Both the position numbers and the translations under genes were made by a program. DNA of 64,000 nt, taken from NCBI RefSeq assembly GCF_963921235.1, contig NC_086108.1:44890001-44954000 (forward strand), read 5' to 3'. Under the pieces are notes generated by a model. That model searched no databases. It saw only the letters and a list, made by a program, of their open reading frames with translations, and was not told where the DNA came from. This document shows positions 1 to 64,000 of this stretch, piece by piece. The stretch's first letter is position 1. The number at the start of each line of letters is the position of its first letter. This stretch comes from Mobula hypostoma (lineage: Eukaryota).

Positions 1-44
1 TTGTAACTTGTATTAGTCAAAGAAAGGTTCAGTAAAGTTGATCA

Positions 45-50
45 TTTATT
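45..50 (-). terminator. Candidate NDC1 polyadenylation signal AATAAA
   Basis: tttatt on + strand, about 325 nt downstream of the NDC1 stop; motif only. Confidence 0.4.
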
Positions 51-373
51 TAGATATGCATAGATACAGATGTCAAAAATCTAGAAAGTCAAGTACAAGC
101 TTGCTCAATTCCAAATAGCACTTCAAGAAATACATTAGTTTTTTTTACACAATCATACACACACACACAAATATTTGTACTGTACAAAATCAAATTTTCA
201 GCTCAGAAGTCTCTTCCCATGAAGTCTTAGGATTGCTCTTAACAGCCTGAAACAAAAATCCTACACTTGTCAGGATATAAAAGGGAACTTTAGAACAGCA
301 AATGGACAATGCTGGTAGTGTGTTATAAAATTTTGACTTTGTGAGCACTAAGACTCGAAGATTTCAATTCATT

Positions 374-437
374 TCATTCCTTGTATTCCAGAAACTGTTG
401 CAGCCTTTTTCTGTGTTCTAATGATAGTTGGACAGCC
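374..437 (-). CDS. NDC1: NDC1 exon 18, coding part with stop
   Basis: [20 protein letters not shown] with TGA at 376-374; the 3' UTR runs toward position 1. Confidence 0.94.
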
Positions 438-3400
438 CTTAAATTAAGAAAATTTAAACATTACACATCATTTGGAAAAAAAAGAAATTAGCATTAAATG
501 AAACTGAGGGTTTTATTACTATTTCAGTAAAAGTACTTAACACGGTCAACAGTGAATATTCTGAAACTGCACCTTGCAGTACTACAGAGAATAAAGGGCA
601 GATATAGGATACAGACTTACTTTAAATGCTCTCCAAAGGTAGTGGTTATCCTGTAAATTGCAGTTTTCAGGGAAGCACGAAGGGCGAATCTCAAAGTCTT
701 GTAAGAAGAATCTATCAGAGTACCCGTGGATCTTGCTGGCTTGCTAGAGGCATGAGGTAGCTTAAAATGTTTGTCGACAGCCTGTTTCACATAAAATATT
801 AATTTCAGGAAAAATGAAACTTGATAAACACTGGTACAAGCAGCCCCCGTGTTACGTAGGGGCTGTGTTTTAAGAAAGCAACCTGCATTGCAATTTCTCT
901 AACTCAAAACCTTACCATTGAATGGCATGTTGTTAGTGGAGGAGAATACCTTTAAGGGTACCTTTGCTTTCAGTAGTAATGAGTACCACAGCTACTGGTT
1001 TGAAGTGAGGACCACTTAGGAGATTTGCTTTGGAAAATGACAAGTGGACAGCAACACACACAAAATGGTAGAGGATCACAGTAGGCCAGGTAGTATCTAT
1101 GAAAATGAGTAAGCAGTTGATATTTCAGGCCAAGAACCTTCATCAGTACTGGAAAAAAGATGAGAAGTTAAAGCAAGAAGGTGGGGGGGGGGTGAGAGAG
1201 AGGAAGAAGCACAAGGTGGTAGGTGATAGGTGAAACCAGGAAAGGAGGAGGGGTGAAATAAAGAGCTGGGAAGCTGACAGGTGAAAGGGATAAAGGGCTG
1301 GAGAAGGGGGAATCTGATAGGAGAGGGTAAAGACATGGAAGAAAGGGAATGGGAAAGGAACTCCAGAGGGAGATGATGGGCAGGTAAAGAGGTAAGTTGA
1401 GAGAGGGAAACAGGAATGGGAATGGTGAAGTGGGTGGACAATTACCAGAAGTTCAAGAAACTGACGTTCAAGTGGCCAACAGCTGTGTTTGGAGAGACTA
1501 CTTTTAAAATAAAATAGAAAACATTGCTATCAATTGAAAGGATTTTTTTCCTGATCTGAAATATGTCTTTCTCAGCTTTATTGCACTTTACAATTCTCAA
1601 TCCATTCAGAACTGAAAGGTGTAGTAGATTAATGTGTTTTTTTTCTCCCACAATATTCTACCATGTCATACAAATTGGTCTAAGACAGCTTTAAAGTAAC
1701 TGTAAGTGCCCAGTATAAACTGACAGCTGCAATTATTCTAACAGCGGGGTGTGACTGAAATGTGCCTAACGTGTACAACAGGCTCCGCTGAATGTGCCTG
1801 TTGCATGTACAGCTTTGCACTGATAATATTGAAACTTTACTTGCTTCCTAAAAACTCTGCAACCTCCAATGCTCTATAGTGGGGAGTTAATCATGATCCT
1901 AAATCACTTGTGCTATCGGTGCAAAGCTGTGCATGCAACAGGCACATTTAGTGGAGCCTATTGTACAGGTTAAGCACATTTCAGTCACTATACACAGATC
2001 TTTTGTACCTACACCAGTGAAACCCGGTCCTGATAAAGTGGCTCGGTCCAAACTGTCCTGTTTATCCCTGTCCATAGATGCTGCCTGACTTGCTGAGCTC
2101 CTTCAACATTTTGTGTGTTGCTGTGGATTTCCAACATCTGCAGTGTTTATCAGCGAAACCTCCCTAGACTAAAGACTGCAGCTTGTCAATCTGAATGCAA
2201 AATATCCCTGCATCTGTTGTGTTTGCTAACCCCATCTCCCCCGTTCCACATGACTGTTGATTCAAGACCCTTTTGAGGCATCTTCTTGTACTGTGAGGTC
2301 CTTATCAATGTATTACAACTTCCATGCTGTGTGACAGTCTTCTTAATTTGTCCGATCACATGCTCTAAGGTAGGGAGTTCCAACCTTTTTTCATAACACC
2401 ATGGACCAATACCATTAAGCAAGGGGTCTGTGGACCCCAGATTGGGAATCTCTGCTCTAAAGTGTTCAGCCAGCACCATTCCAAGCCATTCTTGTCACTT
2501 AGTCACACATCTCACTCAGACAGTGGATGAACCCAGAAAATATTATGTATTTCTTATAATCAATGCAATTTAAAAGGCAAAAAATATCCCAGTTGCAATC
2601 CTAGAAAACGCCAAATATAGGTACTGACTACGTTACGAGGGAAGTGCCCTAACAGATTGCCGAGCCAGGCCATTTGGCAATCAATAAGCTGATATTGAGT
2701 TCCTCTCCAAAGTGAGAGAAGGAGGCATCTCCTGAAGCTGCATTTCACCCAAACAATGGCAGAGATGTACTGGTAATGTATATGAGCCACCAAGTTAGTC
2801 TCAGGGCTCTTCATGTCATGTCAGTTAATTTGATTAGAAAAGGGAAGGGAAAAGCAGATGAACTATTAAAAGATGGTGAGGATTGAGGGACAGTGAGGAT
2901 TGAGGGACACTAAATATTCCTAATCACCCACAATTTACCATGATAATCTAAACACCCAGAGAAAGTATTTTAAAGTCAGGATTGTGGTGCTTGGTACAAC
3001 ATAGAAAGAACCCGAAAGACCCTTACCTCCTGGAGAGAGAGCATGGAAGACAGAATAGACGACAGCATTGTTTGCACTACACCATATCTGTCCTCTGTAA
3101 ATGAGGCCGTTACAAGATGAGAAAGGGCTGCAAATTTAAAAAAAGGACAAGTGAAATTAAATTGAAAAACATTAGATCGAACTTGATCAATCCTTATGGA
3201 ATGACCTAGCAGAAAAAGTGTTCTATCTAGAATGTTGCAGGTCAATTAACATTGAAAGTTTGTCAAACTACAGAAATTCCTTGCAAGGATTGATGAATGA
3301 GGAAAATATTCTTGGTTTATTCTGGAACCTGGAGATTCACATTTATTAAACACTATTTAAATTACATCAGTAACATTTTGATCCCCAGAAATTTAGTCCT

Positions 3401-6400
3401 ATTCATAGCTCCAGCATACTTTGCAGAATTGATGGTAAAGGCCAGTAGGGTAGCCCCTTGTTTATTTGAGATTTTAATCATCCAGTATGCCACTGATTGA
3501 TTATAACAGTTGGGTGTAATCAATACAAGCAGATCAGCACAATATAAACACTCAGTGGCAAGCAATGGGGTATATTTAAGCACAAAATCTTGACTCTGCA
3601 GACACTTGTAAACTGAAGGGTGGTCAGGAAAAACAGCAAGTTTAAAATAAAACCAGTGTAATTTGGCTTCTTTCGATCTAATTGAACATATATAGAATAG
3701 TTAATGATTTTGATGAATTAGTGAGTAGATACCAAGCAGAATAGTTAGCTAGTAGTATAATTGCTTTATTTGCAAAGGATAATTGGGCCCAAACATGCCA
3801 AGAATATCATGTCAAATTGATAACAGATATACCCTTAAATTTTAGGCAGTTCAAGACTCCTGTGCAAATGAAGAACATCTTTGCTGGGGTTTTCTGAACT
3901 GCTCTCTAACACTGGGATGGGAATTTCCTTCAAAATTTTCCAACATTTACATTGGGGAATCTGCTGACTGAGATCTGGAATAGGCACAAATCATTTAGTT
4001 TCAATAAAGAAGGGCAAGGATAAGCTAAATTATATTTAATTTTTAATTGAGTTTGCTTAAAGTTTTTTTTTTGCTTAGAGATACAGCACAGAACAGGCCT
4101 TTCCTGCCCAACAAGCTGCACCACCCTTCAACCAACCCATTTAACCCGAGCCAATTCACAGGACTATTTACAATGACCAACTAACCTATTAACTGGTACA
4201 TCTTTGGAATGTGGGAAGAAACCAGAGCAACCATGTTCACAGAAAGGATATACAACGTCTCACAAAGGACGCCAAAATGTTTCTTTAAAAAGATTTAAAA
4301 AATTAGACTTCAAATCATAAATGATTCATTTATTTTTAAAAGTTGGGATATTTCTATACGTTAGGGACATTCAGCAATATATATTTCTAAACATTTAAAG
4401 TTACAACAGCTGTCAAATCTTCAGGTTATGATAATGGAGCATGACATGGCCTGACCCAACACATGACAGCATGAAGTTGTACAATGCTCTGCCACACACG
4501 GGGTCCGGTCGTTTAGTTGCCTCGATGGGACTTAGAAAATCCACAGTTGTTGGAAGTAAACTATGGGTCATTGTTCAAGATCAAGATGAGAAATTGGTTA
4601 TTTAGGTTGAAAATATATGAAAGCCAAAGCATTCTTTGCCGGCTAAAGCATTAATTATAATTCCCGAAGCTTCTTATCATCAAGTTTTAATCCCCTTTCA
4701 CTAAATTCCACATGCAACCTTATATAATTAATGCTCAAGAGATTGTACAGACCTTTAACATGAAAATACATACATGTTCTTTTGTTTCCTGTGGCAGTAT
4801 TTATGCAGATTCAATGAGTGTGTTATTGCCCCTTAACCAGCACAATGATTTCAACATTTAACCAGCTACTTAGTCCACTTCTGTGAGAGGGGATGAATAA
4901 TAAATAATTGAATGGCAAGGCAGGAAATCAAATTCAAAAAGGGTTGTTTGGAGGCAGTATATTAGTGGAGTTAAAACAGCTGATAGCCCAATTCAGATGC
5001 AAGGTACAAAGGTTAAGAATTCAATGACATCAACAACAGACGTAGGCTCTGCAATCTCTTGAAGCTGGTCATGTTCCACAAATTCCTGGCTAATTTACCT
5101 CCAGTCAACCTCTCAACCTTTACCCACATCCTTTGATTTATGTCATCTCCACAAATCTATTGTTCTCATTTTGAATAGGTGTAACAGGGCATCCAGCTGA
5201 GAATTGCAAGTGCCTGGGGGAAAAATTCTTGTCCACTATTCTGAATAGTTCTTATCCTTTCAGTTAAACTTTCCAGCCTGAGGGAACAATTGTTTAGCAT
5301 ATCAAAATTGTGTGCAGTGATCCCTTAATTTTCAGCTGCCTGATTTGCTGAGAAGCTCCAGCATTTTGAGTGTGCTGCTTAAGATTTCCAGCGTCTGCAG
5401 AATCTCTTGTGTTCTTTAATTTTCATAATTTTATGGTTGAAATCCACCGATGCATTAGTCTGTGACATTGTTGTAGAATCAGCATATGGAGCGTCTAATA
5501 TCACTTGATGTCCTGCATAGCCACCAATTTTATACCAAGGGTTCTCCTCAATCGCTTAAGGACAGACCAGACAAAATCCACACTGCTTCACCTGAGCTAT
5601 ATATATAACAATTTACTGGGATAAAACTCAGCGATGAAACATCTTTAAAGTGCTAAATATTCATTACTTCACAGCCCCCCTCATGTGCATAGGAAATCTA
5701 TAACACTGCCCACTCCACAATTTATATTCCAATCATATCCGGGTAAAATTTCTGATCATAAATACACGAGATTCTGCAGATGCTGGAATCTTTAGCACCA
5801 CACACAAAATGCTAGAGGACCTCAGCAAATCAGGCAGCGGCTATGGAGGGGAAAATCAATGTTTCCGGCCAAGACCATTCACTAGGACGGTAAAGGAAGG
5901 GAACCGGAGTCCCAATAAGGTGGGCGAGCAGGGTTGAACTAAAAAGCTGTGAGGTGAAAGGTCAACAGGAAAAGGGCAGAAGGAGAAATCTATAGTGGAT
6001 CATGGAAGAAGGGAAGGAGGTGATAGGCAGATGAGAAGGGAGGGAGGTAACCAGAATAGGGAATGGAAAAGAAGGGGGAGGGAGTTGTAATTACCAGAAG
6101 TTAGAGAAATTGATATTCACCCATCAGGTTGGAGGCAACCCAGGTGTTACCTGAGTCTGGCCACATCGTGGCAGTAGAGGCAGCCATGGACAGACAGGAT
6201 AGAATGGGAAGTCGAATTGAAATGGGCGGTCACCAGAAGATTCTGCCTTTTGTGGTGGACCGAGCAAAGCTGCTCAAAGCAGTCCCCAATCTGTGTCTGG
6301 TCTCACTGATGTAGAGACAGCACCGGGAGCATTAGATACAGCAGTTGACCCAAGACTAGCAGGTGAAATGTTTCCTCACGTGGAAGGACTGTGTAGGCCC

Positions 6401-9400
6401 TAAATGGCAGTGAGAGAGAAGATCAGTTGTCCCTCCCCACTGATCTTCTCCAGGCACATATTCCTGTAAATACAACAAGTGCTATACCTCCTCTCTCACT
6501 GCAATTTAGAGCCTACACAGAGTGATCCCTATGGAAGATGGAAGGGGAAAAGGAAAGATATGTTTGGTGGATTTGGGAAACGTTAGAGAATACCAAGCCT
6601 CTTGGAATGGTAGGCAAGGACAAGGGGAACACTGTCCCTGTTATTGTGGCAGAATAGGGTGAGAGCAGATATGGCAGACACAGGAACAGAGAAGGAAATA
6701 ACATTTTTTTAAAAACAAGTGTCAGGTTAGGAAGAAGTATAATCAAGATAACTGTGAGAGTCAGTAGGTTTGCAAAAGATGTCAGTAGTTTGTCTGCTTC
6801 TTCCTAACCTCTATTTTATCAGGAGTTAAATTTTAATTGCTTTCTAAACTTTTTTTATTTTGATTGAAAGTTAATATCCATGGGCTTAGGTTACAATCAT
6901 AAAGTCATGAAAAGTTACAGGAGGAAAACATGCCTTTCAGCCCACTAAATCCAGACTGAAAATTAACCACCCAGTTACATAAATCTAGTCTGCAGGTTAA
7001 TTTGAAATGTTGTCACCCTCTGTCAACTCCTTAACCCAACAAATCACTAACTCCTATTGCCATGCCTGCAAACACACACAAAGATGCCCCCCCACTTGGA
7101 TACAATATGGTGTTCACAACAGTCTCTGGAACATATCCCCTGCAAAACGCAATGAGATCCATTTGATTGCAAATGCAAGCCAACCTACTAAGCCTTTCTT
7201 GATAGGACAATTTTTCACCCTGGCAATTGATAAAGAGCGTGAACCAGAAGGACTCAATACTGCCTCGCAACGATTACGTGCAATTCAGAAGCTGAAAGTG
7301 TGATAAAAATTGTGACAGAATGGAGTCATTAAGGGAAGAAAATCTGAAATAATTGACTAAAAGTTGACTTTTCTTGTTGAATTTTCATTGCTTTTTGGTT
7401 TCTGTTTTTCTCTCCACTCCACCAACTTAAAATACATTCGTTTTTGGGAAGTGTGCAATGCTGCAAACTCAGTGGAATGGACCATGCTACGAATTTGTCA
7501 ATGATTCTATGGAGAAGTACTGGATAGCTGAAATAAACAGGCAAGTGAGTTCCTTTAGGCCACATCTCCTCATTGCCACAGAAATTTGGAATTCTCTGGA
7601 GGTTTCACTTTTAGCTATGCCAGTAGATTAAGTGCTAAATCTAAGAGCAGAGCTCAGTTATCTTATGATGAGAGAAAGTAAGCACTCACCATTTGGCCTT
7701 TAAGCTGTGTCTGCTACAGACAGACCATGTTTCTATTCATTAGAATGGAATTGAAGTCGGATTGAAGGTGTGTCTGGTAAGTGATTTTTAACACTATTTC
7801 AAAATCAGTCTAAATACTTTCAATGTCTATAAATTAAAATGTGCTTAAGTGAATGTGCAAGTCTGTTGAATTTAGGAGTATTCAGGTCCACACCCACTTC
7901 TGCAGAACAATCCAATTCTCCCCCTCCTATTTCCCTATAGTCCTACAACTTATTCTTGCTCACAAGCCCGTCAACTCCTCTTTCATCTTTTTGTCAAAAA
8001 ATTTACATTAACAGGTGAGGAAATGCACACAACTATGGGAAGCTGAGAGGCAGCAGCACCAGCAGTTCTGCCACAAGGTTGCTGATCTCAACTGCAATAC
8101 ACTCTTCAAGTAAATGGATTAAAAATGCTTCAAATAACATCAGATAATTGGTTGGAAGCAAGCCATATTTCTGACATAAGCAATTACCTTCAAGAGCCCA
8201 AATATGTGCTTGACTGTTCGCAAACAAGGCCTGACTTGAAGCTTCCGGAAGCTGGAAAAAAAAACATAATTAAATCTAATCTCTCTTAATTATTAGAAAA
8301 AGACGTGCAGTATGAGCAAGATTGACAAGTTAGGCTAGCTGAGATTGTGAAATACTATGCAGTGTCAGTCAGTCACATGCAAAGCCACTCAGTAGAGCAC
8401 ATTTGAGCCATTAGTCTGGATTATTTCATAAAGCTGACTGATTTTCAAAATTGTGCATTTGGTATTTCATTTCAAAATTCCATACACGCATAATGGAAAG
8501 AAGCCAAGTTAAAGCTCACATGCAAAGCATTTAAGTTCTGAACACAACCTACTTCTTAAAATATGATGTAATGCAGAAATTTCTCAAGTGATAATAAGTT
8601 ACAAATGAATAAAAGCTCTCTTATACTTTGTTGTTGGCTTTATTTAACAATGCCATTTGCAGAAGTCAACTGCAGATAAAACTTTGCAATTAGAGGCAAA
8701 TTAATGTTGCCCAAAAAAAGGTGAATAAATGCAAATCTGCAGATGCTGGGGTCAAAGCAACACTCACAACACGTTGGAGGAACTCAGCAGGTCGGGCAGC
8801 ATCCGTGGAAACGTCGACCGATCTTTTCCACGGATGTTGCCCGACCTGCTGAGTTCCTCCAGCGTGTTGTGAAGGTGAATAAGTGACTGCCTCAGCTATT
8901 GGCCATGATATCTGTATCGAATCAATAGCAAATTTTTGAACACCATTAATTATATTTAAGAGTACATCTTGTTCTCCTAAACAGGAGTTCATTAACTCCA
9001 GCAAATCAGAAATGTGGAGATTTTGTATGGATTTTATTTTTGCATCTGTATTTACTTGGTAAATGGACACAGAGACTGAAAAAGTGAGGTCACGGACCAT
9101 GTACAGATTACAGAGGAGGTGGTGGTTGCTGTCAAGGCAAATCCCCAGGGCTTGACAATCCCTCGGACCTTAAGAAGCTAGTACAGAAATTGCAGGGGGC
9201 CAGGCAGAGATATTTAAAACATCCTTAGCAATGGGTGAGGTGCCAGAGGATTGTAAGATAGCTAATGTTGTTCCATTGTTTAAGAAAGGGTCTAAAAATA
9301 TACTGGGAAATTATAGACTGGTGAGCCCAGCATCAGTAGTGGGCAAGCTATTGGAAGGTATTCTAAGGGACCAGATATACAAGTATTTGGAAGGAAGGGG

Positions 9401-12400
9401 AATGATTAGGGTTAGTCAACATGGCTTTGTGCATGGTAAGTCGTGTCTTAACAATCTTAAGAGTTTTTTGAGGAAGTTACCAGGAAAGTTGGTGAAGGCA
9501 ACACAGTGGATGCTGGATGGAATTTAGCAAGGCCTTTGACATGGGAGGATGGTCAAAAAAAAGGTTCAGTTGCTTAGCATCCAGGATGAGGTAGTAAACT
9601 GGATTAGACATTGGCTTTCTGGGAGAAGGCAGAGAGCGATAGCAGATGGTTGTCTCTCTGACAGGATGCCCGTGATTAGTGATGTGCCACAGGGAATAGT
9701 GCTGGGTCCATTGTTGTTTATCTAATCTACTTCAACCATCTGGATGATACTGTAGTAAAATGGATCAGCAAATATGCCGATGACACCTAGACTGTGGGAC
9801 ACAGTAGACAGTGACGAAGGCTATCAAAGCTTGCAGTGGGATACAGACCAGCTGGAAAAATGGCAAATGTAATTTAAAGCCGACAAGTGTGAGGTGCTAC
9901 TCTTTGGGAGAATAAACCAGGGTAGAATTTACAATGAGCTGTAGGGCACTGATGAGAGCAGGAGAACTGAGGGATCTAGGAATACAGGTTCATAATTCCT
10001 TGAAAGTGGTGTCACTGTTAGAAAGCGTTGTAAAGAGAGCTTTTGGCACATTGGCCTTCAAAGTATTGAGTACAGGAGTTGGGATGTCATTTTGAAGTTG
10101 TATAAAACATTGGGGAGGTCTAATTTGGAGTATTGCATGCTGCTCTGGTCACCTGTCTGCAGGAAAGATATCAATAAGATTGAAAGAATGCAGAGAAAAT
10201 TTATGAGGATGCTGCTAGGACTTGACCTGAGTTATCAGGAAAGATTGAACAGGTTAGAACTTTATTCCCCGGAGCACAGGAGAGTAAAAGGAGATCTGAC
10301 AGAGGTATATGCAAGCAGGCTTCTTCTACTGAGGTTGGGTGAGCCCAAAACCAGAGATCATGAATTAAAGCTGAAAGGTGAAATGTTTAAGGAAAACATG
10401 AGAGGGAACTTCACTCAGAGGGTGGCGAGAGTATGGAACAAGCTGCCAGCATAAGTGGTAATTTGGGCAACACACAAAATGCTGGAGGAACTCAGCAGGC
10501 CAGGCAGCATCCAAGGAAAAAAAGTGCAGCCGACATTTTGGGCTGAAACCCTTCAGCAGGACTGGAGAAAAAAAGCTGAGGAGTAGATTTTACAAGGTGG
10601 GGGAGGGCAGTGAGAAATAGCAGGTGATAGGTGAAACCTGAAGAGGGAGGGATGAAGTAAAGAGCTGGGAAGTTGATTGGTGAAAGAGACAGAAGGCCAT
10701 GGAAGAAAGAAAACGGGGATAGGAGCACCAGAGGGAGGCGATGGGCAGGCAAGGAGATAAGAGAGGGACAAGAGGATGGGAAATGGTGAAGGTGGGGGTG
10801 GCAGGGGGCTATTACCAGAAGGTTGAGAAATCGATGTTCATGCCATCCCCTTTTCCCTCTTTCACCCCATCTCCTTGCCCGCCCATCACCTCCCTCTGGT
10901 GCTCCTCACCCCCTTTTCCTTTCAAATCTACTCCTCAGCTTTTTTTGTCCAGTCCTGCCAAAGGGTTTCGGCCTCAAACATCGACCGTACTTTTTTCCAT
11001 GGATTCTACCTGGCCTGCTGAGTTCCTCCAGCATTTTGCACGTGTTGCTTGAATTTCCAGCATCTGCAGATTTTCTCTCGTTTGTGGTAGATTTGGGTTC
11101 AGTTTAAGAGAAGTTTGGATGATGGGACTAGGAAGGTTAATACTTCAGCATGGACTAGATGGACTGAAGGGCCTGTTACAGTGCTGTGGTGTTCTATGGC
11201 TGTGGAGCAACTATGTGTTGAATATCTTGAATTACAGAAAAATTGCTGCTTTTAAAATAGCAATTCTTTTCAATTATTCAGATGGTTCAGATTCATATAT
11301 CTATGTGTTAGTTGTAAATCCCAATAAATCTCCAGTGCTATTGCTTATGATTGCATTAGTCTCAATAACAGTTACTTTATTTAACTGCTAATTCATTATT
11401 CTAAGGCCAGAAATTTGACTCAATTCTGCATTCACATCTATGTCAGAAGCTGATCAGCATCTATCTTCTGAGAAAACTGCCAATGCATGCAAAATTTTAA
11501 TGGACCAAATCAGCAAGCCATAAAATTTCAATTATTTCCAACAGTCAAAAGTTTGTGAATAGCTGAAGATTTTGCTAATTTGCCAACTGTTGCTCATCAC
11601 AATAGCGAAGCTTGCAAACAGTGAAGAGAATCACTTAACAGCAGCTTCCAGACTTCACAAGTAACTGTGTACCGGCACACCTCGGAATTTGTCATCACAT
11701 TTGCTCCAATAATGGTAACTATCATTCTCAATGCAAACTCCAGATAAATATATTAAATTCCTTTGAAATTTTAACATGTTATTTGATCAAAACGACCTCA
11801 GATATTACTCCATGTTTGAGAAACCAATGCACTAAAGGCATAAAGCAGAAGAGATTGCAATATCTAGTATGACAAGAAAATTTGTAATGTATGAAACATG
11901 AACTAAAGCAATTCTGACAACTACCTGATGTACTTTGGCATTATGACTATATTCTATTTTGACCATATGCAAAGGTCAAAGGATATTTGTAATGGTGAAT
12001 TGTGCTCATGCACATAATTTCTCAATGGAAATGCTCAAACTGCCTTGTATTTGACAAAGTAAATAACACCTTGAGTTTGGCAAGGTGGATGGGAAACAAC
12101 TGAGAAAGTGGAGGGAGGGAGAAAAGATGAATGTTAGGGCCAGTAAAAACAGGCAGGAGCAAAGTAATAGATATGATGGGACACAGTTTGGAATATATGC
12201 ACTTTAATGCAGGGAGAAATCAATAAATCAGGGGTTCCCAACCTGGGGAACACAAGCCACTCAGTTAATATAATTACTGGACAAGACCCTTAACAGTGTT
12301 GATGAGCAGAGGGATCTCGGGGTCCAAGTTCATAGCTCCCTGAACTTGACTACACAGATTAGGGTGAGTATTGCACACAATTCTGGTCAGTCATTATAAG

Positions 12401-15400
12401 AAAGATGTTGAGGCTTTGGAAAGGGTGCAGAAGATGTTTATCAGGATGTTGCCTGGACTAGAGGATATGTGTTATAATGAGTACTGGAAAACTTGAGTTG
12501 TTTTCTCTGGGGTGACAGAGGTTGGGAGGAGATCTGATAGAGGTTTATGAGATTATAAGAGTCATCAATACAATATACAGAATCTTTTTCGCAGGGTTGA
12601 CATGTCCAGTACTAAAGGACATACATTTAAGGTGAGAGGGGGCAATTTCAAAAGAAGAGGGTCTCGCCCTAAAATGCTACTGTAGTTTTTATTTCCCCGC
12701 ACCCACCCCCTCCCCCCCCGCCGTAGATGCAGCCTGGCCTGCCGAGTTCCCCCAGCATTGTGTGTGCACTGCTTGGATTTGCAGCATCTGCAGATTTTCT
12801 CTTGTTTGTGAGATGTGAGAGGTACTTTTTTAAAAAACAGAGACTGGTGGTTATGCTGGTTGAGGTGGTGGTAGAGGGAACTACATTAGGGACTTTTAAG
12901 AGATGTTCAGATAGGCACATGAATGTAAGGGAAACAGAAAGCAATGGACATTGTGTCGGCAGAAGGGATGAGTTTAGTTGGCCATTTGATCACTAACTTA
13001 ACTGGTTCAGCACAACACTGTGGGCCAAAGAGCCTGTTCCTGTGCTGTACTGTTCTATGTTCACGAGAAAATGGTTTAAGGTCAAGTCCCTAAACTAACT
13101 TCACCTAAATAAATAAAGTCAGCTGGACACATTAGTATCATCCAGTACCAACTGAAACAAGAGCTCCTTCTTGGTTAAAGGAAAGGTTCCAGGAACAGAG
13201 CAAATTAACAGAGTTTGCCAGATGTACTTAGCCAATCGAGAAGCGACAGAATGAAACTACTACGCAAGCAAAAGGAAGACAGCAACATAAAGAACCCAGC
13301 TGCTGAACAAAGTATCATGTAAGATTTCCAGAAAGGCATAATCTTACATGCTGTTAATCTGATGTGGCTTAAATGACATTCACAGTACCTTGTTAAATAA
13401 ATACATTATCTGCCCCCGTTTCAACACAAAAGTTTTGACCTAAATGAATAAAGCATAATTTCAAAGCCATATTAATACATATAGTTTTAACTTTTAAGAT
13501 GCTGGATGGAGGATACAAATTATATTAAACAAAGCTACAGGATAATAATGCAAGGCAGATGGGTCAATGTTCTGTGATTTAAGTGAAATTTTAATCGTCC
13601 TGTACTGTTTTTAAAAACCACCGTTACAAGTAGTTATCAGTGCAATTTCACAAAGTTAACATCAGGTATTCTTGACGACATCAAAGTTTCCAAGCTCAAT
13701 TTCCCCTCCAAGTAGCTACCCTTCCCGCATTTCCACCACTCTTTGCCTCCAAATAGTTTCTCATCTGAAATCTGAACAGCAATACAGGCTGAGTACCTCC
13801 TCATTCGAAATGCTTGGGTCTGGAAGTGTTTCAGAGTTCTTTGGATTTTGCAATATCTAATGAGATAGCTTGGGATCGCCATCATTTCCGACTGAATTTG
13901 TGTGCTACTGGTAAGCAGTCTCTGTCTTACACTTGAACATCACGCACATGAACTGAACAGTAAAAATTATTACAGACCATCAATAAATATAACATGCGCA
14001 GGGCAAAATCAGCACAACAGCATCAGGAGAATACCTGAATCAGCTGTTGAACAACATCAAACAATGGCAGACTTTCAGTCTCATCTATGACGCCATGTTT
14101 TGATTAAAGGGTTACAGTACACTGTATTTGTATTTTACTTTTAAAGTTTTATGTAAGGTATAAAAACAATCAGCATTATAGACTTGTTCTGGTGTTAGAT
14201 TTTCATGAACAGCAGATGCTTTATAATTTTAATGCCCTGCCTTTCCTTAAATTTCTGCAACCAGCCCACTGAAAATTCACAATTACCTGCAATTTTTGTT
14301 TCATCGTGATAGATCATTGCTTGTTTCATGATCAGCATATCATATCCCCCGGGATCAATAAAGTATGACTATTAAGCGGCACACGTTCAGTCCGATGCTG
14401 ACAATACACGATCGGGATCTTCATTTTTCACTTTATGCAGTGTTTTTCTATTTTTCATTAACTTCAGTTCATTACATATGTGAGGTCACTTCTTGCCTGG
14501 GAACCTTCCCAGTGTCTTGTGGAATTTTCCATTTGTGACCTCAAAGAAAATAAGGATTTCGGAGGTCTTTGGATTTTGGAATTTCAGATAAGGGGTACTC
14601 AACCTGTAATTAGTACAAAGCTACAAGCAAAATTACTCAGCTACAGGGGAAACAAGCTTCTAATGAAACATGACTTTTATAATAAGTTACAAGATGAGAT
14701 GTTGTAAGGAAAATGATCACACTGTCAAATAATCAAGGTTCCAGGAATGCATCTAATACAGGACAACCTGCAGGCTACAAAAAGTAACCTACACAGTTAA
14801 TAAATTGATGTGGCTGAGAAATTCAGTCTCTTTACTCAATGACCGGGCACAATCAGCACAATCCATGTGTTTTACCTGTTCCTGTCTCTGAAGTATCCAA
14901 TCTGAAATAGCACTGTGCTTGGTTACTTCAGGAGTTCTGCTGCCAACCTGGGCAGCTTGACCAGCAAATTGACTTGTGTTCGCCAAGGACTCTGAAAACA
15001 TAGGCACTGTTAACTCTCAGTAACAACAACGATTCGAACAAAATACATACAAAAATATGTTTGAGTGATGTACAAACAGGCCATTCAAGCTTTTTAAATG
15101 GCAGAGCAGTTCAAATGGTAAAACCACCTACTGTACTCCTAGGAAAACATACTCTTTCATACTTAGACAACTTTAACCTACCAGTAACACAAGGTCAAAT
15201 TAAAAAGCTATTAAAATTACTCAGGATGTGTGTGTTTGTTTAGTTAATTAATGGTTCTAGATACTGAGCCAAAGTAAATTTGAATATAAGAGGCAGCTAT
15301 CCAGCTAGAAAATGCAGATGTGATGGCTTGAACTCTGTTCAGATACCGTAACTCCAAATACAAGTACAGTTCAAGCTCAGAGAATGGCCAGAATACTGAT

Positions 15401-18400
15401 GGAATGTAGAAATCTCTCAACGTCTCTCGAGGCAATGCTGAAGTTATACTGTTAACTATTAGCAATACTGGTAAAAACCCAGATTCTTATTATAACATCA
15501 CTTTGATAAAAGGAATAAAGGCATTGACTTATTTTATAAATCAGAATCAGGTTTATTATCACCAGCATGTGACATGAAATTTGTTAACTTAGCAGTAGCA
15601 GAATGCAATACATAATCTAGAAGAGAAATAAAATAGTAATAGATAAAATTAAAACAATAATAAACAAATAAATCACAGTATACGTATATTGAATTGATTT
15701 AAAAAATGAGCAAAAAACAGAAATACTGTATATTAAAAAAGTGAGGTAGTGTTCAAGGATTTAATGTCTATTTAGGAACCGGATGGCAGAGGGAAGAAGC
15801 TGTTCCTGAATCGCTGTGTGTGCCCCCTCAGGCCTCTGTACCTCCTACCTGATGGTAACAGTGAGAAAAGGGGGAGAAAATTCAAAAAAAAAAGGACTTG
15901 TGAGCTCTTGTACAGAATTTTATAAAGGTTAACTTGCAAGTTGAGTTGGTGGTAAAGAAGGCAAATGCAATGTTAGCATTCATTTCGGGAGGACTAGAAT
16001 ATAACAGCAAGTATGTAATGATGAGGCTTTGTAAGACACTGGTGAAGCCTCACTTGGAGCATTGTGGGCAGTTTTGGGCCCCTCATCTAAGAAAAGATAT
16101 GCTGGCATTGAAGAGGATCCCGAGGAGCTCAAAGGAATTATTCCAGGAATGAATTAACACATGAGGAGCATTTGGTAGCCCCAGGTCTGTACTTGCTGAA
16201 GTTTAGAATTTGGGGAAGGAATATCATTGAAACCTATCAAATATTGAAAGGTCAGGATATGAGTGAGCGAGTCTAGGACTAGGGGGCACAGCCTCAGAGT
16301 AGAGGAATATCCATTTGGAACAGAGATGAGGAAGAATTTCGTTAGCCAGGGAGTGGCGAGTCTGTGGAATTTATTGCCATGGATGGCTGTGGAGACCAAG
16401 TCAATTTGTGTATTTAAAGCCGAGGTTATAAGGTCTTGATTAGTCAGGGCATCAAAAGCTACAGGAGAATGGGACTGAGAGGGGTAATAAATCAGCCATG
16501 ATGGAATGGTGGAGGAGAATTTATGGGCCAAATGGCCTAATTCTACTACTATGTCTTATTGTCTTATAATAAAATTAAAGGCATCCATTAGTCTTGCGAG
16601 ACCATGGATCTGCACCTGGAAAGTCTTCACCCTCCAGGGCGCAGGCCTGGGCAAGGTTGTATGGAAGACCAGCAGTTGCCCATGCTGCAAGTCTCCCTTC
16701 TCCATGACACCAATGTTGTCCAAGGGAAGAGCATTAGGACCCATACAGCGTGGCACCAGTGTCGTTGCAGAGTAATGTGTGATTAAGTGCCTTGCTCAAG
16801 GACACAACACGTTCCCTCGGCTGGGCCTCAAACTCACGACCTTCAGGTCGCTAGTCCAATGCCTTAACCACTTGGCCATGTGCCGTCTTATAATACAAAT
16901 ATAAAAACTCAATTAATATGCAACTAGTAGAAATATAATTCGCAAACTTTAAAAAAATCTGGTTTTATGAATAAAAATAAGTGACAGAATGATAGAATAC
17001 AGCATATAAATGAGGCAAGGCAATTAGAGGTGGTAGTTTGCACCCTAGGCAACGAGAGGAACTCACATTTATTAATAAGGGCATACCAGAATTAACATAG
17101 CCAAGATAATGGCATTGAATAAAACAGCGGAACAAAATAAGTGTCAATACTCTAGGATCAGACGAGTTTTCATCTTGGATTTTAAAGGAAATGGTTGAAA
17201 CTTTGAAAGATCACAAGGCATTTATGAGTTCTCTTAATTTTGGACTTATTGCTCATTTTAGAAAATTGAACACTTTAAGTTGTGGAAAGGCAAGTGTTGA
17301 AACAAACTATACTAGTTAATCTAACATCTTTTGATACATTATGTTTGCCTGTAATTAATTGGTAATTGGGTTATTATTGTCAAAAGTAATGCAGTACAAT
17401 GCAAAGAAAAATCTTTCTGCGGGCCACCCACACAGATCACTTTAAAATACATTAAGAGAAAGAAAGTAGAATAGAATAGTGTTACAGAGGAACCTTAGTA
17501 ACTTTCAGCTAATCAGCCAGTACTACAAGGATTTATAAATGATAGATCACGCAAAATATGAATAAGTTTTTTAAAGAAATTATTGAAATAGTGAGCAGGA
17601 CAATGTTTATGGATATTTATATAGGGTTCCAGGAATAGTTTTTTTATTGCTGGGTTTTCAAAAGTCTCCCAATCTTCAGACTTACTATTCTTCATAACAA
17701 TATTACAAGGCTTTTTAAAGAAAATTATATAAACCTAAGCAACCTGAGCCTCTTACTTGCCCAGAATGGTCACATTTCCCACAAAGGTTTTACTTCTCAA
17801 CAGAAAGTACAATATATTCATTGAGAATTAAATATTTTATTTTAAATGTCTGATACTGTTAATCTCCCAGCAACTTAATTGAATTTCACAGTCAACATTA
17901 TGATTCCTGCGGAACTGTCAATTTCAAGATTAACAGGATGCATTCCTAGAAAACTGTCCATATCGTGAGTTCATGTGATGCAAAACTATCATGAGTGCAC
18001 ATCAAGAAATGAGTTTTGAAAATTCTGTTTATTTACTTCTTGCCCTTCTTCCCAAATGACTTCTGTAAGAGCAAATTTTAATTCTGCGTTTCAATTTATT
18101 TTTTAAGATACTGATTTGTGAATTCTGCAAGGGCGAATTACTGTTACCCATATGGCTGTAATGCAGGGGTCATCTGTATTACCTTCGTTACAAAATTAAT
18201 GATCAAACTCAATTAGTTGATTGGCTGAGTAATCAATTAATACTCAGCGGATAGCTGCTATTAGGGGGCTTTAACTTTAATCCTTTACTTTCTCCCATGA
18301 GAATCCGTATGGATGACACTTCCTGAACTGTGTATTTGTTCGTCTACTTTGTTCACAGATAAAGGACGTTTAATATTACCATTTAATCTCAATTGGACCA

Positions 18401-21400
18401 AATTTACTGATACTATATGCCTTGCTAAACACAAGAGATTTGGTAAACAAGGTACAGCTTTGGAAGCTTGATATCAGCAGAAAGTTGCCAATTCCAGAGT
18501 CCTCAGATGAGAAGTGAATTTAAATAGAGAGGTAATGGCCAGATTTGTGAAATAACGTATTAGACCTGTGAAACAGCTAATGTAAAGCTATACATGTTCA
18601 ATTAAACCAAAAGGAGAAGTCACACAACTGGGAATTATGGACCTTTAAACAGTCCAACGGAAGACCAAAACCATTTTGTGTGTGTTGCTGTAGATTTCTA
18701 CCATCTGCAGGATCTCTTGTGTTTATCACAATTCATTGTATTTTATACGATTACTTTTATATCTTTTGTACCTTTTTACTGTATTCTTTATGCTTGTATT
18801 TCATTTTTATGCTCCATCAGATCCGGAGTAACAATAGTTTCATTCTATTTTATACTTGTGTACTGAAGAATAACAATAATCTTGAATCTGTCTCTAGAAT
18901 TCCATATTTCTGTACAACCGCTTAAGTGCAGTTAAATCACAGAAGTTAACAGCGAAGAAAGGCAATAAAAGGATACTCAAAAAAGACAGCAATTATTAAC
19001 TTGTTGAGTAAAACCTTACACATTTTGATCAATTCATACATTAACACTGTACCATATTCAATTTGTAAAGCCTCTGACAAGATTAGTTCAATCTCAGTGA
19101 AAATTTTACTTTTAAGTTTTCCATAAACAAAGGCTTCTAATAAGGCTGTTTCACTTTTCTGCAGACCAAACTATAGCACAGACATACCTGTGGAACGAGA
19201 TGCCGACGACCAAAGTTTTGGTCCCCTCTTCATTAAACGAGGGCTCCGCACTGAGCCATAGTAAGGAGAACCCAAGTCATTGAAGCGGGTCACAGTAGAT
19301 GAGTCAAAAGGACTGCCCAAATCTGGTGTAAAGGGGAGGCTAAGGAGGCTCTTCAAGGATGAGGACTTGTTCATTGCTGAATCCAGGGGGCTTTGGGGAA
19401 AAGGAGTAAGGAATGGCACCTTTCGGGAAGGCTGGTAGCTGACAGGCTCTTCAAGACAAGACGTTTCTGCAACAGAAGGAAAGATGACAATGAAGGCAAT
19501 CCTATGACAGGGTTTTCAAACAAAACTAGATTGTTGCAAGTTTAGGTCATAAATAGGATGGCTACTGAATGATTAAAAATCTAATTAAAACATCAATTTA
19601 TAATTCACATGTTCAAGTTCCCTCATCTCTATAAACTTCTCCACTCCAAACTCTGCACTCCACTACTTCTAGCACAACATTGATATCCACTTCACAAATG
19701 ATGACAATTTGGCCACAAGGGCTGGCGGATATGGGGGTAGCGGGAAGAGAGGGAACAGGACTAAGTGAATGGTGGAACTTTATATCAGAAGAAGTTTCTG
19801 CTCCAGCTTACAGCTCCATTCATCTCAGTTCCTGATCCTTCACTTCCACTCTTCTCTGCATCTTATAAACCTACTTGCTCTAACTTCTTTCAGAATCCAT
19901 GAAAGGCCATCAATTTCAAATGGCTACCTTGAGCTTGGCCTGCTGTGCATTTAAAACACCTTCAGTTTTTATTTCAGATTTTCCACAGCTGTTTATTCAA
20001 ATAAAAATCTAAATCAATTTGTTATTGCTTAAAAAAATCCAAAACATGTTGTAGCAATTCTGGACTGCTTTTTGGAAGCAAGTGATAGATTTCAGGTATT
20101 CCATTGTCAACAAATTATTGTAACTATGAAATGGAGAAACAAAAAGGAACATCAGATTGAAGTTTTGATCAATTTTATGTCCTTTGGTCTTATATCCAAA
20201 ATGTTCTGTGCATCACATCAAATAAATGCTGTCCATTAGTAACCTGACGCACAATGTACAAAGAAAAATTACATAGCATCATTTAAACAAATTAAACTTG
20301 AGATCTGACCTGATGTACTTGACTGGTGACCTTCTCCAGGAATGGGATATGGTTTGACTCGACCATTGGCAGCTATAGCTTCCTGATACTCAATCAGCTT
20401 GTGTGTTAGGTCATTTAGCAAGGCTAAGCATTCACCTGATATGGCTATCCAATTATGAGGATGGCCACCTTAAATTAAGAACACAAAAATGATCAACTAC
20501 AGTCATTAGGTTAAAATTTAAGCTAATATTTAATTTATATAGCACTTTGTCAAAAGCACAACCTATAACACTGAGTGAAATAAAACAAAAAAAACAGAAA
20601 AAAAATCAGATATAGTATTGAGTGGAACCTGAAACAGAGACATGCATTAAAATCTCATCAAGAGTGTCCCCATGATTCAGTTCATACACTCCAGATGAAG
20701 CACCTGAACTGAACTCATATTCTGACTTTCTCAGCAAGTAACTTTTCAAACAACAGGCAGTTTACAGAGTTAAGTGGATGAGACAGGATGCTGTTAGGAA
20801 TTAAGCTCATTGGGAAATCTGTGCAAAGGATCTGATAGGGATGGTTGAGAGAGAATTTTAGGAAAAGTGAGTCGTGATGGAGAAAAGCAAGAGTGAAAGA
20901 ATGAGATTGAAATGAATGACACAGACACTAAGATAAACAATTTTCTTGAAATTGTGAATTGTTGCATATTTCCAGGATGATAGTCATAGTAACCGAAATA
21001 CTAACTTCCACAAGAGACTCCCCCCCCCGCCCCACCACCAGAATCAGCTTGTGCTCACTAAAAAGTGAGCTCTATTACCACCAAAATTAATATATTTGTT
21101 GGTACCCCAAAAATCAATTGAATGATCCTGCAACCACATCACTGTACAGAAACTAACAGTAATAAATCCACTCCTAGTAAATAATGCACAAGGATCAGGA
21201 TTATTACAAATGGCTGCATCTTCCCACCCAATTCCTAAAAATCAACATCAATCCATGCAGAATATCAAATCAGTACAATCTTGCATCTATCTAATATCCA
21301 AGAGATTTCTTAATGAGGAACTTGGCCATACCTGGTTGGCTAAGGCTGAATACTTCTTGTCTTCGACAGGGTGAATATTGAGAAAGCAAGGCCAAATCTT

Positions 21401-24400
21401 GCAATGCAAGGTACTGCAAAACAGATGCACGCATGTAGTTAGCAGCTTGCTGGCACTGTCTAAACAAGCAACTGCAATTATTGGGACTGTGTACTATATT
21501 AGTGACTGTTTTACCTTTACACAAGGGGAAACATTGGCATTTAGAACTTTAGGAAGACACTGATTGGCATCCTCTCCAAAAGTGGACTGCACAGAAAATT
21601 GGAATACCTGAATCAATGGAACAGAGAAAAACACAACACATAATGGAACCTTCAAACCACAAGCAAGTACAATACTGACCTACTATAAATGAATTCTGAA
21701 CTTTTCAAAAATTGTCAATAATCTAAATTTGTCCATATTCAAAGATAGGACCGAAACAGGAACTTTCTGATATTCTAATACAGGGACACATGACTCTTGA
21801 CAGATACAGATGGACAGGAAGAGCATCAGCAGCTAAAGCAGTGACACTCTATAATGTGGGCAGCATTTAAATTAGCTAATCTATTTATGTTGTCACATTG
21901 ATAAAAATATTACTTCTACATTTCAAAGCTAGTAATAGAAAACTCAAGATTCAAACATGATTTGCTCATCCACAATCAAGTTTGGAAATCACAATTACTA
22001 GCAAATAGCCAATGCCTTTCAATGGAAAATCCCACAAAAGGTAGTGGATTTGGCCCAGTACATCATAGGTACAACGCTTCCAGCCATTGTCCTCATCTAC
22101 ATGAAATCCATCAACAAAAATCCACACTGCTCTGGCTGTGTTCTTTTCTCACTGCTATCAGGTAGAAGGTACAAATGGCTCAGAACTCACATCACCAGGT
22201 TCCAGAAAGAGTTACTACCCCTTAACCATCAGGCTCTTGAACAACCAATGGTCTCAGTTTATGGACCTCTCATCTGGTTATTTCATGTGCCTTATTTATA
22301 TTTGCATTTGCAATTTGTTTATTGATCCTGTTTAGTTACTGTTCTATAGATTTGCCAAGTACTGTATGCCTGCAAGAAAAAGAATCCCAGGGTTGTATGT
22401 GGTGATGCGTATGTACTCTGATAATAAATTTTACTTTGAACATGTCATAAGGCCACTGGAGCCAAGTCTTTTCATTTCATAGGTTAAATCAGATCCTGTA
22501 TCTCATGTTCACTTCCCAATCACTGTTCAAAAATGTGCATTAAACATTCCAGACCAATGAGCACCCACAGTCTTCTTAATATCTACAACTGTATGAATAA
22601 AGAAATAATTTATCAATTCTGCCTTACTAGGCAATCTCCTAACCCCAAGACTCTGATGTTAATTTAGACCTCGCAGCTATATGTAGTTATCAACCTGTCA
22701 ATAACTCAGTAATTTATCTTGTTTCCAATATGGTCAGTTCTTATTCTTTCATTTCCAGTAAATCCAAGTTCATTCTGGTAGCTATCAGATGAATCCACGC
22801 TGCACTACATCCAAGTACATTCTTACTTCAGCACAGGGACCAAAACTGACCCCATACTGTATATCAGGCGGCCTCACCAAAGCCTTGTTCCAAATGCAGG
22901 AAGACATCTTTCTTGCTGTGCCTCAATCCTCTTGCCACAAATCCCAAAGTGTCATTTGTATCCTGTGTTGCAGCTGCATAATACCGTGCTTCATGAACCA
23001 TCACGTCACATCTTACTCAATTCACTTTTGTCTCTTGCCATTAAAAAAAAATGCTTTTCTATTACTTGTACTGATGTGAGTAACCTCACCTTTTACCATA
23101 TTATTCTCCACCTGCCAAACTGCTATCTGCCTATTCCACCCTTCTGGACTTAAATCCCTCTGCAGACTCTTCGCATTCTCTCCACATCTCTTTTCCACTG
23201 CAGCAGCAGCAACTTTAGATATGTTATACTATATAGATTGTAATGGTAATGATACAAATAAAAGATCATAATATAACATATCCAAAGTTGCTGTTAGTAC
23301 AGAGGAAACTGCTTCGCTATACCCTTCACTAAAGATCACTGCTCAGACGCAAGAATGTAGGGCCCAGAGGTCGTTGCTACGGTCAATCTGAGAAAGACTG
23401 GTTCATTCCTACTGTCGTCGGCTATTTAGTTGATCTTATCCTTGCTAAAATCTGAACCGCAAACCTGTTCCTTTTGTTTGTGTAGCACTGTGTTAAGAGA
23501 CTTCTAAAAAATATCAACACAGTTACTCTTCATGTATTTGGTTGGCTTTTTTGACGATGTCATTATTGACCAATTGGCATAGAATTAACCTTTTTCTGCC
23601 TCTCTTGTTCTTGAATATCATTCTTCTAATTGCTACCCTTCCATCTGCAGGGACTGATAGAATGTTGAGAATTTTAGAAAAAAAACATCTTCTGTTCACT
23701 ATCTCAACAGCCATCTCTTTCAGAATCCTAGAAGCTGTTTCAGGTCTGGAGGATTTGTCAGCTCTTAGATGTCTACTTTCTTTTTTTAAAACACCGACAT
23801 TAATTGCTATAAATCCTTCGTTCTCATTATATTCTGAAGTTCCCGCTATTTTTGGTACCTTAACTGCACTTGAGAACAATGATTTAAGACCTTAGTCATT
23901 TCTGTGCTTCCATTTCATGATCTTTCTCATGATATTTCTGTGACAGTTTGGTTTTACTAGAATGTAATATACTGATAAAACAACATTTTTCCCTTTTACA
24001 TGGACCAGATTTGAACCCCCCCTCCCCCACTCTCACATGTAAATATTTCATGGTGGTTTATGCTCACATCCTATCTTCTCACCTCATCAACATTGTTTAC
24101 CCAAAGGTTGCTTGCGATAATACGTTGGCAATTACAATATTTTTATATTTAGAATAACTGTAATTCAGGAGATCTTATCTAAACAGATACCTTATAAGTA
24201 TTCCATACTCACCTCTGTGACGAAGATTTTAAAGAGCACCCATGTAATGTACCAGGTAACCAAGAGAAATGTACCACTTAGCCAGGTCGTGTAGAGCAGT
24301 GGCAAGTCAAACAGTCCAGTCAGGGTGTCCAGGGAATGCTGTATGCTTCAGAAAAAGTTACAGATAGTTTTATTTTCCAAGTGCTCATTCACAAATTAGC

Positions 24401-27400
24401 ACTACTTCTGGAAATATCGGTTCTCACTGTGGTCATCTGACAGACATACCACTTTCTAAAAAGAAACACGGAAGTTAAGCATATACCTGAACTGCTTCAC
24501 TACACCCTTTGGCAAAGATCACTGCTCAGACACAAGAATATTGAAGTAAAGCAGAAAACAGTTTTGCGTGATTAAGCTCAGGGTACATAACAGTTACATT
24601 AATCTTTTGAACCATTTATCCCAGCACGCTTTCCTGTGCTAGGTTCTGGGGAATTGCAAATTTGGTACAATGCCATGGATACATTATAGAAAAGGATTCC
24701 AATTTAAATGAAGATCTGTGGAAGGGGAAGAGGCAGAAGAAATGTTCCTGCTTTGGACAGCGTCAGATTTTTAATTTGTGCTCAACCTGACCTGGCTAAA
24801 TTCCACATTTAGAATTAGGACGCTTAAAATCATTTTCATTACAAAAAACTATTCCTGGTCTACAAGTCCCCAATTTCTTGATAGATGATATTCAGTATCT
24901 CCAGTCTACCTCAGTAGATAAAATACACTAGTGGGTTGCCAGAGGACAAAACAAACATAATAGATTTAAACTCAGGAGGCCTTGTCTTACTGAGTTCGAT
25001 CAGCTCCTAACCCTTTTGGCTTCAATGCCCTTGGCCAGAGGTTTGGAACAATATACATTTTAAAAAAAATCAGTGGTTTTGGTAGAGAAAAAGAAATAAA
25101 ACAAAAAACCTCAAAATAATTAGTAGGTACCATATTAAACATCATTGACTGAATACTTAGTATTCAGCCCACGAACCTGTCCTTTTGAAGGGTCGTTGAG
25201 GCACTTATCCAAGCTCTTGGCACATAACCTAGGAATTAAAATAAAAATACAACAGAAAAATCAAATTAAGGACCTTCAAGATTAATTGGCCCAAAGTTAA
25301 TTGAGCAGATTTTGGCTACAAGGCAATACCACCAATAAAAAAAGCAGTACTGAAATTTAATATTTATGAATAAGCACATTGCACTTTACCTTTCAACATT
25401 AAGAGCAATAAACAGAGGCTACAGATACATGAAAGTAAAACACACACCAAGATCTTTAATTTGTTTTCAAAATCAAAGTTTATGGCTGTAGCCATGAGAA
25501 TAGAAATGAAATGATGATCAGAACATAAATGCTAATGTTATTGCACACCAACTTACTGCTGAGTTGCAAGATGGGTTAGAAGAGCAGAAATTTGCAAAGG
25601 CAACTGCAGAAGTCTATACCAAGATTAAGAAATATTAACCAGACTTCTAGTAAATTCATGCAAAACGTTACCTCTTACAGTTATTAACTCTTTCGCCTTT
25701 AAACATAAGTTTATTCAGATTATTTCCCCATATTGTATTCACCTCTCTTCTCCCCATCCTTATGGACAGCATGTGATGTCAAGAATCTACCACAACTAAA
25801 CTTCTTCATAAAAACATTTTATGTTTGCATTCTAATTTAGTAATCAAAATAATTAATAAGTTTTTATTCATTGAAAAGTAGTATTAGTATTCTTTCATTT
25901 TACACTGCTATTGCTTGCATCATTTTTTGCTTCTGGTCACCCAATGAACATTCCGAAGTCGTTACTCAATGGATATATTCAGTGGAGGACAAGCAGAGGC
26001 AATCATTGCATGAGAGTGATACAATCACATGAACCTGGAATGACACAATTTTTTTAAAAAAGTTACCTAGAAAGTAGTAAAGGATGCAGTAGTTTCTCAG
26101 GAAATACAATGACTGCACAGCACTGTATTTAATGACCAGTGGCAGGTTTGCTTTAAAACGCAGGTACTTGAATTGCTACAAAAAAAAAGATGGATTACTT
26201 TTTCCCTTTCCTTAAATCTAGCTCATTATATTGCACTTTAACGTTTACCTGCACTGCATTTTTTGTAGCTTTTACACTGCATTGCTATTATTTCACCTTT
26301 TTCTACTTTGATGCACAGTGTAATAATTGATCTTTATGAACAGTATGCAAGGCAAGATTTCCCACTGTATACTGGTACACCTGGCAATTCCAATGATAAA
26401 CCAATACCAATAAATTATCTCCCAGTGTAACCCATTCAAAGGCAGTCTGCACACTGCATACTCGAAAGACAACGGCAGTGAGGGAATTATCAACACTGTG
26501 CCCTATACCGTTTTCAGTCTTTAATGTTCCAACTAGTTTTTGCTCCGTCTAACCCAGCAAAATAAAAAGAATCATTTAACAGCACAAATCAAAGCCCCAC
26601 CACATCTTTTTATTTCCACAATGAAAAGCAGATTAAGCTATAGGTACTCAGAGGGTCCAGATTAGCTTTAACTGCAGATTACACACCTGAATTGATATTT
26701 AAATATTATACCTGTAAATACCTAGAAGATGCAGTTTGTGGCTCTCTAATTTCTATTTTATTCATCTCCTGTTAAAGGGACCACAAATCGAAAGCCCAGT
26801 AACTTGTGCAAAATTTTATATTGAAACAATGTCCATAAACTGCAAAAGGATGACCTCACTTTCCTTCTACACGTTAAATGTAGTGTTACAACACTTGTCA
26901 CAATGCTTCACAACGCCAAGCGAGAAACACGTCCATTATTCATGCCAGGGTTAAGCACCACTTGCAACTAGGCTACACAGTAACTGCCACTAGGAAGGAG
27001 GTGAGGAACAGAGGTGCACGAAATAGTAGATTGTTACATCACCTGACCAAGATGCCAAATCAAACAAAAAAGTTACAATTTAAAAATATTACTACATGGA
27101 CACAAGGGCTGAAGCCAGAGAAGACACCAGAGGGAATAGAGCAGAACCAAAAATAGATGACTAAAGAGGCAATGAGCAGATGGCAGCAAGCTTGCTTTAG
27201 AACGGGGCTTTGAAGTCTGGACGAATGACTTCAACGTGCTGCTTTAAAACAAATATTTCGTACAATAGAAATTGATCTGCTTTTAGAATATTTGAAGTAG
27301 AACTTAACAGTAACATTACCTGCAAAGTTGGGAAAGATAAATAATTTAAGTTGTTAATAAAATAAAGCAGACTGTAACTGTATCCTATAAATGCTCCTTC

Positions 27401-30400
27401 CATCAATAAGAAAACGTGAAACTCATTCAGGCACATGCTGCCACTGGATGCAGAACTGCAATGAGAAGATCAAAGTTAAAAGGTAAAAATACAAGAAAAA
27501 AGACAAGGCTCACAGAAGCTACAAACAAGGATATTTTATAAACTCCCTCATTTCCATCAATGCCATGCTTACCTGTCTTGAGACGAACAAGGTACACTGA
27601 TCATCTGGTAACGCCCCCCAGCTATGACAGCTGCACACCAGGCCATCAGCATCCCGATCACTGCGTGGACCACCGAATGAATGAACCGATGAGGATGGAA
27701 CACATTCCCTATGAGTGCTATCCGACTACATGGAATAGAAGGCTCCACTGGAAACGAAGGACAGAATTTTCTTTGAAAAAATAAGTTCAACAGGTTTGAA
27801 ACCCTGCTAGGGCTTATTTGTTTGGAAAAGTAGATAAGGAGGCAAATCATTTGAAAACGTCCCTTTACCAACTTAAAGCATTTTAAATTCATGGATGCTA
27901 ATGTCTCAGATATCATACCTTGGATCCAGCACACCTATGTAATCACAAAGGAGGCACTCCAGCACCTCTACTTTATCAGAAGCTTGAGAAAATTTGGCAT
28001 GTCACCAAATACTCAAACTGTAGAAAGTATCCTGACTGGTTGCATCATGGCCTGGTACAACAATTACAATGCAAGAGGCTGGAAGAGTAGTTGTTACAGC
28101 CAGAGTTATCACAAGCACAGCCCTCCCCACCATTGATAGCACCTATTGGAGGCAAAACCTCAAGTAGGTAGAGACTATCATTAAGCACCCCCACCATCTG
28201 GATCATGCCCCTTTCTCACTGCTACCAAGTATAGAGGCCAAGTGACACTGTCAAAACGAATACAAATTTCAATTATGTAGCTTATATGAAACAATACACT
28301 GTCATATAAAAAAGTACAATAAATACAAGTCACTTCCTCTTGTTTTAATTGATAATTGAACAAAATTCCTATTAAATTACTTTGAAAAATGCCAATAATA
28401 CTTAAATCATAATTAATGAATTGTGATTTACTTGAATCATAATTCATGAAGTGAAACCTCAAGGGTGAAACTCGAGCATCAAAAAGTTATCTAAAAATCA
28501 AACAACAGGAGATTGAATTAGAACACCAGCTTGAAAGATCAGTAGCCAAAAAGAATAAAATTCAAATACCTGTATAATATTCCATATTGAAGATTCCAAT
28601 AATCACCACAGCTCCACACAGCACCAGGAAAGAAAACATTATATAAGAACTATTCAGGTGGTTCAATGTCTCTAGAAAGAGAGATAGGACACAAGATTTC
28701 ATCAGCTAGACTGCATTTGGAGATGGAATTCCTGCCCCAATCCACAAACATTGTGATTACCTGTAATCCACTGAACAGGGTGGAACACATTTGGTCGACT
28801 AAACATTACAAACACAGTTGTGGAGACAGGCAACAACAGTACAGACCATGCAACGGCAGCTGCTGCTCGCCAGCTGAACACCTGCAAGGCAAATGACAAA
28901 ACTGAAATCAGCGCTTTCACAGGGCTGGGGCAAATTCTCAAAAACAATTAGAAAGACATTTGACAGGTTTATGAGTTCATATTCCAGTTCTACCCCAGCT
29001 GACTTTCACTATTATTTCAATCAACTCTATTTAGGTATCTGTTTTCCCACATTTTGGTGAAATTTCTATTCACCCTTCCCCAATCTGAGAAACTGCAGCA
29101 TTTTCACCTCACTAAGAACATGAGAGGTAATCCATTTGGTATCAAGCCGAAGTTTATCACACTCTTAACTGGCAGAATTCTTGAGAATTTTCTCTTTTGA
29201 ATCTTTACTGTCAGTTGCTGACCAGAACTGTACATCTTTTTGCAGCTGTGGGTTTTGTTCTTCTGCAGCCAATGAAGGAACATCTCACATGACTTAACTA
29301 AAGTACCAAGCTACTCAGTAGGGAACTCTGGATATGCAGTTTCAAGGCTCTTTCTAAATACAGTTGGCCCTCCGTATCCGCAGGGGATTGGTTCTGGGAA
29401 CCCCTGCGGATACCAAAATTCACGGATGCTCAAATCCCTTATATAAAAGCCTAAGAGAGCTCATAAGGGTGTTACGAAAAGCCAAAATAGTGTTCTGCAT
29501 TTGTTTTGCAGTGAGCCGCTATAGAGGCAGCGTGCACCCCGAGCACGGAGTGCTTTATCTCAATTTATTTTGTGCATCCGTTAGCAAGATGTGTCCTAAG
29601 GTATCAGAAAAGCCTAAGAGAGCTTGCAAGGGTGTTACGCTTAGCATAAAACTGGAGGTAATTAAGCGGTTCGATCGTAGTGAACGAAATAAAGACATTG
29701 TGCGTGCGTTGAACTTGCCTGTGTCCACCATTTGTACTATTCACACGCAGAGAGAAAGAATCTTGAAAGCTGCTGATGTTACTATTGGTTCCGCTAGTAG
29801 CATATCATTCCCGCTTTTACTATATGTTAGTGTTATTTTAGGTTTTATGTGTTATTCGGTATGATTTGGTAGGTTATTTTTTGGGTTCAGCTTACGAAAG
29901 GTTTCATAGGAATGCTCTACTTTCAGATAGCGGGGGATACTTGTACAGTATTTTCGATCCGCGGCTGGTTGAATCCGCGGATACAGAGGGCCGACTGTAC
30001 ACATTTCTTCCATCTCACCTTCAATTTTGGGCTTTCTTGCCTAGTTTGGTGTCACACATTTTCCTGCTTTGAGTCTAATTTGCCAATTTTCTGCTCATCT
30101 GACAAGCCCATTGATATACTTTCTTCCCTGCACTGAGGAGTACTTGTGTTATTGAAACAAAGGATCTTCTCACTTCATCGAGATAGCATGATAGTGGATT
30201 TACAATAATCTGATCCAGTTTTCAAGGCAATAAATCCTAAACTCCCCCTCCCAATCCCAACTCCAGCCCCTAATAGCAACTACAAGTTGAGATTTGGTTC
30301 CTCCAGGACCAGCAAGCCTCCAAGACTACTCTAACACCTCTTCAGGAAATCATTAGTGACAGCAAGCTACTGGTCCACGACGGGTGTAACACCCACACAC

Positions 30401-30786
30401 TAAATGAAAAACCGGAGAAAACTGCAGATGCTGGGAATCTGAAATAAAAACAGGAAACAACGCAGAGTTGGAGACACAGCAGGTCAGTCAGCGCCTGTCG
30501 AAAGAGAGACAAAATTCTACACAAAAATATTACCCTGATGACTTCCCACAGTCAGATTTACAGAAACCATCAGCCTTTCTACCTTTGCGAGAGAATTAGC
30601 AGATGAAGGCCGGCCAAGCCTTGGCCTTTCCAGCTTCAGTAACGGAGGCTGAAGCACAACCTCGTGGCCGAGGGAAAACTAAGGCAAAAGCGAGCACCTT
30701 ACGCACGCGTAGCCATCTCTCACCTTGCGGATGAACCAGAAGTCCGGCGGCCGCTGTACCTCCCCATCGCTGTCCGCACTCCGCAT
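374..30786 (-). CDS. NDC1: Nucleoporin NDC1 (TMEM48), complete spliced CDS, 18 coding exons, 691 aa
   Basis: Hand-assembled exons: 30786-30724, 28881-28761, 28671-28570, 27747-27573, 27455-27320, 26175-26067, 25228-25177, 24345-24213, 21607-21515, 21413-21332, 20468-20310, 19466-19188, 15006-14876, 13439-13389, 8251-8188, 3127-3027, 781-621, 437-374. Total 2076 nt, GT-AG introns, phases match. Translation has recognisable NDC1 blocks: [90 protein letters not shown]. Confidence 0.96.
621..781 (-). CDS. NDC1: NDC1 exon 17
   Basis: [53 protein letters not shown], 161 nt. Confidence 0.95.
1051..1470 (-). mobile_element. Penelope-like element 3' (pseudo-LTR) fragment with minimal hammerhead motif
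   Basis: Minus strand CAGTA-CTGATGA-AGGTTCTTGGCCT-GAAA-TATC-AACTG; same family as 5762-6790, which carries a GIY-YIG remnant. Confidence 0.75.
1114..1151 (-). ncRNA. Minimal type I hammerhead ribozyme motif (Penelope-type)
   Basis: CUGAUGA and GAAA boxes, stem II AGG/CCU, stem I CAGU/ACUG, loopless palindromic stem III AUAU, AUC cleavage triplet; activity untested. Confidence 0.6.
1751..1988. repeat. Long inverted repeat, MITE-like hairpin with 75-bp arms
   Basis: 1751-1825 is the reverse complement of 1914-1988 with about 7 mismatches. Confidence 0.85.
2020..2145 (+). mobile_element. Penelope-derived short element, degenerate hammerhead
   Basis: ggtcctgataaagtggctcggtccaaac followed by gatgctgcctgacttgctgagctccttcaacattttgtgtgttgc. 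Confidence 0.6.
2371..2454. mobile_element. hAT/Charlie-type MITE, 84 bp
   Basis: Imperfect TIRs tagggagttccaacc / agattgggaatctctg; 8-bp TSD ctctaagg / ctctaaag; related fragment caggggttcccaacct near 12229. Confidence 0.65.
3027..3127 (-). CDS. NDC1: NDC1 exon 16
   Basis: [33 protein letters not shown], 101 nt. Confidence 0.95.
4075..4275 (-). mobile_element. HE1/V-SINE-like fragment
   Basis: Family-typical tctttggaatgtgggaagaaaccagagca core next to a CR1-like tail. Confidence 0.5.
5762..6790 (-). mobile_element. Degenerate Penelope-like retroelement 3' part (GIY-YIG endonuclease remnant plus hammerhead-bearing tail)
   Basis: Minus strand 6349-6285 reads [21 protein letters not shown], a GIY-YIG-like motif; decayed hammerhead near 5858-5890; probable internal inversion near 6420-6515. 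Confidence 0.7.
8188..8251 (-). CDS. NDC1: NDC1 exon 15
   Basis: [21 protein letters not shown], 64 nt. Confidence 0.93.
8729..8871. mobile_element. Fold-back (inverted) Penelope-derived insertion with 11-bp TSD
   Basis: 48-bp arms 8764-8811 and 8825-8872 with 2 mismatches; TSD aaggtgaataa at 8718-8728 and 8872-8882. Confidence 0.85.
9060..11200 (+). mobile_element. CR1 LINE, 5'-truncated and decayed ORF2, interrupted at 10468-11082
   Basis: [53 protein letters not shown], and a CR1 3' tail near 11150-11200. Confidence 0.9.
10468..11082. mobile_element. Inverted dimer of Penelope-derived element with two decayed hammerheads, inserted into CR1
   Basis: Minus copy about 10468-10845 followed by plus copy about 10846-11082; flanks gtggtaatttggg / gtggtagatttggg form a near-perfect TSD. 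Confidence 0.8.
12100..13062 (+). mobile_element. CR1 LINE 3' fragment with nested hAT-MITE piece and Penelope-derived piece (about 12655-12808)
   Basis: Typical CR1 ORF2 3' nucleotide signatures and tail cctgttcctgtgctgtactgttctatgttc. Confidence 0.75.
13389..13439 (-). CDS. NDC1: NDC1 exon 14
   Basis: [17 protein letters not shown], 51 nt. Confidence 0.88.
13785..14606. mobile_element. Non-autonomous Tigger/pogo (Tc1-mariner) element, 822 bp
   Basis: TIRs caggctgagtacctcctcattcgaaat / atttcagataaggggtactcaacctg, with TA on both sides. Confidence 0.8.
14876..15006 (-). CDS. NDC1: NDC1 exon 13
   Basis: [43 protein letters not shown], 131 nt. Confidence 0.85.
15545..16570. mobile_element. 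Rex1-type LINE 3' tail (minus, about 15545-15870) joined to a CR1 3' fragment (plus, about 15885-16570)
   Basis: Rex-type tail agaatcaggtttattatcacc; CR1 ORF piece [32 protein letters not shown]. Confidence 0.7.
16572..16884 (-). mobile_element. Full-length tRNA-derived SINE with 11-bp TSD
   Basis: Head GGCACATGGCCAAGTGGTTAAGGC..GAGTTTGAGGCC (A/B boxes), core GTGTCCTTGAGCAAGGCACTTAA; TSD gtcttataata at 16561-16571 and 16885-16895. Confidence 0.85.
19188..19466 (-). CDS. NDC1: NDC1 exon 12
   Basis: Ser/Pro-rich exon ending [24 protein letters not shown], 279 nt, phase 1 to phase 1. Confidence 0.88.
20310..20468 (-). CDS. NDC1: NDC1 exon 11
   Basis: [52 protein letters not shown], 159 nt. 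Confidence 0.93.
21332..21413 (-). CDS. NDC1: NDC1 exon 10
   Basis: [27 protein letters not shown], 82 nt. Confidence 0.95.
21515..21607 (-). CDS. NDC1: NDC1 exon 9
   Basis: [31 protein letters not shown], 93 nt. Confidence 0.93.
22045..22440 (+). mobile_element. Rex1-type LINE 3' fragment
   Basis: [20 protein letters not shown] motif and tail ending ctgataataaattttactttgaa. Confidence 0.65.
22490..23945 (-). mobile_element. Highly decayed CR1 LINE
   Basis: Minus-strand remnants such as [21 protein letters not shown] and CR1 ORF2 nucleotide signatures. Confidence 0.6.
24213..24345 (-). CDS. NDC1: NDC1 exon 8
   Basis: [44 protein letters not shown], 133 nt. Confidence 0.93.
25177..25228 (-). 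CDS. NDC1: NDC1 exon 7
   Basis: [17 protein letters not shown], 52 nt, donor GTTCGT. Confidence 0.88.
26067..26175 (-). CDS. NDC1: NDC1 exon 6
   Basis: [36 protein letters not shown], 109 nt. Confidence 0.94.
27320..27455 (-). CDS. NDC1: NDC1 exon 5
   Basis: [45 protein letters not shown], 136 nt. Confidence 0.94.
27573..27747 (-). CDS. NDC1: NDC1 exon 4
   Basis: [57 protein letters not shown], 175 nt. Confidence 0.94.
27905..28235 (+). mobile_element. Rex1-type LINE fragment
   Basis: [42 protein letters not shown]. Confidence 0.7.
28570..28671 (-). CDS. NDC1: NDC1 exon 3
   Basis: [33 protein letters not shown], 102 nt, transmembrane segment. Confidence 0.92.
28761..28881 (-). CDS. NDC1: NDC1 exon 2
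   Basis: [40 protein letters not shown], 121 nt, ttgcag acceptor and gtaatc donor. Confidence 0.93.
29361..29997 (+). mobile_element. Internally deleted Tigger/pogo DNA transposon in NDC1 intron 1, retaining the N-terminal HTH of the transposase
   Basis: TIRs CAGTTGGCCCTCCGTATCCGC / CAGTCGGCCCTCTGTATCCGC (reverse complement), TA TSD; peptide [45 protein letters not shown] is CENP-B/psq HTH-like. Confidence 0.88.
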
Positions 30787-30960
30787 CCCTGGATACGGTA
30801 CCGCTCCCGCACTTTCAATTCAAAGACCGGCGGCAGGCCGCCGAACACCGCTACTGCGCCTTCCTAAAGAACGTCACAGTGACGCAACTCACTGTGATCT
30901 TTTGATCCACACAACGCCATATTTAATACTGGCATTGCTCTCATTTCCCCGCGCAGGAAC
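30600..30960 (-). promoter_or_regulatory. CpG-rich promoter / first-exon region of NDC1
   Basis: Sharp CpG enrichment around exon 1 in an otherwise CpG-depleted region. Motifs: CRE half sites acgtcac and gtgacgca (30871-30886), YY1-like cgccatatt (about 30915), CHR-like TTTGAA on minus (30824-30819). Confidence 0.7.
30724..30786 (-). CDS. NDC1: NDC1 coding exon 1
   Basis: [21 protein letters not shown], donor GTGAGA, phase 0 matches exon 2, lies in the CpG-rich region. Confidence 0.8.
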
Positions 30961-31739
30961 CTGTATGTGTGCAGCACTCAGACTTGGAAATCAGATTTTT
31001 TAATCATTCACGAATGTCCTGCGATTTGTTTTTTTACGACTGAAAATTATATAAATTACAAACTAAGTAAAGAGTGCAAAAGACGAATGGCAAGGTACTA
31101 TTCATGATTTCATAGACCATTCGGAAACCTGTCGGCAGAGTGGAAGAAGCTGTTTTGAAACCGTGACTGAGTGTCTGGGACAAGTCTACCTAATCCACAC
31201 CAACCATGGAGTACTGATTTACACTGATCCCATTTTTATTGTTCCCACATTCCCATGAACACCGCAGAATCTAAGTCAGCTACCCCACCAGGGGTAGTTG
31301 ATCTACCCACCCGCTGAGCTTTGGGATGGAGCAGGAAACAGAGACGAAACCTGATTTGCAAAGAAACCCAGCTGGTTGTGGGGAGAGCACACACTCCACA
31401 CGGGTCAGAATTGTAGCCTGACCCTTTTCTTTAAATCCAAAGTGTAAAATTAGTTGAGTGACAAATTTCAGTCTGTGTCACAAGATAATTATCTGGATTT
31501 GTTAGATCTATAAACTTGTAAATGTATACATTTTCCTTATTAAATCACCAGATGTTGGTGCCGTTGGAAAAGCCGTTTACTGGCATCCCCAGTTGTCCTT
31601 CAGAAGGTGATGAAGAGCTGCCTTCTTAATGCACTGCAGACCTTCTCATGAAGTGGTTTGCTGGTGTAAGATGCCCAGCCTTTCCCCTGTAACTGATCAT
31701 GTTTCGAGTATTTGGTGACTCCTTGGATGTTGACGTGGA

Positions 31740-32760
31740 GAACTCAACAATGGTCAAGGATGCTGTGGCACACAGGATCCAAGGTGAGCCCCCTAATTAG
31801 ATCCAAAATGGGCTTAGTGATAGGTGGCAGAGTGTGATGTTTTTCTGATTGGAAGTCTGAGACCTGTGTTGGGACCTAATCGTTGATGATACATTTCAAT
31901 GATTTGAATGTAAAGATAGGAGTTTGCAAATGACACCAAAGTTGGTGGTATTGCAGATGGCAAGGGAAGATGTCTAAGGATACAGCATGATATGGATTTC
32001 TTGGAATATTGGAGGGCAGATTGAATTTAAACCCAACAATTGCAAAATGTTGCATTTTGAAAAATTAAATAGGGATGAGACATTTACAGTAAATGATATG
32101 GGCTAAGGAATTTTGATGAAATGTGGACCTTGAGGTTGAAGTCTGTAGTTCCTGAGAAGTGGCAACACAGGCAGATAGAATGGTGATGAAGGTATAAGGC
32201 CTACTCGTCTTCATTGGTTGGGGCATGAAATAAAAAATGTTATGTTGCAACTTTGCAAAATACTGGATAAACGACACTTGAAGAATTATGTACAGTTTTG
32301 GCTGTCCCACTGTAGAAAGGATGTGCTAGGGAGAGTGTAGAGGAAGTTCATTGGGATGTTGCCTGGACTTTTAGTTGTGGGTAAAGATTGGATTGGCTGT
32401 AGTGAAGGAGTTAAAGGGGTGACTTGGTAGAAGTACATCAAATTATGAACCATTGCTTTCATAGTTAGTGAGAATCTTTTTCTCCTGGTAAGGGCATCAA
32501 AAACAAAAATTTAAGAAGTTTTAGAGGATTTGAAGGGAAAAGTTTGTTGAGAAAGAGTGGGATGTACTGTGAGAGGTAGAATCAGATAGAATCATTACAT
32601 ATGTTTGAAAGATATTTAGACAGACATTTAACTAGGAAAGACATTGAAGGATATTGACCTAGTGTGGGCAAAGAGCAAAGTGTAGATGGGCTCAAAGGTC
32701 TTTATGGACCTGATGAGCCTAAGGGCCCAACTTTGTGTTGTAAAGCTCTACAACATAAAA
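31740..32760 (+). mobile_element. Decayed CR1 LINE 3' part
   Basis: aagtttgcaaatgacaccaaa (KFADDTK-like) and downstream CR1 signatures. Confidence 0.7.
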
Positions 32761-33877
32761 AATACCAAGACTCTCCTTACTCAAGCCCTGACTGTCTCCC
32801 CAGCCCTCCACAGGTCAGCCCAGACTCATCTGGTTTCTTTTGCTCAGTCTGCAACAACACAAGAGACTTTGTGTAAAATGTAGACTGAATAAACAAAACA
32901 ATATTTCTGGCACAAAACAATATTATGAGTACTGTCTGTTTTCTAATTCCCAGTATTTGAGTTTATGCTTTTATTCCTTAATTGATTCCACTACTTCTGC
33001 GCTGTTGGATTCATGTTTATATTTTAAGCATACAGAGACAGGGCAGCTAAACAAAAATATGTAATGGACAGGAAATGAAGGTTTTGTAAGTTCTAGCTCA
33101 TATGAAAAGTGAAAGTAAATATTAAGGAATAACAACAAAAACATAACATTCATGTAAGTGAGATTGAAATGCAAACTAAACATTACAATCACGTCTCACT
33201 AATCAGAAATCACTTTTAAACCAAAAATATCCTTTCAGAATTAATTGTTCTGAAAAGCTAGTAGAATTAGTCAATTTTTTTTAACACACAAGGAACTGAA
33301 GTCTGGAATTGAAGAACAATTTTCAAAAAAAAAGTCTTGAAAGAAAGTAATATGAAAAGTCATTTTGTTGTACACTTTAGTGTTCATTTAAAACTGTAGA
33401 TAAATTGACTTAAGATGAATAAACAAAGTTCATTGGATTGAATTACTTTATCATCACATGTACTGAGATCCGGTGAAAAGGTTTTGTTCTGCATGTCATT
33501 TAAAGTTCAAAGTACATTTATTATCAAAATATGCATACACTATTCAACCTTGAGATTTGTCTCCTTACAGGCAGCCACAAAACAAAGAAACTGAACAGAA
33601 CCCATTAAAAAAGACCATCAACCACCCAATGTGCAGAGAAAAAGATATGTAAACCATGCAAACAGTAAAAGTAAGCAAATAACATTCAGAACAACAGTGA
33701 GTCCAGAACCACAGCTGATTCAGGAACCTGTTAGTTACAGGTCACAACCACAGTTCAGCGCAGAGACGAGTATACCTTGCAGAGCGGTGAGGTGGAACGA
33801 CCCATGCCTCGTCTCCAGACCATCACCAGTGCCATCTTAAACTGGACCATTTAAACAAATCATGCCATAATTATGTA

Positions 33878-35305
33878 GAAGTTCAAAGTAAATTTATAAT
33901 CAAAGTACGTATATGCCACCATATACAATCCTGAGATTCATTTTCCTGTGGACATACTCAATAAATCTATAGAATAATGAGCATAAAAGAAACAATGAAA
34001 GACCACCCAACTTGAGCATTCAACCAGTGCGGAAGACATTAAACTGTGCAAATACAAAAAGAAAGAAATAATAATAATAAATAAATAAGCAATAAATATT
34101 GAGACGATGAGATGAAGAGTTCTTAAAAGTGAACGTTTGGTTGTGGGAACATTTCGATGACGGGCAAGTGAAGTTATTGCCTTTGGTTCAAAAGCCTGGT
34201 GGTCGAGCGGTAGTAACTGTTTCTGAACCTGCTGGTGTGAATCCTGAGGGTCCTGTACCTTCTTCCTGATAGCAGCAGTGAAAGGAAAGCATGTCCTGGG
34301 TAGTGGGGTCTCTGCTGATGGATACTGCTTTCCCGAGACAGCGTTTCCTGTAGATGTGCTCAAGGGTGGGGAGGGCTTTACCCGTGATGTAGAATTTTCT
34401 GTTCAAGGGGTTTGGTGTTTCCATACCAGTCTGTGATGTAGCTGGTCAATATAGTCTCCACCACACATCTATAGAAGTTTATCAAAGTTTTAGATGTCAT
34501 TCCGAGTCTCCGCAAACTCCTAAGGAAGTAAGAGCTGCTGCTGTGCTTTCTTTGTAACTGTACTTATGTGCTGGGCCAAGGACAGGTCCTCCAAAATAAT
34601 AACACCGAGCATCTTAAAATTGCTGACCTTCTCCACCTCTGATCACCCAATGAGCAATGACTGTTGGACTTCTGGTTCCTTATCCCAAAGTCAATAATCA
34701 GCTCCTTTGTCTTACTGACATTGAAAGATAGGTTGTTGTTATGGCACCACTAAGTCAGATTTTCAATTTCCCTCCTAGAGGCTGATTCGTCGCCATCTTT
34801 GATTCGGCCTATGGCAGTGGTGTTGTCAGCAGACTTGAATATGGCATTGGAACTGTGCGTAGCCACACAGTCTAAGTGTAAAGTGAGTAGAGCAGGGGAC
34901 TGAGCACACAGTCTTGTGGTGCACCTGTGCTAATGGAGGAGATGTTGTTGCCAAACTAAACTGACTGAGATCTGCAAGTGAGAAAGTGGAGGATGCAATT
35001 GTACAAAGAGGTATTGAGACCAAGGTTCTTGAAGCTTTTTGATTAGTTTCAAGGGGATGATTTTATTGAATGTTGAGCAGCAATCAATAAAGAGCATCCT
35101 GATGTATGCATCTTTGCTGTTCAGATGTTCCAGGCTTGAGTGAAGAGCCAATAAAATAGCATCTGCTGTAGATCTGTTGTGACAGTATGCAAATTGGTGC
35201 AGATCTAAGTTGCTCCTCAGACAGAAGCTGATATGTTTCAACACCAACCTCTGAAAGTACTTCATCACCGTGGATGTAAATGCTACTGGGCAATAGTCAC
35301 TTACT
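33878..35305 (-). mobile_element. Rex1/Babar-type LINE, RT through 3' tail, decayed
   Basis: DYCPVAFTSTVMKYFQRLV..LDLHQFAYCHNRSTADAI..ALHSSLEHL..YIRMLFID. Confidence 0.85.
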
Positions 35306-35550
35306 GCTATGATAGTCATAGTAGTATAAAAGATAACAGAATGCAGGATATACTGTTACAGTTACAGAGAAAGTGCAGTGCAAATAGACAAGTACAAGGG
35401 CCATGACCAGGTAGATTGCGAGTTCATGAGTTCAACCTTTAGCATTTGAGAGAATTGTAGTGTCTGATATTAGTCGGATAGAAACTGTCCCGGAGTCTGG
35501 TGGTTCATGCTGTCAGACTTTTATATCTTCTACTTGATGGAGGAGGGGAG

Positions 35551-36415
35551 AATCAGGTTTATTATCACCGGCATGTGTCGTGAAATTTGTTAATTTAGCA
35601 GCAGCAGTACATGATAATATAGAAAGAAAAACTTAAATAAGTAAATCAATTACAGTAAGTATATATATGCATATTAAATGACGATTAAAATAGTGCAAAA
35701 ACAGAAATAATATATATAAAAAAGTGAGGTAGTGTTCATGGGTTCAATGTCCATTTAGGAGTCGGATAGCAAAGGGGAAGAAGCTGTTCCTGAATCGCTG
35801 AGTGTGAGCCTTCAGGCTTCTGTACCTCCTTCCTCATGGTAACAATGAGAAAAGGGCAGGCTGTGGGTGATAGAGGTCCTTAATAATAGGTGCCGCCTTT
35901 CTGAGGCACCGCTCCTTGAAGATGTCTTGGATTCTACAGAGGCTAGTACCTGTGATGGAGTTGACCAACTTTACAACTTTCTTTAGCTTCTTTCAGTCCT
36001 GTGCAGTAGCCCCTGCACCCCCCCCATACCAGACAGTGATGCAGCCTGTCAGAATGCTCTCCACAGTACAACTATAAAAGCTTTTGAGTGTTTTAGGTGA
36101 CATACCAAATCTCTTCAAACGCCTAATGAAATATAGCTGTTGTCTTGCCTTCTTTATAGCTGTATCAATATGTTGGGTCCAGATTAGATCCTCAGAGATC
36201 TTAACGCCCAGGAACTTGAATTGCTTACTCTCTCCGCTTCTGATCCCTCTATGAGGATTGGTTTGTGTTCCCTCAGGAGGGTAAGCCCTTCCTGAAGTCC
36301 ACAATCAACTCTTTCATCTTACTGACATTGAGTGCAAGGTTGTTGCTGTAAGACCACTCAACCAGCTGGTTATCTCGCTCTTGTATGCCCTCTTGTCTCC
36401 ATCTGAGATTCTACC
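35551..36415 (-). mobile_element. Rex1-type LINE 3' fragment
   Basis: [52 protein letters not shown]. Confidence 0.85.
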
Positions 36416-37305
36416 ACCAATGGTTGGTAGAATGGTTGGAAGAGGGTTGCATGGGTCCATGATTATGTTAGCTGCATTCCTGAGGCAGTGGGAAGTGTAG
36501 ACAGATTAAATGGAGGGAAGGTTGGTTTGTGTGATTAACATATATATATGTTTCTCATGGTTGTTCCATAATGTAAGCATTTGTTCTGCTTGCAATGCAT
36601 ATATTACATCCATTGTGTATTGAATTCATGGAATAGCATACATTGAGCATTGTCAGATCAAATGAGCTAATTTTTGAAGGCAAACATACATTTCAGGGAA
36701 AGATATCCCAGGGTGCTTAGTAAGAATGTCATCAACAAAAGTTGTCTCATTGAAGGATGACTGAGAACATTGAAAGAGAAGCTGACATGTTTGAAAGACC
36801 AATTCTGGATAGCCACCACCATGAAGTGATTAAAGGCTGGAATGCGCTAGAGGCAAAAACTGAAGAAAATCAGAGATTTTGATGGTCATATTGAAAGGAA
36901 GGAATAAAGCCCTAAAGGGGTTTGAAAACAAGGGTGAGGTTTTTAAAATTCTGGTTTTGTTGGTCTGGGGGCCCATATGGCTCAGCAAGAACAGGCTTAA
37001 TGGGTGAACGGGATTTTTTGCAAGTACAAATAAACTTCATGTGTACCAATATACTGAAACATTAGTTTAGGATGTGTACAGGTTTATTTAGGAAAAAATA
37101 CAGTATAAAACAAGGCTGTCTGCACTCCGATATGTTTTTAAACTGGCATTGAAATGAGCATAAACCTGATCAAAGTATAACCTACTTTTCTTTGAGGTAT
37201 CATTCTGAATTACTTAGATTAGATTAGATACCACTGTTGTTGATAAAATTTTAGATTAAAATGAGGCGGCCTACAGGTGCGATCTAGTTCAGCTGGTTGT
37301 GCGGT

Positions 37306-37952
37306 TGTAGCATATGGAATTTGTAGAGTAATAATTGAATATTTTTAAGGTAGGATGACAACTTAACTCTTTCTAAACTCGTAGCATGTGGGGTCTGTCG
37401 GTCTGTTTGTGTGAATGCCTGTGAAGCTGAAGTTGGATTTATCACTAACCATAAACATTAACGTACTGTGTAAACCCAAAGGATGTTGTGCATCATGGAC
37501 ATTGTGAGATTACGGAATGTAATAACACGGAGTATCCATTATAAGACTATGTTAATGGACATGATGTGTTGTTTGAATGGAAGAAATCAGACTGTGTTAA
37601 TGGGCGAGGACAAAGGATGTGTCTGTCTTTTGATGACTCTGCACTTATGAAACTCTTATTTATGAGGCTTTGTTGGAATTTCACCCGGACCAGAATCATG
37701 AACAGTGCTTGGGATCGAGGGATGGTTTCACAAGTTGGAATCAGAGTTCCCCCGACGATGACTGATTGGTGACTAGGAACCCTGAGCCCAGATATCCTTG
37801 TGACTTGCTATGTAGTATTTTGTGTGGCTTATTTGTGCTATCTATTTCATGACAATAAACTAGGCTTAAGTTACTTTGTAGTGCTTGTACACTTACGATT
37901 GCACCACCTGGACATGTGAGTAGTTTGGGTATGATCAATCCAGCCTAGTACA
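37306..37952 (+). repeat. ERV 5' LTR
   Basis: TG...CA ends; colinear with 42776-43450; AATAAA near 37854; followed by PBS-like taggcactgtgag resembling a tRNA-Ser PBS. Confidence 0.85.
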
Positions 37953-39721
37953 CTTAGGCACTGTGAGATGGGTCCAGGAAAATGTGGAGGTGAGTGATTT
38001 CATAACTGAGACTTATTGGGTCCCCAGATGGACAGGTAATTCTGAGCGTTTTGGATTACCGGCTAATGTTTTGAGTAAATATGGTCCCCCAGATGTTGGG
38101 AGAAGGTATTTTTCTGAATTGTCGTATGTTAAGCTTCCATATGTAGTATCACGGTGCCTTGAGCATATAGCTTTCCCTCTAAGAAGGATTCTCTGTCTCA
38201 GGTAGGGTGGATTTTTATAACTGCATTGCAGAAGTTCAGCATAGTAATAGCTGAGCTCTCTGAGGAAAAGAAGTGACTGCAGCACGAGCTGGCCCCTTGG
38301 GTTGTCAGAACACTGCTTTAAGTGAAATGGCACGGGTGGCTTAGGAGTGCACTGAGTGCCACGAACCCAAACGGATTACTGTGGCAAGTAGATTGGCGAC
38401 CATAATGCAAAAGTGGCTCAGGCATGACAGTGGATCCTGCAGAGGCCCGATTTATGGTTCCGCGGGAGGATTGGGACACGTACTTGGGGCGGGGAATCTG
38501 GTATGATGATGATCCGGGCTGGGACGAAGACAATGTAATCGAGGTTCGCCCCTCCGTTGCGTAAAAGTTAAAGAGGAGCGGCGGAATGGTATTGCCTGTG
38601 AACAAGGTGCAGTGGCTGTCCCTACCACCACAAGACCACTGCTTGTAACTACACTACAACCAAGTATCAGGATTTAGCCCAGTGACTGCGTCCGTGGCCA
38701 GAGGAATCTTCATCCAGCCCATCTATTGGATTTAGGAGACTCCCAAATGATTTTTAATATGCGTGAACTGATTCAGTTGGGGTCATCACTTCGGATCCAT
38801 TGGTGCAGGCTGAATTGCAGGCCAGTCAGGTTAACGGAGTTGAACATTCCCTGCGGGCAGTGGTCTCAGAAGCTGTCTGTGCTCGCTCCCTGCCTCTTTG
38901 TATTGGGATGCGTCTCCCCAACCCCGGAAAACTTTCATGGAGGCTATTTCATGCCTCCATGATATGGCAACACAAGCTGGCATTTATAGTAATAACAATG
39001 CTTTTAAAGGCCCTCACGTTGCCCCCTTTTCCCTTGGTAGCACATCCTGTTGACGGAACAGGGACTTGCACGGTGGCGAGTCGTCTTGTTGGCTCTATCA
39101 GGGCCAGCTGAGGGTCGGACCGTTGCAGAGACTAGCAGTCTATTGGCCCTACTTGAAGGGTCAGATATACGTAAGGAATGGGTGTAGGTTAAAGCTGCTT
39201 TTAAATCCCGGGGGCAGCAAGGGCAATCTGGGTGCTTGATGAATGGAACTAGGAATACTCCAAAGCAGCCAACTGCTGTGTCCCAGCAGTCGGTATCAAA
39301 GAGCCCTTCTTCCTTTCTTAGTAGAAAGCAAATGCTTCTATTCCTGCTGAAGGCACGGCACCTGAGGATAAGGGAGAAAAACAACAGTATACTTACTGGT
39401 GTTTTTGATGTGCTGTACTGTGAGCATTTGACCCAGGTGGGCTGCACGCTATCACCCAGACAAAAGTCGCCCTTTTGATATCTACACTGGAATGTAATGT
39501 TAAACCCAAAAAGATGGACATTCCTGGTTATACCTAGATGCGTGAATTGGACCCTGGATGGCAGATTAGTCAACCTGTTGCCTGGGGGTATGGCCAGGGC
39601 TCTGGGGCCGCCGCTGTTGCTATGAGAACAACCAACACTCCTGGGTGTCCCAGAGGGAGACCTGAGGTCATATGTACCTATTACCCGTCAGTAGTCACAC
39701 AGTAATGAGCAGTGGTGAATC

Positions 39722-41908
39722 ACCCTGGTGGACACTGGGGCTGAGGTTACCTTATTACAAGGGAATCCGGATCTATGTTGGGGAGCGAGTGAATATTTAG
39801 GGTTTGGGGATCGGTTACAGAAGCTGTACAAAGGTCCTTCTCAATCTGACCCTGTGCTCATCTCTCAGGTACCCGACAACATTTTAGGAATTGACTTGTT
39901 AACGGGAACCTCTCATGACGCCCTTTGGAAAATTTGCTTTGGTATTAGGAAGGTAACCATTCTGGCTGGAAAGGCAAAACAGGAACCTGTCTTTATACCC
40001 TTGCCATCACAAATAGTAGCTACAAAAGCAAGATCACATCCCAGGGTGGGGGCATAAGGAAATGGGTGAGACAGTTGAATCCCTCCAGAACCTGGGGGTT
40101 CTCCGTCCTGCCTCAACCAGTTCAGAAACCTGTTGGTTCGTGGTGCATAACTACAGATTATCTCTGGTTAAATTTGTTTGCCCTTCCACTGGCCACAGTT
40201 GTTCCAGACGTTATGACCGTGATTGAGGACATTTCTAGCTGGATTGATAGTTGTTAGGCTGGTGCTGATTTGGCTAATGCTTTCTTCTCCATCCCTATTG
40301 TTGAGCAGTCCCAAGGTCAGTTTGCTTTCAAGTGGAATGACCTTCAGTACACCTCTACTCAGCTTCCACAGGGATATATGTCCACAGTCCTACTATTTGC
40401 CATAGCGTGGTGGCATGGGAAATGCGTGAATATGTCCTATATGTGTCCTAACGTGTTCTATACTCACTATATAGATGATCTGCTATTGCGGGGGTCCTCT
40501 AAAGAGCAGGTTTCTGAAGCCCTGAATACTTTAATTTATCACATGTAATCAAGAGAATGGTAAATTAACCCTGATAAAGTACAGGGCCCAGCTATGACTA
40601 TTCATTTTTCTGGCAATACAATAGACAATTCCCAATAAGGTCAAAAATAAGATCCTAGGCATAGCACTTTCTATGACAAAACAAGAGGCCCAATGCTTTC
40701 TGACGAAGGGTCTCGGCCTGAAATGTCGACTGCACCTCTTCCTAGAGATGCTGCCTGGCCTGCTGTGTTCACCAGCAACTTTGATGTGTGTTTTGTCCAA
40801 TGCTTTGTTGGCCTTCTGGGATACTGGCAGTGCCACATACCCCATTTGACCGTGCACCTTCGGCCCCTGTACGCTGTGACCAGAAAGAAATTTAATTTTG
40901 TATGGGGCCTTGAGCAATGAGCAGCTTTTGAGGTTGCAAAGGAGGCATGACCCTGCCCCATCTCCTTGTTGAGAGGGCATCCCTTTTAAATTGTAGATTC
41001 CTGTTAAGGATGATGTAGCTTTCTGAAGCCTCTGGCGGAAGTATGGTGGAAAGAATATGCCTCTGGGTTTCTGGTCCCAAGAGCTTCCTGATGCTGACAC
41101 CAGATACACTGGAGAAAAAAACTACTTGTTTGCTATTGGACTTTAATAGAAACTAAAACTCAGATGAGGGATTCCCTCTTCTCTCTCCTCCCTGATCTTC
41201 CTGTTATGGGATGGCACTTTCTGACACACTCATGCATAAGATATGGCATGCACAACAGCGTCCTATTGTTAAGTGGAAGTGGTATATTTCTGAATGAGCA
41301 TCAAAGGGACAGGACACGATTAATAAAATACATGAACTGGTTGCTGAATCCCCTCAGGCTACGTCACCTACACTTGGAGCTACTCCAGTCGATGTCTCAC
41401 CTGTTGTGTGGGGTGTTTCCTTTGATATTCTGACTTGTGCTCAGCAGGGTTATGACTAGAAATTAAGGACCATCAGCTTCTAAGATGACGCTTGGCTGCT
41501 GTTCGCCATGGATATGCCCCTGCTCAGCTTTGGCACATAGATTATGTCAGTCCCCTTCATTTACAGAAGCAATTCCAGTACTTCCTCAATACAGTGGATA
41601 CTTATTCTTGTCTTTTGATGGCAATCCTTACTGTTAAAGTTAATCAGGATGGTAACCTTCAGGGATTAGAACATCTTGCTTCTGCAAACAGTGATCCCCT
41701 TGAAATCCAATCCAATAATAGTTCGCACTTTTTGGGTTCCAGGGTACAAGAGTGGTCTGTCTCTAATGGTGTACAGTGGATCTTCCATGTCCCCTATTAT
41801 CCTCAAGCCAGTGAACGAATGAATGGCCTATTAAAACAGCAAATTTGTTTACTTACTTCCGTCCATACCTTATCAGGATGGTTACCTGTCTTTCACCGTG
41901 CTTTGTAA
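39722..41908 (+). pseudogene. pol: ERV pro-pol remnant (protease, RT, connection/RNase H part, integrase core), many stops and frameshifts
   Basis: ORF pieces 39728-40057, 40066-40257, 40270-40548, 41492-41908; apparent deletion near 41460 between the RNase H region and the IN core. Confidence 0.85.
40700..40796 (+). mobile_element. 97-bp Penelope-derived hammerhead-bearing insertion inside ERV RT
   Basis: Starts CTGACGA-AGGGTCTCGGCCT-GAAA-TGTC-GACTG; 10-bp TSD ccaatgcttt at 40690-40699 and 40797-40806; removal restores KQEAQCFVGLLGYW. Confidence 0.9.
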
Positions 41909-42775
41909 CAATCACCGTTTGAAAGGAGGTACTCCCATTCTGTTAATGATAGGACAATCTATTCCTCTCATTCCTGATGGCACAACTAAATGTGCTCATA
42001 AAGAGCTTATTCAGTACTGGGGCGGAGGGGTGGAGGAATGATTTTCGGTGATATACCCATCTTCCTCTCCAGTGGAGGGTGAGATTATAGCCAACAGACA
42101 AGAAAATACATATTGGGTGATGGTATGAGGACAAACCAATCCTGTGTGTGTGGTGAGGGTAAACTGACTAAGAGGGAATGAAAATATTTCTAACTATCTC
42201 TCAGCTCTTGTTTTTTTAAAGGTTCCTGTCAGAATGTTGCTTTGTTCTGTTTAATGCTTGTCTTGTGTTTTGTTGGATATCGGATTTCTGTTGAGACCTG
42301 TCAAACTACTGATAACTTAGTGATTTGTGAAAATAATATTACAGTTCTGGGACAAGATGTTTACTATGTGCTAATTGGGGGTACAGTGGGTGTATAAGCA
42401 TGAGGGAATGGTATACACCTAGGATGACTGGCCCCATTTTTTGTGTGATCAGAAACAAGTAAAATACCAAAATGATTGTAATTTGACTCTTGCATTCCTG
42501 ATCACAATGTTGTGTTTGTAAATCTTACTCATTCTGTTTCAGTTGGCGATGAGATGTTGTTACCAGCCCTCAAGGACAAGGTCATATATTTTAATGTGAA
42601 TGTTGAGAATAATCCTTGGATCCAGGTAAATTTTCATATTTTAATAATTGTGATAATATCAGTTTTAATAATTCAAGGGATATTGACACATATTCTTTGA
42701 CATTGTATTAAATGTTTTAAGCAGAAGGAAGAGTTCCATGTGTCTCTAACCTGATCAGATATTCATGGGGTGGAA

Positions 42776-43450
42776 TGCAGGTATATGGAATTTGTAGAGT
42801 AATGATTGAATATCTGTCAGGTAGAATGACACCTTATCTCTTTCTGAACTCATAGCATGTGGGAACTGTATGTCTGTCAGTGAGAATGTCTGTCAAGTGG
42901 TTTTTGGTTTATCTCTTACCTGTAAACATTAATGTATTGTGTAAGCCCAAGGAATGTTGTGTGTCACAGACAGTGTGAGATTAAGGAATGCGATAACAAG
43001 GAGTAACCATTAAAATGTCTAATTGATTTATGAGCGCGTGTGTTAATGGAGCTGATGTGCTGTTTACATGAAAGAAACCAGATTGGGTTATTAGGTGAGA
43101 AAAAAGGATTTGTCTGTAACTTGATTGCTCTGTACTTGTGAAATTCATAATTAGGAGGGTGCCTTCCCAGGCTTCATTGAGTTTCACCCAGACCAGAACT
43201 ACAATAGGCGCTTGGGACCAAGGGATGGGGTCACAAGTCAGAATCAGAGTTCCACTGACAACAACTAAGTGGTGACTAGGAATTGTGAGCTCAGAAATCT
43301 TTGACTTGCTATGTAGTATTTCGTGTGGTTTATTTGTGCTGTCTATTTTATGATAATAAACTAAATTAAGTTAGTTTGTTGTGCTTGTACACTTACTACC
43401 ACATCTCCGGGACAGTCATATAATTGGGCGTGATCAATCCAGCCCATATG
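42776..43450 (+). repeat. ERV 3' LTR
   Basis: Follows the PPT; homologous to the 5' LTR; AATAAA near 43355. Confidence 0.85.
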
Positions 43451-43489
43451 GTGGTGTCACAATAACAACTTCACACACCATGTCAACAA

Positions 43490-44165
43490 CAATAAGCAAT
43501 TTTAATGTGGGCTTCAGGAAGTGGAAGTTGGGAGGACACACATTAGTCCTCACTGAGAAATCTGCGGTGAAGAGGGTGAGCAACTTCAAGTTCCTGGTTA
43601 TCAGCATCTCAAAGGACCTATCCTGGGCCCAACACATTGATGCAATCAGGATGAAGGCACACCAGTGGCTCTACTTTATTCAGAGTTTGAGGACATTTGG
43701 TATCTCCCCAAAGATGCTTACAGATACATTGTGGAGAGCATTATGACTGAGTGCACCACTATCTTGTAAGAAGCCTAATGTGCAGAGGATTGCAAGAGGC
43801 AGCAAAGGGTTATGGGCTCAGCCATCTCCACCACAGGCACAATCCTCCCCATTGAGGACATCCTCAAGAGGTGAAGCCTCAAGACGGTGGCATCCATCAT
43901 CAAGAAACCTCACCATCCAGAACGCCGTCTTCTCGCTACTCCCATCAGGAGCCTGAAGACCCCACGCAGTATTTTAGGGACACATTCTTCCCCTCTGCTG
44001 CCAGATTTCTGAAGTCTATAAAACCCATAAACACCACATTATTATTCCTTCTTTTCACCATTTACTTAGTTTTGTAATTTATAGATTTTTATGTCCTGGC
44101 ACTGTACTTCTTCCATGGTACGATAAATTTCATGTCATATGGCAGTGATAATAACTCTGATTATG
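43490..44165 (+). mobile_element. Rex1-type LINE 3' fragment
   Basis: VKRVSNFKFLVISISKDLSWAQHIDAI..KAHQWLYFIQSLRTFG. Confidence 0.8.
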
Positions 44166-44639
44166 AGATTAATTTATTGTGAGAAATAAATTAATCCTGG
44201 GTGCTATGAAATGGGCTGTTGGTGTGAAGCTCAGAAGACCAACCTCTCAAAGCACTTCATCGCCATGGTTGTGAGTGCTACCAGGCGATAGTCATTAAGG
44301 CTGCTCACTCTGCTCTTCTTGGGCACTGCTATAATTGTTGCCCTTTTGAAACAGGTGGGAACTTCCAACTTTAGCAATGAGAGATTGGAAATGTCTTTGG
44401 ACCCCCCCTCACCCCGCCAGTTGATTGGAACAGGTTTTCAGAGCCTTACCAGTTACTCGAAGAATTCGCTATGGGTGATTATGTAAGATTTTCCCTCTTC
44501 ACGTCCATAATGAGTATTCCTATACCAAAATCAGAGTCAGGTTTAATATCATTGGCATATGTCGTTTGGCAGCAGCAGTATATTGCAGTACCTAATCAAA
44601 AACTATAAATTACAATAAGAAATATATATGGAAATAAAG

Positions 44640-45400
44640 TTCCATGGTTCCATTTAATATAAGAGAATGTATACAGAATACAGCCTGAAATTCTTACTCT
44701 TTGCAGACATCCACGAAACAGAAGAAGAATCCCAGAGAATGAATGATGGGAAAATGTTAGAACCCCAAAGCCCTCCCCATCACGCATAAGCAGCAACCCT
44801 CCCCCCACCTGCCTCAGCAAAAGCATCAGTCTCCCACCGCCTGGCGTGTGAACATGAGCAAAGCCCCCAGAAGACCATGATCCAGAGTCCATCAAAACCC
44901 ACTCTTCATCCCAGCGGGTTGACGTGCCTCAGGCTCTTTCTCACTAACGAGGAAGAGAGAGAGAGAGATATCACACGAGGGAGAGAGAGAGAGAGAGAGA
45001 GAGATATCACTCCTGCCACGGCGACAGAGGAGACCACCGTTTCGATGTTACGGTTTGCACTGTTGCATTTTTCAACGGCAGCCCTCAGAGCTGTCTCGAT
45101 GTTCCAGTCTCCTGCGATGTGTGGGTCGAGTAGTCGGGTCGTCTGAAGGGCCAAAGGGCTGCACCCCAAAGGTTCACGTCTTCCAGGCCCCTCCTGGAGA
45201 TATCGAAAATGCTGGACTGCTCGGCGAGATCTGAGAACAGGATCCCACTGCTGTGAAGAACTGCAGTTTGAGTGCAGCTGTAGATCACTGACTCCGACAG
45301 GACCCCGGCCACCTTGAAAAGGAAAGAAAAGACATAAGAGAGAAGAATTTAAACTGTTTCACAGGTGGACTGGAAGAAGCCGTCCTCTGCGCCATCTTTA
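44640..45400 (-). mobile_element. Unclassified LINE-related short retroelement inserted in a Rex1 3' tail (about 44530-45700)
   Basis: Minus strand begins AAGATGGCG and ends in a Rex-like tail; (GA)n tracts inside; flanks join as one Rex tail. Confidence 0.4.
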
Positions 45401-46056
45401 GCTCCTCCTCCTCCTCCTTACTAAGTAAATTAAATAAGTAGTGCAAAAAGAGCGGAAAAACAGAAAAAGATGGTAAAGTACTGTACATGGGTTAATCGTC
45501 CATTCAGAAATCTGATGGCTGAGGGGAAGAAGCTGTTCCTAAACTGCTGAGGGTGTGACTTCAGGCCCCTGTACCACCTCCTTGATGGTAGCAATGAGAC
45601 GAGGGCATGACCTGGGTGATGGGGGTCCTTAATGATGGATGCTATCTTTTTGAGGCATCACCTTTTAAAGATACCCTCAGTGTTGGGCTGGATCATCCTA
45701 AAAGTGGCCTTCTTCCCAAGTTTTCTGCCCCTGGTAACTGCCCACCTCACTAACCAGATCCAAATATGAGAGTTTAGCCAAGCTAACCCTCTCTACCTGA
45801 GAGCCAACTGCCAAGGAAAGATTTCCCAGCTGGGCAGGTTTCAGGCATTGGATCCTGGGGCTCTGCTGTAGAACCTGACAACATATCATCAAAGGCTTTT
45901 GGAAGTATCTTTAAAAGCCCTTGTTAGTCAGTGATATTTAAAAGCTGTTCAAAACTTAAAATAAAATCAATAAAACAACTTAAAACTAAATTTAATGGTA
46001 CTAAATATAATTAGACATAAATAACAGCAGATAATTAAATATTAAAATAAGCTAAA

Positions 46057-48885
46057 TTTTATGTTAAGTAACTCCATAAACTAATCAAAAGAAAAATATG
46101 GGAGCCGGGGAATGTGTGTCTACCTAGTTTTACACATATAGTGTGGTGGTGTCATGACGTATGCATTCACATAGTTTAATATATAACCCATAATGAATTA
46201 TGTAAACCACAAAGAATGTTTAATCAAACAGTATATTTACAATATTACTGAAATATTAAGTACATCTGCTTAGCTATAAACTCCAACTCTATACAGAATG
46301 CATCTATGTATATACATACGGAACTACTACATATACACACACACACTGTATATACAACTACCATATAGACATCCATGGCAGAGTGAATTTTAAATTGTCC
46401 CATTCAAACCTAAAGATTTAGTTTCTGTAGAGGATTTCTTACTCTTGTGGGATAATGTCTTTCCTGACAAGGAGGTCACTCTCCTTGGCAGTGAGACTTG
46501 TGGCTCTGAAACAATCTCAGGTTCTGGGGTCTCCTCCATGCTGGTTGTAGGACTCTGGGACTGCAAGAAATGGTCCTAACAGCTCTGACACTTTTCTTCT
46601 CCAACAATTGACTTTGCTCTTCTCAACTGATCGATGTGTCATCTTCAGGTGACATCAGATGCAATCAATGCTCTGTAGGGGAGTGGTCCAGTTCTGTCTT
46701 TCATCTTTCTAAGTATCCACTTGTAATCACCTCTGTAGCCCTTCGCCAGAACTGCTCGTCCAGGAGTGAAACATTGAACCTCCTTGTTTCAGGAGCCCTC
46801 AGTTTGTCCCAGCGGTTTCCCTGCATACTCCATCTGACATTGGGTTTGAGATTATACAAGCATGAATGCAAGGGATGAGCCAGGAACAGCATAGCTGGTG
46901 AGTTGTTGGTTGTGCAGTGTGTGGTATTGTGATATTCAAGGAGGTATTTGGCGAGCTTCTGATTCAGTGTCAGTGCAGTGTGTTCTGCTGACATTGCTCA
47001 CAGTGCATTCTTTATACTCTGAGACAAACCTTTCTGCCAAGCCATTTGTAGCTGGGTGGTACGGTGCAGATGTAGTCTGTCTTATTCCATTTATTTTCAG
47101 GAATGACTGAAACTGTTCCACAACAAACTGTAGTCCATTGTCCCTAAGTATTCTGAAACAACAGTCCTTGCGAAAAGGCTTTGCAACACATCAGCAGCGT
47201 GCGATGCTATAGTGGAGGCTATTGGGAACACTTCTGGCCACATTGTAGCTGCATCCACTACCAGAAAATTTGTGCCCTTGAATGTCTGGCAAAATCCACA
47301 TGAATCCTCTGCCAAGGCAATGAGATGGAGAGGTGCTGCTCTTGGCATCTTCTCGACGTGTTGGCATCCTGAGCGTGTTTGGCAAGCTGCTTAATCTGGT
47401 GATCTATCACAGGCCAGCAGACAAAGCTTTGAGCCAATGCTATCATTTTGACTACACATAGATGACCGGCATGTAACTCCTCCAGCACTTTAGCTCTCAG
47501 TTTGGATGGCACAACAACTCTCAATCCCTGCATAAGGCAATGTCCGTCAAGGGCAAGTTTATTCTGAATTTCATCAGCATTTCCCTGGTTAGTTGTCCTC
47601 TTGAATTTGATCTTGTAATTGTGCCCTTCAGGAAACAGAGCCCAACATTATTGGATTTTTCATCAACAGCATGCAGATTAGTGCTCTTTTTGAAACTGCA
47701 ACTTGACTCTTTAACTCTTCCCTGTGCAGTCCATTTATTTTCCTTTATCCGACATGCTCTTTGTATGTGTCCTACTTTGTTCAATTTTCTGCAAGATTCT
47801 CCTTAAACTTTCATTTGTCTGGCGTGGGAAGTCCCTGACACAATGGTAACATAATTTGTTCGTCCAGGCAAGCTTCTGTTTAGATGCTACAGTTTTGTTC
47901 ATGCTGATTCTCATTCCTAACTGCAACTCAATTGCATCTAAGTCTGCTGTTTCCATTTATACAGGTATTTCAACTGCTCTTTTAAACATGAGTTGTGTTT
48001 CAGTTAAGAGCTGTTTTTGAATGATTTCTTGAAAGATTCCACAAACTGAACGATCTCTCCTAGCATCAAGCCCATCACTAAACTGACAATGCTCAGACAA
48101 TAATTCAACCACATACACCAAAATAAACTCTCCTTCCTTTTGATTCTGCTTATGAAACCTAAAGTGTTCCGCAATCAACAGTGGTTTCAGTTCCAAAAGT
48201 TCCTGCATTACTTTCGCAGTATCAGCAAAGCTCATTCCAGCTGGTTTGGTTGAAGCAGTCAAACTTCTGAGCAAGCTGTACGGTTTTCCACCGAGTGCAC
48301 TCAGCAAAACTGGCACTTACTTTTCATCGGCTATTTCATTTGCTTTAATATACTGCTTAATTTGTTCAGTATACATCATCCAGTTATCTGTTGAGCAATT
48401 GAATATGTCTTTCTTTCTGATGTAGCTAGCCATTTCTGCTTTTATTAAAATTTATTATTATTATCACCCAGTACTCACTGTTTATGAACCTGTGAACTTG
48501 ATCTGTTTCTGCCTTTGAAAAAAAACTCATCTGTTTCTCTCCCCTTTTGAAGAAGAAAACGTGCTGTGCTTTTTTTAAAAACCTGAAAGTCTCTCCATTT
48601 CTGAAGAAAAAAGATTGTGTTGCTCTTCAACAAGTAGGTAGTTGCTTTGGGTTCGGTTTAAAACTTGCTTGTCACCACTGTTGTGCTTTGTAACTCCATA
48701 AACTAATCGAAAGAAAAACATGGGAACTGGGAAATATGTATCCACTTATTTTTACTTTAGTGAGGTGCGCATGTATGACTTGGTGACATAATAACAAAGG
48801 CCATTCACTTACTTTTACATCTAACCTGTAATGAATTATGTAAACAGTATTACTCAAATATCACTGAAATATTAAACACACAACA
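46057..48885 (-). mobile_element. Mag-type Ty3/Gypsy LTR retrotransposon with PR/RT/RNase H deleted
   Basis: LTRs 48679-48885 (TGTTGTG..CACAACA) and about 46057-46264; PBS-like TGGTGACAAG; gag VPVLLSALGGKPYSLLRSL..IAEHFRFHKQNQKEGE with zinc-knuckle remnants; IN LEELHAGH..WP and TSAPYHPATNGLAERFV. Confidence 0.8.
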
Positions 48886-49067
48886 CAAAACACTTAGCTT
48901 GGGACATCTTTCTTTACAGGACTTTTAGTCATGCTTTTCTGCACCAAGTAATCTTGATGCAGAGCTGAAGGAGTAGTGTTTGAAATGAATGGAAACAGAG
49001 GAGCTCCATTTGTGTCATTATGGCTTCTGAATAACTTCCTCCTTCATTAGAACTTGATATTCGAAGT

Positions 49068-49657
49068 TCAAAGTTGAAATTAAATGTATTATCTAAGTAC
49101 AGGTATGTCACCATATACAACCCTAAGATGCAATTTCTCGTGGGCATTCAGAGTAAATACAAGAAACACAATAGGATCAATGAAAGACTGCCACCAGCAG
49201 GACAGTCAAACAAAGAATGTGCAAAGGACAATAAACTGGGCAAATACAAAAGAAAACAATAATAAAAGTAAATAAACAATAAATATTGACAACATGAGAT
49301 GAAGAATTCTTGAAAGTGAGTCCATAGGTTATGGGAACAGTTCAGTGATGGGGTGAGTGAAGTTATCCCCTCTGGTTCCTGAGCCTGATGAAATAGGGGT
49401 AATAACTTTTCCTGAACTGGGTAGTGCGGGTCTCGAGGCTCCTGTACCTTCTTTCTGGTGGCAGCAGTGAGAAGAGAGCATGGTCTGGATGGTGGGGGCT
49501 CTTGATGACGGATGCCACTTTCCTGCGACAGCAGAACCATGTAGATGCGCTTCGTGGTGTGGAGAGCTGTACCCACAACGGACTGGGCCATATCCACTAC
49601 TTTTTATAGGCTTTTCCTTTCAAGGGCATTAGTGATTCAGCCAGTCAATGTACTCTC
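49068..49657 (-). mobile_element. Rex1-type LINE, 3' half, split by the LTR array
   Basis: HHPDHALFSLLPPERRYRSLETRTTQFRKSYYP; joins the part that resumes at 61364 (compare the intact junction near 34445-34475). Confidence 0.85.
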
Positions 49658-49728
49658 TGTTACGTATCCCATAACTGGGTTGCCAAACCAGCAGAAGTGG
49701 ACCACTAGTTGGAGTCTGGATTACTAGA

Positions 49729-52265
49729 CCACTAAATCGTCAATATACGCTTCTGCGTTCTTTAGCCCTTTTATCACTGAATTAATCATCCTATGGGATG
49801 TTGCTTACTAGGCTGACCTGATGTGACAACACCACGTACCGGCTCTTTGCATCGCCTCGGGACATCCGGATATACGTCTGCGTGCCGGTTAATTAGCTTT
49901 CTCAGTGGCACACTCTGTTTGGGGGTTAAGGGAGAGACCTTATCAGCAAAGCTGGCCAAAACAATAGAGTTCTCCCATCTGGTCAGCACCATACTTATCT
50001 TTTCAAAATGGGTTTTCCCCTTATCAGGTGACACCCTAGCCTCATTAATTTTCGTGATAACACCGACTAGGTCTGCTTGCTTATCGTGGCAAGCTGTTAG
50101 CATATCAAGAGCCTGTAACTGTGTTAGCTCACGTCTACAATAGCCAATAGCATCCTTCCTCCTGTGCGGCCAGTAAAACTCTTTCATGATCCTATCGACT
50201 GTTTTCCTCACACCAAAATGTCCACTGATGGGTATCTTGTGGGCCAGGTTAAAAATCTATCCGCTATAAATTTTTGGCACTACCACCTGGTGCACCGTCC
50301 CCCATTCCTCATCGTACTTGGTCTCCATTTCCTCCTTAGTACTCCCTCCTTCACATAATAGCCCACTGGCTCCTTTTTTTAATTCTGCTTCGAGAGAGCT
50401 GTCTCCGTCAAAACCATTAGCTCCTCGTCTCGTTCCTGTGCCTGTATAAATTCCTTCCTTGCTAATGATAAGTCTACCTCAACTCCCTCACTACGCTCCT
50501 TCTCACTTTCTAACCCCTCCTGGTACAAGGCTGGTAAAAACGTCTCAGCTAAGTCTATATTCGCTTCAGCAGCCTTTCTGGACATGCGCCGAGTCACTGC
50601 GCAAATGGGATAAACCTGTGAGTCCATGAGCGGGGCCTCAATGCGAGCCGGTTTGCTTGTCAGTTTTACTGCTGAGTACACATTTCCGCCGACGAGGTCA
50701 TTACCGAGTAAGACCTCCACGTCTTCCATCGGTGGTTCGGGCCTCACCCCTATCGTGACTGGTCTGGAGACCAAGTCTCTTTTTCTGTGTATCTGGTGCA
50801 AAGCTACTGCTACAGTCCCTTTCCCAATGCCTTTTATCACCCTGACCTCCCCACTCTGGGTCTCTGAACTAAAGTCTAACACACTCTTTAAGATCAATGA
50901 CTGACAAGCCCCAGTGTCTCTCCAGATCCATACTGGGACCGGGTTTAACCCCTCCCTCACCGACACCAATCCGGCCGAAATAAACTTCTCGCGCCCTTCC
51001 TGAACTTTATCAGACCTCTTCTCCCCTAGCGGTTTGTTTGCCAGCTCAATACAGCCAGTCGGAATTGTCGTTTTTCCTTTCCCCGTCTTCTTCTTTGGGG
51101 CAAAGCACCTGGACGCAAAGTGACCGGCTTTCCCACAATTATAGCATACGACCCCCAGAGACTTCCTACCAAACTGCTCCCGGTCTTCCTTATCCTTCTC
51201 ACTAGTCCCCGGCTTACTTTCTGGCTTTTCTGGTGGACTCTCTCCGCCCTCTTGACTACCCTTCTGGTAGCTTTTACTCGGGGTGAACTTCGCTTTGTGT
51301 GTCAACGTGTACTCATCTGCTAACTTAGCAGTTGCGGCTAAGGTTTCTGCCTCTTTCTCATCTAGATAGGGCCTCATACCTTCAGGGACACAACTTTTAA
51401 ACTGCTCAATCAGTATTAGCTGTAGCAGTCTGTCATAATCCCCATTGACACCTTTCGAGGCGCACCAACGCTCACAATATATCTGCATCTCACGGGCAAA
51501 CTCTAAATACGTGCGGCCTCACTGCTTCCTCACATTCCGGAACCTCTGCCGGTATGCCTCCAGAACCAACTCATAAATGCTGAGTATTGCCTCTTTCACC
51601 ACATCATACTTCTGGGCATCTTCCGCGGACAATGCCTAGTAAGCTTACTGAGCTTTTCCTTTAAGTACGCCCTGAAGCAAAACAGCCCACTTATCCCTCG
51701 GCCAGTCTTGATTTGCAGCGACTTTTTCAAAATGTAGAATGTACCTATCAACATCGGCCTCCTCAAATGGGGGAACCAGCCTAACTTCCTGGGTCGCCCT
51801 GAACCCTCCACCTTGGTTCGGCATGGGCCCCTGTGCTAGCGTCATCCTTAACTTCTCCAGCTCAGATTCTCTTTCCCTCTGCTTCTCTCTCTCTTCTCGT
51901 TCTAACTGCCTGTCTCTCGCTTCTCGTTCCAGCTGCTTTATTCTCTGTTCTCGTTCTAACTGCCTGTCCCTCTGTTCTCGTTCCAGCTGTTTTACCCGGA
52001 ACTCGTGCTCGAGTCTCAATTTTTCCATCTGCAGCTGTACTGCTTCTCCACCAGGTTTGCCCATAGATACCACCTCCAGCTCCCCTTGGGGAAACACACC
52101 TTTAGATACATAATGCTCAATGATAGCTCTGTGCATCTCCGCTCTCCTCATTGTTGACTTCTCCTTAAAAAGATTCAACCATTTGGCAACAGTCGCCAAT
52201 TCTGATTTCCTGGCATCCTTTAATGCCTCCAAGGTTGGCACCTTTAGAAATTCCTCAATCTCCAT
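49729..52265 (-). pseudogene. Unit 1 gag-protease-truncated pol, disrupted
   Basis: ORFs 51645-52265, 50379-51488, 49786-50211; SCAN-like WPRDKWAVLL..GKAQ, CCHC knuckle CYNCGKAGHFASRC, protease RDTGA. Confidence 0.85.
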
Positions 52266-52363
52266 TTCTGCTGTTTGCCCTTTCTTTCTTTTGGGAATTT
52301 TAACCCAATCAATTTACCCAGTCCCAAAATTGGCATTCAAAATCCTGGACAAGCCCCCATTTA

Positions 52364-52669
52364 TGTTACGTATCCCGTAACTGGGTTGCCAAACCAGCAG
52401 AAATGGACCACTGGTTGGAGTCTGGATTACTAGAAACTAATAAAGTTTTATTAAAGAAATAAGTAACACAGTACTCTAATAGTAAGGATATAAATACAAC
52501 AGGTTAGCAATGATAAAACAGACATGTACACAGAACTAGGGTAATAGGAATCAACCAAGCTCTATCGCAGTCTAGGGGTAAAATGATCAGTCTTAAGTGA
52601 CGCAGAGTTCAGTTCAGCTTAGTGCAGTTCGCAGTAATCGCTGTTGTACCGTTGGGGGGGGGGGGAAGG

Positions 52670-52717
<48 letters not shown>

Positions 52718-53273
52718 CAGACAGACAGACAGAGAGACAGAAGGAGGGAATGCAAATTTGATTCAAGCAGACCTTTGATGTTCTTCGCAGTTGGCTTTTG
52801 GGCGGACCCTTTTATGTCTTCTATCCCGCTGTGGTCACCGACTGTGACCCCTCCGTTCCGGATACGACCGTTCTTCCGCGGTGAACCCGGCACCCAGGCA
52901 AGGGCGGACACACACACCAGGTTCCCACCGATCGTATCTTTGCACCCTGTGTGTCTATGGTCGGTTCCCACGAACCGGACCTCCAAACTTCCACCAACAT
53001 ATGGGGGCACACTGCTCTTTCGGAGTCTCGTTATCTCGTGGTGCCTCTCGGGACTTAGCAAACCTGTTCTTTCTATCCCCCTACTGGGGTATCGCCTGTC
53101 CATCAAACTTCAAACAGTTCAGGTTCAAAGCAACCGTTCTGTCAATATTCTGAATTGTGTCTCTTTTCGTTAATCTCTCTCTCCTCTCTCATTAACATGT
53201 TGAACGTTTCTTCATTGTCTCCCTTATCTCTCTCATTAGCATCAATCATCTGATAACTTGGTTTGTCGTCACA
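52364..53273 (-). repeat. Shared LTR B (910 bp) with (GA)n tract
   Basis: TGTTACG...TCACA; PBS on the left side and PPT on the right. Confidence 0.92.
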
Positions 53274-53392
53274 CCCCTATCCTTCAAAGGATTTTTACTG
53301 GGGTAAAAATTTATGGGTATGAATACGCTATTAGATACACACTAATATACAGGGTCATCAGCTATTCGGCTAATACAGAGAACTTTAAGTTT

Positions 53393-56300
53393 TCAACACC
53401 TTGACAGACAGTCAGCAATCACATTGTCCGTTCCTTTTATATGTTTTATTTTAATATCAAATTCCTCTAAGATCAGGCTCCAAATTAGCAACCTTTTGTT
53501 TATATGCTTCATAGTGGCTAAAAATATTAATGGGTTGTGATCAGTGTAAATTATCAGTGGTTTCCGTGCCGGACAAATATAACAAAGGTCGTCCCACACA
53601 AACTTCGCATTCTTTGGCAAGAGCTTAGTAAGAGGGAGGGTAATATCCGCAAAGTTTTTGCAAAACTTCCGATGGTACCCCACCATCCCCAAACCTTCTC
53701 AGGGCTCTCTTGTCTGTCGGGGTGGGGACTTCAGAGATAGCGTGCACCTTAGCCTGCATCGGAGCCAGCTGCCCCTGTCCTACCCCAAATCCCATATAAG
53801 TGACCTTCACGTGGCCAAATTCACTTTTTGTGAGGTTCACTGTCAGGCTGGCTTCAAACAGCTGTTTATACAGTTCCTCTACTGCCACAATGTGCCCCTC
53901 CCACGTGTCAATCCAGACCACTAAATCGTCAATATACGCTTCCGCGTTCTTTAGCCCTTTTATCACTGAATTAATCATCCTATAGGGGTGTTGCTTACTA
54001 CTGCCCTGATGTGACAACAACACCATGTACTGGCTCTTTGCATCACCTCGGAACGTCCGGACATACGTCTGCGTGCCGGTTAATTAGCTTTCTCAGCGGC
54101 ACACTCTGTTCGGGGGTTAAGGGAGAGACCTTATCAGCAAAGCTGGCCAAAACAATAGAGTTCTCCCATCTGGTCGGCACCATATTTATCTTTTCAAAAT
54201 GGGTTTTCCCCTTATCAGGTGGCACCCTAGCCTCATTGATTTTCGTGATAACACCGACTAGGTCTGCTCGCTTATCGTGGCAAGCTGTTAGCATATCAAG
54301 AGCCTGTAACTGTGTTAGCTCACGTCTACAATAGTCATTAGCATCCTTCCTCTTGTGCGGCCAGTAAAACTCTTTCATGATCCTATCGACTGTTTTCCTC
54401 ACACCAAAATGTCCACTGATGGGTATCTTGTGGGCCAGGTTAAAAATCTATCCGCTATAAATTTTTGGCACTACCACCTGGTGCACCGTCCCCCATTCCT
54501 CATCGTACTTGGTCTCCATTTCCTCCTTAGTACTCCCTCCTTCACATAATAGCCCACTGGCTCCTTTTTTTAATTCTGCTTCGAGAGAGCTGTCTCCGTC
54601 AAAACCATTAGCTCCTCGTCTCGTTCCTGTGCCTGTATAAATTCCTTCCTTGCTAATGATAAGTCTACCTCAACTCCCTCACTACGCTCCTTCTCACTTT
54701 CTAACCCCTCCTGGTACAAGGCTGGTAAAAACGTCTCAGCTAAGTCTATATTCGCTTCAGCAGCCTTTCTGGACATGCGCCGAGTCACTGCGCAAACGGG
54801 ATAAACCTGTGAGTCCATGGGCGGGGCCTCAATGCGAGCCGGTTTGCTTGTCAGTTTTACTGCTGAGAACACATTTCCGCCGGCGAGGTCATTACCGAGT
54901 AAGACCTCCACGTCTTCCATCGGTGGTTCGGGCCTCACCCCTATCGTGACTGGTCTGGAGACCAAGTCTCTTTTTCTGTGTATCTGGTGCAAAGGTACTG
55001 CTGCAGTCCCTTTCCCAATGCCTTTTATCACCCTGACCTCCCCACTCTGGGACTCTGAACTAAAGTCTAACACACTCTTTAAGATCAATGACTGACAAGC
55101 CCCAGTGTCTCTCCAGATCCGTACTGGGACCGGGTTTAACCCCTCCCTCACCGACACCAATCCGGCTGAAATAAACTTCTCGTGCCCTTCCTGAACTTTA
55201 TCAGACCTCTTCTCCCCTAGCGGTTTGTTTGCCAGCTCAATACAGCCAGTCGAAATTGTCATTTTCCCTTTCCCCGTCTCCTTCTTTGGGGCAAAGCACC
55301 TGGACGCAAAGTGACCGGCTTTCCCACAATTATAGCATACGACCCCCGGAGACTTCCTACCAAACTGCTCCCAGTCTTCCTTATCCTTCTCACTAGTCCC
55401 TGGCTTACTTTCTGGCTTTTCTGGCATACTCTCTCCGCCCTCTTGACTACCCTTCTGGTAGCTTTTACTCGGGGTGAACTTCGCTTTCTGTGTCAGCGTG
55501 TACTCATCTGCTAACTTAGCAGTTGCGGCTAAGGTTTCTGCCTCTTTCTCATCTAGATAGGGCCTCATACCTTCAGGGACACAACTTTTAAACTGCTCAA
55601 TCAGTATTAGCTGTAGCAGTCTGTCATAATCCCCATTGACCCCTTTCAAGGCGCACCAATGCTCACAATACATCTGCATCTCACGGGCAAACTCTAAATA
55701 CGTGCGGCCTCACTGCTTCCACACATTCCGGAACCTCTGCCGGTATGCCTCCGGGACCAACTCATAAATCCTGAGGATGGCCTCTTTCACCACCTCATAC
55801 CTCTGGGCATCTTCCGCGGACAAAGCTGAGTAAGCTTGCTGAGCTTTTCCTTTAAGTACGCTCTGAAGCAAAACAGCCCACTTATCCCTCGGCCAGTCCT
55901 GACTTGCTGTGACTTTTTCAAAATGTAGAAAGTACCGATCAACATCGGCCTCCTCAAATGGGGGAACCAGCCTAACCTCCTGGGTCGCCCTGAACCCTCC
56001 ACCTTGGTTCGGCATGGGCCCCTGCGCTAGTGTCATCCTTAACTTCTCCAGCTCAGATTCCCTTTCCCTCTGCTTCTCTCTCTCTTCTCATTCTAACTGC
56101 CTGTCTCTCGCTTCTCGTTCCAGCGCTTTATTCTCTCTTCTCGTTCTAACTGCCTGTCCCTCTGTTCTCGTTCCAGCTGTTTTACTCGGAACTTGTGCTC
56201 GAGTCTCAATTTTTCCATCTGCAGCTGTACTGCTTCTCCACCAGGTTTGCCCATAGATACCACCTCCAGCTCCCCTTCGGGTAATACACCTTTAGATACA

Positions 56301-56455
56301 TAATGCTCAATGATAGCTCTGTGCATCTCCGCTCTCCTCATTGTTGACTTCCCCTTAAAAAGATTCAACCATTTAGCAACAGTCGCCAATTCTGATTTCC
56401 GGGCATCCTTTAATGCCTCCAAGGTTGGCACCTTTAGAAATTCCTCAATCTCCAT
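53393..56455 (-). pseudogene. Unit 2 gag-protease-deleted pol, disrupted
   Basis: ORFs 56093-56455, 55710-56036, 54570-55679, 54043-54402, 53625-54026 (YIDDLVV), 53393-53692 (TDHNPL..NVIADCLSR). Confidence 0.87.
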
Positions 56456-56553
56456 TTCTGCTGTTTGCCCTTTCTTTCTTTCGGGAATTTTAACCCAATC
56501 AATTTACCCAGTCCCAAATTTGGCGTTCAAAATCCTGGACAAGCCCCCACTTA

Positions 56554-56780
56554 TGTTACGTACCCTGTAAGTGGGTTGCCAAACCAGCAGAAATGGACCA
56601 CCAGTTGGAGTTTGGATTACTAGAAACTAATAAAGTTTTATTTAAGAAAGAAGTAACACAGAACACAGTACTCTAATAGTAAGGATATAAATAGGGGTAA
56701 AATGATCAGTCTCAAGTGACGCAGAGATCAATTCAGCTTAGTGCAATTCACAGTAATCGCTGTTGTGCCGTTGGGGGGGG

Positions 56781-56839
<59 letters not shown>

Positions 56840-57361
56840 GCACATTTGATTCAAGCAGACCTTTGATGTTCTTCGCAGTTGGCTTTCGGGTGGACCCTTT
56901 TATGTCTTCTATCCCGCTGTGGTCACCGACTGTGACCCCTCTGTTCCGGATACGACTGTTCTTCTGTGGTGAAGCCGGCACACAGGCAAGGGCGGACACA
57001 CACACCAGGTTCCCACCGATCGTACCTTTGCACCCTGTGCGTCTATGGTTGGTTCCCGCGAACCGGACCTCCAAACTTCCACCAACTTGTGGGGCCACAC
57101 CACTGTTCCAGAGTCTCGTTATCTCGTGGTGCCTCTCGGGCCTTAGCGAACCTGTTCTTTTTATCCCCCTACTGGGGTATCGCCTGTCCATCAAACTTCA
57201 AACAGTTCAGGTTCAAAGCAACCGGTCTGTCAATATTCTGAATTGTGTCTCTTTTCGTTAATCTCTCTCTCCTCTCTCATTAACATGTTGAACGTTTCTC
57301 CATTTTCTCCCTTATCTCTCTCATTAGCATCAATCGTCTGATAACTTGGTTTATCATCACA
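56554..57361 (-). repeat. Shared LTR C (808 bp, about 100 bp shorter)
   Basis: Homologous to LTR B and D; lacks the segment after aaggatataaat. Confidence 0.92.
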
Positions 57362-57480
57362 CCCCTATCCTTCAAAGGATTTTTACCGGGGTAAAAATTT
57401 ATGGGTATGAATACATTATTAGATACACACTAATATACAGGGTCATCAGCTATTCGGCTAATACAGAGAACTTTAAGTTT

Positions 57481-60358
57481 TCAACACCTTGACAGACAGT
57501 CAGCAATCACATTGTCCGTTCCTTTTATATGTTGTATTTTAATATCAAGTTCCTCTAAGACCAGGCTCCAACTTAGCAACCTTTTGTTTTTATCCTTCAT
57601 TGTGGCCAAAAACACTAATGGGTTGTGATCAGTGTAAATTATCAGTCGTTTCCGTGCCGGACAACTATAACAAAGGTCGTCCCACACAAACTTCGCATTC
57701 TTTGGCAAGAGCTTAGTAAGAGGGAGGGTAATATCCACAAAGTTTTTGTAAAACTTCCTATGGTACCCAACCATCCCCAAGAACCTTCTCAGGGCTCTCT
57801 TGTCTGTTGGGGTGGGAACTTCAGAGATAGCCCGCACCTTAGCCTGCATCGGAGCCAGCTGCCCGTCCTACCACAAATCCCATATAAGTGACCTTCGCGT
57901 GGCCGAATTCACTTTTTGCGAGGTTCACTGTCAGGCTGGCTTCAAACAGCCGTTTAAACAGCTCCTCTACTGCCACAATGTGCCCTTCCCACGTGTCAAT
58001 CCAGACCACTAAATCGTAAATATACGTTTCTGCATTCTTTAGCCCTTTTATCACTGAATTAATCATCCTATAGGGGTGTTGCTTACTAGGCTGACCTGAT
58101 GTGACAACAACACCATGTCCCGGCTCTTTGTATCGCCTCGGGACATCCGGACATACGTCTGCGTGCCGGTTAGTTAGCTTTATCAGCGGCTCGCTCTGTT
58201 CGGTGGTTAAGTGAGAGAACTCATCAGCAAAGTTGGCCAAAACAGTAGAGTTCTCCCATCTGGTCGGCATCATACTTATCTTTTCAAAATGGGTTTTCCC
58301 CTTATCAGGTGGCACCCTAGCCTTATTAATTTTCGTGATAACACCGACTAGGTCTGCTTGCTTATTGTGGCAAGCTGTTAGCATATCAATAACTTGCAAC
58401 TGTGTTAGCTCACGTCTACAATAGTCACTAGCGTCCTTCCTCCTGTGCGGCCAGTAAAACTCTTTCATGATCCTATCGACTGTTTTCCTCACCCCAAAAT
58501 GTCCGTCGAGGGGTATCTTGTGGGCCAGGTTAAAAACCTCGCCCCTATAAATTTTCGGCACTATCACCTGGTGCACTACCCCCCCATTCCTCATCTGCGG
58601 GCACAGTACTTGGTCTCCATTTCCTCCTTAGTACTCCCTCCTTCACATAATAGCCCACTGGCTCCCTTTTTAATTCTGCTTCAGAGAGAGCTGTCTCCGT
58701 CAAAGCCATTAGCTCCTCGTCTCGTTCCTGTGCCTGTATAAATTCCTTCCTTGCTAATGATAAGTCTACCTCAACTCCTCACTTCCTTCCGTTTCACTAC
58801 GCTCCTTCTCATTTTCTAACCCCTCCTGTACAAGGCTGGTAAAAACGTCTCAGCTAAGTCTATATTCGCTTCAGCAGCCTTTCTGGACATGCGCCGAGTC
58901 ACTGCACAAACGGGATAAACCTGTGAGTCCATGGGCGGGGCCTCAATGCGAGCCGGTTTGCTTGTCAGTTTTACTGCTGAGTACACATTTCTGCCGACAA
59001 GGTCATTACAGAGTAAGACCTCCACGTAATCCATCGGTAATTCGGGCCTCACCCCTATCGTGACTGGTCCGGAGACTAAGTCGCTTTTTCTGTGTATCTG
59101 GTGCAAAGGTACTGCTGCAGTCCCTTTCCCAATGCCTTTTATCACCCTGACCTCCCCACTCTGGGTCTCTGAACTAAAGTCTAACACACTCTTTAAGATC
59201 AATGACTGACAAGCCCCAGTGTCTCTCCAGATCCGTACTGGGACCGGGTTTAACCCCTCCCTCACCGACACCAGCTTTCCCACAATTATAGCATATGACC
59301 CCAGGAGACTTCCTACCAAACTGCTCCCAGTCTTCCTTATCCTTCTCACTGGTCCCCGGCTTACTTTCTGGCTTTTCTGGTGGACTCTCTTCGCCCTCTT
59401 GACTACCCTTCTGGTAGCTTTTACTCGGGGTGAACTTCGCTTTGTGTGTCAACGTGTACTCATCCGCTAACTTAGCAGTTGCGGCTAAGGTTTCTGCCTC
59501 TTTCTCATCTAGATAGGGCCTCATACCTTCAGGGACACAACTTTTAAACTGCTTAATCAGTATTAGCTGTAGCAGTCTGTCATAATCCCCATTGACCCCT
59601 TTCGAGGCGCACCAACGCTCACAATACATCTGCATCTCATGGGCAAACTCTAGATACGTGCGGCCCCACTGCTTCCACACATTCCGGAACCTCTGCCGGT
59701 ATGCCTCCGGGACCAACTCATAAATCCTGAGTATCACCTCTTTCACCACATCATACCTCTGGGCATCTTCTGCGGACAATGCCGAGTACGCTTGCTGAGC
59801 TTTTCCTTTAAGTACGCTCTGAAGCAAAACAGCCCACTTATCCCTCGGCCAGTCCTGACTTGCAGCGACTTTTTCAAAATGTAGAATGTACCTATCAACA
59901 TCGGCCTCCTCAAATAGGGGAACCAGCCTAACCTCCTGGGTCGCCCTGAACCCTCCACCTTGGTTCGGCATGGGCCCCTGTGCTAGCGTCATCCTTAACT
60001 TCTCCAGCTCAAATTCCCTTTCCCTCTGCTTCTCTCTCTCTTCTCGTTCTAACTGCCTGTCCCTCTGTTCTCGTTCCAGCTGTTTTACCCGGAACTCGTG
60101 CTCGAGTCTCAATTTTTCCATCTGCAGCTGTACTGCTTCTCCACCAGGTTTGCCCATAGATACCACCTCCAGCTCCCCTTGGGGAAACACACCTTTAGAT
60201 ACATAATGCTCAATGATAGCTCTGCGCATCTCCACTCTCCTCATTGTCGACTTCCCCTTAAAAAGATTCAACCGTTTGGCAACAGTTGCCAATTCTGATT
60301 TCCTGGCATTCTCTAATGCCTCCAAGATTGGCGCCTTTAGAAATTCCCCAATCTCCAT
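57481..60358 (-). pseudogene. Unit 3 gag (394-aa ORF)-protease-deleted pol, disrupted
   Basis: ORFs 59174-60358, 58816-59349, 57839-58594, 57481-57849; private deletion of about 158 bp at 59273/59274 cuts the zinc knuckle. Confidence 0.87.
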
Positions 60359-60456
60359 TTCTGCTGTTTGCCCTTTCTTTCTTTCGGGAATTTTAACCCA
60401 ATCAATTTACCCAGTCCCAAATTTGGCGTTCAAAATACTGGACAAGCCCACACTTA

Positions 60457-60761
60457 TGTTACGTACCCCGTAACTGGGTTGCCAAACCAGCAGAAATGGA
60501 CCATTAGTTGGAGTCTGGATTACTAGAAACTAATAAAGTTTTATTAAAGAAATAAGTAACACAGTACTCTAATAGTAAGGATATAAATGCAACAGGTTAG
60601 CAATGATAAAACACACATGTACACAGAACTAGGGTAATAGGAATCAACCAAGCTCTATCGCAGTCTAGGGGTAAAATGATCAGTCTCAAGTGACGCAGAG
60701 TTCAGTTCAGCTTAGTGCAGTTCGCAGTAATCGCTGTTGTGCCGTTGGGGGGGGTGGGGGG

Positions 60762-60804
<43 letters not shown>

Positions 60805-61359
60805 GCAAATTTGATTCAAGCAGACCTTTGATGTTCTTTGCAGTTGGCTTTCGGGCGGACCCTTTTATGTCTTCTATCTGCTTTCGGGCGGACCGTATTA
60901 TGTCTTCTATCCCGCTGTGGTCACCGACTGTGACCCCTCCGTTCCGGATATGACCGTTCTTCCGCGGTGAACCCGGCACCCAGGCAAGGGTGAACACACA
61001 CACCAGGTTCCCACCGATCGTACCTTTGCACCCTGTGCGTCTATGGTCGGTTCCCGCGAACCGGACCTCCAAACTTCCACCAACATGTGGGGGCACACCG
61101 CTCTTCCAGGATCTCGTTATCTTGTGGTGTCTCTCGGGCCTTAGTGAACCTGTTCTTTTTATCCCCCTGCTGGGGTATCGCCTGTCCATCAAATTTCAAA
61201 CAGTTCAGGTTCAAAGCAACCGGTCTGTCAATATTCTGAATTGTGTCTCTTTTTGTTAATCTCTCTCTCCTCTCTCATTAACATCTTGAGTGTTTCTTCA
61301 TTGTCTCCCTTATCTCTCTCAGTAGCATCAATCGTCTGATAACTTGGTTTGTCGTCACA
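60457..61359 (-). repeat. Outer 5' LTR D (903 bp)
   Basis: Homologous LTR; ends at the TSD tctc. Confidence 0.92.
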
Positions 61360-62325
61360 TCTCCACTACACATCTATAGAAGCTTGTCACATTTTCAGAT
61401 GACATGCCGAATCTTCACAGACTTCTCAGTAGGTAGTGGCACTACTGTGATGCCTTTGTAATGGCACATGTGCTGGACCTAGGAGAGATTCTCTGAAATG
61501 ATAACACTGAGGAATTTTAAGTTATTGACCCTCTCTACCTCTGAATACCCGATGAGAACTGGCTCATGAACCCCTGGTTTCCTCCTCCTGAAGACAATAA
61601 CCAGCTTGTTGGTCTTACTGACATCGAGTGAGAGGTTGTTGTTGTGGCACCACTCAGCCAGATTTTCCACCTCCCTCCGATATGTTGATTCGTCACCACC
61701 CTTGAATCGGCCAAGGACAGTGGTGTCATCAACAAATTTAAATATGGCATAATAGCTGTGTTTAGCCACACAGGCATAAGTGTAAAGTGAGTAGAGCAGG
61801 GGCTAAGCATACATCCTTGTGGTACACCCATGCTGATGGAGATTATGGAAGAGATATTGTTGCCAATTATAACTGACTGTGGTCTGGAAGTGAGGAATTT
61901 GAGTGTTCAGTTGCACAAGGAGGTATTGAGGGCTATGTCTTGAAGCTTTTTGATTAGTTTTGAGGGGATGGTGGTATTGAATGCCAACCTCTGTTTCATG
62001 AAGAGCATTCTGTTATATGCATCTTTGCAGTCCAGACATTCCAGAAGGCCCAAAGAAATGGCATCTGCTGTAGACATTTTGTGAAGGTAGGCAAATTGGA
62101 GCAGATCCAAGTCACTTCTCAGGTAGGAACTGGCAAGTTTCATCAAAGTACTTCATCACAGTGGATATAAGTGCTATTGGACGATAGTCAATCAGGGAGG
62201 TTACCACTTTATTCTTAAGCACCAGTATTATTGAAGCCTGTTTGAAGCAGGTGGGTATCTCAGACTACTGAAGTGAGAGGTTAAAGTCATCGGTGAACAT
62301 TGCAGCCAGTTGATCAACGCAGGTC
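61360..62325 (-). mobile_element. Rex1-type LINE, 5' part (RT)
   Basis: GVPQGCMLSP, KFVDDTTVLG, LDLLQFAY..STADAI; continues the LINE broken at 49657. Confidence 0.85.
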
Positions 62326-63334
62326 AAAGTTAAACTGTTGGATCAATGAATCCCTGTACATTATTTACCTTCCTTGTGAAATATAGTTGTATATTAACCC
62401 AAAGGCCCTACACCAATTCTGGATGAATTATTAAATTACAGTGTAATTGTACCTGTTTTTAGCTCTTCGGGAGGTCCCTTCAAAATTCAAAATAACGATA
62501 ACTCAGAATTTTATAGCCTTTGATTAGTTGATTTAAGGTCGCTATCTTGTAATTTTAAAGACTGTAATATGATTTTTAACCTCACTGTCCAGCCTGATTC
62601 ATTTTTCTGAGAGCTCCATGTACCTATCTAAGAGTCTCTTAAAAGACCCTATTGTATCCCCCTCTACCACCGTCGCTGGCAGTGCATTCCACTCACTCTC
62701 CACTCTCTGTGTGAAAAAGTGAGAAGAGCATATCTGAATGCAATACTTCGAACCGTGAAGTGGAAGGGCTACGGCAGCAGAAGACCATGAACATACACTC
62801 AGTGGCCACTTTATCATGTACAGGAGGTACCCAATAAGGTTCCACTGAGTGCATATCACAAGCTTGCTGTTGATGTTAAAATAAACTTAATTGAGTGTTT
62901 GAGGAGTTAGCCCTCACTCCAGTGGACAGAGTGAGTGAGGCTAACCAACTCCAGGTTCTGCTGCAAGTTTTACATCAGGCCATACCATCGAGTTTCAACT
63001 TTAAGTATAAGGCCACATTCAGGAAATAGCCTGGCATTGTTTAGGCTTCGGCTGCATTACGATGTTCCTGCTACAAACAGCACTTCTGCTCGACTTGGAT
63101 CTCTGTGATTCCTGTAACCCTGAGAGAATTTCACTTCTATATACTTCAGTGATACAGAGTTGTATCACATTATAAAGTGCATGTAAAACTGACTCAACAT
63201 TTACTTAGTTCTCTGCTCTATCATTGATTCTATATTTTTTGATTGCTCGGTATATAACCAAAATGACCGTCCATAAAAGATTTGTCATGTCATTTCTGAA
63301 ATCCTTAACTCAAAATTTTCTAGATCCATTGCAG

Positions 63335-64000
63335 TTTCCTGCAAAGCCAACAGATCTGTAGATGTTGCAGTTCACATCGGTCTGGACTTCATACTACAGC
63401 ACCTCTACTCCCCTGGTACATATGACTGGAATCTCTTTGTTGATTTTAGTTCAGCCTTCAGAACCATCAAACTTAATGTACTGGGTCCAATCTGCAGATG
63501 GATGACAAACTTCCTTTCTGACAGGAGGCAGTATATGAGACTAACAAGCACACCCCCACATTCTGTGTAATCATCCTTGATGAGCTACGGGGGCGGGGGG
63601 GGGGGGAGGTTGTTCTCTCCCCTCTACACCAATGACTGTCTCTCCAGTTAAACTGAAAATATTTGCAGACAACATCACTGTCATTGGACTAATCACCAGA
63701 GGCGATGAACCCAAGTACCACCAGGAAGTGAACAAGCTAGTGTTCCAGTGCAATCACGACAACCAAGAGCCAAATGCTCCCAAAACTATGGAGACGTATA
63801 TCAACTTCAGGAGAACTGTGTCTCCTTACCACCCACTCATCATCTACATCTCTACAGTTAGCATTATTTCAACACTTAGGTTCTCGTTCATCGTTATTTT
63901 TTGTGGGAGAACCATATATCCTTCAATAACAAAAAGGCTCAGCAGAGGATGTACTTCTTGAAGGGGTTGGTACAATTCGATGGTCCTCAGAATATACGGG
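63335..64000 (+). mobile_element. Old Rex1-type LINE RT fragment
   Basis: VKLKIFADNITVIGLI..DEPKYHQEVNKLV..C. Confidence 0.7.

Follow-up and report, generated by a model that had tools for sequence, protein, structure and literature searches.

The window analysed here, 64,000 nucleotides of the Mobula hypostoma genome (NC_086108.1, positions 44,890,001 to 44,954,000), carries three broken head-to-tail copies of a retrotransposon that is common in rays. It is probable that this Gmr1-type family lost the catalytic cores of integrase (IN), reverse transcriptase (RT) and RNase H (RH) in frame and kept Gag and protease (PR) conserved. Because the enzyme cores are lost while the shell and protease stay conserved, its members likely package their own RNA in a self-made capsid and borrow enzymes from an undeleted relative. 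The array itself is best read as one old insertion that later likely expanded to three units.

The array lies on the minus strand as one insertion, with a single 4-bp target duplication and three Gmr1-type units that share LTRs. The right-hand, middle and left units (window coordinates) are called U3, U2 and U1, respectively. All features below are on the minus strand.

61360..61363, minus: 4-bp target site duplication, right copy
60457..61359, minus: 5' LTR of the array, TG...CA
60435..60452, minus: U3 primer-binding-site-like stretch, 4 nt past the LTR
59276..60358, minus: U3 gag, with N-terminal helical region, coiled coil, SCAN-like capsid C-domain (SCAN E 2e-12) and CCHC start
58837..59250, minus: U3 aspartic protease region with RDTG motif, out of frame relative to gag
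57866..58579, minus: U3 pol remnant, with the zinc-finger start of IN, then the IN junction (58415), the C-terminal end of IN plus linker, the RT junction (58063-58069) and the C-half of RT
57481..57864, minus: U3 thumb and connection of RT, followed by the RH junction (57669) and the C-terminal end of RNase H with its native stop
57362..57373, minus: polypurine tract adjoining the LTR (a second at 53274-53285)
56554..57361, minus: internal LTR common to U3 and U2
53274..56553, minus: U2 internal region; gag-PR carries a frameshift and stops; pol junctions at 54325, ~53980 and 53582
52364..53273, minus: internal LTR common to U2 and U1
49728..52363, minus: U1 internal region, with stops in gag-PR, IN junction (50134) and RT-junction frameshift; ends within RT
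49658..49727, minus: 3' LTR, last 70 bp only; the remainder was lost along with the RH region
49654..49657, minus: 4-bp target site duplication, left copy

The empty site of the array is shown, with the 4-bp overlap, by a LINE copy at 34303-34557. Further primer-binding-site-like stretches lie at approximately 56532-56549 and 52342-52359; we take this stretch to resemble a tRNA-Pro site. The gag of U3 is terminated by a private 158-bp deletion. Upstream of IN, U1 and U2 have one stop and a 10-bp frameshift in common, so these two of the three units are closed there, and none of the three is open. Since these lesions are common to both, the U1/U2 duplication step would postdate the inactivation of the copy; and since all three units derive from one insertion, they are duplicates, not independent replicates. 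Expansion to three units would probably have occurred by unequal exchange between LTRs. Values of pN/pS among the units are 0.56-0.89 for gag-PR and 0.78-1.32 for the remnant, from 12-69 differences; these figures mostly reflect decay and are too noisy to bear on selection. Tandem LTR-retrotransposon structures have been described mainly in plants (PMC11899658). The array resembles those described there in its internal LTRs shared under one outer target site duplication, and differs in that one duplication step, judged by the lesions common to U1 and U2, followed inactivation.

Judged by domain order, SCAN capsid and LTR features, the window units are Gmr1-type Ty3/gypsy elements. The integrase remnant lies upstream of RT-RNase H, the same domain order as in the relative P0018, and a SCAN-like capsid C-domain precedes PR, with its RDTG motif, in the three units (PF02023, E 2e-12 to 1e-07). 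LTRs with TG...CA ends, a primer site, a polypurine tract and a short target duplication are all present, and identity to full-length sawfish elements is 40-70%, depending on the region. Gmr1-like Ty3/gypsy elements have been described with a SCAN capsid and the order PR-IN-RT-RH (10.1101/2025.03.03.638093). As in that description, the ray family has a SCAN-like capsid, CCHC, protease, IN before RT-RH and one ORF; unlike those elements, it is without the IN core, the N-half of RT and the RNase H core.

In-frame deletions in all three enzymes had been proposed in an earlier note on this sequence, and they were confirmed. Stop-to-stop frames at 57839-58627 and 57481-57867 were found, the quoted junction peptides are present, and tblastn with full-length relatives placed the frame identically on either side of each U3 junction (IN, 58415-58417; RT, 58063-58069; RH, 57669-57670). 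Relative to full-length elements, the missing stretches measure approximately 289 aa (integrase), 128 aa (RT) and 86-87 aa (RNase H). The distribution among units was also as claimed: the IN junction is found in all three (58415, 54325, 50134) and the RT and RH junctions in two of three (U2 and U3), while U1 is missing 1 bp at the RT junction and everything from within RT up to the final 70 bp of an LTR. The proposed Y(I/Y)DD motif held for U2, the only unit that keeps YIDD; U3 reads YIYD. The IN cut takes out the second zinc-binding cysteine plus the core, and in the alignment the RH cut takes out a stretch with what we take to be the first two of four catalytic acidic motifs. A Pfam scan of nine window ORFs found Integrase_H2C2, partial RVT_1 and partial RT_RNaseH, and no match to rve. 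Without the cores of IN and RNase H and the N-half of RT, an element of the window type cannot be autonomous, as autonomy in LTR retrotransposons requires the catalytic domains of all three enzymes to be intact. Spliced introns were ruled out as a source of the three junctions, which are present here in genomic DNA.

The same note put the chance of three frame-preserving deletions at 1 in 27 (0.037). This figure was overstated. At the IN and RT junctions a residue pair (RR and RM) recurs on either side, with an overlap of about 7 nt at RT and one at IN whose length is inferred from protein alone. Of the exact 6-7-mer repeats in the window ORFs, 55-65% are in frame, which raises the chance to ~0.13 (0.55 x 0.65 x 0.38), or about 1 in 7, and the three units, being one insertion, do not count independently. 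The deletions themselves would have arisen by template switching at such short homologies.

The deletions are a family trait, spread across loci and organisms, and the family is multi-copy and occurs in several species. The IN junction was found in five of 303 fetched proteins, and all three junctions in two of them (P0006 from M. birostris and P0289 from M. hypostoma). P0289, a single Gag-protease-remnant protein of 939 aa, is a natural open form. It bears out part of an earlier proposal of a polyprotein of about 1000 aa; among the window units themselves none is open. A search for longer proteins yielded no deleted protein of ~1000 aa among 1268 candidates; P0289 emerged as a cluster member. 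Among the matches listed (32 of 7183 and 32 of 706 pieces), contigs bridge the IN junction in organisms A-D, the RT junction in A and D and the RH junction in B and C. The share of aligned contigs that continue into unlike sequence is 0 both in run X1 (3500 contigs) and in run X5 (2978 contigs). Proteins and contigs together indicate that the deleted form was amplified as such. No carrier run among the matches listed is recorded as RNA, and runs guessed to be RNA (X9, X11 and X17) were not counted as expression evidence. A metagenome scan for relatives gave 85 pattern matches, none confirmed.

Undeleted relatives exist in Mobula. P0005 has an integrase that continues undeleted past the junction, with 73-79% identity to the units across the start of IN. 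P0007 has a whole RT-RH; an intact full-length Mobula helper was not found in the protein searches. The tree is a ladder that leads from the undeleted P0005 through the window units to the short-branched P0300, P0151 and P0289. The window copies are fossils of an early subfamily and date the deletions before the drift.

Selection on the family was compared at the level of protein identity, with database proteins that are biased toward long ORFs and gene models that may splice over lesions. Between P0289 and single window units, identity is 403/506 (80%) over Gag-PR and 162/290 (56%) over the remnants (Fisher p 3e-12). The order is reversed in all three autonomous pairs (Gag-PR versus pol: 55 vs 65, 40 vs 58 and 41 vs 58%). 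This opposition argues that Gag-protease is selected and that the remnant drifts. The Gag ORF is intact and conserved in P0289, P0151 and P0300, not in the window's own units, and protease and CCHC motifs survive in the most derived proteins. In P0289, Pfam still detects SCAN and CCHC and detects none of the IN, RT and RH domains. These results, with the same junctions in other proteins and contigs, uphold the earlier proposal of a non-autonomous family that conserves Gag-protease. Selection would act through an advantage that Gag-protease gives to its own coding RNA.

A passive, non-coding passenger, copied wholly by helper proteins in the manner of ETn or the bovine D-type, with junctions in frame by chance and microhomology, is improbable. 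The revised in-frame chance and the death of all three window units are in its favour, and in cattle and mouse new insertions are reported to come predominantly from non-coding defective partners (PMC10924933, PMC6466679). Such a passenger is hard to reconcile with the Gag-PR conservation opposite to that of autonomous pairs, with capsid windows that are 84-90% identical and with the persistence of the protease and CCHC motifs; judged from protein sequence, it is largely refuted. Local decay or an assembly artefact can be practically dismissed. The mutual agreement of three units from one insertion proves nothing by itself, but identical junctions are found in proteins that two Mobula species encode at other loci, and also in contigs from independent runs. 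Confinement of the deletions to this locus, which the earlier note had named as fatal to its proposal, is thus refuted. A cis function of the remnant peptide, in which the RT thumb/connection or the zinc-finger stub binds RNA or helper Pol, is unlikely, if less so than a passenger. It has a precedent in the IAP 1-delta-1 fusion protein (PMC6466679), and the RT thumb window of P0289 (801-850) is 65% identical, against 48-55% in the three preceding 50-aa windows. However, conservation of the remnants (50-59%) does not exceed that of the PR-IN linker (59%), and P0289 has lost YxDD and the zinc-finger motif. The earlier note had regarded neutral evolution of the residual pol as evidence against its own proposal; this is borne out in part, since drift is seen at the amino-acid level, and the drift fits a constraint on frame alone and not a functional remnant.

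We lean, without great firmness, towards some selection on the remnant tail. It would stay open chiefly for the act of translation (for example, through RNA stability or a short 3' UTR) and less for its residues. Neutral simulations remained stop-free in 14, 5 and 2 of 300 runs at 20, 30 and 35% residue change, with indels uncounted. P0289 has seven whole-codon gaps from the IN start to the RH junction, three of them common to P0151, P0028 and P0034, and DNA contigs of run X10 carry a +1/-1 pair 14 bp apart at equal depth. That Gag-protease is selected and the tail is not, its frame past protease or the IN junction surviving in some copies by chance and by the ascertainment of long ORFs, is a serious possibility, clearly short of even. 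Of the four later-subfamily proteins that reach a homopolymer-rich segment ~30 aa past the IN junction, three (P0151, P0028 and P0034) stop there; P0029 and P0300 are truncated earlier, P0289 alone has the whole drifted tail open, and both P0006 and P0289 depart from the native frame just past the RH junction. A fully open tail is therefore perhaps not required. Against an unselected tail stand the few stop-free runs at 30-35% change (2-5 of 300), the shared whole-codon indels and the compensating pair. An unselected tail is compatible with the core of the account preferred here and differs from it on the tail only.

A comparable lifestyle is already known in mice and wheat. Mouse IAP 1-delta-1 is non-autonomous, outnumbers its parent and encodes a fusion protein reported to help in cis (PMC6466679). 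The ray family is likewise non-autonomous, with in-frame internal deletions that yield one fused ORF; as that account has it, IAP 1-delta-1 lacks part of gag and has a betaretrovirus-like parent, whereas the ray family keeps gag and protease whole, has a gypsy parent and shows three separate pol deletions, a subfamily ladder and a drifting tail. In wheat, RLG_Quinta, paired with RLG_Cereba, and RLG_Sabrina exemplify long-lived non-autonomous gypsy elements with an intact Gag ORF and a proposed use of partner RT and IN (PMC11302176). The ray family similarly retains its Gag ORF and likely uses a relative's enzymes; RLG_Quinta, as described there, lost RT/IN outright and has a domain of unknown kind, whereas the ray family, in a vertebrate, keeps the protease and three in-frame enzyme stubs, and its putative partner is known from P0005 and P0007 alone. 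In cattle, defective D-type ERVK[2-1-LTR] copies outnumber competent elements, and in mouse ETn does likewise (PMC10924933, PMC6466679); both are described as having no intact ORFs, unlike the ray family with its conserved Gag-protease. Our literature search, with most subscription papers and repeat databases outside its scope, found no description of the ray family, and this speaks only weakly for novelty. Against the account preferred here, mini-Ty1 and Ty3 move even with most of their internal sequence deleted (PMC4974528), so that Gag encoded in cis is not needed in general.

The cis-preference of LTR-retrotransposon proteins is described as unsettled, with lineages with and without it listed (PMC13558583). 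A family with selected capsid and protease and lost enzymes separates the two halves, Gag-protease and enzymes. Apart from placing the deletions earlier than the drift, the window's three copies contribute little; the drifting yet open tail and the subfamily ladder in published Mobula assemblies make frame-only selection computationally testable. Tentatively, and with a chance only a little under even, selection in this vertebrate LTR lineage may act on translating through the dead pol, not on its sequence. In that reading, the remnant lost every catalytic motif and ~40% of its residues across the ladder, yet new deletions and frameshifts were whole-codon or compensated. The ribosome would need to continue almost as far as the 3' LTR for RNA survival or packaging. 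Self-made Gag-protease would then give the gutted element a cis advantage that lets it outnumber, and perhaps outlive, its helper. The finding argues that, in vertebrate gypsy elements, Gag-protease may be a private good and RT/IN a public good.

Protein alignment placed the window units against full-length relatives, present in sawfish and other records, whose domain order is SCAN, CCHC, integrase (IN; H2C2 and rve), reverse transcriptase (RT) and RNase H (RH). The units match these in blocks. The IN, RT and RH deletions described in the earlier note are real. The right unit (U3) keeps an identical frame on either side of all three gaps.

Parts of pol missing from the window units relative to full-length relatives
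IN gap, ~289 aa: core of IN lost, along with one zinc ligand
RT gap, ~128 aa: N-terminal half of RT lost
RH gap, 86-87 aa: RNase H core lost

The junction tally of that note also holds: the IN junction is present in all three units, and the RT and RH junctions in U3 and the middle unit (U2); the left unit (U1) is missing 1 bp at the RT junction, and its RH region is gone. None of the three units is open, and U3 carries a private 158-bp deletion across CCHC and several small frameshifts. Self-comparison and sequence gave the array order on the - strand as LTR, U3, LTR, U2, LTR, U1, LTR stub.

Features of the array
61359-60457, - strand, 5' LTR
57361-56554, - strand, LTR between U3 and U2
53273-52364, - strand, LTR between U2 and U1
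49727-49658, - strand, final LTR, a 70-bp stub
60435-60452, 56532-56549 and 52342-52359, primer-site-like stretches, 4 nt past each full LTR

The LTRs start with TG and end with CA, and a 12-nt purine tract lies ahead of both internal LTRs. The primer-site-like stretch may resemble a tRNA-Pro 3' end, a likeness that seems to extend a few bases beyond 18 nt. A single 4-bp duplication bounds the entire array, and another LINE copy (34303-34557) unites the two flanks with exactly 4-bp overlap; the array is therefore one insertion, and agreement among its three units does not count as independent support. Divergence is 4.8% for U3-U2, 4.5% for U3-U1 and 3.1% for U2-U1, and full LTRs differ pairwise by 4.5-6.6%. 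Before IN, U1 and U2 have in common a stop and a 10-bp frameshift, lesions that the indel rows listed for other copies (those at 5% or more, all but 6 rows) do not contain, so that U1 and U2 were likely duplicated after that copy's death, via chromosomal unequal exchange. Tandem structures with shared LTRs are already described (PMC11899658).

Decayed LINE copies ~74% alike lie at 33879-35299, 49071-49657 and 61360-62190, and one hosts the array. The LTRs carry a (GA)n microsatellite that varies in length (60667-60912, 56694-56914, 52575-52826); the 5' LTR has a 33-bp local duplication and the middle LTR a 78-bp loss. In U1, a deletion with its junction at 49727-49730 has fused RT with the terminal 70 bp of the 3' LTR through a short stretch common to both, sparing the LTR end and the duplicated target site. 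Decayed fragments of another gypsy element, unrelated to the array, lie at 46600-48430 on the - strand in the usual order: gag, CCHC, then pieces of the integrase zinc finger and core.

The deleted form extends across the family. A Mobula birostris protein (P0006) aligns with the U3 pol ORF at 72% over 90% and has all three junctions in one frame. A single M. hypostoma protein of 939 aa (P0289) begins at the Gag start and takes in capsid, CCHC and protease as well as each of the three junctions. With family-specific patterns, the IN junction was found in 5 of 303 fetched proteins, all from Mobula, and the RT and RH junctions in 2 of 303. Contigs of eight sequencing runs from four coded organisms (A-D) were aligned on U3, a junction being bridged by a piece with at least 31 letters on each side. 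Among the pieces listed (32 of 7183 and 32 of 706), the IN junction was bridged in A, B, C and D, the RT junction in A and D, and the RH junction in B and C. The share of contigs running on unlike was 0 in both of the deepest runs, with 3500 and 2978 contigs aligned, and 0.05-0.22 in the six smaller ones, which suggests that the deleted form predominates. A few contigs behave as expected of undeleted copies, leaving the aligned stretch precisely where the RT junction (58069, in run X12) or the RH junction (57670, in run X11) lies. In the undeleted relative P0005, IN runs on beyond the junction, and P0007 has the whole RT-RNase H; identity to the window units over the remnants is 81-85%. The deleted element is real and family-wide.

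In a Gag-protease tree of 18 rows, undeleted P0005 comes first, the window units next, then a ladder that ends with P0300, P0151 and P0289, whose branches measure 0-0.014. The units therefore represent an early subfamily, in a lineage where new masters kept arising, and their locus is a decayed tandem of it. Against single window pieces, P0289 is identical at 403/506 Gag-protease positions (80%) and 162/290 remnant positions to the RH junction (56%; Fisher p 3e-12); autonomous pairs over the same columns reversed this ranking (3/3).

Identity of P0289 to the window units, pooled
Capsid 88%, NC 78%, protease 77%
PR-IN linker 59%, IN stubs 50-57%, RT stub 59%, RH stub 32%

This is our strongest result, a contrast at the protein level rather than in dN/dS: capsid and protease have been maintained while the enzyme stubs decayed to linker level. 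Pfam matched SCAN and CCHC on P0289, and no IN, RT or RH family. Few differences separate the window units from one another, and their pN/pS ranges, 0.56-0.89 for gag-PR and 0.78-1.32 for the remnant, are as expected of dead copies. A short helical motif before the Gag coiled coil (window 60358-60200; P0289 residues 1-60) shows 72% identity between subfamilies; it presumably resembles a SAP/HeH nucleic-acid-binding fold and had no Pfam match in window ORFs or P0289.

The earlier estimate that three deletions would keep frame by chance about 1 time in 27 is too small. In relatives, residue pairs at the IN and RT cuts are repeated on both sides, and contig pieces ending at 58063 and 58069 imply ~7 nt overlap at the RT junction. 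Exact repeats at least 150 nt apart in these ORFs are in frame for 38% of 3-mers, 55% of 6-mers and 65% of 7-mers, giving a chance of roughly 0.13. The later tail is better evidence on frame selection. From IN start to RH junction P0289 has seven whole-codon gaps, three common to P0151, P0028 and P0034, and its tail has no stop in ~310 codons; neutral simulation with 20% change kept 14 of 300 runs stop-free, with 30% change 5 and with 35% change 2. The segment that gives P0289 a short frame-shifted peptide contains, in run X10, +1 and -1 changes of equal depth 14 bp from each other. Against selection count the bias of annotated proteins, which are selected for long ORFs, the ends of P0151, P0028 and P0034 in the segment just described, which is rich in homopolymers, and of P0029 and P0300 earlier still, and the departure of P0006 and P0289 from the native frame soon past the RH junction. 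On balance we lean towards an open tail under selection, more likely through translation-linked RNA stability than peptide function.

The analysis shows how the element is built, how far it has spread, how well its parts are conserved relative to one another and that undeleted relatives exist; translation, packaging and helper steps are what we infer. Element RNA would be translated into Gag-protease-remnant, from which the protease would release capsid and nucleocapsid that package their own RNA preferentially. A helper polyprotein would co-assemble and provide RT, RNase H and IN, which would act at the primer site, purine tract and LTR ends that the element still has. Gag-protease would need a cis advantage, because otherwise it would not be conserved on a defective lineage. 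Internal coding is reported to be dispensable in mini-Ty1 and Ty3 with proteins in trans (PMC4974528), so cis action is lineage-specific, a point made in PMC13558583 too.

Our literature search, with most subscription journals and repeat databases outside its scope, listed no paper about the ray family described here. Its assignment to Gmr1 is by domain order, which matches the one given for that group (10.1101/2025.03.03.638093). As described, mouse IAP 1-delta-1 is similar in its in-frame deletion, fused ORF and cis help, the last presumed here (PMC6466679), and wheat RLG_Quinta in being a long-lived Gag-only partner (PMC11302176), whereas ETn and bovine D-type elements differ in being described as having no coding (PMC6466679, PMC10924933). 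In Hypanus sabinus and Hemitrygon akajei, proteins P0032-P0050 have related Gag-protease followed by long acidic tails in place of pol, by eye like a degenerate second copy of the protease region; they are possibly a parallel Gag-protease-keeping non-autonomous lineage. A crayfish Gmr1-type protein (P0176, Procambarus clarkii) lacks the IN core and, at nearly the same place, the RT N-half, from just after a PYR-like motif to RM, which could be convergent collapse or a gene-model intron. Beyond the decayed array itself, the deleted family is of value for testing whether Gag acts in cis and whether selection works on the frame alone.
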